Assembly: GCA_001600815.1 (NCBI GenBank)
Contig: BCKZ01000001.1
Location: 912,613-976,612 of the forward strand
Source of the DNA: Alloascoidea hylecoeti
Taxonomy: Eukaryota
Length of the DNA stretch: 64,000 nt
Direction: 5' to 3'
Below the pieces are notes generated by a model. It had not been told where the DNA came from. It searched no databases and saw only the letters and a list, made by a program, of their open reading frames with translations. Made by a program: the position numbers and the translations under genes. Shown piece by piece: positions 1 through 64,000 of the stretch. Every line of letters begins with the position of its first letter. The stretch's first letter is position 1.

Positions 1-246
1 CACGAAGAATGAGCTATTTATGCTTTCAACATCAAATTCTTCTTCAGTTGCGGAGTCAAAGATACGAAGTCGAACACATGGAGGAGGGGAAATTTGACGG
101 CGGTCCTTAAAAATTGAAGACATTCAGTTAATAAGATTGGTTGTCAATGAATAGTAGTAAAATTAAGATCATACTTTATCACCAAAGCCACACATGCGAG
201 CTCTAATAGGATGCTGGACAAATTCAAGTTTGTAGATTTTACCCAT
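1..246 (-). CDS. Velvet-domain protein (VelB/VosA-like), 5' part only; runs off the window start. Exons 246-175 and 105-<1, intron 106-174
   Basis: Not in the ORF track. Manual spliced translation gives MGKIYKLEFVQHPIRARMCGFGDK|DRRQISPPPCVRLRIFDSATEEEFDVESINSSFFV, matching the velvet signature Y.L...Q.P.RARMCGFGDKDRR.I.PPPCVRL. Intron GTATGA...TATTAAC...TAAG. A further upstream exon cannot be excluded. Confidence 0.9.
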
Positions 247-613
247 CTTAAAAAAGATTACTTGTAAATGGTCGGTAGGTATAACTGAGAGGGAAAAAGA
301 ACCATAAAATGGGCAATAAGGAAATGGAGGTCTATATATCTAAAAGCATCGCATTTTCATTTGTACCGTTCATGCAAGTATTCTTCTAATCATTTTCTGC
401 GATGCAATCGTATATATATTTTTTCATTTTATATGCATAATTAATTATTTTATAATTTTAGCTGCAGTGTACTAATTCGGGATTGTGCATATGCATTATG
501 TATTTGTAGCCCACTGCGCATTTTTAACATTTTTCAGCGTTCGCATATATTACACCCGTACGTCTTGAGACTTCGGAAGTTTCACAAATCTTATATTTTA
601 ACATTGTGTTAAT

Positions 614-1678
614 ATGACCACATTACCTGCCAGATCTGTAGTCTTTTCGGCTATTCAACCTACTGGGATATTTCATCTTGGAAATTATCTCGGTGCTATT
701 CAAAATTGGCATCTTTTATCATCGGAAAATCCAGAATCAACCTTTTACTTTGCGACTGCTGACTTACATGCTATTACAATGCCAAAGGACGCTGATTTAT
801 TAAGACAGTATCGTAAGCAGGCTATTGCTTCGATTATTGCTTCTGGAATAGATCCGAAGACCAAAAATGTGACGCTATTTCATCAGTCATCTGTTCCAGA
901 ACACGCAGAGTTATGCTGGATTCTAGGGACCCAGACGGGGATGGGTCACTTAAATCGAATGACACAATGGAAATCTAAACTTAACCTGTCACAATCGGTA
1001 AACATTGATAATAACAAGGTCTTATCATCTTTGAAACTAGGTCTATTCAGTTATCCAGTTTTACAGGCAGCAGACATTATCTTGTATAAGGCTACTCATG
1101 TTCCAGTAGGTGAAGATCAATCACAGCATTTGGAACTCTCAAGGCATCTAGCTAATAAATTTAATACTACGTTTTGTGAAAAAGATAAACCAATCTTTCC
1201 AATACCATCAACATTATTGACGCCTACGAGGAAAGTGCTGTCTTTAAGAGATCCAAACAAAAAGATGTCAAAAAGTGATCCCGATCCTAATAGTAAAATC
1301 TTCATTACTGACTCGCCAGATGTAATCCGTACTAAAATCTCAAAGGCAATAACAGATTCAATTCCAGGGGCCATTACGTTTTCTCGAACTGAACGTCCCG
1401 GAATTGCAAATTTATTGGCAATTGTAGCAGGTCTAAGGCAAACTACACCAGAAGAAGTGGTAGAGTCATTACCATCATCTATTACAAATCATAAAGAATT
1501 CAAAAGTTATGTTTCAGATGAAATCATTGCAGGACTAGAAAAGCCGAGGAATGAATTTGAACGGATAATTAAAGAACCCCAGTACTTGGAAGCCGTTGCA
1601 AAAGAAGGTTCAGATTCTGCAAGAAATATTGCACAGGATGTGATGATAGAGGTGAAGAGAGCCGTTGGATTTTTATAA
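614..1678 (+). CDS. MSW1: Mitochondrial tryptophanyl-tRNA synthetase
   Basis: FSAIQPTGIFHLGNYLGA (HIGH-like), YPVLQAADI, VPVGEDQSQHLE and KMSKS motifs of bacterial-type TrpRS. Confidence 0.95.
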   Translation: MTTLPARSVVFSAIQPTGIFHLGNYLGAIQNWHLLSSENPESTFYFATADLHAITMPKDADLLRQYRKQAIASIIASGIDPKTKNVTLFHQSSVPEHAELCWILGTQTGMGHLNRMTQWKSKLNLSQSVNIDNNKVLSSLKLGLFSYPVLQAADIILYKATHVPVGEDQSQHLELSRHLANKFNTTFCEKDKPIFPIPSTLLTPTRKVLSLRDPNKKMSKSDPDPNSKIFITDSPDVIRTKISKAITDSIPGAITFSRTERPGIANLLAIVAGLRQTTPEEVVESLPSSITNHKEFKSYVSDEIIAGLEKPRNEFERIIKEPQYLEAVAKEGSDSARNIAQDVMIEVKRAVGFL

Positions 1679-4600
1679 GATATGCTGATGCCTTTGGAAG
1701 CATATGTTAACGTTTAATTTGCGATTGTAAAAATCATGTGTTGTATATATTAAAATTGCAAATCAAATATTGATATAAACTAAAAATGCGAGTAGAATAT
1801 GCGCGTAGTATTGAAAGTTATAATTTTAACAGATGACCCCATTAGTCCTACTAGATTTGGTACTTCTATCGGGATTTTCTTGATTCTTCGTAAGTTTTAA
1901 TTCAGCATATTATATAAACTAATTACTATTTAAATGAAAAAGTGTGCCTTATAATTATAATTAATGATAATTATAATGTACGGCCATCCGTTTCGAAGAC
2001 AGAAAAAAATATGTTAGCTCCGTCCTTAAAAGCTTATAACAAAACATTGCAATTAAATTTACACTTACTTCTATATTTAAGAAAAGGTCCAACATCTCAG
2101 ATCTTACATTGTCATTATTTAATACAGGTAAAAATTCTACTATTATTACTTGTGAAGTTTATAATATTCTAATATTAATATAATTATCATATTTTTGGCC
2201 AGAGGTCAACCAAAATTATTCAGTTTTGACGTAAATGACTTAGCACCCTTGCAATTCTAAAAAACGATATAGGCAATATGGACCTACATATATTTATGAA
2301 TTTAGAGTAACTAATGTTTTCGATTGAAATATGAAATTTAAGATGTTATCTATAATAAATATATCATTTAACAGATAATTAACATTAATGAATTTGGATT
2401 GTGATTATGTACATTAATTATATTTTTATTTCAATATTAATATTATATCGCTAATAATAAGCTAGACTTGGAGTTCTAATTAATGCTTCTCTAAATCTGT
2501 TAATTTATGATGGACTTATAGGTTTTAAAGACCTTCAAATTACACATAAAAATGTAGATGGTTAGGCCTAGCTAAACTTAAAATTGCGGATGTCTCAACC
2601 TTTCCTAGATATATATTGTTAGTTATAACAATAACTAGCTGCTATGGGTATATTGTGGTTGATATAAGACTAATATATAATTATATATGAGCCGCGGGCT
2701 ATATTTAACAGATTTTTAGTTTTTCGATTGCAATCTTGCGAAGACCGATATATAAATTTTTTTATAATTGCATATCGATGATCTTTCTCTACAGTAACCC
2801 AATTACAAACAAAATGACTTATTGAATAGGCATAGCTATTCATTCTCATGAACATGATCAATTGTATCTTTCCATTAGAATTTATTTTATTACCCTAATA
2901 GCAATATTAATAATTTCTTAGTTTCTTGAGCTCATAGTGAGATGTGCATGTGCATCTATCCATCTGTCAATGTTAATTACAATACAAAATACCAAATTAA
3001 TCTTCCAATGGTACTCAGTTAATAGCTATAGCTATCATGATATCTTATAATCATTACATTTGCAAGTAGAGAATAGAAAGAGCATCAATTGCAGTTGTCT
3101 TTTTGACACCTACGAAATTGTGCAATTATGTTAAGACTACATCACAAACATCATTATCAGTTTCTCTCTTGTTCTCAAAAGACCCTTATTATATTATCAT
3201 AGAAGATCACTAAAAATATTTGCAAACATGATACTGCAAGAACTGTGGCTTTGTATACTCATCAACTCTAAATATATAAACTTTTTGTTTCAATTCTAAA
3301 TTCATAATTCTAGTTTTGAACGGAGAAGTAACAGCCTTAACTTACTGAGAATTATGACTATAATTAGAATATCTTATATTCAAATGAAGTAAAGTTTAAG
3401 ATATTATAGTGGTTTTACACAATTGAAACATATGTGCTTTAGCTATAACTATTGTTAATTATAATAAAATATCATGTCTATAGCTATAATACCTGATTAT
3501 AAGTTTATTTATATAAATAAGACAAAAAAATCAATACGACATTAACCACTATATGGTAGTAAATGTAATTAATAATTGAAACCTCGCGAAAATTTCCCTT
3601 TTTAATTGTTTATAAATAATAAACTGTTAATTCGATCGAAGTATCTCATAACCACTCTAGCATGTGCAAGGTATTAATTAAACTCAATTAAAAACTGTTA
3701 AGTTTCTAGAACTAACCCTCTGGTTTTATTTTGGGTATATTTATGTTAATGGCATAGTATTGCATATAACAGGCAATTTATTATATTTTGTAGATATTAA
3801 CAGATCAATATTTTATAAGTGCTAGTTAATTATGGGTGGTTTCCTTATCCAGTAATTATTTCATGATTGCTATTGTAATAATTAATCGACTAAAGTCAAA
3901 AGAATTATATTATAAACATATATTGTACTTTCTAGAACTTTCAATATTTGCTAAATAAGAATATTGTTCTAACAGACACTTTAATAACTTGAACGTCATC
4001 ATGAAAATAAATCTATTTAATATTAATATCTCTACAATCTTGGAATTTGCTTGAACTTTATACGCCCGCTTTTCCCATCATAACCAAACTCGATATAAAT
4101 CTAAAAGTTTTGCAATTGATCAAAAATACTGTAGCTACGTATACACTTTTAGTTTAAGGTAGTTTCTACTTAGAAATTGTGCCAAACGCTTCAATGGATT
4201 TAAAATCAAATAGATATACTAATATGTGTCTCTAAATGTGTTCCTGTACCTCTAAATTTATGTTCGAAATTGAATGCAAAGCTGCAGCTAAGAAATCCTA
4301 CTCACAACTACTATCAAGCAACTTCTTGACTTCTAATTAATAACATTCTTCCTATTCAGCAAACAGGACTATTAAGAATTTAGATATAGTACTAGTATCA
4401 GTGCTAGCATCAAGAATCCAAATTGATGATTTTATTTTTTAGATCTGTTGTAGAATCCTCCGCACTTCAATCTGGTTCAAATGAGGGTATGAAACAGGTA
4501 TTAATTCAGGTCTCATTTTTCTCTTCGTTTAAATACCTTTCCCAGGAGCAAGATTCTTCTTATCTTTTATAGCTACAACCTTTATAACTTCCGTAGAATA

Positions 4601-5326
4601 CAATTGAATATTTTGAAAAAAAGAATTATATGGTGTAACAAATGGTACAACCCCGTCAAGAAACATCACACAAGTATTGTCATAAGAGCGTTTAGTCTTA
4701 AGATTTTTTGAACCCAATTAAAGTTGAGAGGAGGAACTTATAACATATCCAAAGAATAAATTTCTCAGTCAAGTTCTATTTTATCTAGCTAGCCTTTTTT
4801 TTTTTTTTTTTTTTTGTTCGTTTTAAACAATTACTATTATAAGCGTACACAAATACATATAGGCTAATATAAAACTATTCACCTCCAAATACTCTAATTC
4901 GTCCGAGAGCCGCAAACTATAGTATTCATATAAATAAACTAGTAGCTATAATGTAGAATGGAAAACGCTACCGGTATTTAGAAATCAATAATAAAGTACG
5001 ACTGGCGTGATTTAAAATAAGATAGTGGATAATATGGACTGATTGTGCTTCTAAAGTTTTGGAGCATTAAATGTCTATGGCATTTTATTCTCTTTCATAA
5101 GGTGTTATCTGAGTTTTTTGTTTGATTTAATGATCGGAATGAAATTTTACAATAGTTGAGCAATTCTTAACTTTTCTTCGATAAACACAATATAAAGAAG
5201 TGCAAATAAATATAACAAACTAACTAACTAAATGCAATAAGAATTTAAAATTTTAAATATCTTAGCCTTAATAAATTGTAACATTACTATGATTATTATG
5301 TATTGGCAATTGGTTGTTTTCTACAC

Positions 5327-5350
5327 CACGTGCACCATCACGTGCACCAT
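5327..5350. promoter_or_regulatory. Tandem 12-bp duplication (CACGTGCACCAT x2) carrying two E-boxes upstream of the EAF gene
   Basis: Sequence ccacgtgcaccatcacgtgcaccat; CACGTG is the bHLH (Cbf1/Pho4-type) core. Confidence 0.5.
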
Positions 5351-5648
5351 CGAAATAAAGTTCTTCACTGCATAACAATCACGACCGAAAGAGCATAAAT
5401 TAAAGTGTCCTATCATTTGAAATTTAACATCAAAACTTGGCTTCTGTCTAGATCTCATCTTTCCATTTTTATTCATTTGATCTTAAATCTCCAAATTCTG
5501 AGAGAACTTCTTTTTTACAATCAATTACAATACTCTACTATTTATTAGTACTCAATATCTCATTTTCGGTTTCCATTTTGTTTTATATCTTATAATTTGT
5601 TAAAAAGGGATTCTTTATTACTCTTGGTTGCTAATTTAAGGAGTTATT

Positions 5649-6928
5649 ATGTCTTCTGGTAACTTGATTCCTAACGGAGAATATGAAGTTAATGTTTCTC
5701 CTTCACTTTTTACCAAAAAAGATTCTGCTGCTTCTCAAAATGAGGGTGTTTTTGCTGTTCGGTGTAAGTAACTTTTGCTGGTGAAATGTAAATGGCAAAT
5801 TAATAATAAAATTATAGATGGATTTCGGCCCGATTCAATCGATGATACAGCTCCCTTGTTATTAAAAAAAGAAAGCGATAAATATATATTAGAAGCTCAG
5901 GCCAAAAACGATGTATGTCATTTGTAAGTTCTGAATGTTTTGTTGGAAGGTACTAATATTAACTGTTATACCTATAGCCTAATGAAGTGGTTACATTTGC
6001 TGGAAATCCAACAAAAAGTAATGAGCTTGATTGTATTTTTATTTTTGATCAAGTAACAAAAACATTTTCATTGGAGAAATTAACATCGACGCTTCGGGTA
6101 AATGCATCAAGGGGTAAAAAAGCACCAAGGTCAAATGGTACAAGTAGTAACTCCCCTCCTAGTAATAATACTCCAATAAGTCCCATTTTTCGACCACAAA
6201 CTAGTGATGAGAATGCGATGGATATTGATGAAACTCCTATAGTTAAACCAAAACCAAAACCAAAACCAATCTTCCCATTAAATAATACAAATAATTCAAC
6301 CAATACAACTAAGAATGATACTCTTACGACTTCTAAAAAAACATCTAATAATAAAATGAAAACAAATCCATTACGAAAACCCAAAAAGCCACGAGCTAAG
6401 AAACCGCTTACATTAACAACAAATACAAGCACAAGCACAAGCACAAAGAATGAAGGACAGAACCCTGAATTTTTTGATATACCATCATTATCAAACAGAC
6501 AAACAGTTGGATCTAAAACTTTACCAAAATCCACAATACCAATCGAAAATGAAATGGAAGAGGAAATTTCAGATGAAGATGATGACGAGGATGGTTTTGG
6601 ATCATTAGCTAATGAATTAGAAGCGGGGTTGGCTGATATTTCTGCAGAAGTTGGGCCAAATTCTTTAATTAGAGATCCCATGTCAGGTAAACCTAGTGAT
6701 GAAGAAATAAGTGACGCAGATGATGATGACGACTTTTATTATTCTCAAAACCCTTCTAATATGATAGTTGTTGATGAGCCGCATGCACAGCCAATTGCAA
6801 CCAATGGATCTGTAGCTTTAGGTGGAAATGGAACAAATGGAGCTAGAAGTGGCCCCATTAGTCTAAAAGGATTATATGCTCCACAAAATGGAAGTGATGA
6901 TGATTTATCTAGCAGTGAGGAAGAATAA
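5649..6928 (+). CDS. ELL-associated factor (EAF) family elongation factor. Exons 5649-5763, 5818-5912, 5978-6928
   Basis: Introns GTAAGT..TAG (5764-5817) and GTATGT..TACTAAT..TAG (5913-5977) join in frame to give MSSGNLIPNGEYEV...AVRYGFRPDSID...TFAGN...DCIFIFDQVTKTFSLEKL, the EAF N-terminal pattern; acidic C-terminus ends SSSEEE. Confidence 0.8.
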
Positions 6929-7075
6929 TGTTTAATAATAATAATGAAGACTAAAGATTTACGGATATATAATATAAATTACATGATATTATAAATATTT
7001 ATAAGAAACGCTCAGAAATATAATATTTTGAATTATACTATTATTGTATTTTTTTCGTTAAAGAGATTATGTTCA

Positions 7076-8811
7076 TTATTGTGCAACCATTCCTCTTCCT
7101 TGTGCTCCTGCTCTTATAGCCTGTTGAGCAGCTGATGGTTGAGGTTGAGAAGCCTTTTGACTTTCTTCATTTTTAACGGTTTCATCAACAGATAAAATTA
7201 AAGTAGCAGCTTCAGTAGCAGATTCTATAGCATTAATTTTAACTAGAGCAGGTTCCCAAACAAAATTATTAAAATTGTTAGCAACTCCTTCATTAATAAA
7301 ATCTACACCAGCCCAAATATCATTTTTAGCATGTAACATTCGTAATTTATTTAAAATATCAGTACCATCTAGACCACCATTTTCACATAATTGACGTGGA
7401 ATAATTTCTAAAGCTTTTGCAAAAGCAGAAATGATTAATTGTTGTTTACCAGCAATTGTCATTGAAAAATCTCTTAAATATTTTGAAATTTCCATTTCAA
7501 GGGCACCACCACCAGCAACTACTAAATGGTTTTTAATTGCTCTTTTAACAATCATTATAGCATCATGTAAAGATCTTTCGACTTCAGCAATTACTTGTTC
7601 AGCACCACCTCTTAAGATTAAAGTACAAGTTTTTGTTTTTGGACAACCTTTAAAAAAATTATATCTTTCACCGCCAACTTGAGCTTCTTCAAAAGTTTCA
7701 CAAGTTCCTAAATGATTTTCAACATCAATATCCGAAGTTGTTGATTGAATTAAACCACCAACAGCTAATATAACACGATCTAAATCTTGAGAAGAAACTC
7801 TACCAGCACAAAATATATCTCTATCAGCAAAATATTGAGTTGCCAAATCACCAATTGGTAATTTTGATAAAACAATATTAGCACCAGTATTTTCAATTGC
7901 TTTTAATTTATCAAAAATGATTTGCCATTCAGCATCAACAATTGCTTGATAATCATTAACTTGTTCAACTCTAACTTCAGCATTATCTTTTTCAGCTTTT
8001 AATTCTAATTCAACATTAAGACATAAAATTTTAGGATTTTTAAAATGTTTTGGTTGTTGTTCAAAACCAGCATAAGAAAATGTTTTTTTAAAAGCAACAC
8101 CATCAATAAATAAAGAATCTTCAAACCCACCACCAGATATTTTTTTAATACCAATTAAATTTTCATCTAAATCATCTTGATCTAAAGATAATACAGCATC
8201 AACAACCATTTTTGTGAAAAATAAAGAGTTTGCTTTAATTAATTTTGAAGACATTGCAGTTGTAGCACATCTTTCTAATAATTCTCTAAATTCTTTTTGG
8301 TCATCTTTTTGGATATTAACAGCCAATTCACGAATTCTTTTGGCAGCAAGTTGGGATGCTTTCCTATAACCTTTGTTAATAACATGGGTTGCAATTCCTT
8401 CATCAACAAATTGTTTTGCTTGTTTTAGTAATTCGCCAGCTAATAATGTAACAGAAGTTGTACCATCACCAACTTCAGCATCTTGAGATCTTGAAATGTC
8501 AACTAGAACCTTAGCAGCAGGATGAACAACATCTAATAGTTTTAGAATTGTTGCACCATCGTTTGAGATTGTAGTTTGACCACTGGAATCAACAATCTTT
8601 GGTAGTAAAGTTAGATCAGATCAATATTAATAATGGCATAATATAAACAACATACCAATATATCAGAACCATAAGGACCTAGAGTAGATTTCAGAGTATC
8701 CTGGATCGCCAAACATGCGTTGATATTACTTATGATCTGGCCTCTTCCCTGAGATGAATCGGTCCCCTCTTTCAGGACGACGATAGTTGGTGTTTGTCCT
8801 CCAAAACTCAT
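7076..8811 (-). CDS. CCT7: Chaperonin CCT/TRiC eta subunit. Exons 8811-8656 and 8596-7076
   Basis: N-terminus [27 protein letters not shown] motif; intron 8597-8655 GTATGT...TCTAAC...AAG restores GSDIL|IVDSSG. Confidence 0.95.
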
Positions 8812-9495
8812 TTGTGTATGATATTTCGCGAAAAGTGAAGACTGTGGAATCTTTGCAACTTTTCCAGTTTCTCTTTTTCTGGCGGTGGTCTGAGCACGGC
8901 AGCGTATATGTCAGCATGCGTATTTCCGGAAGTATGACTGCTGAACATACGGGAACATTCCACTGATCGTTTGTTTACTGGTAGCTACAGGTATAAATCT
9001 CGATACTCAAACAAAGACTGGTAGAAAGTTGCAGTTTGAAAGCTTCAAGCAATATTCATGTCCGTAGATTATTCCTCCGGAATGACGCGGGCCTTAACGG
9101 TTGAGATACGAACTGCCCGCCCCGCCGTCCCCCGTCGTCCCTCTTCCACGTACAGTCTCCGGAGGAACCAGAGACACGGGAATCATTCCAATTATACCAA
9201 CGCGGATAGGTCAGAACCGTCATTAAGAACAACAAACCCTCTTTTCTTCAGTCGTATTTTTTCATTTCTTATTTGTTATCATTTTTCTTCATTTTTGTAT
9301 ATATAATCTAGATACAGCAATCAATTTTACTGGACTTTTAGGGTGTTTAACTTTTGTGTACTACTTTACTACCCTTCCCCCTCCTTACTTTTCCAGTTAT
9401 TTTTTCATATTTATCATAATCAATACCAAACTTCTGGTGTTCTTCTCCCGGTATTTCTCTGCCAAAAATAATTCAATTTTGTATATTCTAATGTC

Positions 9496-11769
9496 ATGTC
9501 TAAACTAAATAATGAATCCGCCTTCTCTCATACTTCACGGTTTTCCCAGAAAATCGCCTCTACCGCCCAAACTTTGGTTTCATCAGATCTTTCATTAATT
9601 TCTTCTCCTGCTTATACGAATGCGATATCGGATATAACTGGTTTAAACAAGTCTACACAATTACAACGTCGGAATCAACAAACCAATTCCACTAGTTTCT
9701 CAGAAGATTTTGATCAAGATTTAAGACGGAAAAATTCAAATAAAACAAAGAAATATTCAAATGCAAGAGGTTTATTCGGTTTCACAAGTCAAGAAGTTTG
9801 GAAATCAAAATTATCTAAGAAAGAAATTGAATATAAAGCATTAACAAGATTAAGTGATGAATTATTAAATGATTTACCTCCAACGAATAAAAATGATTCT
9901 TTTAGTTTATACCAAGGATTTGAGGCATCATTACCGGATATTAATGATCAATTAAAATCAATTTATAATGCAAAAAATAAAAATAAAAATGCAAAACTAT
10001 TAACTAATGGTACAACTTCAAATGGTTCAAAAGCTTTAATATTAACTAATAATGAACAAGAACAAGAACACGAAGATGATGCTTTTGATCTTCGGGATAC
10101 AAATTTCGAAAACTATACTTTTAAAGATCCTTTTAATTCAAATAAAATTCATAATTCAAAATCTTTAAAAAAATTATATTTTTATAAAGATAATTTAGAT
10201 CATAAAGTAGATTTATTAGAAATTAGAAAAAATTTAGCATCAAGTGAAATTCGTGAATTAGATGCAAAAATCGTGAAATTACAATCAATGAGAGGAATAG
10301 TTTTCAGAAGAGTTGCAAATTTAGAGCAAGAACAAATCATGTTAGAAAATCATAGACCTGAAATTGAAGAAAAAATTGAAGAATTAATTCAACAAGGTAT
10401 TACAGAAGATACTACTGATATAGATGATGATGTTGAAATTGAAAATGATAATAATAAAACAGAAGATAAAGATGATGAAAATTCTTTTGAACATCATAGA
10501 TCAACATCGCTTCAATTAAAAAATAATGAAGATTTTAATGATTTATATCAACCAGAAAATGAATTCTTATCACAATCAATTTATACAAAATTACAAAAAT
10601 CTCCATCATTATCATCAACTACAACATCAACATCAACTCCAATTAAAAAGAAAAATTCATTTTTTCAAAAACGAAAACAAATAAATCGTAAAATAAAACC
10701 AACATTACAAAATTTTTGTAAGCCAGGTGAATCAATAAATAAATTTAAATCTCATTCAAATTCAATAACTTGTCTTGATTTTAATATACCTTTTGGAACA
10801 TTAATTACTGCATCATTGGATAATACAGTAAAAGTATGGGACTTATCTGCTGCTGCTTTTAATGAAATTAATAATAATAGTGCATATAAGAAAAAAAGGA
10901 AAGAAAAGATAAAAATTGGTGAATTAAATGGTCATGAATCTTATGTTAAATGTATGCATATGGAAGATAATATTGTTGTTACTGGATCTGCTGATAATAC
11001 ATTGAAATTGTGGGAACTTGAAAATCTTAATATGGATGATGATTATGAAGAAGAAGAAGAATGTTGTATTTATACATTTAGAAGTCATGTTGATGAAATA
11101 ACTGCATTATATTTTAATGGTTATAATTTAGTTAGTGGTTCCAAGGATAAAACAATAAGACAATGGGATATGCATACGGGGAAGTGTTTACAAACACTTG
11201 ATGTTCTTTGGGCTGCTTCAAATATAGCTTCACCTACTTCTTCAACTTTACCCGTTATAAATAATATAGCATCTTCATCATTGAATTATGAACAAAATGA
11301 TGATTTTGATGTCACATTTATTGGTGCTTTACAATGTTTTGATGCTGCTTTAGCAAGTGGTACAGCAGATGGAATCATAAGACTTTGGGATTTAAGAACA
11401 GGTCAAGTTCATAGATCATTAATTGGCCATACAGCTCCAATAACAACATTACAATTTGATGAAAGACATTTAATAACTGGTTCAATAGATAAAAGTATTA
11501 GAATATGGGATTTAAGAATGGGTTCAATAGTTGATCATTTAAATTTTGATTCTGGTATAATAAATTTACAATTTGATTCAAGAAGAATTGTTTGTTCTAC
11601 AATGAATGATAGTACTGTCAAAATATATGATAGAGCTACTGAAAAACTATGGGAATGTGGTGATGGTGTTAACAATGAAAATTCCGAGTTTATTAATTAT
11701 GTAAGATATAGAGAAGGTTATTTAGTAGAAGGAAAAAGAGATGGCACAATAGGAAGCTGGGCATGTTAA
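9496..11769 (+). CDS. MDV1: Mitochondrial fission adaptor Mdv1/Caf4 (N-terminal extension, coiled coil, WD40)
   Basis: FSLYQGFEAS motif, coiled coil LEIRKNLASSEIRELD, WD repeats ITCLDFNIPFGTLITASLD and LQCFDAALASGTADG. Confidence 0.9.
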   Translation: MSKLNNESAFSHTSRFSQKIASTAQTLVSSDLSLISSPAYTNAISDITGLNKSTQLQRRNQQTNSTSFSEDFDQDLRRKNSNKTKKYSNARGLFGFTSQEVWKSKLSKKEIEYKALTRLSDELLNDLPPTNKNDSFSLYQGFEASLPDINDQLKSIYNAKNKNKNAKLLTNGTTSNGSKALILTNNEQEQEHEDDAFDLRDTNFENYTFKDPFNSNKIHNSKSLKKLYFYKDNLDHKVDLLEIRKNLASSEIRELDAKIVKLQSMRGIVFRRVANLEQEQIMLENHRPEIEEKIEELIQQGITEDTTDIDDDVEIENDNNKTEDKDDENSFEHHRSTSLQLKNNEDFNDLYQPENEFLSQSIYTKLQKSPSLSSTTTSTSTPIKKKNSFFQKRKQINRKIKPTLQNFCKPGESINKFKSHSNSITCLDFNIPFGTLITASLDNTVKVWDLSAAAFNEINNNSAYKKKRKEKIKIGELNGHESYVKCMHMEDNIVVTGSADNTLKLWELENLNMDDDYEEEEECCIYTFRSHVDEITALYFNGYNLVSGSKDKTIRQWDMHTGKCLQTLDVLWAASNIASPTSSTLPVINNIASSSLNYEQNDDFDVTFIGALQCFDAALASGTADGIIRLWDLRTGQVHRSLIGHTAPITTLQFDERHLITGSIDKSIRIWDLRMGSIVDHLNFDSGIINLQFDSRRIVCSTMNDSTVKIYDRATEKLWECGDGVNNENSEFINYVRYREGYLVEGKRDGTIGSWAC

Positions 11770-12068
11770 TATTAATAGAAAACATAATATATTTTAGCTA
11801 TATAATAATCTGTATATTTTCAATAATTTTTATATTTATAGCAGATTATGTTATATATATACTGTATAATACTTAGCAAATATTTAGCTTAATGGTGGCT
11901 TAAATTAAGCGAAATGACAGTAAATTATAACCTACGGCTGATACTTGCATATACCGTAATACACTACATTGCAATATTGTACTAATTATAGGTTTCTATT
12001 TTACAGACGTTGACATATATATGTGATATATTGCCAACTAATAACATAAATTAATGTACAATAAACGA

Positions 12069-13076
12069 TTAAGTGTCGCTCATAAGACTCTGAGAATCAT
12101 CGCCAAGTTCTTTCTTTAATAACATATCAAACAACTGTTCCTTTTTACACCATAGTCTCCTTTTCTTCTCCGTTAACTTGGATAGATCACCAGATAGCTC
12201 ATTCTCCAATTCCAATTCCCATAATAACTTTCTTTTTAAATGTCCTAATTTGTCTTTCAATTCATCAAGTGATTGTAAATTGTCAATCTCGGGATCACTT
12301 TTGTTTTCTATCGAATCATTTGTCTTTGACTCGGTTTTCTTACTATGCCCATTTGTCTTATTATTATTACTATTTGCATGCTTTTGAGTTCCTTCTTTTT
12401 GAGTTTCTATTTCTTCCTTCTCGGGCCGTGGTTGGTCTAATTGACTTCTATACTTCCGAGCTGAAGGTGCAACACTACTTAGATCGGGTAAAGTATCGGG
12501 ACTTATTATTATTGGCTCATTCTTCAGTATGTGTGAATGTGTATGTTTTGTTAGTTTATAATTTTTTCCAACTCCATATATTGTACATATTCCTTCCTGA
12601 TGCCACCATGGTAAGGAGTCTACTGACTTATTTGGGTTTGCTTCATGAACTGTCCTCATATGCTTAGCAAGAGCGTCTGAGCGTGTAAAATTTTTATTGC
12701 ATTCAGGAATAATACAATAGAATGGCTTTTCACCAGTGTGACTTCTCATATGTGAAACTAGGGCAAATCGAGACGGCTGTAATATCCCCATTCGTGTGCA
12801 TCCTGACCATTCACATGTATATTTTGGTTGTCGAACTCCAATGTGTACCTCGACTAAATGGCTTACTAAAGAAGGTCTAGTTGGTAAAGTAGCATCACAT
12901 CCCGCCCATCTACATACAATCTTTTCTTTCCTTCTTTCTTCATCAAAGTCTGACTCGTCAGAAGCTGTATCATAGCACATATCGGAAAAATTTGAGGAGT
13001 CTGAGTCGTCTTCATTCCCTAGTTGTGGCATTGTCCTGTCTGCCACTGGATGGGTTAGTGGAATGTCTGTGCTCAT
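12069..13076 (-). CDS. C2H2 zinc-finger protein, Iec1-like (INO80-associated in S. pombe)
   Basis: Three GLI/YY1-type fingers CRWAGC...HIG...YTCEWSGC..SRFALVSHMRSHTGEKPFYCIIPECNKNFTRSDALAKHMRTVHE, plus C-terminal coiled coil. Confidence 0.75.
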   Translation of the reverse strand: MSTDIPLTHPVADRTMPQLGNEDDSDSSNFSDMCYDTASDESDFDEERRKEKIVCRWAGCDATLPTRPSLVSHLVEVHIGVRQPKYTCEWSGCTRMGILQPSRFALVSHMRSHTGEKPFYCIIPECNKNFTRSDALAKHMRTVHEANPNKSVDSLPWWHQEGICTIYGVGKNYKLTKHTHSHILKNEPIIISPDTLPDLSSVAPSARKYRSQLDQPRPEKEEIETQKEGTQKHANSNNNKTNGHSKKTESKTNDSIENKSDPEIDNLQSLDELKDKLGHLKRKLLWELELENELSGDLSKLTEKKRRLWCKKEQLFDMLLKKELGDDSQSLMSDT

Positions 13077-13248
13077 TGTGAAACAAATTAATTAACTAGA
13101 AATGAGAGAAGTGAGTGTTGAGTGTAGACAAAACTCTGTTGAAGGGGTGGATGGCTGTTTACCCGTGCAACATGTGAAACTAAATTTAAAGGTTTCCCCG
13201 CTATGCTTATAAAAGGAGCTAGACATCTCAAATATATCAAAATCAAAA

Positions 13249-14121
13249 ATGCCAAACACTCTCGATTCTTCATTCCTACAAAGAACTTCCTTTAAACCAG
13301 ACACCTTCAAGGGAAAGGTTGTTTTTGTCACTGGAGGTGCCGGGACAATTTGTCGTGTTCAAGTTGAAGCCATGGTTCTTTTAGGTGCAAATGCATCCAT
13401 TATTGGAAGAAACGAAAAGAAAACCCTTGATGCTGCTAAAGAGATATCCAATATACGTCCTGGTGCAAAGGTGATTGGAATTGGTAATGTAGATGTTCGA
13501 GATGTTAAGAGTTTAGTTTCTGCCGCTGAAAAAACCGTCTTGGAACTTGGTAAAATCGATTTTGTTATTGCTGGTGCAGCCGGAAATTTTATAAGTGATT
13601 TTAATCATCTTTCTTCAAATGCTTTTAAATCAGTCATTGCAATTGATCTATTAGGTAGTTATAATACTGTCAAGGCAACTTTTGGAGAATTGAAGAAAAA
13701 TAAAGGCGTACTTTTATTCGTTTCTGCTACTTTACATTATCAAGGTGTTCCTTTCCAATCACATGTCGGTGCTGCTAAAGCTGGAATTGATGCTCTATCA
13801 CAGGCTCTTGCCGTTGAATTCGGTCCATTGGGTATCCGCTCTAACGTAATTGCTCCAGGAGCTATTGGTGGAACAGAAGGAATGGAAAGATTACATAATG
13901 ATCCTGCTGGTCTGATAAAACATGTTCCATTACAAAGATTGGGTAAAACTGAAGATATTGCTGATGCTACTTGTTATTTGTTTTCACCCGCCGCGAATTA
14001 TGTAACGGGAACAAAGCTAGTTGTTGACGGAGGATTATATCATTTTGGTGCTGGGCCTGCAAGTTCTGCAGTTTATCCTGATGTTATAGTTAATCAACTT
14101 AATCTACCTGGAAAATTATAA
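13249..14121 (+). CDS. SPS19: Peroxisomal 2,4-dienoyl-CoA reductase
   Basis: SDR motif TGGAGTIC, AGAAGNF, SATLHY..PFQSHVGAAKAGID; C-terminal GKL (PTS1-like). Confidence 0.93.
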   Translation: MPNTLDSSFLQRTSFKPDTFKGKVVFVTGGAGTICRVQVEAMVLLGANASIIGRNEKKTLDAAKEISNIRPGAKVIGIGNVDVRDVKSLVSAAEKTVLELGKIDFVIAGAAGNFISDFNHLSSNAFKSVIAIDLLGSYNTVKATFGELKKNKGVLLFVSATLHYQGVPFQSHVGAAKAGIDALSQALAVEFGPLGIRSNVIAPGAIGGTEGMERLHNDPAGLIKHVPLQRLGKTEDIADATCYLFSPAANYVTGTKLVVDGGLYHFGAGPASSAVYPDVIVNQLNLPGKL

Positions 14122-14252
14122 TGCATTGGATGTTATAATACCTATTTTTATCTATATCTTTTAATATATAAAATTCAATATAAGTGCAAGTATGTAATTA
14201 TAAATCAATTTTAAGGCAAACCAGATGTTCCTTTTCATTCCAGATAGATTGT

Positions 14253-15028
14253 TTAGTTTGTGATTTCCACAACTTGATCAACTCCTTCATATGAAGGAAC
14301 TTCAACATTCCATTTTTCTGCCAAATCTTTCCAAACGAATCTACCTCCAACAAAATGTCGCCCTTTAAAAAATTTGGCCGCTGGTTTGGGTGCCGTTAAA
14401 CTAACCAAAACCTCCGGATGGAACTTGGATGCCGTCTTATTCGGACCATCATCAACATCCCATGATGATGGAATATCTACACTGATAACGGGTGTTTTTT
14501 CTTCATCAGACTTAATTGAATTATTTTCCAAAACATCAATTACTTTATCAAAAGGTGGTCTAATAGGTGGATGAAATGAAAACCCAAATAATGCATCAAT
14601 AATTGAATTTGTTTTTAATACTTCTTCATCATCAAATTTATCAATAAATTCAATTCCAAAATTTCTCAATTGAGTTTCTAATCTTTTAAATAAATCACCC
14701 TTTGTTTTAATTGGGTAAAAAACTTTTGGTATATAACCAAATAATTGAAGATGTCTTGCAGCAACTAAACCATCACCACCATTATTTCCCGGACCTACCA
14801 ATATAAGAACCTTTGGATATTTTGATGGTGGGTACGTTTTATAGACTGCCTGTGCTACTGATAAACCAGCTAGTTCCATTAATTGATCAATAGAGAACCC
14901 ACCTGTTGACATTAACTCCCTATCAAGCTGGGCTGCCGCTTTTGCTGCAATTACCTTGAAAGTGTCAGATGTTAGCTTATTTTCGAGTGATAGCAGCCGT
15001 AAGCATATCAACATACTTTAAAGGACAT
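14253..15028 (-). CDS. NNR1: NAD(P)H-hydrate epimerase (YjeF_N). Exons 15028-15017 and 14954-14253
   Basis: QLMELAGLSVA, GPGNNGGDGLV, DALFGFSF, SVDIPSSWDV; intron 14955-15016 GTATGT...GCTAAC...CAAG gives MSFK|VIAAK. Confidence 0.92.
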
Positions 15029-15518
15029 TATTTAATGTATTTTATAATTCACAAGAGATTAATTGAATGCTGAAATAAAACTTAAGAAGATCTGGTGATC
15101 TCTTATAAATCAATGATTATACCACATTACAGCTATATTAGAATATCTTAAATCTCAATTAGGATGTTGAATATTAAGGAACTTCTCATAGCATTATAAT
15201 AAATCATAGCTAAATCTCATGATTTACTACTGTCATGATCATATTAACTTATTAAATGTTTTAGGAGTTAGTGCTAACTCTGCATCGTGTACCTATGTTA
15301 ATTTGAAATAAGCCCCAATATACACTACTACTAGTACTCTGACAGTGGTTGAGGGAAGTCAAGTGTATTTAATAGGATTTTAAAGCTTATGATAACACTT
15401 ATACAAATTAAATATAATGTGTATGTTTTATGATGAAATTTAAATTATCTTTTCTGTGAACTGTGATTTTTCCTACATCCTCAGGTCCTGAGACAGAATC
15501 CCGAAAACCTCGTTCAAA

Positions 15519-15614
15519 GGGTGCTTGGCCGAGTGGTCTAAGGCGTCAGATTTAGGTTCTCCTTTAAAAACTCTGATATCTTCGGATGCGCGAGTTCGAA
15601 TCTCGTGGCACTCA
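15519..15614 (+). tRNA. tRNA-Leu (anticodon TAG) with ~14-nt intron (15557-15570)
   Basis: Acceptor stem GGGTGCT/GGCACTC, D-arm GGCCGAGTGGTCTAAGGC, anticodon stem TCAGA/TCTGA around TT-TAG-G, long variable arm, GTTCGAATC. Confidence 0.93.
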
Positions 15615-16209
15615 ATAAATTTTTGCTTCCTCAAAAGTTTACACGTGTAGCTGTCAGAAAGAGCTAAACGTGCCAACTCTACCAATTGCAAGTGCCCTGT
15701 GGCCCTAGGTGTATTTATTGAATTTCTTCCACACGTTTCAGTCCTCAAAATAGAGGGGTTTTGACCTTTTAATCACATGAAGAACTTACGAGTAGCCACT
15801 GCATTGTGGGACATGTTGCTTTTCCTCCAGAAATCTGGGGATTAGAGAGCCATAATTAATATTTTAGTCTCTCATTCTGGGCATTCGAATTTGTGTTTTT
15901 TCCGGCTTCAGTCAAACATCTCTGATACCATTGAGTCGGCTTGCCATCAGGAATCTTTCTACAATTTTTGTGATTAAAGTTAAACTCATGAAATTAAGTT
16001 AATAATCAGCTTTTGGGAGGTGGAGAAAAAAAAGGAACTAGCAATATTTTTTCTGGAGACTGTATTTAGTTGTTTCTTTTTGGGTATCATAGGAAAATTT
16101 GTTTATCTTTTTTTTTTTACTTTATCATTTTATTATAAATTATAAAAATCTATAAAAAGGTTAAAACGTAAGTTTCCCGCTCTAAATGAGAGATAAAAAG
16201 TAACTATTT

Positions 16210-16283
16210 TGGTCTCTAGCAGGATCGAACTGCTGATCCCCGCGTTATTAGCACGGTGCCTTAACCAACTGGGCCAAGAGACC
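16210..16283 (-). tRNA. tRNA-Ile (anticodon AAT)
   Basis: Reverse complement GGTCTCTTGGCCCAGTTGGTTAAGGCACCGTGCT-AAT-AACGCGGGGATCAGCAGTTCGATCCTGCTAGAGACCA. Confidence 0.96.
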
Positions 16284-18340
16284 AACGATGAAGGGGTGAT
16301 ATTGGCTTCCTAGTCATCAGAATTTAGTCCTCATATTCCTGTCGACGTATGTTATATAGTTTCTAGTTGGTCATTTAATTGAAAATTATGTGCATAGTTA
16401 AAAAAAAAGATTAGAGATTAGTTCGTCTATAATATATAAGCGCGCGCCAATTTCCCCACTATTTTATCTGTTTGTTCTTTTCATTAAGTAATACCCTCAT
16501 TAATATTGTTTCAATTAGATTTGAATTCCATCGCTAGATTCGCTGCTAAAAGCTTATAAGTGATTTCCAAAAGGGAGAAAGAATTAATAATAAATGGTAG
16601 AAATTATACCTTGCAAAAGATATAATAACGTAGTAATTGTATGAAGCTATATAATATTCCTATACATGGATTTGATCAGTTCTACCATTATAATAAATTT
16701 CTAATTGAAGATGCTTTATTGCATTATATTTTTAATATATTGTTACTCCATGGAGAAAAATATCTCATTTGGAAATATAATTGACATTAATATTAATGGT
16801 ATTGTACATTGTAGTTCAATTGTATTAACGGTGGGGGAGGTAATTGAATTAATATACAATTGGCCATGGAATATTTCTTTGATAATGATATCGCTAAGTT
16901 CTTTGTTAACGTTAATATAATTAAATTTGTTTAATTATACAAAGAGGAACCATGTTGCAATTGGGCTTTTGGTGGAGGGGAAATAGAGTTGGGGGTTAGG
17001 TCATATCACCGTAGCTATAGCCAACGATTGAGTTCATACCGTTATATAATATTACCCATGAATCTGTTGTATTTTCCCTTTTCCTTCGTGGTAACGTAGG
17101 ATATATCTCTGATAAATAAATATGAACTTCATAGCTATAGAAAACTTGGAATGTGGTTATTTGTAGCTCTAGCGCTATTTTGTTGGAACCTATTTTAAAT
17201 TCCATATATGCTCTGCAAATTCTCCACTGTAATTATAACAAAATAACATTGAAGGTCTCGAGCACAAACTCAAGCTGGGCTCTTAACTAAACTTCATCAT
17301 TAACAATGAACGTTGACTATATATCTATAATGAAGTCAAGTAGAGCTGTAATATTATTATCACAAACGTTTATCTTCGTTAAGCTTCTATATAAAGTACT
17401 TCCACTTAATTTAGGCCACCTTTTAAGAAATTACTGGTATATGGAAACAACGTATACGATGCTGACCATAGCTATAGCCAATCATACAATTGTCGCGGAC
17501 AGTGATGGCGAGAATTATAATTATAATATCAGTATCAAAGATAATATTCTAATATTCCGAGCGGGAAACAATAATATTGAATACAAGTTGTATTCGGCTG
17601 CATAAATGATCTGAAAAATATTAAATCAGATTTATAATCACTTATTGTCGATTTGTCATAGAACTATGCATGCATTTTCGTTTAATCAAAACATGAGAGT
17701 GCAATTGTGATGTGAAGGTGGAGGAATACGGAGATGTCAAGTCTGAAAGAAAAGATTAAGTTTTCAACTAGCCGGCCAACTGCATATCCATTGGACCATG
17801 CTACAAGTTTACCGGAATATTATACAATTATGGGATGAACATGGCATGCAATTCTCAGACTCCGCTGCAAGAATTACCGTAATATATTATTCCTGAGCAT
17901 GATCATAGAAGATCGCCGAATGTCGAACCTCCAGTTGTGAAGACATATTGGCTGCGTGGGCTCCTCCAGTCTCAAGACCCGGAATTGGCGTGTTAGGTGG
18001 CCTTTTTAAAGATTCCCGAACCTAAATAGCAGACACGCTATGTTCACCCTCACTTTAAATAGTGCTGGAGCAGGCCCAGTCCCAATCCGACGGTGAGGAG
18101 TGGACAAACAAAAGATCTAATTTTTAAATTTAATTTATTATTTTAAAAGATGGAGATTTTGCGGAGGACTAAAATTATATGCACCTACGGTTTTAACTAT
18201 AAGCATGGTTACGTATAAAACAGACACTTTTTCCGTCCAACCTCTTTGCTCCTTTTCTTTCTTCTTCGCTACTTCCATCCGATCTTTCCCTTAAATTTCC
18301 GTTTGGTTTCCAACTTATTCCTTATTATTTATTATTCTCC

Positions 18341-20101
18341 ATGAGTGTTCCTCTTATTGCTTCCGTCGATGTCGGTACCACATCCACAAGAATCATCTTG
18401 TTTTCCAAGCAAGGTAAACCGATTTTAACCCATCAGATTGAATACTCCACAACTGCTTCAATGAATAAAGATGATAAATTCTCACCAACTGGTACCTCCA
18501 AATTATCCGCCGAGGGTATTAGAATTAGACCAGGTAGACATTTAGAAATTGAATCTGGTAAAAATGTTGAAGGTCCAACCTTAAGATTCCCCGAACCTGG
18601 TTGGGTTGAGGTTGTACCAAGTCATATTGTTGGTAATGTTTTAAAATGTTTATCGATTATCGGTAAAGATTTAAAAAAACTAAACTCTTCAAGATCAAAC
18701 GGTGAAGACTATTATATTTCTGGTTTTGGTATTACAAATATGAGAGAAACAACTATTTTATTTTCAAAAAAAACTGGTTTACCTTTATATAATGGTATTG
18801 TTTGGAATGATACAAGAACAAATGCAATTGTTGCAAGAATTAAAAAATCCGTTTCCGCTGAAAGATTAGAAGAAATTAGAAAATTATCTGGTATTCCAAT
18901 GTCTTCTTATTTCTCTGCTCTTAAACTACAATGGATGTTTGAAAATGTTCCAGCTGTTCAAGAAGCTTATGAACAAAATGATTTAATGTTTTCAACCGTT
19001 GATACTTGGTTAATTTATACTTTAACAAAAGAGCATGCACATGTTACTGATGTTACAAATGCTTGTAGAACCATGTTTATGAACATCGATACTTTGAAAT
19101 ATGATGATGAATTACTTGATTTCTGGAAATTGGATAAAAAGAAGATTAATTTACCTGAAATCAGATCATCTTCTGAATTATACGGTCATTTTGCAATTAC
19201 TAAAGAAACAATTAAAAGTTTAGGTATTGACGTTGATACAAAGGATCTAGAATATATTTCAGATGTACCAATCGCTGGATGTCTTGGTGATCAATCTGCC
19301 TCAATGGTTGGTCAATTAGCTTTCGAATCTGGTAGTGCTAAAAATACTTATGGTACTGGTTGTTTCTTACTTTATAATACTGGCCATGAAAAGATGATTA
19401 GTAACAACGGTGCTTTAACAACACTTGGTTATTGGTTTAAAGATTTACAAGGTGATGATAAAAAACCTTGTTATGCTTTAGAAGGTTCAATCGCTGTGGC
19501 AGGTTCTTCTGTTCAATGGTTAAGGGATAATTTAAGATTAATCAACAGATCTGCTGATGTTGGTCCATTAGCTTCACAAGTTTCAAACACTGGTGGTGTT
19601 GTATTTGTTCCTGCATTTTCTGGTTTGTTTGCTCCATATTGGGATTCAGATGCAAGAGGTACAATTTTTGGTATTACTCAATATACAAACTCTTCTCATA
19701 TTGCAAGAGCAGCTATTGAAGGTGTTTGTTATCAAACCCTTGCTATTTTAAAAGCAATGGAAAAGGATTCAGGTATGGGTTTGAAGATTTTAAAGGTTGA
19801 TGGTGGTATGTCTCAATCCAATGAAGTTATGCAAATTCAATCTGATATCTTGGGTGATGAAGTTACAGTTGAAAGAATGGGTATGCCTGAATGTACTGCT
19901 TTAGGTGCTGCAATTGCTGCTGGTTTATCTGGTTCAGTTGGTCTTTGGAAGAGTATTAAAGAAGTTACTGATTCAATTGGTAATGGTGTCGGTGGAGACA
20001 AATTCACTTGTACTTCTGATGAAGAAAAAAGAAATGCTGATTATAAAAGATGGGAGAAAGCTATTGAAAGAGCTAAAGGTTGGATGGCCGATGAGCTATA
20101 A
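18341..20101 (+). CDS. GUT1: Glycerol kinase
   Basis: FGGY motifs DVGTTSTR, GITNMRETT, VWNDTR, GDQSA, KNTYGTGCF, FSGLFAPYW. Confidence 0.95.
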   Translation: MSVPLIASVDVGTTSTRIILFSKQGKPILTHQIEYSTTASMNKDDKFSPTGTSKLSAEGIRIRPGRHLEIESGKNVEGPTLRFPEPGWVEVVPSHIVGNVLKCLSIIGKDLKKLNSSRSNGEDYYISGFGITNMRETTILFSKKTGLPLYNGIVWNDTRTNAIVARIKKSVSAERLEEIRKLSGIPMSSYFSALKLQWMFENVPAVQEAYEQNDLMFSTVDTWLIYTLTKEHAHVTDVTNACRTMFMNIDTLKYDDELLDFWKLDKKKINLPEIRSSSELYGHFAITKETIKSLGIDVDTKDLEYISDVPIAGCLGDQSASMVGQLAFESGSAKNTYGTGCFLLYNTGHEKMISNNGALTTLGYWFKDLQGDDKKPCYALEGSIAVAGSSVQWLRDNLRLINRSADVGPLASQVSNTGGVVFVPAFSGLFAPYWDSDARGTIFGITQYTNSSHIARAAIEGVCYQTLAILKAMEKDSGMGLKILKVDGGMSQSNEVMQIQSDILGDEVTVERMGMPECTALGAAIAAGLSGSVGLWKSIKEVTDSIGNGVGGDKFTCTSDEEKRNADYKRWEKAIERAKGWMADEL

Positions 20102-21121
20102 GCTTTTTAATTTATCATGATGATAAAAAAGAGATGACTATAAATTGTCTTCTTATTAATATTATTATTATAAAAATATGTTCAATATTGCCAATTGTAA
20201 GTATATATAGTAGTTGAGTTATTAATGTGTAATGATGATTTTTATTTTTAATCTATATATATTTATGTATATTGTTGAAAGCTTATATATAGATTAATTT
20301 TCATATATTTTAACGGACGAATCCTAGATCTACTTCGATATTTCTGTATTTCAAATACAGAGTGTTATTGTGAAAGATTATAGCACCAGGTCAAGAACGA
20401 ATTTAAAATCACGATTTTTATTTAGGGTCATGACCCGAAAGAAAAGCATAAGTTTATTCTTGGCCTGTTTGTATACAAACAACACAAAATTCACACTCAA
20501 TTATATCAGCAGTAGGATTTTCAATTAATTGCAAGTCTGTGTTCATGACGACTGCATATGTCGTTACGCCGTTTTACAGTTATATCTATAGAAACTGCCA
20601 AATATGGCTATAGCTATGTATCAAAATGCAGCAGGCTCGTGATATTTTTGCTGTAGATCTTCTGAATTTGTCCTTATCTTTTAAAATTAAATATTTCAGT
20701 TGTGATTTCCAGAATTTCTCGTAAGCGCGCGAATCAGAATGCTGCCACGGTTAGAATACAAACAACGTTAGCACAATATTAATCGGCCCCGGGCCTTGGA
20801 ATTAAGAGACATTAATATTCTATTTATCACCATATGCATCGATATCGGTGGAGAAACGGCCAAGAAGAGGGACAAGGAGGCATAATTAATATAGTCTAAT
20901 TTTAGTCTGGTTCTTGTTATGATATTTATAAAAATGTTAAAAGCAGCATAGCTGATTAACCATAATAGCTTTTTCCGCTATTCTCATTGGCTGATTCCTT
21001 ATCAGAACGGCTAACGCTATATTTATCTATATTCATCTTATATTTATACATGATATAAAATGCCCTAAATGTCCGTTTATTCGACTTCTGTCTCTGATTT
21101 GTTTCTCGTTTTCCATTTATT

Positions 21122-22234
21122 ATGTCTTCTTCAATCGTCTCAAGTACCGCCACTCTTCAGAAGTATCTCGACCTCCCACAAAACGGTAAGGTTATAGCTG
21201 AATACGTTTGGATTGATGGTACAGCTTCTCTTCGTTCGAAAGGTAGAACACTCAATAAAAAACCCTCAAGTGTTAGTGAATTACCAGAGTGGAATTTCGA
21301 CGGTTCTTCAACAAACCAAGCACCTGGCCATGACTCAGATGTCTATTTAAAGCCTGTCTCCTTCTACCCAGATCCATTCCGTGGAGGTGATAATATTGTT
21401 GTTTTAGCTGAATGTTGGAATAACGATGGTACCCCTAATAAATTCAATCATCGACATGAAGCTGCTAAATTAATGGAAGCTCACAAAGATTCAAAAGTTT
21501 GGTTTGGTCTAGAACAAGAATATACTTTATTCGATCAATATGATGATGTCTACGGTTGGCCAAAAGGTGGGTTCCCTGCCCCACAAGGTCCATACTATTG
21601 TGGTGTTGGTGCTGGAAAAGTCTTTGCAAGAGATGTTATCGAAGCCCATTATAAAGCTTGTCTATACGCCGGTATTGAAATCTCGGGTATCAATGCCGAA
21701 GTTATGCCATCACAATGGGAATTTCAAGTTGGACCATGTGAAGGAATCAAAATGGGTGATGAATTATGGATCGCTCGTTACTTCTTACATCGTGTTGCTG
21801 AAGATTTTGGTGTTAAGGTTTCTTTACATCCAAAACCACTTAAAGGTGATTGGAATGGTGCAGGTTGTCACACAAACGTTTCAACCGTTGCAATGAGAAA
21901 ACCAGGCGGTATGAAATACATTGAAGAAGCAATTGCTAAATTGGGTAAAAGACATGCCGAGCATATCGCTTTATACGGTACTGATAATGAACAACGTTTA
22001 ACAGGTAAACACGAAACTGCTTCCATGTCTTCCTTTTCATATGGTGTTGCAAATAGAGGTGCTTCTATCAGAATTCCAAGATCTGTTAGTAAGGAGGGTT
22101 ATGGATATTTTGAAGATAGAAGACCTGCTTCAAATATTGATCCTTATTTAGTGACAGGTATTATGGTTGAAACCATCTGTGGTTCAATCCCTGAAGCCAA
22201 TATTGTTGCTGATTTCAAGAGGGAAAGTGCTTAA
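21122..22234 (+). CDS. GLN1: Glutamine synthetase (type II)
   Basis: [41 protein letters not shown]. Confidence 0.98.
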
Positions 22235-23932
22235 TCTATTTAGCTTATTTCGCTGTTGGATAAACTGAGATGAAACAACTTATGGTTATGATACACGATT
22301 TTTTTCCTTTCTATTTCTAAATTTTTTTTGATAAATAAAAATATATATTATATTGACAAAAGAACAGAAGTTATAAAGTTTGATCATATTTATTATCCTA
22401 GAAATTGAAAAACATAACGCTATAAAACGAAGAGAAAAAATGTAGTTGCTAATATAAGATTCCATATACTAATTAGCTGTAAGAATACTGTAGTGTTCGA
22501 AACGATCATGCTGGCTGGCCATTGGTGTGGTGGTACTGTTCATGGCGCTTCTGGAACTAGTAATCTCTAAGCTGCTGTATAAAAGGCTCATTAACTATAT
22601 TTTTATAATGTTAAACAAAATGTCAAAAATAAAGATACAACTTTATAACTTTCAAGTTATATAAAAAGTATACTATACCTCGTGATCCATTGATATCGTC
22701 TTCAAGTTCACGTGTTGGTAATCTATAACCATTTAAGGGAAGACTTTGGCAGTATGAAATAACAAATTGTAATGACATTTTTGAATTATAAGTGGCGATA
22801 AATATTAGTGAAATCTTAATGAATGAAGAGAAACGTTTAAACGAATTGTTAGTGCTTTTTATACATTCTCAAAACGGTTTTATTTGATTCAATTTAGGTC
22901 ACAACACCACAAAAATTTACTATAAGGTCATTTGTATTAATTTAGGATCATCGTAATAAAAATTCCAAATTTACGGATTGGGAAGTGAAGAGCCATTCGC
23001 CGATTGTGTGGTTGAGGTTAGGAACAGAAAGAAAGAGAGGAAAAGAAGATATTAAAACCCTAAATTGGCATCTGCATGAATACTGTGATCGGATATGGGA
23101 TAAGATCAGTTTCGGGTTTTAGGTTTTATAACCGACTACACATGCACCCACCATAGTCTCTAGTTCAATTATATATAATGATTTTGTTTAAACATAGTAT
23201 AAATCATGTAATGGCGTTACTAGTTATATATAAATTAAGTCTAGCGATAAATCACGAAAGAAATTATGTTCAGCAATTATAAATTAAAAAAAAGTTTTGC
23301 TTTACAAAAATGAGATATTACTATAATAATCGAGATTAGTAGATCTAAATTTGAGTTCCGGAAATGGTTTGTCGGATTTTGAAACAATTTCGGGTTTGAA
23401 AATTTAGAGATAAACCGAAACTTTACATAAAGGGAAATGTTATATAAAGCCTGAACAACACAACAGGTGGTGTAATCATCATAATTATAAATTTTAAATG
23501 AATCAGAAATATTTAGCTCAGAATTATGGTTAATAACTTAATATTAAATGGTGGGGAGTGCCCGTTTTGGGATATTTTGAAAATCACTTCTAAATAATTC
23601 TAATTGATCTTAGTTCAATTGAAATCAATATTGATAATATTATCAATTTTATATATAAAACAAATTCAAGACAAATTATATCAAAACTTAAGAACATATC
23701 TTTCAAACAAAATCTAAATGAACGAAGTTATATATATACTTATATTATAAAGCATTAAATCAAAATCAATAAATATAATAAAAATTCTTTAGTCCCTAAT
23801 TTATTCTAAAATTTTAGAATATAATTATAAGGAGTCATGTATAAACATATTGTAAAAGAAAACAAATCGGAAACAAATTAAATTGTAAATTTAAACCAAC
23901 ACTTCACTTAACTTCCCCTTATAAAATTTCAA

Positions 23933-25915
23933 TTATAGAGCATTCTTTTTGGTAAGGTAATCAAATCTTGAATATGTATATCCAATAAAAGGTAAATCAT
24001 CTCTTGATACTTTATTCAGATTCCTTCCTTGTTGTTGTTGTCTCGCATTAGCTTGTATCATTGCTGGAGAATCAGGAATATTCTCTAATTCATCAAGTGG
24101 GAAAAATCTTGTATCAGTACTTGAATCAAGTTTTGGTACAAATGGTGCATCAACTTTTCTAATTGTATCCCAACTAACACCATGGAAAAATGGATGATTT
24201 TTAATTTCATTTGCTCCACGGTAGGTTCCGATACGATTATCAACAGATGTTAACAAGCGTTTTATAAGATCTTCTGCTTCAGGTGATAAATGAACATCAT
24301 CAGGAAATTGTAATGATTCCTGCCAATTAACAATTTTTCGATATGTTTCTTGTGGGGTTTCTGAACAAAATGGTGGCCATCCAACCAGGCATTCAAACAT
24401 GATTGCACCAAGTGACCACCAATCACATTCTTGACCATAACCCTTTTGAATAAATATTTCGGGTGCAATATAATCTGGAGTTCCAACAGTCGAATAAGCC
24501 ATTAATCTACGTGATTTTCTCCATGTTTGTATTTGTTCTCTATTTGACATTGTCAAATTAATCGCATCAATAACTGAGGACCTATTCGGATTTGTAGGAG
24601 TTTTATTCATTAACTTTTTGTAATAATTTGAATCATGTGTCTTATGAAACCCGGTTGATAATCCAAAATCTGATAATTTAATATGTCCTTTAATATCAAT
24701 AAGAATATTATCTGGCTTAATATCCCGATGTACAAACCCTAATTTATGAACAGCTTCAATTGCTAAAATACATTCAGCCATATAAAATCTTGTAATATCC
24801 TCAGTAAATATTTGCCATCGAATCAACATTGTCATTAAATCACCACCTGGTAAGAATTCCATGATTAAATATAAATAATGAGCATCTTGAAAAGAATAAT
24901 ATAAAGATACAACCCAAGGAGAATCACTACCAGCTAAAATATCTCTTTCAGCTTTAACATGAGCTAATTGATCTTTTTTATACATTTCACTTTTTAAAAG
25001 TGTTTTCATTGCATAAATCTTACCTGTGTCCTTTTTTTGAGCTAATCTAACTTCACCAAAAGCTCCTTTACCAATTACTTTAACAGTTTCAAAATCATCT
25101 AACGATAATCTTGTTCTTCTTAATCTTAAAAATTGAGATTCTTTGCTACCTAATGATTGTAATTGTCTATTTTTTTTCTCTTCAGATCCACGTTGAGAAC
25201 TTAAAATTGTTTCTAAATCAACATTACGCTGGTTCCTTTCAATTGCATGTTGTACAGTATTTTTAAAAAAATTCTCAATTTTTAATTTAACAGATGAAGC
25301 CTTTTCTTGTGTTTGTTTGGAAAAAAGATCAGGAAATCTTTCAAATGTGGCATAATCAATCGGGGCTTGATGTGATTGGTAGGGAGAGTAATGTTGATGT
25401 ACATGATGAACTCTTTGGGGCGAGGGAGTTCTCAGAGATCTATTACTATGGAGACTTAGATTCCCCGTACTTGAGTTAGTTGTCATTCCAGACGCATATA
25501 GTCTTGGTGAAGGAATCTTGGGATAATTCCCCATTGGTGGTTTTAATATTGGGGTGTTTGAAGATAAAAAACAATTTGAGTTCGATTGTATAACCGGACT
25601 TAAGTTACTTCCTACGCTAGCTGGAGATGATTGTTTTGGGGAAGAGGATATTGAGCTTGAAGGAGGTGAAAAGAACTGATTTGGCGGACATAAAGAAGGT
25701 TGTGGTTGCACTTCTCCATGAACAAATCCCAAGTACTGCTGCATCATTTGTGTCTCATCCTGCACTTGGTACTGAAAGTTATCAGAAGTATTATTCATGT
25801 TTTGATTTAGAGTACTCGGTGTGTTAAAGCCTTGTAAGGAGGAGTAAGAGAGTTGTTGTTGATCAAAATCAGAGAAGTTTTGTGCTTCCGGAGGAGTGTT
25901 ATGATTTGAGTACAT
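23933..25915 (-). CDS. CBK1: NDR/LATS-family Ser/Thr kinase
   Basis: Q/S-rich N-terminus, Mob-binding region [33 protein letters not shown], hydrophobic motif FIGYTYSRF. Confidence 0.95.
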
Positions 25916-26370
25916 TCTCTCCCATAAAATATCGAGAAATTCTTTCAGATCAGAAATTTAGAGGTACCGGTAGAGAAAGGAAAACAAATTATAATGTTTG
26001 AAATGCAAGGAGCGTACTTTATGCACATAATATGCATCTCGTATTACCCTCTCAATTTTTCTGCCGTGTCACCCCACCGGAAGGAGTAATTCACGTTGCA
26101 CTGCGGCTGCAGGCTTCTTCGAGAAAAGTAAAAAATCACAATAACATTTTTAAATTTTAATTGTGGCTCAACTCTCATATTTATCTTCAAAACATCGACG
26201 GCAATCTAATACGAAATAGACATTTATTTCACTTATAATTGAGCCATTCTTAACAAAATATTTATCTAATTTCTGACACAATAACACTTTAAAACATAAA
26301 CTCTATATATATTACGTATTTAAAAATAAATATACGTATAAAACTATTAATTTGATTAGTCATCCTCCCT

Positions 26371-27414
26371 TTATTCTTGAACCTTCTTCTCCAATAAGGT
26401 TAATAATGTTCTAGCATCAGCAGCAAATTTACGGATACCATCCGATAATTTCTCAGTGGCCATCTGATCTTCATTCAATGCAAAACGGAAGGCAGCTTCA
26501 TCATCAACGTATGAAACTTTCTCCAAATCAAGGGATGCAGCAACTGAAGCATCCAATTGTTTTGGAACTGGTTCAGTTGAATTCACCAATTCTTCTAGTA
26601 ATCCTGGAGAAATTGTAAGGAAATCAACACCGGCTAATTCTTTAATTTCACCAGTATTTCTGAAAGAAGCACCCATAACTATTGTCTTATAGCCAAATTT
26701 CTTATAATAGTCAAAGATACCCTTGACGGAGATGACACCTGGATCTTCTGAACTGCTAAATGACTTACCGGAATTAGCCTTGTGCCAGTCTAAAATACGA
26801 CCGACAAAAGGAGAGATAAGAGTGGCATGTGCCTCAGCAGCAGCAACAGCTTGAGCGAAAGAGAACAACAAAGTTAAATTGACATGAATCCCATGCTCCT
26901 TTTCTAATTCTCTAGCAGCTTGGATACCTTCCCAAGTAGATGCGATCTTAATTAAGATTCTCTCTTTTTCAATACCTACTTGTTTATATAAAGCGATAAT
27001 TTCTAAAGCCTTTTTAATCGTACCTGCTTTATCAAAAGACAATTGAGCATCAACTTCGGTGGAAACCCGGCCAGGGACGATGGCAAGAATTTCTTTACCG
27101 AACTCAACAAGCAATCTATCCAAGGCGCGATGTGCCTTCTGTGTTGGAGTTGAGCCATGAGCCTTTCCATATTCGACAGCAACATCAATTAACTTAGCAT
27201 AAGCTGGTTTCTTTGATGCGGCAAGAATCAACGAAGGATTGGTGGTGGCATCCTGTGGTTTATATTTTGCGATGGCTTAACAAGGAAAGGTTAGCATAAG
27301 ATCCCAACAAAAATCATTATATCAATTGTAGATAAACGTACATTCAAATTCGCCTGTGTCGGTTACGACTACAGTTCCGGTAGCTTTTAGTTGTTCAAGA
27401 GAGTTGGAGGACAT
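26371..27414 (-). CDS. TAL1: Transaldolase. Exons 27414-27342 and 27275-26371
   Basis: [50 protein letters not shown]; intron 27276-27341 GTACGT...GCTAAC...TAAG. Confidence 0.96.
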
Positions 27415-28516
27415 CTGTGAATAAGAATTGAGTTATTTGGGGATTGGGATGGAGAAGAAGAAAGGATGGCGATTATATGTAATTGTTGTTCTTTGAGAAA
27501 TCCGGTGAGCCCGTGGCACGTGATCTGCATGGTGAGATTTTGGGCATAATTTCGGGTCTTATTCGCTGACTCAGACGTCCCTACTATTTTGCCTAGAATC
27601 CCGAGCTGAATAATCATTTCTAACCATTCCATTTCTTCCGAAGATGAAAATATACAAACTATTCTGCCGTTATCGGAAAATAGCTACCATCGGGGCACAG
27701 TATCCCAGAGGAATAGTCGCTTTTCATTTGCAATTGGTCATTCTGCATTCGCTGATTGTATAGATATCTGATTTTGTTTATACTCTGCAGATCACACTCA
27801 AATTGACTGAAATTTCAATTTTTATACTGTGTGTTTGTCATTGAAATTATATTAGTATCGAAGAACTATAATTACTGATTGCGAGCCCCAGAAAAGATCT
27901 AGACATAACATAATTAATTACAAACAAGTTTAAATAATATAAGACGAGATTCAATTGAAATTAGTTAAGTAGCATATTTAAATAGTTGTAAAATAAAAAT
28001 ATGAATTAAATAAAACATCAAAAACATAAGTAAAAATTAAGTCCTGGGAAATTTCAAAAACTGATAAAAAAAAAAAAATAACAAGAAAAATACGCCAGAA
28101 TATACAATACATATATATTTTAAATTTATAAACATTAATATTATGTAACCAAATATGGTTAATCGCATTATATCCACAGAATGCAACAACAAATCATGTC
28201 CATTGCATAAATAAAAAAAACGTTTTATATATCAGATAACTGTAAGATTAAATGGATACTCCATTGATTGTTGAAACCGGCAAAAAGACTTGGTAATAAT
28301 AGCAGGTGGTAGCTATAATATACGTAATTATAATGATAAAAGTATAAAGATATAATCGCAAACATTGATCCCACTATGTTCAACATAGTACTCAATAGAT
28401 ACATAAACCACTAATTACAATATAATATAAATGTAGTTTTATGCTTTTGTTAAATTTTCTGATTTTTTTGATTTTTTTAATTTTTTTTTTTTTGCTTTTT
28501 ATTATATTTGAAATAA

Positions 28517-29881
28517 TTAAGTTGTTTCTTCAGAATCACTTTCTTCACTATCATAAGCATATATTACTAGAGTTATTCTTTGTCTTTTATCAACTTTAAT
28601 TGCATCTTTCAAACTATCGTCATCAAATAAATATGAAAGTTCTTGACTATTATTTCGATACATTAATGTTAAATTATCAGCTCCAAGCTTCTCATATATT
28701 TTTGATGCAATTACATTCAATGATGAATCCATTGACGCTTTAAGTGCAAAAATATCACCAGCTCTGTGTACTTTGACTTTCATATAATCTCTACCATTTC
28801 GTCTTGAACTTGATGATCTAAGTGATGTTCTTGGTAATGAACCTTTCCTCATTTTAGAATTTAATGAAGACCAACTTTCTCCTTGTGGTGACTCTACTGG
28901 TGTGGATGCAAGTGATGACATACTTGTTTTGGTACTTAGAGTTGATGAGCTTCTTCCAGATCTGTAACTTATATCACTTTGATTGGAAGATCTCTGACTT
29001 GCTATACCACCACCATCTAGACATAACCTTCCTTTCTCATCTCCTTCCCGAGGCTTAAACCAATCTAATACAACATCACTATTAGATATATAGTTTGGGG
29101 CACTAATCAGTTTTTTAATGTAACAATCTAAATCTATTCTTCGTTGTCGAGCTACAGTTTCATTAAAAGATGTGCATGGGCCAGGGATTCGTGGTAATGG
29201 TGTGTCTTCTCTTTGCAATGACTCCTTTGGAAATCTTTGTAGAAGATTTATTTGAAGATCATAAAAATCTTGATAATATCTCCATAAAGTTCTTCTTGTA
29301 CCATCATTAAATTCACAAGAAATAAAATACCAATATCTACCTTTTGTAAATGAGCAGTCTTCAACAGCCGCTCTAATTATAGTTTGTGCTTCTTCTGATA
29401 CCAGGGATAATCTTGGCTTTGATTCACATTTCTTTATTACATGGCCTCTTGAAGATTGTTCTTGTGTCGCTGGTGTTCCTTGCTGTGGGCTTGTTCCTTG
29501 AGATGCTCCATTGTCATCAGCCGCTATTGAATCTGCTAAACTAATAGCAGCAATTTCATGTTTTATAACATTTTTCTTCCATGTTTCAAGATCAGGTATT
29601 CCTGCATCTTGCACAAATGCCATCTCATCATCTTTTGACACTAATAGATTATTTGCAACATCATATAATTGAATATAGGAAACAGGAATAAAGCCTGGTC
29701 CTTCAAGCCTGCCAATAGGTTTTGCTAAAAACCACTCAAGGTCGACATGTGCACAGATTTTAATATGTTCACCAGCATTGGCTGAAAGTTCTCCTTCCTG
29801 TTCGCCTGAAAATGAATATTTGACTATTCCAATAACACCTAGCTTGCTATTACTATTTGCAAGACTTGTTATACTAGCCAT
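28517..29881 (-). CDS. Bem1/Scd2-like polarity scaffold with a single SH3, PX and PB1 domains
   Basis: SH3 EWFLAKPIGRLEGPGFIPVSY matches Bem1 SH3b; PX RYYQDFYDLQINLL..FP...LPRIPGP; PB1 MKVKVHRAGDIFAL. Confidence 0.8.
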   Translation of the reverse strand: MASITSLANSNSKLGVIGIVKYSFSGEQEGELSANAGEHIKICAHVDLEWFLAKPIGRLEGPGFIPVSYIQLYDVANNLLVSKDDEMAFVQDAGIPDLETWKKNVIKHEIAAISLADSIAADDNGASQGTSPQQGTPATQEQSSRGHVIKKCESKPRLSLVSEEAQTIIRAAVEDCSFTKGRYWYFISCEFNDGTRRTLWRYYQDFYDLQINLLQRFPKESLQREDTPLPRIPGPCTSFNETVARQRRIDLDCYIKKLISAPNYISNSDVVLDWFKPREGDEKGRLCLDGGGIASQRSSNQSDISYRSGRSSSTLSTKTSMSSLASTPVESPQGESWSSLNSKMRKGSLPRTSLRSSSSRRNGRDYMKVKVHRAGDIFALKASMDSSLNVIASKIYEKLGADNLTLMYRNNSQELSYLFDDDSLKDAIKVDKRQRITLVIYAYDSEESDSEETT

Positions 29882-31607
29882 TATAATAATTATCGACCTA
29901 AATGTTTGTTAACGAATTTAGCTTTCTGTTAGTATGTTAAGAGGAAAAAAGTTTAATGAAATGATTTCGTTGTGCGGGCGTGGGGTGTTTTAGTCCTACC
30001 TAACTATTCAGTCGAAATGATATTATTGTTACAAGAAAGAAATAAGAAAGGGAAAGGCAAAAGAAGGTTGTAAGTTGAAAGAAATAAATTATTAAGAAGG
30101 ATTATAAAGAAAGTAATTGTATATCTGCAGATGTAGTGCTCAAATCTTATACATTTATTAATTAATCCTTTCGATTATAAACATTAGACCCAATGAGGAG
30201 ACGGAAAAAGTATAATAATGGGTTTATTAGAGGATCGGTGTGGTCCAGGACATATAATTAACCGCCAGTAATACATATTATCACGCCTTCAAAGTTTTCA
30301 GTTTCTGATCACATTCCATAGATTTAAATTTAAAGGCTTTTATTGTCTCTTTTAAGCTTTATAATAAGCTCCTTCTCATCGAGGGTCCTTTTGTGCTTTT
30401 GAAAATTATGAATAGATTCTAATAAAGCACAATTTATTTCATCTATTGATTATATTTAGTTTTATGTGTGGGAATTATCATCACAAATTTCAAATTTTTA
30501 TTGATGAGAATTGCTATTTTATATTATTAAGCTTAGACCAATTATTAGTTCAGAGTTTAACAGCCTGATCTAATGTCAATAGCAACATGACAGTACGTGT
30601 CGAAACTGAGACAACCAAAAAGATAACCTAGCTACATGTAAAAAACCATCGACTGCTGCCAGTCATTATAATCGAGACTTAAGTATATTATATATTGATA
30701 TCGATATCGATTAAGGTACCTACCTAGGTAGTTGTGTTTAGCTACCTGACCATGTCATATTTAATAGCCTATACATAGCTTCTTGATTATGAAATATGCT
30801 ATAATAATAAGTAATTTATAACGTTAAGTTGTCAACTATTCTGCTAGTCCTAACTCCCAACACATGTTACGAAAGGCGCCTAGTCAACTATCGATACGAT
30901 AAAGCGAGAGACGCCCATTCGAATTCAACAAAAACTCTATAATTCGACTATACATATAGTTATGCTCTATTTTCCTCATTTCCTATCTACAACTATTGTA
31001 ATCGGTACTCGCCAATTGTAATAATGTTATCCACCTCTTCCTTACACTCGAAAAGAATTTAAATTGGGTTTGACTTTGCTGCCGTACGTAACACAAGTGG
31101 TAAACTGTCTCACACGATATCACTTAATATCCACGTACGTTTCACTCTTTCCCGGATCACTGCCGAAGATACAGAAGATGATAAATTGTTAATTCTCTCA
31201 AGTTCTCTTATTTAATTTGTAGTAAATTTTGTACCACGCATACGCATTTATCCCTGACTTCAAGATCTACAACCAGTATTCCCTATTCCCCTTACTTTAA
31301 TAATAGATGGGTAATGCAGAGAACGCGATTGATATCGATCATGGATCGAATCGATATTATATTTTATATAATCATTTTCATATTAGATCTAGGTATCATA
31401 TTTTATAGTTATGAAATAATTAGCAGAGTATATTTTGGGTTTCACTTACATTTAGAACCAAATTTCATGATTGAAACTTTGAAGTCACCGCATTATAAGG
31501 TTTAAAGTGAACTGCGACAAGAAAACTTGGCCATGGGTAACTTAAAATGCAAATGAGGAGTTAAGGTTTACAATGAGAAATATATTTACGTGTGTAAATT
31601 ATTTAAT

Positions 31608-31631
31608 GATGATGATGATGATGATGATGAT
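31608..31631. repeat. (GAT)n microsatellite
   Basis: gatgatgatgatgatgatgatgat in intergenic DNA. Confidence 0.85.
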
Positions 31632-32049
31632 ATTGTTGTTTGATTGCCATGAAATTTAAATATAGGTTGGTCGTTTAAATATATAGTGCCCAATTATCTT
31701 ATATACGCATGTAACGTTATGGAATATTCACTAGTACTGTTATCAAGCTAATTCTTAACCTTCATTAATTTCAAACGCAAATTTAATCGAATACAGAATC
31801 ACTATATATTTGTTTAAAAGGTGGATACAACCATCCGATGTAGTAGCAAAAGGCATTAATACGTTAAATTGTATACAAGACTTCCAAGATCTCTAAGAGT
31901 ACTTAAGCTTTTCACCTAAAATCATCTTGTGTCTTTTGATCATGAACATAATTATCTGATAACAGGATTAAGAAACATTTAGCACAGATATCGTTATCAA
32001 CACACAACCTTCAAAACAGCATCATTTCGACCAGTATGTATATTATATT

Positions 32050-34140
32050 AATTATGTATTATATCAGGTGTCATTCTTTGAATATTTAGTGAATAGCCAT
32101 ATTAAAACTATTTAAGAGTGTTTTCCTAAAGCGAATATGAACAATTTCCTAGTAACAAAAAGATACTAGCGGCAAAGTCCATTATTATTAAAAGGAAGTA
32201 AAATTTATTCTCCTTTCGGCCATTTTTGCGTTTCAATCAAATGGGGGTAAATTGATCGTGCTTGGTATTCCGAAAGTTGTTTTAAAAATATGTAAAGAAG
32301 AAAAAGTTTTAGCGATCGAAAGTCAGAAAAGTATTTTCAAATAATTACCCGGACAGTAACAATTAGGGCTCTGGTGTAAAATAATCTTCTGTGCATCGTC
32401 AAAGTTGTCCATTCTTATTGATATTCCAAGTCGAATATCTCATAATTTCTTATATATATAATAAAATAGAGAATGTGGCTATAAAAGCATTGGTCCCACT
32501 TAAAGGTGGGGTATCAACGCTTCTGTGGAGGATCCACCAAGATGATCAAATTAATAGATCGAGATGTAATTAACCTTAAAAATAGGAATTCAGAAAAAGA
32601 AAGTTATTAAGACAAAAATCTTGGAGTAGAGCTATCACCATAATCAGGAATGGAGTAGAAATTAATATAGAAATTCACAATTGTTTCTAACCATCTCATG
32701 TGCTTCGCGTAGAGCAGTTTAGAGATGTTTTGAGAAATTGGTTGACAATCTGTTACACGTTTTACCCCAGACAATTCTTTAAAGCGTAGCCCCCAATTGA
32801 CCTCGACTCCAATAAATTTTACTGGTTTCTAATAGGTTTAAACGAGAATGAAACTTTATCTGATTGACGATTTCGTAGTGTTAGGAGTATATAGGGAATA
32901 AGCGTATTGAGATAAATAGACTCTACTCTATTTACTCAAATTATCATTAATATTGGTGAATTGCCATCCATCTGTCTTTGTGCCTTTCAGATAAATGTGT
33001 AATATAATAGACATTATTTAGACGATAATTTCATATCGTGGAAAAGCTGCATATACTCAACAAGTGTGTCAATATACGTTTTTGGAAGTAGTAGTGAATT
33101 GAAGTAAGCTCTTTAATGTACGCCTCCGTTGGCTGTATTATTGTTTCTGGAATGTCACGGTCAAGCCAAATGAGTAACGACTTCATGAAGGAGTACGTTT
33201 CCACATTCACCTTTAGATCATCTGTTTCCCTAATGTGTAAAACCGAAGAAAGATACACTACACATTATACTGTATCGGCAGATAATCCTAACAGATTATT
33301 CATGTATGATTTTAAAGACGGTGTTTGAAGTACCAATGTTCTTATAAGACACGAACACTCATAGGACCTATGATGGGGGAAGCGAGAGGTTTCCCGTGAA
33401 GTCCACAATCATCCGAATACCATCCCCGACTGCATTCTAAAATGGATGGAACATGCTGCCAAATACTATTAAAATCTCTCCTAGATACGCTGGGCGTAAG
33501 GTCACATATACACACTAAAATAGGGTCTAATATTGCAGCAGAATTGAATTGTAGGTGGGTGATAAACATTCCGAATGCATCTAGACGAGGCTGCTTAAAA
33601 CACGATGGAACCGAAGCGTATCCAGAAATAGATGGTCCAATAAGGTCTTCTTCCAAAATTCTTTGACCTCCGCTGCTTGAGAGTATGTTGGTGGTCTCAT
33701 TGTTAGATTAGAATATTGTTTGTGTTTGAAGTAGACCTTGTGGTCCTCCTCATGCTCTGGATGCACAGGTATAATTATTTCAAGCGTTTTAGGAGAAAAC
33801 ATGGGAAAGTAGGGCTGGTTCTGTGGGGCACCTTTATTTGCCAGCATCGCTGCCTTTATCCACGGATTAATACCCAACAGTGTAACTACGACGGATGTAA
33901 TGGGTTGGTAATGCTTTACTTTGGTGGCAATCAATGGTGCAGAAAGATGTAGAAGTAGAAATGCTTTCAAATTGGTGCTAATCATCAATACTTGCGGGTA
34001 ACTATTTAGATTTATAACTCCAGACTCCAACATCTAACTAAGGGCAATAGGCTTCAATCTAGATATTCTTGCCACTGTATTAATGACTCTATACATAGTA
34101 TTCTTGACTTCTCTCGATTGTATACTGTAATGAATTGAAA
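32050..34140 (-). pseudogene. Degraded ~2-kb coding sequence of unknown origin (multiple stops and frameshifts)
   Basis: Three overlapping minus-strand ORF fragments (33581-34033, 33342-33656, 33031-33258) join by single frameshifts; protein-like reading continues through isolated stops upstream (..RVINTVARISRLKPIALS*MLESG) and downstream (..KPVKFIGVEVNWGLRFKELSG..); GC visibly higher than flanking intergenic DNA. Boundaries approximate. Confidence 0.6.
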
Positions 34141-34695
34141 CAGACAAATGTCATTTTTTAAGTTTTTAGATATCCATAAGTTTATGCTAAAACCGGAACT
34201 ACGGCTTTTAATAATTGTTTCAGAGATTTGTTAATAAAGCAAGAAAATATTTAGCCTTGCAAGCTTCCAACTGCCAATCTCTTTAAATTTAACTTTATTC
34301 CAAGCTCGAGTTATTTAAAAAAAAAAAAGATATATTTATAGCATATAAGGGTTATAATAATTAACCATTTTGAAATGACCGATTGCAAACTTTAAATAGC
34401 ATACACATATTGTATTTAAGATATTTAATATTAATATTTGCTTATAATTGGTTCAGAAACTTCTTGAAGTAGATAGAATCATGATCCCAAGTCTTAACAG
34501 AAACATTTAAAATCAAATGATATTACTTCCTATTATTTCAGTACATGCATCGACCTATAAGCAATTTTTAAAAAATGAAAAAGCTATGAGTGAAAAAAAA
34601 AGAGAATATAAAAATACAACAACAAAGTCAGAACTTCAGTAAGAATTTATATAAAATTGCCAAAATTAATTATGGTAGAATTATAGCCCTCCAGC

Positions 34696-37600
34696 TCATT
34701 TAGTGAATTTTCGGCGCTTAGCCAACATGGAAGGCTCACTATTCCCCCTGTAATTGGTATTGCCATTGCCTTTATGAAAAGAGGGACCATCTCCCTTCCT
34801 GTTCGAATTATGTTTATTCACTCTCGGAAATGGACTTTGAGCTACTCGTTTTTTCTGAAGAAAAATACTGCTAGGTTTTTCCGCTGAGTGAACGGAGCTG
34901 GATTTGCTGCTTTCTCCAACCTTACCCGCAGACGAACTAGTCACTGTGTTAGGAAAAGGACTCTTTAATACACCACGAGATGGATTTTGCCCCTTATGAG
35001 CGTTGGGATTGGAAGGCCGTTTATCAATCGGGAAGGCCTGATGCTCTGCGGCGAAAATAACTTTACGGGAGTTGCTAAACAATTGCGGGTTCTGCTTTGT
35101 AACGGAAGAACCAGCAAAGATCGCGGGAATTCCCGGCACTTTATTCTCCAACAATTTGTATTGCGAAGCAGTTCTCTCATGCTCTTCGTTGAGCATTTGA
35201 AACCTATAAGATGTGAGTAATTAACCTATTAAAAAAAAATAAGAAAATTTTGACATACTTTCCCTCCAATTCATCAATCATACGTTGATAATATCGCCTT
35301 TCATCTTCCCATTTTTTCACTCGTTCATCCTCCTCATTATGAACATTTTCAACCAGCTGTTTAAATGATTCAAGATTCTCCCAAACCAAACGCTGCTCCG
35401 CTTGTAAATCTTGAATTATTTCAGGATACCCGTCAGAGGCTTTAACGGCCGTTAGTTGACCTTCCATTTTATTCACGGCATCAGAAAATCTCCGGACGTG
35501 CGCTCTCAACTTTAAGTTTTCGGATCGTAACATGCTCTTCCCAGTCTTTATTTGTTCATTCCGGTTTTCGGCTTTTTGTAATCTTAAGCTAAGACTTTCA
35601 TTTTCTTTCTTCAATTCGTCTTGCCGTTGGTCTCTCGCTTTAATTCTTCTTTTAAATTCCAGAATTTCATTTTCCAGTTTCTTAATTTGATCCGAATATT
35701 CAGAAGTAGAAATTCCCTCTTTGGAAGTCAGAGATTTTTTGTCATTCAAGGAACCCACTCTTAAGTTTTTAGATTCAGACCTCTTCCCCCCTTTAACGGT
35801 AGATGGAGGAATAGAATTTAATTCATCCTCATCATCTGAAATTAGTAGATTCGATGTTTTTCTTTTTTGACGTACCTGAATTATCTTTAAGCCTTCCTCA
35901 TCCTCCTCTTCTTTTGCGGGTTCATCTACAGTATCACGGGCGACTAATGAATTACCTTTTCCATTTGCTATTTTGTTTTCACTATCTCGAAGCTTACTTT
36001 TGAGACCTGCTTCCTCCTCTTCATTCTCATCGTTTTCTGGCACATCTATTTCTCTGTTTATTACCTCGGTCCCAACACCTTCTACACGTGCTTCCTCAGC
36101 TTTCTCCATATCTACGCTTTCATCGTCTGAAAAATGATCATTTCCACCGGTATGATTATTATTTTCATTATCAGTTTCTTCGTCATCAGAATTGTCTTTA
36201 TCATCTAAACCAAAAGAAAATGTTAGCAACCCGGCCTCCACTGGATCATCGAAAGAGGGACCCAAACTCAATTTGGATTTTTTTCGTCGAGTTTTTCCTG
36301 ATCTCGGTACAGATTCCTTGGGATTGCGTGCTACTAGGTCATATTCTGAAATCGAATTACCATTATCTGTAGTACTAAGCTCAGAGTTATCCTTAATAGA
36401 CCTATCAGCGTCTGACTCCGGCGTCCTTGAAGTTGATCTTCTGGATGAAAATGAGGGAGAACTTGATCTCCCACTTAAAGTAGAATCTCTAAAGAATTCA
36501 GTCGAGACTGGTAATTTATCATTTTCATATGTTATTCTTGCTGCAACAATTTTATCATGACTTCGCTGATGACTGTGTAGATTAACTTCATTTGTGAATG
36601 ATTTTGGCAATTTTATTTCTTTAAAAAAACTCAACGATGTATAAATTGAAATTCCATATAAATATTCATCAACATGTGGTAATGTATTTTTAAATTGTTT
36701 GAACTTCTTTAAAATTTTGTCATATATAATTTTATTTTCAATCTTTATATCTGTAATACGATCTAAAAATGAAAAATCCTGGATTGTTCCGATTTCTAAA
36801 CTCCATGAAACAATCATCATGAAATCAAAAAACTCTGGTGGTTCACATGCCCTATCAATTGGTCTTGCAATCGATCTGTCAATACCCACAAAATATTGTT
36901 CAAATGTATCTCGATATTGTTGGACAGAAAGATCTGGGAAATGGTTAACTGAATCATCAATCGACTTAAGATTACCCGATATATTGCTTCTAAAAAGTGA
37001 TTTAGTTGCAGTGTTAGCGAAGACGGAATGGGAAATATCATTTTGATTGTCTGGTAATAGTCCCAAAGCTTCAGAAAATTTAATCTCTATAGGCCTGATA
37101 TAAAACAGTGTATAGACCAGTAATTTCGCAAGAATTTCCGGCAATAATCTGGGTAAACCTTTAATTGTTCCGTTAGAACGACGTAAAGCTGTGTTAATAA
37201 CAAAAACAATACCATCGGAGGTAGCAAATACATTCCGTATTGGAGTTTCAGCATTTGGATTATTAGCATAACTAATAGATAACAATTGAGAGCTGTTAAC
37301 ATAAGGACAAGCTAAATGAAATATCATATCATATAATAAATTAATTAGTTTTCCAGCTATTTCAATCCATTTTTTGGCAGCCATTGCATTTAAACTTCCA
37401 TTTTTATAATATACTTTATTTTTAAATCTATCTTTCTTGATTAAGGAATTGTATAAAAACATAGGATCAACAGCATTATTTTTATCTACGCCAAACCAAT
37501 AATTTGAAGACTCATCTTTATGATCATCTATAAACGAAGTCAAAGCCTGATCATTAATTACAATATCTGGAGATTGAACAGAGGCATCCGAACATAACTC

Positions 37601-38590
37601 TTTTATAAATATTTCGTGCCAATTAATGAGTAGATCAGTAACGCAACATCTAATTTCATCTGAAATTCGTACACCACCAGTTAAGGCAATATCATCCTTA
37701 AAGATTTTATTTGCAAAAATTAAACTTGTGTTGAAATTCAACAGATAACCAAAGCATGTATCTGAACCTGGAGTTAGCCACTGTTTGATAGTATTTTCCG
37801 TATATTCTCTGCCTTCAGTATCATCTGTTTCGCTCTCAGAATCATTATATCTTAGTGCACAATCAAATTGAAAAATATGTTTAGACGCCGCAATTAGATC
37901 GTTGAGCTTTTTAAATGGCTTATTTTCTTGATTTGTACAAGTTGCAAAATATGTTAATGCAAAACAAAACGAAGATTTTAAACATTCAGGTAAGGTTCCA
38001 TGTTCTGGATTATCATCATAAAGTGGATAATTGAATTCGTATTTCATTATAGACAAATTTATTTCGTGAAGTGCAACCGCTGCCTCTGGTGTAACTTTCA
38101 TTTGGGGAACGTCCAGCGTAGGTACTAATTTAGCACAAGCAGATTTCAATCTTTCATCGATTTCAGGGTGACAATTAGGCATATGTTTACCAAGGGGTGA
38201 AAAGGCTTGCAAAGCCACCCAAAGAATTCGAATATATTCTGTTCCACCATATTTTCCAATTTTGACACCGCTGGAGGATTTCCTTTTATCAGTTTCAAAT
38301 ATCAGCTCATAAGGTTCGGGTGTGTGCTTTGCCATACTTTGACCTTTTGCAAAATAAGCCTTCAATAATGCTTGAAGATTTTTATACCGAATTGTTTCTT
38401 TAAAATTCTGAATATTATAAACAATCCAATCTGTCTCTGAAAATAGGGTTGATAATACATCAATACAGGGGAAATACTTTCGCGTCGTTCGAGGAATGCA
38501 GGCAATATACCAATGGGCTAGACCATTTGGATCAGCCAACCGTAGCAGCCTCTCATCATTGTCCATAGAACTAGTCTCATTATCATTCAT
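34696..38590 (-). CDS. ~1279-aa protein: TLH-type (telomere-linked helicase family) tyrosine-recombinase-like N-terminal half, acidic disordered region, coiled coil, basic tail. Exons 38590-35259 and 35203-34696
   Basis: Intron 35204-35258 (GTATGT...TACTCAC...TAG) fuses the 1128-aa and 166-aa ORFs in frame (ELEGK|FQMLNEEH). Ordered motifs resemble the TLH N-terminal region (see findings). The CDS is well supported; the family call is from memory. Confidence 0.7.
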
Positions 38591-38677
38591 TCTAGGACCT
38601 CTGGTAACTATGATACCATTTAGTGTAAATAACTCAGGACGTGATGCGAAAAAACTAGGGAGATAGAACTATTATCG

Positions 38678-38685
38678 CCGGGTAA
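38678..38685 (+). promoter_or_regulatory. Reb1-type site CCGGGTAA in the 159-bp divergent promoter between the TLH-like gene and ARP9
   Basis: Exact CCGGGTAA match between the two start codons (38590 minus, 38750 plus). Confidence 0.55.
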
Positions 38686-38749
38686 TACTCGATTATAAAC
38701 TCACCTGTAAAATCTGAAAAGATATACGCGTTATAATTTGTTTTTATAA

Positions 38750-40240
38750 ATGCCTTTATTCAGAGAAGACCATTATCTCGTATGTTTTCTCTATTTTCTC
38801 TATTTTGGTTTATGATTGAATTTGCTTCTAACAGAAGATGTTCATTTAGGTTATTGCACCGGGATCTCGAACGACTCTGGCTCAGTTGGGCTTACACGAA
38901 TCGTTGACACCTCCAAGCATCGAAGTCGCAACGAAAGTTTATAGACATCCTGATCATCTTGATAATGATAAATATTTCAAATCAACAGGTGATGAAGCGA
39001 GTGCCATATATCCAATTGTCAAGGGTAAAATTGTCAATGTTGATGCTTTGAACTATTTGATGTCAGTATATTTTTCACTTTATTACAACCAATCTCCATA
39101 TTAACTGTATCATTATATATTAGAAAACTCATATTTAAATCTTCGACTAAGAAATTTAGTGTTACACCATATACACCTCTGCTCCTTGTTTCTGATAGCA
39201 GATGGTCTCGCGTTAATATTGAAAAAATTACTCAGTATGTGTTTGAAACATTAAATATACCAGCATTTACGGTAGTACCCAACTCTCTCTGTGCTTCATT
39301 TGCTTATGGATTGCAGAGTTGTACATGTATTGTTGATATTGGATTTGAAAAAACAGAAATTACACCAATTGTCGAGTTTTGTCCCGTTGAACATGCAACG
39401 ATTACAATAAATTACGGTGGTAGTTCTATTAATAAAAGTTTGTCAAAATTATTACCAAATCTAGATCCTGAAACAATTGATGAGCTAAAGAAATCAGAAA
39501 TTTATGAAATTTTAAATAGCATTGACGCTGCAAAGAATTCGTTTTTATTTGCAAATCATCCACCGGAAGACGAAGGTATAATTGATGTTGCGGCAATTGT
39601 AACAAGTGGTAATACTCGTGAAATTTTGGAGCAAAGAGAAAAGGAAAAGAAACAAGGTAAAAAAGAGGCACCAAAACCAAATGCTGAAAGAGAAACAAGT
39701 GAATTCACTGATTCGAAAGGTAATACATTCACAATCGGTAAAGAAAGATTCAAAGGTGCTGAAGATTTATTAGAGCGTATTGCTGATGCAACATTTAGAT
39801 CTCTTTCAAAAGTTGATGAAATTGTTAAAAGAGCAAATTGTTGGGACGGTATTATTTTAGTTGGAAGAGGTGCTTCAATCAAAGGTTTCAAAGAAGCTTT
39901 TTATACATTATTAGAAGAAAAATATCTTGTTTCAAGAACAAATACATATTCTGAAGTTCCATCTTCTTTTACGTCTGGTCAAAATACTCCACGAAATGGT
40001 ACACCTTTTAGAATGAATCAAATACCACAGCCATTGTCCCATGGTCAATCCCCAACTTCAATTAAATTAGGTAAAATGCCAGACTATTTTACTGAGTGGA
40101 AACATTATGGGTATAGTAATGCTTCTTTCTTGGGTGCACAAATAGCCTCAAAGCAAATATTTGGTGGACATGCGAATGGTTCTTATGTTAGTCGAAATGA
40201 TTATAATGAAGTTGGCCCATTGGCTATATGGGATATCTGA
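38750..40240 (+). CDS. ARP9: Actin-related protein Arp9 (SWI/SNF-RSC). Exons 38750-38779, 38850-39061, 39124-40240
   Basis: MPLFREDHYL|VIAPGSRTTLAQLG, IYPIVKG, EDEGIIDVAAIVTSGNTREIL, KMPDYFTEWK, FLGAQIASK; introns GTATGT..TAG and GTCAGT..TAG keep the frame. Confidence 0.88.
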
Positions 40241-40540
40241 TAATCCTTTATGTATTTCTATTTTTAATTCTTTTTTTGATGTACTGATATAGATTAATAA
40301 AATTACAATTCCAATTTAATCGATATTTATCTAACGTGTAGCTCTACAGTATCTGTATGGGATCTCATTCCTTATATGTATATCATAATTCTTGTTGATT
40401 ATTAACTTATAATGCTGACCATAAGTAGCTCGCTATTATCTACAATCACTCGCAAATATCATGCCGATTACAGCGACAAAGGCTAGCGAAATGGATGTCA
40501 ATATGTATCACATATAGAAATATTTTCATATTTTCTCTCT

Positions 40541-41842
40541 TCAATTAGATTCAGGCTTGGTAATATAATTAGTTGTTTCCTCGTGAATGAGAACATGATC
40601 TAGATTAGTAGCAATAGACAATGAATCACTAGTTTGTTTCTCTTCTTTAATTAATTGCAATTTTTCATCATCACGATGAATCCACCACCTAAATAGAGGA
40701 AGTAATAATTGAGCAATGACAATCTGTTCTCCTTGATATAAAACAAGCGGGACCAACAAAACACCTAAGTATTCGAAATGACTACCAAATTGTGCAGCCA
40801 TTAATGAAACTCCTAATGCTGCAGTTTTCGCTGCTCCACAAAGCATTATTGCAACTGTATCTCTTTTGTTGTAATAAAATGGATATAAAAGATTATATGA
40901 TTGAAGATAAAATTTTGAATCAGATTCACTTGGTTCGTGATCAAATAATCTAAGTATGAAAAATGGTCTTGCACAAAAGAAACAAATTGATGTATAAAAT
41001 AAATAAATACCAATATTAAAAAAAACCAGTAAAATTATTGCTGGTGTTGAAATCGATTTGAAAGCGTTTTGATAAAAGGCAGTTGAGAAACTACTCCATA
41101 ATAAAAGTAATAGCATAAATGATCCAACTTTTCCTAAATAGAAAGTTTTTAAACACCATTTACTTTGTTTAGGTAAAAAGTTTTGTATTAATTGTCCCAC
41201 AAATAAAGGAATAAAAACCGAAAGTCCCAATTGCTTCATAACGTTACGATAAATAATGGTCATTGATTCTTCATTTTTTGGATTTGCAAAATTAAATCCA
41301 GTCTGTTTTGTCATATACATCTGTAATAAGGCTGGACTCATGAAAACACCTAAAAGATTCCCAATGAAAACTTCAATCAAAGCCAATGAATCATTCCCGT
41401 GGGCTTCCCTTGTCATCACAACATTTGAGGAAATAGTTGTTGGAAGACATCCTGTAAAAATCATTCCAACAAGCATATATTCATTAATATTTGGGTTATT
41501 TGACGACTTAATCGCTTCGACAAACCCAAACATTACAGCAGATGTAACCAAGAAACAGATTATTTGAGTAATTAAATGAGCTCTCCATTCTATCGCATTT
41601 TGTAACAATTGTTTTGTTGGCATTGACATTCCAGATATAAGAAAAATTATAGCAACTGCACCATAACCTATGGTGTATTGTGCTTTCAGAGTACCTCCAT
41701 TTCGTGCAAACTCAGGATATGAGTGAGCCAAAGCTATGAAAACTCCGAGAAGTATAAGAAACCACTTTGAAAGTAAGAAAGTGAAAATCTTCTTGCTATT
41801 CAACGGCTGAGAGTGAGAACCCTCCTGATCCGAGCCTAACAT
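40541..41842 (-). CDS. RCH1: SLC10A7/SBF-family membrane protein (Rch1-like)
   Basis: About 10 hydrophobic segments; IIFLISG, GCLPTTISSNVVMT, GNLLGVF, CGAAKTAALG. Confidence 0.8.
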   Translation of the reverse strand: MLGSDQEGSHSQPLNSKKIFTFLLSKWFLILLGVFIALAHSYPEFARNGGTLKAQYTIGYGAVAIIFLISGMSMPTKQLLQNAIEWRAHLITQIICFLVTSAVMFGFVEAIKSSNNPNINEYMLVGMIFTGCLPTTISSNVVMTREAHGNDSLALIEVFIGNLLGVFMSPALLQMYMTKQTGFNFANPKNEESMTIIYRNVMKQLGLSVFIPLFVGQLIQNFLPKQSKWCLKTFYLGKVGSFMLLLLLWSSFSTAFYQNAFKSISTPAIILLVFFNIGIYLFYTSICFFCARPFFILRLFDHEPSESDSKFYLQSYNLLYPFYYNKRDTVAIMLCGAAKTAALGVSLMAAQFGSHFEYLGVLLVPLVLYQGEQIVIAQLLLPLFRWWIHRDDEKLQLIKEEKQTSDSLSIATNLDHVLIHEETTNYITKPESN

Positions 41843-42038
41843 AATATTAAAATCAGCTTGTATGGATTGTTACGTATAACGTTAACCAAATACAACTGGT
41901 ACGGATCTAAGACTTTTATCCCTTCTAGCTATAAGTTGGTCAAGATGTTAATGTTATGGAGGGTAAATCCAAAAGGAGAGCCAAAATTATACTGTTAGCT
42001 AATTTTAATTTATGTTAATAGTGACCCCACAGTGATTT

Positions 42039-42227
42039 TTCACTTAATTTAGGCCATACTAGTTACTAACTATCAGCCATTAATAAGACCATATTTCGGC
42101 CGGGTGTGGCACCCGAGGATGTTTCATTTCCCCGCATATTGACGAGCCATACCAGTAATAATACGGCCGACAATTTATTATGGAGATGGCTGATAATTAG
42201 TAATCAGAATGGCCGAAACTAAGTGAA
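42039..42227. mobile_element. MITE/foldback-like imperfect palindrome
   Basis: 42039-42078 vs reverse complement of 42188-42227: 34/40 identical; a related arm at 50387-50449 and a fragment at 17403-17418. Confidence 0.7.
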
Positions 42228-42580
42228 TAATTACAACGTTATTACTCTTCCCTTTACCTTTCAAGTATAAGAATCAGGGTTACATTCACTATGTATATTG
42301 TATACCACACTAACATATACTCTATAGTTATTAGAATATTACTACACTTCTTCAAGAATTAGAATATTTATCGTTTTCCGGCTACTATAGCTATAATATT
42401 CAATCACGACCTTCAGTACTAGTTAACGTTTGAACATTTCATTGTATAAAGCAAACCATTAGGTCTGAAACCTAAATAGGTATCACAATTTTTATCTAAT
42501 AAAAGAAAGATAGATAAGATCCAAAATACTCTTTGTTAAAATATAATAAATAGGTGGAAATTCTTTGATTTTAAAAAATA

Positions 42581-42660
42581 ATCACGTGATGTTATTATCT
42601 CGGATAATGTGTGGACCGAAATTGAAAACTTTTCTCTCATCTCATCTCCGAAATTTTTTT
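42581..42660 (+). promoter_or_regulatory. Ribosome-biogenesis promoter elements upstream of NOP1
   Basis: ATCACGTGAT E-box, RRPE-like TGAAAACTTTT and GAAATTTTTT, PAC-like CTCATC x2. Confidence 0.55.
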
Positions 42661-42782
42661 CTTTCTCTTCAAACAAACTTTTCCGTTTTACTATTTATCG
42701 AACAATCATCTAAGACCACAATTCTTAGTTGATCTTTACAGTTAAATACACATTAAACAGTTAATTAATAAATAAATCGATA

Positions 42783-43760
42783 ATGGCTTTTACTCCAGGA
42801 GGAAGAGGTGGTCGTGGTGGCTCAAGAGGTGGATTCGGTGGTGGAAGAGGAGGAAGAGGTGGATTTGGTGGTGATAGAGGTGGTCGTGGTGGCAGAGGTG
42901 GATTTGGTGGTCGTGGTGGCTCAAGAGGTGGAAGAGGTGGTGACAGAGGTGGAAGAGGTGGTGACAGAGGTGGAAGAGGTGGATCAAGAGGTGGTCGTGG
43001 TGGTGCTAGCGGTGCAAGAGGTGGTGCTAAAGTCGTCATAGAGCCACACAAGCATGCTGGTGTTTTTATTGCCCGTGGTAAGGAGGATTTGCTTGTCACT
43101 AAAAACTTGACACCAGGTGAATCTGTTTATGGTGAAAAGAGAATTAGTGTTGATGTCCCAAATACTGATCCTAATGCCGAGAATGCCACAACAAAGGTTG
43201 AATACAGAGTCTGGAATCCTTTTAGATCTAAATTGGCTGCTGGTATTTTAGGTGGTATAGATGATATTTTCATTGCCCCAGGTAAGAAAGTTTTGTATCT
43301 TGGTGCTGCTTCTGGTACATCTGTTTCTCATGTTGCCGATGTTGTTGGACCTGAAGGTTTAGTTTATGCCGTGGAATTTTCCCACAGACCAGGTCGTGAT
43401 TTAATCTCAATGGCCAAAAAGCGACCTAATGTTATTCCAATTATTGAAGATGCTAGACATCCTCAAAAATACAGAATGTTGGTTAGCATGGTTGATGTTG
43501 TCTTCGCCGATGTTGCCCAACCAGATCAAGCACGTATTATTGCTCTTAATTCACATTTATTCTTGAAAGATCAAGGTGGAGTTGTTATTTCAATTAAGGC
43601 TAATTGTATTGACTCTACTGTCGATGCTGAAACTGTCTTTGCCAGAGAAGTTCAGAAATTAAGAGAAGAGCGAATTAAACCATTGGAACAATTGACACTA
43701 GAACCTTTCGAAAGAGACCACAGTATCGTTATTGGTAGATATATGAGAGGTGGTATCTAA
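42783..43760 (+). CDS. NOP1: Fibrillarin, rRNA 2'-O-methyltransferase
   Basis: RGG/GAR N-terminus, [31 protein letters not shown]. Confidence 0.98.
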
Positions 43761-45539
43761 ATTTATTCTTAGATATTAAAATCGACTTTTATGTATTGGC
43801 ATGTTCTTTTTGTATAGTAATATTATTTCTTAATTATATCAATGCAATTGTAATAAATTTTATAGGCTATCAAACTTCGCAACTATAGTTATAACTATTT
43901 TATACAGCTTTTCTACTAATTGGTAGCATTATTTTCAAGATATATTAGCGAAGGGTTTGGGTTTGGGGATTGATTATGATATCAGCGATAACTTTAAAAA
44001 ACAGTCAATTATTTGCAATTGGTGCTATCCAATAAAATTGGTATTAGTTAAATAGCATTGATAGTGAGTCGTAGGATAATATACACTTATAATGCAATAT
44101 TGGGTTTTCATACAGATTTTCATTCAATTATAAGATATTTACGATTGGTTAATGTTGTTGAACACCATTAATTAACAGGTGATCATGAACATGGAATTAT
44201 TCAGTAATTTTATTCCAACACAATTATAGCAACTACAAAATTAGTTTGTTATTGTTCTCCCAAAAATCTGTGCTAGTACGTGCTACAGATCGAGGCCTAG
44301 AAAGGAATCAAAAGAATAAGAAATTTAGAAATTTAGAAATAAACTCAAACAAAACTCAAAAAATCATAATCAGATCTAAAGATTCACTCAACCATCCGAT
44401 CCATATTCTTTTGATTGCAATCTTTCTGGTTTTACCTTTCTAATTATGGAGTTTCTTATGATTCAAAAACTCCCTTAATCTTGCATTTTGATTTCTTGGA
44501 CATGAACTTTCTTCCTTGTAACTAATATTAATGTTACCACCAAGATTTCTACAACTAATTATTATTTTCTGCATTATTAATTTCTAAGAACGATTCCTAA
44601 CTGTGTGATCAATCAATCAAATTGTAATCATGGAGCTCTATGGTTAGGTTAGTTTTTCTAAAAGTCTCATTTTTATTTAAATTTCCTTTAATCTCAGTTT
44701 CAATATTGTTTTAATTTAATATGAATTTGAGGTATTATACATAATATTACTCACCTCCTCATTATACTGTTATCAACCACCTCTTTTGTATAGTCATAGT
44801 ATTAATTGTGTAATCTATATAAGAAGAGGCATTTCCTTATTTATAATAGACTAAGCTTATTTCTGACTACAATATCATTTGCAACTACAACAAACTCTAT
44901 CATTTATACATCTATGTTGGAAACTTGAGCCATATGGCATGTATAATTGATACGAATAAAACCAATCTTAGCTTGAAGCTTATATTATGAAGTTATTCCT
45001 CGGACTCATCCTATTTACTTTTTTATTTTGTACCTCCAATAACACGTTTCAGTTGGCCATATTTAGTGAAGTGACTGTCAATTGTGAAGCAGTAAAGTAA
45101 TTATAACTATTACCGGTATACATATGTGGAAGTTAACAGTATAGCACCAGCATTTGTACACTTATATTTGAAGATTATAGCTATATCTATAGATAAGTAG
45201 TTTATTCTAGTCGATATCTTATTGAGATTATATAGTCAATATAAATGAAGCCTCCTACTATAATTAATTGGAGCTCTTTCATACTTATTTTAGACTCATT
45301 TTGAATGATTACTGAATTTTAGCATATTTTGTGGAGGAAGAACAATCCTCTAGTTCTCCACTTGATTCTAAACCATCTGCCGCTCATTGAGGTTAACGTT
45401 CGTGGACACAGCGGACGTTCATTGTTCAATTAACACCAACTATTACCAAGACATAAGACTAATAAATTTCTGGACAAATTAATACTAGATTTTCAAAAAA
45501 AGTCGACAAATGGAAATTTTGAGAATGATCGCTAAATCC

Positions 45540-45945
45540 CATTGCAAGCTACATGTTGTGCCATATCGTGTAATCTGGGTGGGAGGTGGTAAATCATGGG
45601 AATTAGGAGAATTGGAATTTGATGCGAGGTTTTTTCCAAAAGTATCAATATCGCCTTTATTAGGGTGATTGATTGGAATTGGTAATCTTGAAGTATTTGT
45701 GAATAAAAGTAATAAATTTAATCTGCTCAGTCAATAATATTGTGATATGTTAACATTAAACCTCTTTTTCGCTCCACTCCTTAGAAGCTCTAAAACAAGG
45801 CGGAAATTTTAGAAATAAGATAATCTCCATATAAGATAATGCTCTATTCACAGAGCTGGTGATGTCACAGTTGGAAGAGGGGGAATTGAAGTGATGGAAT
45901 GGCCTTAATATAGTCTAGATATGAACTCTATTGAGGTGTAAAACA
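45540..45945 (+). mobile_element. Decayed Tc1/mariner (DD34E-type) transposase fragment
   Basis: 45835-45940 reads DNA/IHRAGDV..GIEVMEWP*YSLDMNSIEV* (one frameshift), matching QDNA.IH.A....I..L.WPP.SPDLNPIE; weaker upstream VIW.GG and Y.DML segments. Confidence 0.75.
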
Positions 45946-46378
45946 GAATCAGCAGCAAATATGAACCAATTCTTATAGAATAACGGGGCATCAAATAAGA
46001 GTAAATCAACTTCGTGAATATGTTAGCATAGGCTACTAAAATTAAATCTAATGCCAAAGGTGATAAATAATCTATTAATGGTTGTCATGTGAAAAAATCA
46101 TGAATATTAATATTAATATGCTGTAAACGATATAATGAGAGAGAGGGGATATGAACTTTTCTTTTGTTTCATAGAAATTATTTTCCTACTTTAATATAAT
46201 TTGCTGAATCAGTGACAATAATATCTAAAAGGTGGTGCTATTTTGGTGTATGAATGTTGTCTCAATATACCTTGAGGAGACCGAATAACTAGTAATTAAT
46301 ATTCGCGTACCTTAAGCATATTTGGTTGGGATAAGATCATAATAGATAGCTAGATTATATAAATAATTAATATTAATA

Positions 46379-47533
46379 TCAAGTTCCAAGAATCTCTTGA
46401 ATTGCTCTAAACAAATCAACAGTTTCCTTAATCATAAAAGGAGACAGTCCTTGCCATTGACCATCCCTTTTTTCCGGAATCTTAGGCACATTCCTTAAAG
46501 GAAAAGATAAACCTTTAACTCCAACTCTTTTATTAAAGGATTGCCATGAAATAATTTGTGACATTAGACAACCAAGATCATTAGTTGGTATTGCACTAAT
46601 AGGAATCAATTTAAAATGATATAATGATAGATCTTGTCTTCTTGCGGAACTTATTTCTTCAAACATTAATGTTATTGGTCGCCATTCTTTTGTATAATCT
46701 GTTTCACCATGCATCTCCTCATATGTATCCTCAAAGGTATCCTCAGATGTATCCTCAGATGTATCCTCAGATGAGTCTTCAGATGGGTCCTGAAAAGTTA
46801 AATAAAAAACTCCTTCTGAAATTCTTTGTGTAATTAAATCGGGATTTAAGGGTTGAATTTCACTCCTACCAAGTATATTATTTGAAAAATATTTACCCCC
46901 TTTGTCGATATGTAAAACATCCCACCACATTTTGGCCTGACAAGAGTCTAGTTCCCAATATATAGTTGAATCTTTTGCTATTGTTAATGGTGGGAAACTA
47001 TGCGTCCTTGGGGTTGCATGCCTATATGTTAATATAATCAAATAGTCGTCAGGAAATAATCTTGTCTTTATATGTCCGAAAGCATAAGCATAACTGATTT
47101 TAACACCATAACCTGGATTATAATCCATTGATTTATTTTGATGTGAACGTGTACGCTTTGCAATCCAATCATCATTGTAAAATTCATAATTATCTTGTTG
47201 AAATTTTGTAAAGAATTTCTTATCAGGTAATAAAAAAGGGCATTGTAATTTCTTATATAAATAACCCCACGTATCATCAATTAATTCTTCAGTTGTACAT
47301 GTTTGTAAACTCACTTCTGTATAAATATCCTTTGCAATCAAGTACTGTTTCCATAAATATCCAAATTTTGGTTTATAAAATTCATTAATAATATCAAATC
47401 CTAAACCTTGTATCGCCCTTGATTTAAAAATATCATTGTCAATCCTGCGAAACTCCTTACAAGTGAGCCGCCATTCTGGTGAACTTTGAACCAAAATACG
47501 CTTTAAATCGTATGGTAAATCCTGAAGTATCAT
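46379..47533 (-). CDS. F-box protein, Ucc1(YLR224W)-like; probable start at 47533 (ORF track extends to 47629)
   Basis: LQDLPYDLKRIL...LTCKEF F-box pattern; IDDTWGYLYKKLQCP resembles Ucc1 IADSWYIVYNALQYP as recalled. Confidence 0.6.
   Translation of the reverse strand: MILQDLPYDLKRILVQSSPEWRLTCKEFRRIDNDIFKSRAIQGLGFDIINEFYKPKFGYLWKQYLIAKDIYTEVSLQTCTTEELIDDTWGYLYKKLQCPFLLPDKKFFTKFQQDNYEFYNDDWIAKRTRSHQNKSMDYNPGYGVKISYAYAFGHIKTRLFPDDYLIILTYRHATPRTHSFPPLTIAKDSTIYWELDSCQAKMWWDVLHIDKGGKYFSNNILGRSEIQPLNPDLITQRISEGVFYLTFQDPSEDSSEDTSEDTSEDTFEDTYEEMHGETDYTKEWRPITLMFEEISSARRQDLSLYHFKLIPISAIPTNDLGCLMSQIISWQSFNKRVGVKGLSFPLRNVPKIPEKRDGQWQGLSPFMIKETVDLFRAIQEILGT
46722..46785. repeat. 12-bp coding minisatellite (GTATCCTCAGAT) encoding SEDT/FEDT/YEE repeats
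   Basis: atgtatcctcaaaggtatcctcagatgtatcctcagatgtatcctcagatgagtcttcagatg. Confidence 0.85.
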
Positions 47534-47646
47534 TATAAATTTTGATTGAATAAAAATCCAATGATAAATGGATCCAGCTGCAGGCACCAGCCAAAACTTA
47601 CATGTAGATGAGATAAAGTTAACATCCATGCATCATAATTTAAAGG

Positions 47647-47666
47647 CCGGGTAAATTGAAATTTTT
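47647..47666 (+). promoter_or_regulatory. Reb1-type site plus RRPE upstream of DBP9
   Basis: CCGGGTAA followed by TGAAATTTTT. Confidence 0.6.
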
Positions 47667-47744
47667 GCCCAATTCTTTTTTTATCTAAATATTTTTTTTT
47701 TTGGCTTCAAAAGAAAAATAAGCATCAAGGAGTATATTTAAAAA

Positions 47745-49595
47745 ATGGAGGAAAATACAACTACTGAAAAAAATACTTCTGAATCTTCTGAATTAAATAC
47801 TTTTGAATCATTCAATCTTGATGCTCGATTATTACAAGCGATCAACCAATTAAAATTTTCTGAACCAACTCCTGTTCAAGCAAAAGCTATACCATTAGCA
47901 TTAAATGCTAAAAAAGATATTATTGCAAGGGCTAAAACAGGTTCTGGTAAAACAGCGGCTTATGCTATTCCTATTATACACAATATATTAGAAGAAAAAA
48001 ATAATTCTACAAATAATTCTTCTGATAAATTTGTTAAAAGTTTAATTTTAGTACCGACTAGAGAATTATCAGAACAAGTTACGAAACTATTTTCAAGTTT
48101 AACTCTATACTGTGGTAAACAAATAAAAATTGCAAATATTGGTGCAAGTACTTCAATTCAAGTTCAACAATCATTATTACAACAAATTCCTGATGTAGTT
48201 ATTTCAACTCCATCTCGAGCATTAACACAAATTAAAAATAATAACTTAGATGTTTCAAAATTAAAATTTTTTGTTATTGATGAAGCGGATTTAGTTGTCT
48301 CTTATGGGCACGGTGATGATTTAACAAATTTATCAACATTATTACCAATTAAAAAAAATTTACAAACTTGGTTATTATCTGCAACTTTAAATGATGAAGT
48401 TTCAAAATTAAAAGAATCATTTTGTAGAAATTGTGTTATATTAAAAGTTGAAAATGATGATGATGATAAAAATAAATTATTACAATATTATGTCAAATGT
48501 AATGAATTGGATAAATTCTTACTTGCTTACGTTATTTTTAAATTACATTTAATTAAAGGTAAAACAATCATATTCGTAAATGATATTGATAGAGGTTATC
48601 GATTGAAATTATTTTTTGAACAATTTGGTATTAAAAGTTGTATATTAAATGCTGAATTACCAATTAGTTCAAGATTACATATTGTTGAAGAATTCAATAA
48701 ACATGTTTATAATTTATTGATTGCAACTGATGAAGCAGATAAATTTGCAAATGATGAGGATGATGACATCAAAGAAGAACCAAAAGATGAAGAAGGTGAT
48801 GTTAAACTATTAGATGTTAAAGAAACATCTAAAGAGGAAGAAGAAGAAGAAGAAACAAAGGAAGAGAAAGAAAAACCTACCACTACAAACAAGAAATCAA
48901 AAAAATCAAAAAAATCAAAAGAATCAAGATATAAAAAAGATTCGGAATATGGTGTTTCGAGAGGAGTTGATTTTAGAAATGTATCATGTGTTTTAAATTT
49001 TGATTTACCATTAACATCGAAATCTTATACTCATAGAATTGGTCGTACAGCAAGAGCTGGTAAATCAGGAACTGCATTATCATTTGTTGTTTCAAAAGAT
49101 CAATGGGGTAAACATAAAGCATCATCACTAGAAACTGCAAAACGTGATGAAAAAATCTTAGCAAGAATTATTAAACAACAGGGTAAAATTGATCAAAAAT
49201 TAGAACCTTATCAATTTGATATGAAACAAGTTGAAGGATTCCGATATCGTATGGAAGATGCTTTTAGAGCGGTTACAAAAGTAGCAATTAAAGAAGCAAG
49301 AATTAAAGAAATTAAAAATGAATTAGTAACAAGTGAAAAATTAAAAAGACATTTTGAAGAAAATCCAACAGATTTATTAAATTTAAGACACGATAAAGAA
49401 TTACATCCTTCAAGAGTTCAACATCATTTAAAAAGAATTCCTGATTATTTAATGCCAAGTGCAGGGTCTGTTAAAAAAAATACAATAACTTCTTTTAGAA
49501 ATTCACAACATAATCGTGTTAGAAAACAAAAATTTACAAAGAGAAAAGGGGGGAAAAAGAGAAGTGATCCTTTAAAATCTTTTAGATCTAGGTAA
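47745..49595 (+). CDS. DBP9: DEAD-box RNA helicase Dbp9/DDX56
   Basis: AKTGSGKT, PTRELS, DEADL, SAT, EYGVSRGVDF, HRIGRTARAG, C-terminal DPLKSF. Confidence 0.95.
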   Translation: MEENTTTEKNTSESSELNTFESFNLDARLLQAINQLKFSEPTPVQAKAIPLALNAKKDIIARAKTGSGKTAAYAIPIIHNILEEKNNSTNNSSDKFVKSLILVPTRELSEQVTKLFSSLTLYCGKQIKIANIGASTSIQVQQSLLQQIPDVVISTPSRALTQIKNNNLDVSKLKFFVIDEADLVVSYGHGDDLTNLSTLLPIKKNLQTWLLSATLNDEVSKLKESFCRNCVILKVENDDDDKNKLLQYYVKCNELDKFLLAYVIFKLHLIKGKTIIFVNDIDRGYRLKLFFEQFGIKSCILNAELPISSRLHIVEEFNKHVYNLLIATDEADKFANDEDDDIKEEPKDEEGDVKLLDVKETSKEEEEEEETKEEKEKPTTTNKKSKKSKKSKESRYKKDSEYGVSRGVDFRNVSCVLNFDLPLTSKSYTHRIGRTARAGKSGTALSFVVSKDQWGKHKASSLETAKRDEKILARIIKQQGKIDQKLEPYQFDMKQVEGFRYRMEDAFRAVTKVAIKEARIKEIKNELVTSEKLKRHFEENPTDLLNLRHDKELHPSRVQHHLKRIPDYLMPSAGSVKKNTITSFRNSQHNRVRKQKFTKRKGGKKRSDPLKSFRSR

Positions 49596-50573
49596 TTGAT
49601 CATTATCTTATGAATTTTATATGTTTATAGAAACATTGTAGTAATATATAATTTAGTTATAATAACTATCAATTTTAAATGAAATATAACAATTTTTACA
49701 TTTTTCTCAATTTCAAAATTCCTAGGCGTTTATTGGCGGTCCTAGTATTTACTTGACCAACAATTTAAAAATCAGTTAATGTAATGTTTAGAATCTTATA
49801 GGCACGCTGATAGTAATTTGTAACTCATCATGGGAGTTATTTTTTTCTTTTTTTTGGTTGTGGCATAGGAAAGTTTCGTCAACCATTTCCACGGTTTCAT
49901 CAATGTTAAAAATATACACAATCTTGGTGAGCACTACCCCTCTAGAATACGGCCCATTCAAGTTTTTTTTTTTTTTTAATAGAATGAGTGATTTGCGGCT
50001 TTGGCACAAGTAGAGCCGATAAGACTCAAACGGTTTAGTTGTGCTTTTTCCTTCACTGTACTTCTTTTTACTTCTTCTGGATTGATATACTTTAGTTTAT
50101 TTTGAAACGAGGGAGTATGTTTTTGAAATCAATGGCTGGTTTCGACATCTATCATATAGTTCCAAGAAGTCAGCTTTCTGTGCTCGGAACTTCTGGCCAG
50201 GGTGACGTAAATTTTCCTCATTATACTTCTAGTAAGCTACCTCTAATTATAAGCAACCAATTAAGAAACCTTCTTGTTCGCAGCCGGTATTAACAGCTTA
50301 ATCGATTCATTTGCATACAAGCTATTTCATCTGTGTTCCAAATGTTCCTTTTAAATAACCAATTTAACAAGTTCAATGTGACATCTCGAGTCATACTGGT
50401 AATTATTCGGCTGATAATTAGTAATAAGAATGGCCAAAAATTAAGTGAAATGGCTGAAATATTAATACTATAGCTACATTTCATAAACCATCAAAATTCC
50501 AAAACATGTACAAATAATAATTAAAATATAAAAAGCCAATTCCCTAATTCAAAATTTTAATGTAATAACTATA

Positions 50574-50578
<5 letters not shown>

Positions 50579-50611
<33 letters not shown>
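50579..50611 (+). repeat. Poly(A) tract, ~33 nt
   Basis: Uninterrupted A run downstream of the She1-like gene. Confidence 0.9.
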
Positions 50612-50613
<2 letters not shown>

Positions 50614-50740
50614 AAAACCTTGAAAAACACATAACATTATAAAAACATTTTTTTTTTTTTTCTTAATAAAGCAACATATAATGATCATATAAATAATTTT
50701 AAAATAGAATCAATCCTTTAATCTCAAATGTTGAATCTAC

Positions 50741-52806
50741 TTAAAAACAATTCCTCCTTTTTGTCTCCTTGGTGTTTGGTAATTTTAAATCCGGTGTTTT
50801 CCCAAATCCTAAAATTCCATGTTCTTTGGTAGAAATACTATTGGTATGTAAATGACTGTTAATAGCTTTGGAAGATTTACTCTTTGGAATAATATCGTTA
50901 TCAGTTTTTCCAGATAAATGAGTTATTGTAACAGATCTTGGAATTTTACTTTTTTTAGGTGTAATTGGAATGTTTTGCAACTGATTATGATTATGATTAT
51001 GATTTGCAATTGATTCATCATTTGGATTTTTTATTGGTGATTTTGTGCTTGTTGAGATTGGTCGTGTTGTTGAATTTTTTTTATTAGCGCCTTCAAAAGG
51101 TGTAATTGAAAGAGAATGATGATAATTAGAATGAACTCGAGATTGTGAGGTTGATTCTGATTTTGATTTTGATTTTGAATGTAAATGAAATGAAGAATTT
51201 TTCATTTGATTTTCTTTAATATCTTCTTTAATTATAAATTCAGGCTTAGTTGCATCTTTTACTTTTTTAACACTCATACATGATTTTGAATTTATCATTC
51301 CATGACCAATTGATTTCGAAATTGAACTATCATATTGTTCTTTTAATGGTTTTGATTGTTTTAAATCTGAACCATTTCTAGTGGAAGTAGTAGTGATATT
51401 AAACCTTTGAGATTTTGGATCTAATGTACGATTTTCTTTTGCTGATTCTAATGTTGGAAGGTGTTTTGATTTGGTATTCGAAATATTATTAAAGTTGGAT
51501 CTTTGATGCGATTGAGAACTAGACTTTTGGTGTGATTTCAATTGTGATCGAGAACTAAAATTTCCAGCTGATTTGTCTTTCTCAGTATTAGAAACATTAT
51601 TATTATTATTATTATTATTATTAACCCTTGGTTTACTTGGTGATCTAGTTATTGAAAGAGAATTATGATAATCACTATTATTAACACGTAATGAATGAAT
51701 ATCATTTTGTGTTTTAGAACGTGGAATAGGTGATACTTCATTCATATTATTATTATTATAATTATTAACACCAATTGAATATTTTGAAGTTGATCTTGGA
51801 ATAAATGATGAAGATTTATCATGGATTGATAATTTTTTTGTAGTTGGTGATTTAATTAAAGTACTAGGATGATATTGATTATGATCATTATTGTTTGATG
51901 ATGAGACATTATTTGATGGATTTTTAGATCTAGAATTAAAATTCAATGTTGACACTTTTTCAAAATTTTCATGACCGAATTCTTTAGAAATTTGTAACGT
52001 ATGATGAGCACTTTTTGATTTTAAGTTTCCAGATGAAATGAATGGAGTTGTTATATTTGATTTTGATCTCATATGAGTAGTTTTAAGTGGTCGTAAATCA
52101 ATTAAATTGTCAGTGTGAATTTTTTTGGGAGAGAGAGAAAAACATGATTTGTGTGAATGAGTAGGTTTAGTATTATCAAAGATTTCAGTTATTTGATTAT
52201 AACCAGTTTTTCTTCTTTTTGTTGCAGAAGAAAGATGAGTTGTTGGGTCTCTTTTGACAGAAGGAGATCCAAAGAGAGTACCTTCAGTAATTGTTAAATC
52301 GTTATCATCCGACGCGTCATCTTCATTTAAATATCTTCTAGCAGGTGTAATACTCGAAGGTAGTTTTGGGGTTGAAGGAGTAATTTTAGGAGTTTGTGTT
52401 GGAATTCTTGAAGTTGTTGTTTTCGACGGAGATGATCTTTTGTTTGGGCGAGAAGGAGATCTTGAGTATAAATGTCTTGATTTTCTTGTAGCGGCCGTTA
52501 CACTGTAGTGAGTCGATATTGATTTCATACGATCGAACTCCTTCTGATGAGCGGAGAAGAATCTTGGATCGTTTTTCGATTGGGATTTGGCAGGAGAGGA
52601 AGATAGAGTCGGCAAAATCCCTACGGTTATTGTCAGCGAGCAACATCTCAGTAGCTTTGGATGGAATACTTACGGGTCGCTCTTTCATTCAATTCTTCTA
52701 TAATACTCTTACTCAGGGAGTCGGTAAAGCCCAAATCGGATAACTTTTCGTCGAAAGTCAAGAAGCCTCGCCGAGAATCGTGGCCGCGAGAATCGTGGTC
52801 CCCCAT
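50741..52806 (-). CDS. SHE1: She1-like microtubule-associated protein (~670 aa). Exons 52806-52674 and 52620-50741
   Basis: Intron 52621-52673 GTAAGT...GCTGAC...TAG joins LGFTDSLSKSIIEELNERAT-R to FFSAHQKEFDRMKSISTHY, matching the two N-terminal blocks of S. cerevisiae She1 as recalled; remainder basic and S/T/P/N-rich. Confidence 0.7.
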
Positions 52807-52825
52807 TGTGGTTGTTTTTTTGTTG

Positions 52826-52878
52826 TATTTATACTTATACTTATACTTATATTTATACTTATATTTATACTTATATTT
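52826..52878. repeat. (TTATAY)n hexamer microsatellite between fRMsr and She1-like genes
   Basis: ttatacttatacttatacttatatttatacttatatttatacttatattt. Confidence 0.9.
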
Positions 52879-52905
52879 AATTTGTGGTTGGCGCAGCAAC
52901 GCCGG

Positions 52906-53544
52906 TCAAAAGTCAAAACGGCAGCTCTCACCGATCAGGGCCGCCAGCGCTTCCAAGTACTGTTGGTCCAGCACCCCAAAGCCGTCCCGCTTCGCGCAGT
53001 CCACGTCGAGGACTCCGACCGTTTTCCCCCCAACGACGACCGGAACCACGATCTCGCTCAGCGTGTCTCCGTCGCACGCGATGTGGCCCGGAAACGACGC
53101 GACGTCTCCGACCAGCTGGGTTTGCTGTGTTAATGCTGCGGCTCCGCACACCCCCTTGCCAAACTTGATGGTCTGGCAGGCCACGTTCCCATGAAACGGC
53201 CCTAAAATCAGTTCCTTGTCCCCGTCGTTGGCAGAGTTAAACGTGCCCGACGTGGTTACATAAAATCCGCTCCAGTTCACAGAACAGCTGGGCTCGCCCA
53301 ACGACTTGTAAGCGTGCCACAACAATGACGCTGCGTTTGCTAAATTTGCTACCCAGTTGTCTTGGTCCGAAGACAAGGCTTTATATGCTTCGATCAACTG
53401 CGCTAAAACTTCTTGTTTGGAATTGGTGCTGCAGTCGGTGCCTTGAAACCTACTATAGTCCGCGTGGTGTTTTTCCGAACCCTCCACATATCTTTAGTAC
53501 CACAAAACATATACAATCACTCAAAAGTATCGTACACATACCAT
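52906..53544 (-). CDS. Free methionine-R-sulfoxide reductase (GAF domain, YKL069W-like). Predicted exons 53544-53542 (ATG) and 53481-52906
   Basis: NWVANLANAASLLW, VNWSGFY, LILGPFHG.VAC, GKGVCG, FPGHIACD..T.SEIVVP; ATG|GTATGT donor gives MGSEKHHADY. Confidence 0.9.
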
Positions 53545-53683
53545 TATTAGTTATATCCGTGAAAAGAAAATGTTTGGTGTTTGATATTTGATATTTGATA
53601 TGTGGTATTCGTCAATACCACGTGACCCGTATTTGCCTATTCGGGCGCTAATTGTATCTATCATCATCACCTTCTCAGCATAC

Positions 53684-56284
53684 ATGAGTAACCTTGGAAT
53701 AGAAAATTACGAAACCACTTTCATTCCTCCTTTTTCACCTCCTTCATATCCTGTTGATCCTTTAATTGACGTTCCTGGTGTTAGACAACAAGATGCTGAT
53801 CATAATATAAAAGTTGATAAATTAATAGAATCTCTTGGTCTAAAAAGAGTAAAGATTATTAATAGTACTACACAAGATGAAAACATGAATCTTATAAGGT
53901 ATATAGATCACGATAATAACAATAATAATCTGGATCAACTTAACACCCCTGAATCAGATCTTAATCCAATAAATGGTATTGACTCAGATGTTGATGTTGA
54001 TGTTGATGTTGATATTAATGATTATTCGGATGATCACGAATCTTTTGATTCTTTAGATTTAAACAGACACAGGTACAGACACAGGCTTAGACTTGATAAT
54101 GATCATTATTATAGAAGTCATTCAAATGTTTTTTTAATTAATCGTTCATATTTTCCACCTAGTCGTTCAGGAATTTCAAATTGGAGTTTATATTATAATG
54201 ATACATATTCAATTACAAATGTTGATTTGTTTTCATTAAGCGATGAAGAAAGTGAATTTGAATATATTATTGATGATGATTCAGAAATTTCAAATTCAAG
54301 CTCAAATTCAAATTCAAATTCAAATTCAAGCTCAAGTTCAACTTCAACTTCAAATTTAATTCCTGATTCTGATTCTGATTCTGATTCTGATTCTGATTCT
54401 GATTCTGATTCTGAATTAGAAGATAATCCAAATTATGAAAAAAAGGAACCAGATGTTTCAAATATTACAAATTGGTTAGAACCATCAAATTTAGATTCAT
54501 GGGCTTTAAAAAATCAACCATCTGAAAAATTCAATGATTCATTAATTGCAACTTTTATTGAAACAACTAAATTTACTTTAGGTTATACTTTACCATATAA
54601 ATCTAATCTTTTAGGATTTAGTAAGAAATTAAATGTTTTATTTTCAGCTGTTGCAAGTAAAATTTATTTATTCAAATTAAATGAAAATGATATACCTCAG
54701 AAAAGATCTTTTTTCTATTGGAATACAGAACCATCAGAAACAAATGATCACGATAGATTTGCAGCTACAATTAGAAATTTCCCACATACTATAAATCAAT
54801 TAAAAATTGTTAATTTTTTAAATGAAGAAATGTTAATTGTTGTTGTTGATGATGGGAAGGTTTATTTATGGAAAACTTTAGATATTAAAAGAAATATTTC
54901 GCTTTTAAAATTTGATGATAATAATCATTTAAATAATCAACTTAATGTTATATATACTAACGAACAAATTATACCATTTCATACTTTTAAACATCATGAT
55001 TCAGTATGGGGTATAGATGTTGATAATTCAAGAAATTTAATTGCAATTTCAGATAATTCAAAAACCATAACAATTTATTATTACAGTAAAGAGCATGATG
55101 CAAATATTTTTTATAGAGTTAAAACTCATGAAATTGCACATAATATACCTGATATTTCATTTATACTAGAAGAACAAAAAAATGAATCAATACCTATTGA
55201 AGAACAACTACAAATAATCATTTTAATTTCTGCCGTTTCTATATCAGGAGAAGTATTAATTTTTAAATTTTTAATGCACAAAGTTTCTGGTCCTTTATAT
55301 CCTACTACTGAAATGACTTCAAGTAGTATAGATAATACATTTAAAAGAGTCATTTTTTCAAAACCAGTAGTCATAAGTAGAGATTTATTAAATGATGAAT
55401 GTTGGACAGTTAATTTTATATTAGAAGATTATTTTCATCCTGTATCATCAATTAAATCATTAGTTGGTGATTTTAAAATAAAAGAATCAAATTTTTTAAA
55501 AAAAATTAAAGAACAAAATAAAATTATGAATTTAAAAATTGATTCAAATATTACAAATAATTTAGGTTTTGCTTCAAAATTTCAATATTTTAATGTTCCA
55601 ACTGTTTCTTCAACAATTTCAACAGAAACTATTAATAATAATAATAATAAAAATCAATCATTTAGAGAAAAAAGAAATAATGCAAGAAGGATTAAAAAAT
55701 TATTTGATGATTATTATATAAAAACTCAAAGATCTAAAAATCCAAATACAATTAAACCAATTGCTCCATTAAATCGACAATTTGGTCAAAATATTTGGGA
55801 ACCAATACCAATAACAAGTTTTAATAATCAATTTTTAATTTGTTCATCAGATAAATCATTAGGTTTATTTACAGTTAATAAATTAATTTGTAATGCAAAA
55901 TGTGAATCAATTTTTAAAGATTTAATTGATGATTCAAATGATCAAAGACAACAAAATCGATTACAAATTACATTATTAATACCTGAATTATCATGTATTT
56001 TAGTAACTACTCAATATGGTATGATTAGTGTTTTCAGATTAACTACATTTAATGGATTATTTGGTTTTAGACAAGAATTATTATTTCCAAATTTAAAATT
56101 CTTTACATTAAACGAAAGAAATTTAAGGACAATTATTGGAATTACTGCTAAAAGATTAAATAATGATGGAGATAGAAAAATTAGATATATGATTTATGTT
56201 ACTTATATTGATCAAGTCGTTTTAATTTATGAATTATGTAATAGAGATGATGATTTACTTGATATTGAAAAAATTGTTATATAA
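53684..56284 (+). CDS. CRT10: Crt10-like WD40 protein (probable start 53684)
   Basis: PHTINQLKI..FLNEEMLIV..DDG, SVWGID, AISDNS, HNIPDISF, NRLQI...IPELSC; acidic SD repeat at 54363-54413. Confidence 0.8.
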   Translation: MSNLGIENYETTFIPPFSPPSYPVDPLIDVPGVRQQDADHNIKVDKLIESLGLKRVKIINSTTQDENMNLIRYIDHDNNNNNLDQLNTPESDLNPINGIDSDVDVDVDVDINDYSDDHESFDSLDLNRHRYRHRLRLDNDHYYRSHSNVFLINRSYFPPSRSGISNWSLYYNDTYSITNVDLFSLSDEESEFEYIIDDDSEISNSSSNSNSNSNSSSSSTSTSNLIPDSDSDSDSDSDSDSDSELEDNPNYEKKEPDVSNITNWLEPSNLDSWALKNQPSEKFNDSLIATFIETTKFTLGYTLPYKSNLLGFSKKLNVLFSAVASKIYLFKLNENDIPQKRSFFYWNTEPSETNDHDRFAATIRNFPHTINQLKIVNFLNEEMLIVVVDDGKVYLWKTLDIKRNISLLKFDDNNHLNNQLNVIYTNEQIIPFHTFKHHDSVWGIDVDNSRNLIAISDNSKTITIYYYSKEHDANIFYRVKTHEIAHNIPDISFILEEQKNESIPIEEQLQIIILISAVSISGEVLIFKFLMHKVSGPLYPTTEMTSSSIDNTFKRVIFSKPVVISRDLLNDECWTVNFILEDYFHPVSSIKSLVGDFKIKESNFLKKIKEQNKIMNLKIDSNITNNLGFASKFQYFNVPTVSSTISTETINNNNNKNQSFREKRNNARRIKKLFDDYYIKTQRSKNPNTIKPIAPLNRQFGQNIWEPIPITSFNNQFLICSSDKSLGLFTVNKLICNAKCESIFKDLIDDSNDQRQQNRLQITLLIPELSCILVTTQYGMISVFRLTTFNGLFGFRQELLFPNLKFFTLNERNLRTIIGITAKRLNNDGDRKIRYMIYVTYIDQVVLIYELCNRDDDLLDIEKIVI

Positions 56285-56439
56285 ATTTATAAAAAAGTCT
56301 GTTTATTGCTATGAAAGAATATTTGTAAAATTGAATAAAAATTGTTTTACCTACTAGTGTTAAAAAAAAAGCTATTAATTAAAAATATTATTAACTGCTC
56401 CTAAATTTATACAGCAGCTGGGTAAAGAATTATAGTTGA

Positions 56440-57285
56440 TGGCTTTTTTTTTTTTGACACCCTTCAAAAACAAAACCCTTCCTTTTAAATATTACATAAA
56501 ATGGCAAAAAAATACACTAACAATTTTTCTAATATAACACCTCTTCCAACAAAAGGGAGTAAATCGATTTCTGATTTCTGAGGGTTGTAAAAACCTTCCC
56601 CTTGAATGCGTTTGAGAAGCTAGCTTCAAAGTTCAACATTTGATAATCAGTAAGGACCCTTCAGTAAAAACATGAATATGAAATATTTTTGACATGTAAA
56701 AAGGCCTTCTCTGAATGCGAAGAAGTAATGGAACAGAATGATAAATAAATATATATTGGAGTGGTCTCAGGGCGTTTGGGATGATATTGTATTTAGTGAC
56801 GACAGTTATGTCGTAACAGGATCCGAATCTGAAAAAGTATATAATCGACAACAGTCACACTAAGCGTTTGAACCTCAAGATATTTATAGCATACGAAGGT
56901 CGGGATTTGTAAAACTTATGATATGGACTGAATATTTGAAAGGAAGCCGTGCTTAACTGTAATTGTAAGCCTTAGAGAGTGGTTGGGGATCCTAATGGGA
57001 CCACCCTACGTTTCTACATAGAACTTCTGCAAGAAGCCTTTGATAAAGATTCCTGAGAGTCTCATATTCAAGCAAGATATAAAACGGTATTAACACCCGA
57101 TCCCATGAAACTAGGATCACGCTGAATTGGGTTCGTAAAGTAGTGCGTAGTGTTCTGTAGATACTAGTGATTCCATTAGACTATATAAATTTGCAGATGA
57201 CATTTTAAATTTGGTGTTTGGCATTGGCTATAATAAAAAAATACCTTGTTTTTTGGAGGGTGGTCTGAAAACAAAACGCAGGATC
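56440..57285 (+). mobile_element. Decayed Tc1/mariner element with remnant terminal inverted repeats
   Basis: Plus-strand reading KRPSLNAKK*...LEWSQGVWDDIVFSDDSY...FEPQDI..RRSG.VKLMIW...FYIELL...LIFKQD (first and second catalytic D regions); 56456-56473 GACACCCTTCAAAAACAA is inverted with 57246-57265 TTGTTTTTTGGAGGGTGGTC. Confidence 0.8.
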
Positions 57286-58782
57286 CCTTTTATCCTCTGA
57301 CTTAAGGTTCATAACGTATGCCAAATGTCAAAGGGTATTATTGCATTAATACGGCAATTGTGGTTGGCACTAAACTATAACTCTAATATTTCCTTATCGG
57401 CTCACTCTCTCACTTAATTTTTTAGTAAGCCAATAGATATATTTTATGATTCATGATCAGTATTTGATTTTAAAATCGTTAATATTTTCCAAAGTATCCG
57501 GGTCCCGACCAATAAGGTAACATCCTTTTGCGAATGATAACGGCATATATGTATGATATAAAGTTATCACCGGTATGTTCTTTTATGTACAATTCTGTTG
57601 GGCAATCATTATAAATTTGAAATGCTTGTAGCCTCGTACACGTATTGGTATTGATAAGGGTTATCAAATTAAATATATTGACCTGAAATTAAAGCCGAAA
57701 TACACTTTCTTATCTAATTATTAAGTTATAAAATTGAAATTGACGATGAATTAAACGAATAAATATTTCCGTACGTGGCCTAGATTAATAATAAAAAACG
57801 TGTTTCCTTTGTTTGATGATCTTTTTACCTTTAAAATTTAATTTTAATTATGATCAATCGCATCAATTGGTTATTAGTCATATATGAAATACATTTTGAT
57901 GACTTGGTATAATCAAATAGTTGATTTTCATGATGTTACAATACACCAATTTGAGATCACCGTAAGCGGTTGATAATAAACATTGAAAGTCCATTTTGGA
58001 TGCATTTTGGATGCATTTTTGATCCATTCTCATCGAATTTATGACACATTTAATACGTCTGGGGTAAGCCTAAGATTGTAAGATGACTTTTCGGGTAACT
58101 TATCCACAAATGCACTTAACCGACATGATTTAAGTATATAAATAGAAATACCTAAGTGGAATACTCGTCAGCTTATACTTATAATTTTGGACAGAGGGGT
58201 GAAAGATATAATAAAATTTGAAAAAAAGTCAGGGCAAAAAGTCAGGGTATTTTCTATTTTTCACATTTTCATTGGAACGTTGCATTCGAAGTCAGATTCT
58301 TACATAATAAATGTCACTTCATTAACATTCTGCTTCACAATAATGGCATGAAAATGGTTGATTATGAACTACAATCATTATTTACTTCTAGACTTAAGTA
58401 TTTAACAATGAAAAATCCAGAATATTTTTAATGTTGATTGATTCTTTATCTCCCACGTGACCGAACATTGCCGGATCCGGCACGTCTGCATGCCTACAGA
58501 AACGGAGAAAATTGGTGTTTCCTGGAAAAGAGAACGCGCGCATGCATTTAACTTGCATATACTAGCATATTTCTGCAGTTCCTCTTTTTTAGTAAAAATG
58601 TTTTTGTCCGCCCAAAATATGTTAAACTTTTATTTTTCTCTTTTTATTTGCATTTTCACTTTCACCTCCACTTTTTATCCATTTCCTCATTTTCTGTTCT
58701 TCCATTTCTCTTCCATTTTTGATATTTATCCCGTTTTGTCATTTTCACTGTCGACGACGATAATATTATTGTTAAGACACAA

Positions 58783-61267
58783 ATGGATTATTATCCCACG
58801 TTTTCTCATCAGAAGAATGCATCGTTACCATCTCTTACGGTATTAACTCATCCGAAGACAAGTCCAAACACAATCCATCATCATCATCATGATGCCAATA
58901 ACAAAAATGTTTCGAATATGACAAACACTCCTCGTCGTTTACAATCACGATCAGGTTCATATGATAAGTCCACCAAGATAAGAACTAGATCAGGTTCAAT
59001 GTCATCTCCAGAGTCCCCAGAATATATCGAAATTGGTCCCTTTCCTTCTCCACTTGTTTCAACACCACCTAACAATTTTTCTGGATTCGTAAAGACGATG
59101 GATCAAATGCATCATCACCAGCATCTTCATAAGTTGCGGTATTTGCAAAATGTCTCTGTTAATACTGGTGGAATCGGTATCAGTCCTGATAGAAGATCAT
59201 CTCTTGGTTCTGAAATTTCATCAAATACAGCACATTGTGAATTAATCATTTCAAAGCTTAGATCATCTTCAGTATCATCATCTGTATCAACAGCAACTCC
59301 GTATTCTTCAACTCCAACACCGGAAGCATCAATAGACAATTATAATAATGGTTCTATTTTAAATTCAAATCTGTCAGCAAATCCAAATTCAAACGAATCA
59401 ATAAATAGCTCAAGAATAGTTAGTGATTATGTTCCAGCATCGATTTCATCATCACCGACACGCAATAGGGATGTTTATTTGTCATCGTCGGTGGCTGCTG
59501 AGCCCGCAGAGGTTGCATCAGCGAATTTTAAATCAATTAATAATAATATCACCACCTCCAAAATTACTTCTCCGTCATCCGAAATTCCCATGTTAAAAAA
59601 TGATCCTAAAAATAAAATTAATATTAATAATTTAATAATACATGATAAATCAAAAACAATAAAAAAGAACAATAAAATTTCTTCAAATGTTGATGATCAA
59701 CTTCCATTAACAAGACCACGAATAGTTTCAACACCAATAATTAAATCAAAATCATCAGATAAAAATCAAATTCAACCAAAACCGAAAACTGAAGATAATA
59801 TAATTCCGAAATCAACAACGACAACTCCATCACCAAAACCAATTGTTTATGAAGCAATGGATTTAAATATGAAAAAATCTTATTGGAGAATATTAAAATT
59901 GTTAGGTCGTGGTACTTTTAGTTCGGTAATGTTGGCAAAACGAGAATTTTCTTTAAATTTACCTTCAATCGATACTGTCCAAGAAGAAGAAGATAATGAT
60001 GAAAATGAAAATGATAATGATGATGAGTATGATTATGATAATGATAATGATAGTATAACAAGTACTAGTACCAGTGCAAGTCCAAGTTATACAACCTCAA
60101 ATAAAAATCATAAAATTTCAACTAAAAATGATAAAGATAATTTAAATCCTGAATTAACACCACCATCTGAAGCAACAAGTCCAACTACCCCAACAAGTTC
60201 AATACCAACAACAACAGACCAAAATTTAAACATTATTGTTTCAAATTCAATTGAAAATTCAAATGACAATTCTCAATTAGCAGCAATTAAAGTTATTAAT
60301 TTTTCTGCTGGTGGAGGAGCAACACAACAACAAATTTCAATTGCAATAAATCGAGAAATTTCAGTTTTAAAATCTTTAAATCATCCATCAATATCAAAAT
60401 TAATTGGTTTAAATAATAATAATCATAATATTTTTGATAGTGATAATAAATTAGAAAATAAATCAACAATTTTAATTTTTAATTATTGTATTGGTGGTGA
60501 TTTATTTAATTTAAGTAAAAATTGGAGAACTCGATTAACTTGTGGATTAATCAAAAGAATTTTTTCAGAATTATGTGATGCTGTTTGTTATTTACATGAG
60601 AATAATATTGTTCATAGAGATATTAAATTAGAAAGTGAGTTATTTTCAAAATCATCAACTTAACAATTTTTGAATTAATTTTGACTAACCTTTTTTTATT
60701 GTTATTTAATTAGATGTTTTAATTAATGTCGAAGTATCAACATTAATAAATTTATTGAACCCTCAAACTTTTTCAAAACCATTAATAACGTTATCTGATT
60801 TTGGATTATCAAGACATATCGAATCTTCAAAACAATTATTAACAACAAGATGTGGATCACCAGATTATGTCCCACCAGAATTATTATTAGGTCAACCATA
60901 TGATGGTAAACAATTTGATATTTGGTCATTAGGAGTTTTATTATATGCAGTTATGGAAGGTAGATTACCTTTCGATCCACCACCTGGATCTATTGATTTA
61001 AAAAGAGGTGGTAGAAATCGTGTTGCCCATAGAATCGCAAAATGTGAATGGGGTTGGATTAGTTTTGCAGATGAAGAAGAAGACGATGATGATGGTGAAA
61101 TAAAAGACAAAAATGATAAAAACAAGAAAAGAAATTGGAATTATGATTTATGGGACGGTGGAAAACGAGTAGTTGAAGGATGTTTAAGACGAAGAGATAA
61201 AAGATTGACGATTAAGGAAATTAAGGAGATGAAATGGGTTAAAGATGGGTTGCAGGTTCGACTTTGA
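58783..61267 (+). CDS. PRR1: Ser/Thr protein kinase, Prr1-like. Exons 58783-60634 and 60714-61267
   Basis: GRGTFSSV, AAIK, HRDIKLE|NVL across intron 60635-60713 (GTGAGT...GACTAAC...TAG), DFGLS, TRCGSPDYVPPE, RLPFDPPP, HRIAKCEWGW. Confidence 0.8.
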
Positions 61268-61342
61268 ATTTTTTAAATATTGTTTATAATTAAATTTTGT
61301 ACTATCTTTTTTATTAAATATATATTATATGATATATATACT

Positions 61343-61460
61343 TTATTGTTATTGTCATTGTTATTGTTACTATTATTACCATTATTATTATTACTATTAT
61401 TATTGTTATTATTGTTATTGTTATTTTATTATTTTTATTATTGTTGTTGTTTATTATTTA
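61343..61460. repeat. (TTA/TTG)n low-complexity microsatellite
   Basis: ttattgttattgtcattgttattgttactattattaccattattattattac... Confidence 0.85.
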
Positions 61461-61690
61461 TATTTATTGTATATTAAAAGAGATCGCCTGACCGACTAAT
61501 ATATATAATATTCAATTTTTATAGTTATAAACCACCAATAGTAGGATTATCCAGAGATTTATAAACAAAGTGGAAGAAAAAGAAGAAGAGATAAATCTCG
61601 ATATTTATATAAATGTTGTTCTTGTGCACGTGCTCAGGCCCATACTAATAAACTTCCCATCCAATATGAATCTAATAAGGAATCAAAATT

Positions 61691-63118
61691 ATGCTATTAT
61701 CCCAGAAATTCTATACTCACCATATCTTAAAATTCAGTTCATATAAAATTATCTCTCGTACTTATAATTATAAACTCACAAAAAGAAGTTTTAGAAGTTC
61801 TTCTATATTTTATAACAATTATCAAAGATGGTGGGCTTATTTAAAAAATGATATTAATACCACTATAGATAACACTAATTATAAGTTCCAACAACAAGTG
61901 CCACGAGAAGATGAGCTTGAGGATGATGGATGGGAACATATTAACAAGAAAAGTTTAATTTGTGAATATTTGGAAAAGAAACCATTTCAATTATCTACTC
62001 TAAAACAACGAGTTGATCAATTACTTTCAAAATATTCAAAATCTCATCATGATCATGATTCAATCATAAATATAAATATAAATGAAGAAGAAGAAGAAAT
62101 ATTCATAAATGATATTATAAAATCATTTAAGCTTTTACAAAAACAATTACAAACGAGGAATTTCAATCATGATGATTCACAAATACAATTACAATTACAA
62201 TTGAAATCAAATAAAATTGATGACTATTTAATATTTAATTTATTTAATGATAAAAGAGTTAATTTCACATTCAAAAATTTAAGATATTATTTATTAACCT
62301 CTAAATCTAATTCATCATCAATATTAAATTCTAATTATATCATTGAATCAATAAAATGTTTAATCATTCGTCAACAAAATATTGAAAAACAATTTAATTC
62401 AAATAAAGATACAATTTTTTTAGCACTTCGATTAATTTTAAAACAAAATGATTTTGAATTATCATTTGAATTAATGAATTTAACATTTGGTAATTCAAAA
62501 TATTTCAAATATATTGAAGAAAATACCAACAAAATTAAAATCATATTACCAAATCAAAAATGGATTTATCCAGTAGTACCATCAATTTCATTATTTTTAA
62601 TCATATTTGATTCAAATTTTCAAATTCATTTAACTATATTAAGCTATTTGATTTTAAATTCATTATTTTATTTCAATTATATTTATTTAAACATTTTATC
62701 AATTAATAATTATTTAATTCATTGGAGACCTGGTTTATCATCATTTGAAAAATTTAAAAAAATAAATGAATTAAAAATGTTTAGGAAAATACTAATTGAA
62801 TTTGATGAGAATTTAAATCTATCGGTTGCAAATTATCATTTAAAATTTAAAGAAATTGATATTGATAATAATTATAATCCATTTGCATTATCATTACCAT
62901 CATCATCACCATTAACTAATTACAATGAATATGAACAATTACAAGTGGAAAAAATGGAAAAAATTAGAAAATTAATTGACCAAGAATTAGTTAAAAGGAA
63001 GATGAGATTATCACCAACAGATGAAGAATTGATGTTTCAAGAATATTGGTCTTCATATGGAGAAGGTTTTGAATGGGTTGAACCTGATAAGGATCCTACC
63101 GAATATGTCAACACGTGA
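61691..63118 (+). CDS. Uncharacterised protein, probably mitochondrial membrane
   Basis: 475-aa ORF; basic/hydroxylated N-terminus without acidic residues, hydrophobic stretch near aa 290-335, distinctive C-terminal EYWSSYGEGFEWVEPD. Confidence 0.7.
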   Translation: MLLSQKFYTHHILKFSSYKIISRTYNYKLTKRSFRSSSIFYNNYQRWWAYLKNDINTTIDNTNYKFQQQVPREDELEDDGWEHINKKSLICEYLEKKPFQLSTLKQRVDQLLSKYSKSHHDHDSIINININEEEEEIFINDIIKSFKLLQKQLQTRNFNHDDSQIQLQLQLKSNKIDDYLIFNLFNDKRVNFTFKNLRYYLLTSKSNSSSILNSNYIIESIKCLIIRQQNIEKQFNSNKDTIFLALRLILKQNDFELSFELMNLTFGNSKYFKYIEENTNKIKIILPNQKWIYPVVPSISLFLIIFDSNFQIHLTILSYLILNSLFYFNYIYLNILSINNYLIHWRPGLSSFEKFKKINELKMFRKILIEFDENLNLSVANYHLKFKEIDIDNNYNPFALSLPSSSPLTNYNEYEQLQVEKMEKIRKLIDQELVKRKMRLSPTDEELMFQEYWSSYGEGFEWVEPDKDPTEYVNT

Positions 63119-63199
63119 TGGATGAAGAAACCTTCATTTCTCATGATAATCTCATGATCACCGCTTTTACTTTTACTTTTACTTCTACTGCATTATAAC

Positions 63200-64000
63200 A
63201 TGACAATTGAACAATCTGAAACAGAAGTAATTGTTACTTTGGACTCAAATCCAGAAACAAGTCTTAAGATCATCAATCATGGTGCTACTGTTGTTTCTTG
63301 GAAGGTCAATGGCAAAGAGCAACTCTGGTTAAGTGAGTAAGTACCACGAATACGTGTTCACTTTTATCAATATAAACTAATATATAATTATACAGAAAAG
63401 CAGTTCTTGATGGAAGTAAAGCTGTCAGAGGTGGAATTCCTTTGGTGTTTCCTGTAAGTGTTTCTACTTGTTTTTGTACTATATGGTCAAAAGTACTAAT
63501 AATATCAGGTTTTTGGTAAAGCATCAGAAGGTCCATGCTCATCTCTTCCACAACATGGATTTGCACGTAATAGTAATTGGGAGTTCTTAGGTCAAACTTC
63601 AGAATCTCCAATTACAATTCAATTTGCATTAAGTCCTGATCAAATTTCTGAGGATTCTAAAACTCAATGGTCAAATAATGATTTTACTTTAATTTATTCT
63701 TTAACTCTTGATGAAAAATTAATTAAAACTGAAATCACGATTGAAAATAATAACAATGATAAAGATTTCGATTTTAAATGGTTATTTCATACCTATTTTA
63801 GAATTCCTGAAATTGAATCAATTTCCGTTAAAAATATTAAGGATGTTTTATTTTATGATCAATTGATTAAAGAAGATACAACTCAATCATTAGATGAATT
63901 GAAATTTTCAAAAGAGACTGATGCAATTTATAAGGATTTTAATTCAGATATTATTATTAATGATAATAAATCATCAAATGATTCACCTTTATTTACAATC
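63200..64000 (+). CDS. Glucose-6-phosphate 1-epimerase (YMR099C-like), 3'-truncated. Exons 63200-63336, 63396-63453, 63509->64000
   Basis: Not in the ORF track. Spliced translation [36 protein letters not shown]|VFGK...LPQHGFARN...WLFHTYF; introns GTAAGT..CAG x2. Confidence 0.93.

Follow-up and report, generated by a model that had tools for sequence, protein, structure and literature searches.

The gene on the minus strand at 34696..38590 of the window, as the whole analysed stretch of 64,000 nucleotides is called here, raises the question of where a large yeast protein came from when neither Pfam nor PDB gives a match that places it in a family. A sequence-only reading had described it as a domesticated TLH-type tyrosine recombinase. 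The present analysis favors, at a probability of roughly 60%, an intact two-exon host gene whose residues ~260-580 descend from a TLH-domain module, and which is helicase-less and finger-less, has lost motifs and has a new tail. The features of the locus are listed in Table 1.

Table 1. Features of the gene and its promoter (window positions; aa, residues of the spliced product).
Feature	Position	Strand	Basis and remarks
Exon 1	35259..38590	-	ORF listing; codons 1-1110 and bases 1-2 of codon 1111
Intron, 55 nt, phase 2	35204..35258	-	GTATGT ... TACTCAC ... TAG in the sequence
Exon 2, including stop codon	34696..35203	-	ORF listing; encodes a basic, S/P/N-rich tail
Homology to the middle region and TLH domain of the TLH family (aa 260-579)	36854..37813	-	hhalign, hmmsearch, profile comparison
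Degenerate counterpart of H.TGGQP.RG.E, HLACPYVNSSQLLS (aa 425-438)	37277..37318	-	Profile alignments; contains no Arg
Best-conserved block: IRN..., G460, RLLP, Y493, YIRPIE (aa 451-502)	37085..37240	-	Alignments; matches RNiF..G and RfLP..VGqLl..YL..V.P
YRD, counterpart of the family-invariant YRH (aa 559-561)	36908..36916	-	Alignments; Arg kept, His lost
Acidic, Ser/Thr-rich region, probably disordered (aa 661-960)	35711..36610	-	Composition
Heptad-periodic, highly charged, Pro-poor region, probably coiled coil (aa 961-1110)	35259..35710	-	Composition, periodicity; a few residues extend into exon 2
AKRRKFTK, last 8 residues, basic NLS-like end	34699..34722	-	Translation
Divergent promoter, 159 bp, common to the gene and an actin-related (ARP9-like) gene	38591..38749	.	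Spacer; holds TTACCCGG at 38678-38685

The ORF listing of the window contains two source ORFs at this locus, 35204..38590(-) with 1128 aa and 34696..35196(-) with 166 aa. GTATGT from 35258, TACTCAC at 35219-35213 and a TAG ending at 35204 delimit an intron of 55 nt, and the spliced sequence (38590..35259 followed by 35203..34696) has 3840 nt, made up of 1279 codons and a stop codon with no internal stops. The pattern GTATGT-N20-50-TACTMAC occurs only once in the 64-kb window, at this intron (0.09 occurrences expected by chance; 9 of 100 shuffles with at least one match). The start codon of exon 1 is backed by the N-terminal alignment with P0002, the yeast-like homologue described below, and the end of P0002 (...R|YV...) reads as an unspliced GTATGT at the matching relative position, suggesting that it carries the same intron. 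The splice signals and the open joined frame bear out the earlier proposal of one intact gene of ~1279 aa made from two ORFs.

The C-terminal part of the protein is compositionally distinct. Residues 661-960 contain 22% D+E and 19% S+T, and their comparison with P0002 gave no alignment beyond this common composition. Residues 961-1115 are 41% charged with 1% Pro and show the strongest 3.5-residue hydrophobic periodicity in the protein, with a maximum of 1.78 compared to 1.17 for the 95th percentile of 500 shuffles. Weak coiled-coil matches to this region were also seen in the Pfam and PDB sequence searches. The terminal AKRRKFTK may serve as an NLS. All motif strings quoted in the sequence-only reading were present in the translation, and so were the S/D/E-rich region, the heptad-periodic region and the basic end that it described.

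Database searches returned little. Sub-segments of the protein matched nothing in Pfam at E ≤ 10, and no PDB chain, Ndc10 included, was matched at E ≤ 10 by the sequence or by the yeast-pair profile. When the window protein, the pair alignment and P0002 were used as queries in word-indexed protein searches, only the queries themselves came back, and the cluster of the window protein has one member on one contig. Among 1.84 billion protein representatives, the sole real homologue was P0002, another yeast-like ORF (E = 3.1e-20; 27% identity; query 46-507 vs. 221-674). P0002 is an orthologue with the same order of parts, namely, the conserved domain, an acidic region and a short C-terminal helical region, and in the pair alignment it keeps one finger, Cx2Cx13Hx4H, in a segment that is missing from the window protein. 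These two are the known yeast members, and constraint is read from this one comparison at 27% identity. Another candidate, P0003 (E = 5.5e-4 over five short stretches), was dropped as a low-complexity repeat protein. Scanning metagenomes for motifs of the yeast pair itself produced 79 pattern matches, of which none was confirmed. Pfam OrsD (PF12013) was absent from the window protein at E ≤ 1 and from P0002. In the Atlas, P0002 adjoins OrsD-bearing clusters of 912-933 aa (scores 0.95 and 0.93), which are helicase-less and large (71 and 621 members); the OrsD label for P0002 is doubtful by the Atlas rule of thumb, as 4 of its 10 best named matches share the family.

The gene escapes Pfam, PDB and billion-sequence searches, but it could be placed via a family that a single motif fetched. 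The back-translated H.TGGQP.RG.E pattern was scanned over metagenomes without use of the yeast sequence and hit at least 119 loci. Among the matches listed, 90 of 119 belong to one protein family, indicating that the TLH consensus given earlier was real; also among these matches, the family recurs on many contigs of one metagenome series, and 30 of its loci have ORFs of at least 900 aa. In the long ORFs, OrsD zinc fingers are followed by an unannotated domain and then by DEAD/Helicase_C. Twelve long ORFs were scanned, and OrsD, DEAD and Helicase_C were found together in six, DEAD and Helicase_C in two and OrsD only in four, including one (L030) with its helicase in another frame. L017 and L082 combine OrsD with the TLH domain, lack a helicase and are followed by more than 1.6 kb of helicase-free DNA. 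The architecture agrees with descriptions in the available parts of two preprints (bioRxiv 10.1101/2024.02.27.582403; bioRxiv 10.1101/2023.02.05.527183), and the family is called TLH on this agreement. The available part of the former describes TLH genes for S. pombe, Pyricularia/Magnaporthe, Ustilago, Metarhizium and Fusarium and presents them as multi-copy (bioRxiv 10.1101/2024.02.27.582403).

The yeast-pair profile aligned with the TLH family over 281 columns (aa 260-579) with an hhalign probability of 97.4% and P = 1.3e-11, compared to 0.06% for the reversed control. A separate profile comparison with the domain-only alignment gave 92.4% and P = 5.3e-7 over aa 406-578, and hmmsearch placed the domain at aa 312-525 of the window protein (22.4 bits). 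When 921 six-frame ORFs of the window were searched with the TLH HMM, only this ORF was matched (E = 3.6e-7; next best, E = 0.76). Reciprocally, the yeast-pair HMM matched family ORFs, L043 at 1.1e-9 and L017 at 5e-6, among 99. Both yeast proteins match the family collinearly, and P0002 does so through the second C2H2 finger as well. The N-terminal half is thus TLH-like, as first claimed. Six of the eight corresponding blocks named at that time were reproduced by hhalign, whereas the SFCFALTYF block lay outside the aligned range and IVSW did not fall opposite WH.

Within the homologous region, most family-invariant residues are lost from the window protein, and the structural blocks RN..G, R.LP...Y...RP and YR are retained. 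In aa 425-438, the His is present, TGGQP and the Arg are absent, and there is no Arg between C428 and L436; in different alignment runs, the family RG.E Arg lines up with Q435 or with N432. The degenerate GQP.RG.E and YRH boxes of the sequence-only reading were recovered, at aa 428-436 and as YRD. The position of the family-invariant K (YHK) is a gap, and the family-invariant Tyr aligns with D605 only in a zero-confidence extension.

The gene had no Pfam DEAD/Helicase_C match, and the TLH-helicase HMM, run over six frames of the window, hit only an unrelated DEAD-box gene at 47742-49592. Downstream of the gene, an ORF-poor stretch of 4.8 kb was searched for helicase remnants and repeats, and none was found; the absence of DEAH/RecQ motifs reported earlier thus extends to the downstream DNA. 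The same stretch holds snR5. The accompanying claim that the helicase had been replaced is not supported, because helicase-less relatives (L017 and L082) exist and such proteins score best. The three full-length loci that best matched the yeast profile were L043, L017 and L071, all without a seen helicase. L017 and L071 are of the helicase-less OrsD plus TLH-domain kind; L043 was outside the OrsD scan, and no helicase was seen in its locus, which has only 72 nt downstream. In a tree of 31 domain sequences, the yeast pair attaches to an unresolved base through a very long branch (4.6-4.9 changes per site), and the tree is therefore compatible with either a helicase-less or a helicase-bearing ancestor.

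The gene lies among ordinary or housekeeping genes, as described earlier. An actin-family gene starts at 38750, and the spacer of 159 bp to this ARP9-like gene was found with its Reb1-type site, also as described earlier. Sites of the TTACCCGG type number three in the window vs. 0.42 expected, and all three are in promoter-like spacers. The distances from the gene to the two ends of the window are 34.7 kb and 25.4 kb, no second copy was found in the 64-kb window by the TLH HMM in six-frame ORFs, and no flanking repeats were found on the 3′ side.

The TLH domain could be the catalytic domain of a mobile-element tyrosine recombinase, which would make the gene a dead domesticated recombinase, parallel to and independent of Ndc10/Gcr1. 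In a 25-sequence TLH-domain alignment, the invariant residues beyond the search pattern include K104, R117, R202 and Y250, with H or R ~12 residues before Y250. When the family was compared with 13 E. coli recombinases by hhalign, four landmarks aligned in one collinear path: the RG.E Arg fell on the Arg of box I, YRH on the Arg of (H)xxRH, AGH on the His of GH, and Y250 on the nucleophilic Tyr. The P values were 0.059, 0.011, 0.009 and 0.0046 compared to 0.3 for the reversed control, but the probabilities were only 0.9-7.6%, and 0.1-0.2% for the yeast pair. DUF3435 clusters appear in the Atlas listing for P0002 at 0.83 and 0.80, scores at which they are leads only. Against this origin, hmmsearch of the TLH domain against PDB gave no recombinase, none of the 25 domains matched a recombinase family in Pfam or NCBIfam, one of 25 matched a PHROGs integrase at E = 0.14 (noise only), and the yeast proteins had no Pfam recombinase match. 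AlphaFold2 models of the yeast protein (mean pLDDT 32.2 for 700 aa from a single sequence and 37.6 for 257 aa from two sequences) were too poor for a fold search. If the TLH-to-recombinase register holds, R560, the second Arg, is all that the window protein retains of the catalytic R-K-H-R-H/W-Y. Literature searches turned up no paper that connects TLH genes with tyrosine recombinases, nor was TLH-gene transposition reported in the available parts of the literature. Of the earlier “TLH-type tyrosine recombinase”, the first element stands at 97.4%, whereas the second has best P values of 0.005-0.06 and nothing in Pfam, PDB, PHROGs or NCBIfam. We hold a recombinase origin to be a tentative possibility, and the derivation of the yeast gene from a mobile element is assumed. 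A wider proposal, which is rather unlikely, would make the TLH domain a genuine tyrosine-recombinase catalytic domain, its invariant R, K, R-H, H/R and Y standing in the canonical order. TLH genes and their helicase-less OrsD kin would then form a family of recombinase elements that has gone unrecognised, and the yeast gene would be a dead recombinase independently domesticated as a dimeric chromatin or chromosome-structure protein. If true, this would add to Ndc10 another event of its kind, with a different source.

Alternatively, an ancient OrsD/TLH-domain gene that belonged to the cellular repertoire of Ascomycota may have been inherited vertically and diverged into the present host gene, without co-option of any selfish or multi-copy element. 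The helicase-less ORFs L017 and L082, the large Atlas clusters of such proteins and the housekeeping neighbours would agree with this. However, there is a single other yeast-like homologue among 1.84e9 representatives, and vertical descent therefore needs many losses or extreme divergence; the repetition of the family across many metagenome contigs and the multi-copy state of TLH genes in the partly available description also count against it. We consider this history rather improbable. It is very hard to sustain that the protein is an orphan, fast-evolving yeast protein with a chance resemblance to TLH. The silence of Pfam, PDB sequences and word-indexed searches would be expected of an orphan, but the P value with its flat reversed control, the reciprocal HMM matches, the unique match among the window ORFs and the collinearity of both yeast proteins speak against one. 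A still or recently active element gene is just as implausible, given the one-member cluster on one contig, the single copy in the window, the absence of 3′ flanking repeats, the promoter common to a housekeeping gene and the loss of family-invariant residues.

The preferred reading remains an intact host gene with a TLH-derived module. In filamentous fungi, this module follows OrsD-type C2H2 fingers and either precedes a RecQ-type helicase or ends the protein (~900-970 aa). The yeast copy has lost the zinc-finger segment, H.TGGQP.RG.E and most other invariant residues, but it has kept the structural blocks and carries the acidic region, probable coiled coil and basic tail. The protein is probably non-enzymatic and nuclear and may dimerise via the coiled coil, and its TLH-derived module may offer a surface for binding DNA or chromatin or for scaffolding; this proposed role is an analogy with the use of other co-opted element proteins. 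As a budding-yeast member of the TLH/OrsD family without helicase or fingers, the gene represents a new variant. TLH genes are located at chromosome ends in many fungi, and this case looks like a multi-copy chromosome-end gene family put to new, probably non-enzymatic nuclear use. As a derivative that is single-copy in the window and lies in a housekeeping region without helicase and fingers, the gene suggests that the module can be retained in its own right, and it offers a simple genetic system (deletion, tagging and ChIP) for asking what the module binds. The TLH-domain residue pattern also leads to a testable hypothesis of a recombinase-type DNA enzyme, which, if true, would change the view of subtelomeric TLH families.

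Compared to TLH helicases, the gene has a TLH-domain region, which in those proteins comprises ~250 conserved residues and lies upstream of the helicase, and its conserved blocks are in the same order; it differs in lacking DEAD/Helicase_C, zinc fingers, H.TGGQP.RG.E and the His of YRH, and in adding the acidic disordered region, the coiled coil and the basic tail. TLH helicase genes are subtelomeric and multi-copy, whereas the yeast gene comes no closer than 25 kb to either end of the window and has one copy there. The helicase-less OrsD proteins of Ascomycota (~900-970 aa; L017, L071 and L082; Atlas clusters of 912 and 933 aa) likewise have a TLH domain without a helicase, but they keep both OrsD fingers and all invariant residues and end just past the TLH domain, whereas the yeast gene has lost invariant residues and adds a tail of ~620 residues. 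With tyrosine recombinases (Cre/XerD/lambda-Int; DUF3435 “Captain”), the TLH family has R, R-H, H and Y collinear with the catalytic landmarks, and by eye the R.LP...Y...RP block of the window protein resembles the hairpin-plus-helix segment; the match is not significant (≤7.6%), and the window protein has one landmark residue, R560. In the available part of the report on the Crypton-derived yeast genes Cbf2/Ndc10, Gcr1, Msn1/Hot1 and Cdg1, GCR1_C is the only domain common to all (Kojima and Jurka, 2011; PMC3212892). The window protein had no match to GCR1_C or to the Ndc10 family at E ≤ 1, and its source family is a different one. Ndc10 itself has an N-terminal module and a C-terminal coiled coil, a layout that resembles the one proposed for the yeast gene. 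The likeness to the Crypton-derived genes would be one of concept, namely, the reuse of an element-type DNA enzyme module without catalytic residues in a nuclear yeast protein.

The target gene proved to be an intact two-exon gene on the minus strand, and the two ORFs that compose it, together with the other features of the window, are listed below. When 38590..35259 and 35203..34696 were spliced in silico, the product was 3840 nt long, corresponding to 1279 codons and a stop, with no internal stops. The sequence-only reading, which had joined two ORFs through a 55-nt intron into one gene of about 1279 aa, is borne out by the splice signals and by this stop-free join. The pattern GTATGT-N20-50-TACTMAC occurred once in 64 kb, at the target intron, against 0.09 expected. 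The divergent actin-related gene carries two short introns in the same style (GTATGT...TTCTAAC...TAG and GTATAT...TATTAAC...TAG); because these indicate that branch sites are loose in this species, the TACTCAC of the target intron fits. In the product of the target gene (the window protein), residues 661–960 are acidic and Ser/Thr-rich in composition, and residues 961–1115 are 41% charged with 1% Pro. The latter segment has the strongest heptad-type periodicity of the whole sequence, exceeding the 95th percentile obtained from 500 shuffles, and the C-terminal end reads AKRRKFTK. All previously quoted motif strings were found in the translation, confirming the underlying observation of an intact gene with these motifs and this tail.

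The spacer between the target gene and the actin-related gene measured 159 bp, and the promoter proposed to be common to both genes and to contain a Reb1-type site was present, with TTACCCGG in it. Three such sites were found in the window (0.42 expected; 0 of 100 shuffles reached three), all in promoter-like spacers, and we take them to be Reb1-type sites. The actin-related gene is presumably ARP9, the name given in the sequence-only reading, for which its position beside the transporter gene is a further reason; Pfam returned only 'Actin'. The nearby genes are ordinary ones, encoding an SBF-like transporter, fibrillarin, glutamine synthetase, a kinase and an SH3-PX protein. The snoRNA snR5 lies inside a 4.8-kb ORF-poor stretch (29900–34700) downstream of the target gene.

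Features located in the window (blank cells, no value reported)
Feature	Position	Strand	Details
ORF 1 of target gene	38590..35204	-	1128 aa, from ORF listing
ORF 2 of target gene	35196..34696	-	166 aa; frame differs from 1128-aa ORF, gap 7 nt
Intron of target gene	35258..35204	-	55 nt, phase 2; GTATGT (from 35258) ... TACTCAC ... TAG (to 35204)
Actin-related gene	38750-40240	+	ATG at 38750
TTACCCGG	38678-38685		in 159-bp spacer between target and actin-related genes
TTACCCGG	32345-32352		about 50 bp upstream of snR5
TTACCCGG	47647		spacer between divergent genes 46379-47629 and 47745-49595
snR5, H/ACA snoRNA	32135-32294	-	59.1 bits, E=2.2e-8
ORF	46379-47629	-	416 aa; no Pfam family at E<=1e-5
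ORF	50741-52528	-	595 aa; no Pfam family at E<=1e-5
tRNA-Leu(TAG)	15519-15614	+	96 nt
tRNA-Ile(AAT)	16209-16284		near tRNA-Leu(TAG)

The motif H.TGGQP.RG.E, as given in the sequence-only reading for fungal telomere-linked helicases (TLH), was back-translated and scanned against a metagenome collection, which yielded at least 119 loci. Among the matches listed, the motif stood within F.ELLL...H.TGGQPARG.E...R.RN....RN.F in 90 of 119 loci, and in 30 the open frames reached 900 aa or more; the remainder of the 119 consisted largely of truncated ORFs or of matches arising by chance in GC-rich DNA. Pfam analysis of 12 long family ORFs identified OrsD, DEAD and Helicase_C in six, DEAD and Helicase_C in two and OrsD only in four. 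The consensus of the sequence-only reading therefore describes a real family, since this is the published TLH architecture: one preprint describes a pair of C2H2 motifs at the N-terminus, a 'TLH domain' spanning about 250 residues and motifs of RecQ helicases (bioRxiv 10.1101/2024.02.27.582403), and another reports subtelomeric proteins with OrsD/DUF3505, DEAD and Helicase_C (bioRxiv 10.1101/2023.02.05.527183). 'TLH-type' as applied to the metagenome loci refers to domain architecture, not to demonstrated telomeric position. One OrsD-only ORF, L030 (425–5000), is followed directly by a helicase in another frame after a stop, reflecting either a frameshift or an intron. L017 (536–3364) and L082 (439–3162) carry OrsD and the TLH domain without a helicase, and for each the downstream DNA is free of helicase over more than 1.6 kb; the OrsD-only L071 has a flank too short to judge. 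Helicase-less family members exist alongside helicase-bearing ones.

Database searches with the window protein identified a single homologue. Neither exon matched a Pfam family at E ≤ 0.1, the PDB sequence set gave no match by sequence or by profile, and word-indexed protein searches returned the queries themselves only. An exhaustive phmmer search of residues 1–700 against 1.84 billion representatives (E ≤ 0.001) returned three proteins, namely the query, the yeast-like ORF P0002 (1134 aa; E = 3.1e-20, 27% identity, residues 46–507 against 221–674) and a repeat protein, which was discarded as a homologue. AlphaFold2 models of the window protein were too poor for fold searching, with mean pLDDT of 32.2 (700 aa, single sequence) and 37.6 (257 aa, two-sequence alignment). 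P0002, the only orthologue identified, parallels the window protein in layout: a conserved domain is followed by an acidic/Ser-rich region and then by a short helical region. Its ORF end (...R-Y-V...) is the reading expected from an unspliced GTATGT in the phase of the target intron. It possesses about 170 additional N-terminal residues (~55–215) with a Cx2Cx13Hx4H finger that aligns with the second C2H2 of the TLH/OrsD family; from the window protein this finger-bearing segment is lost. As leads only, the language-model neighbours of P0002 were Ascomycota clusters of 912 and 933 aa with Pfam OrsD (scores 0.95 and 0.93), a label that is doubtful by the method's own consistency rule, and, farther away, DUF3435 clusters (0.83 and 0.80).

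The two yeast proteins were compared with a family alignment of 25 of the 30 ORFs (cores more than 90% identical dropped; 700 residues ahead of the motif and 300 behind it included). hhalign gave a probability of 97.4% (P = 1.3e-11, score 101, 281 columns, window residues 260–579) against 0.06% for the reversed family alignment, upholding the proposed resemblance to the TLH N-terminal region; with A4, the alignment of the 25 TLH domains only, it gave 92.4% (P = 5.3e-7, residues 406–578). Among 921 six-frame window ORFs (≥30 aa), the family HMM matched the target gene only (E = 3.6e-7; next best 0.76), and the yeast-pair HMM run on 99 candidate family ORFs found L043 (1.1e-9), L017 (5e-6) and L071 (1.4e-5). 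Because the yeast proteins do not contain the retrieval motif, the way in which the family was collected cannot account for this match. By profile comparison, the TLH link of the target gene is established. The eight-block correspondence stood in part: six blocks (WLTPGS..., FIDD...YWF, KW...HLACPYVNSSQ, RNVF...G, RLLP...YIRP and YRD) aligned as proposed, but the first fell outside the aligned range, and VSWS lay opposite the family AGH rather than WH, in a zero-confidence extension.

Beyond the search pattern, A4 has invariant columns at F52, N80, R87, K104, R117, P136, R202 and Y250, with N88, G94, Y102, L119, P120, Y130, W275 and H276 among the near-invariant ones. Retained in the window protein are the His that precedes the motif, together with RN, G, R.LP, Y...RP and the YR Arg. 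Its C428–L436 stretch contains no Arg, the family Arg being placed opposite either Q435 or N432 in different runs; a gap stands at K104, the YRH His is D561, and Y250 lies opposite D605 in a low-confidence extension. These alignments show the loss of family-invariant residues. P0002 may retain the family Arg, because the equivalent stretch contains two.

A tyrosine-recombinase identity was proposed for the TLH domain. All 25 domains (loci L015–L093) have an invariant R, K (YHK), R (RFLP), R-H (YRH) and Y, with H/R some 12 residues ahead of the Tyr, in the order of tyrosine-recombinase catalytic residues. Against a profile of the 13 E. coli K-12 genes with PF00589, the family gave P = 0.059; the value was 0.011 with catalytic domains only, 0.009 with the P4-type subgroup and 0.0046 with a trimmed domain, at probabilities of 0.9–7.6% and with a reversed control of P = 0.3. 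In a collinear path, the family's RG.E Arg pairs with that of box I, YRH with the Arg of xxRH, AGH with the His of GH, and Y250 with the nucleophile Tyr. Compared by eye, K104 presumably occupies the hairpin-Lys position of Cre-type enzymes. The yeast pair itself reached 0.1–0.2% against the E. coli profile. No Pfam family covers the A4 TLH domain, hmmsearch of A4 on the PDB found no recombinases, none of the 25 domains had a Pfam or NCBIfam recombinase match, and one of 25 touched an integrase PHROG (E = 0.14). A full-text search of a limited collection found no literature linking TLH genes to tyrosine recombinases. Taken together, the recombinase identity of the TLH domain is suggestive but unproven.

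The target gene has no helicase, as had been claimed, but its replacement by the tail, which may still have happened, need not be assumed, because helicase-less relatives exist and are among the best-scoring full-length relatives of the yeast pair, and the 4.8 kb downstream showed no helicase remnant. A tree computed by maximum likelihood from 31 domain sequences placed the two yeast proteins on a branch of 4.6–4.9 changes/site at an unresolved base and is therefore silent on whether the ancestor had a helicase.

We classify the target gene as a new TLH/OrsD-family variant, in a budding yeast, that is helicase-less, finger-less and coiled-coil-bearing. Kojima and Jurka (PMC3212892) trace Cbf2/Ndc10, Gcr1, Msn1/Hot1 and Cdg1 to CryptonF elements, with GCR1_C as the sole domain common to all of them. 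Since Pfam detected no GCR1_C in the target gene, it is not among these CryptonF-derived genes; any likeness of the target gene to them is one of functional analogy only.
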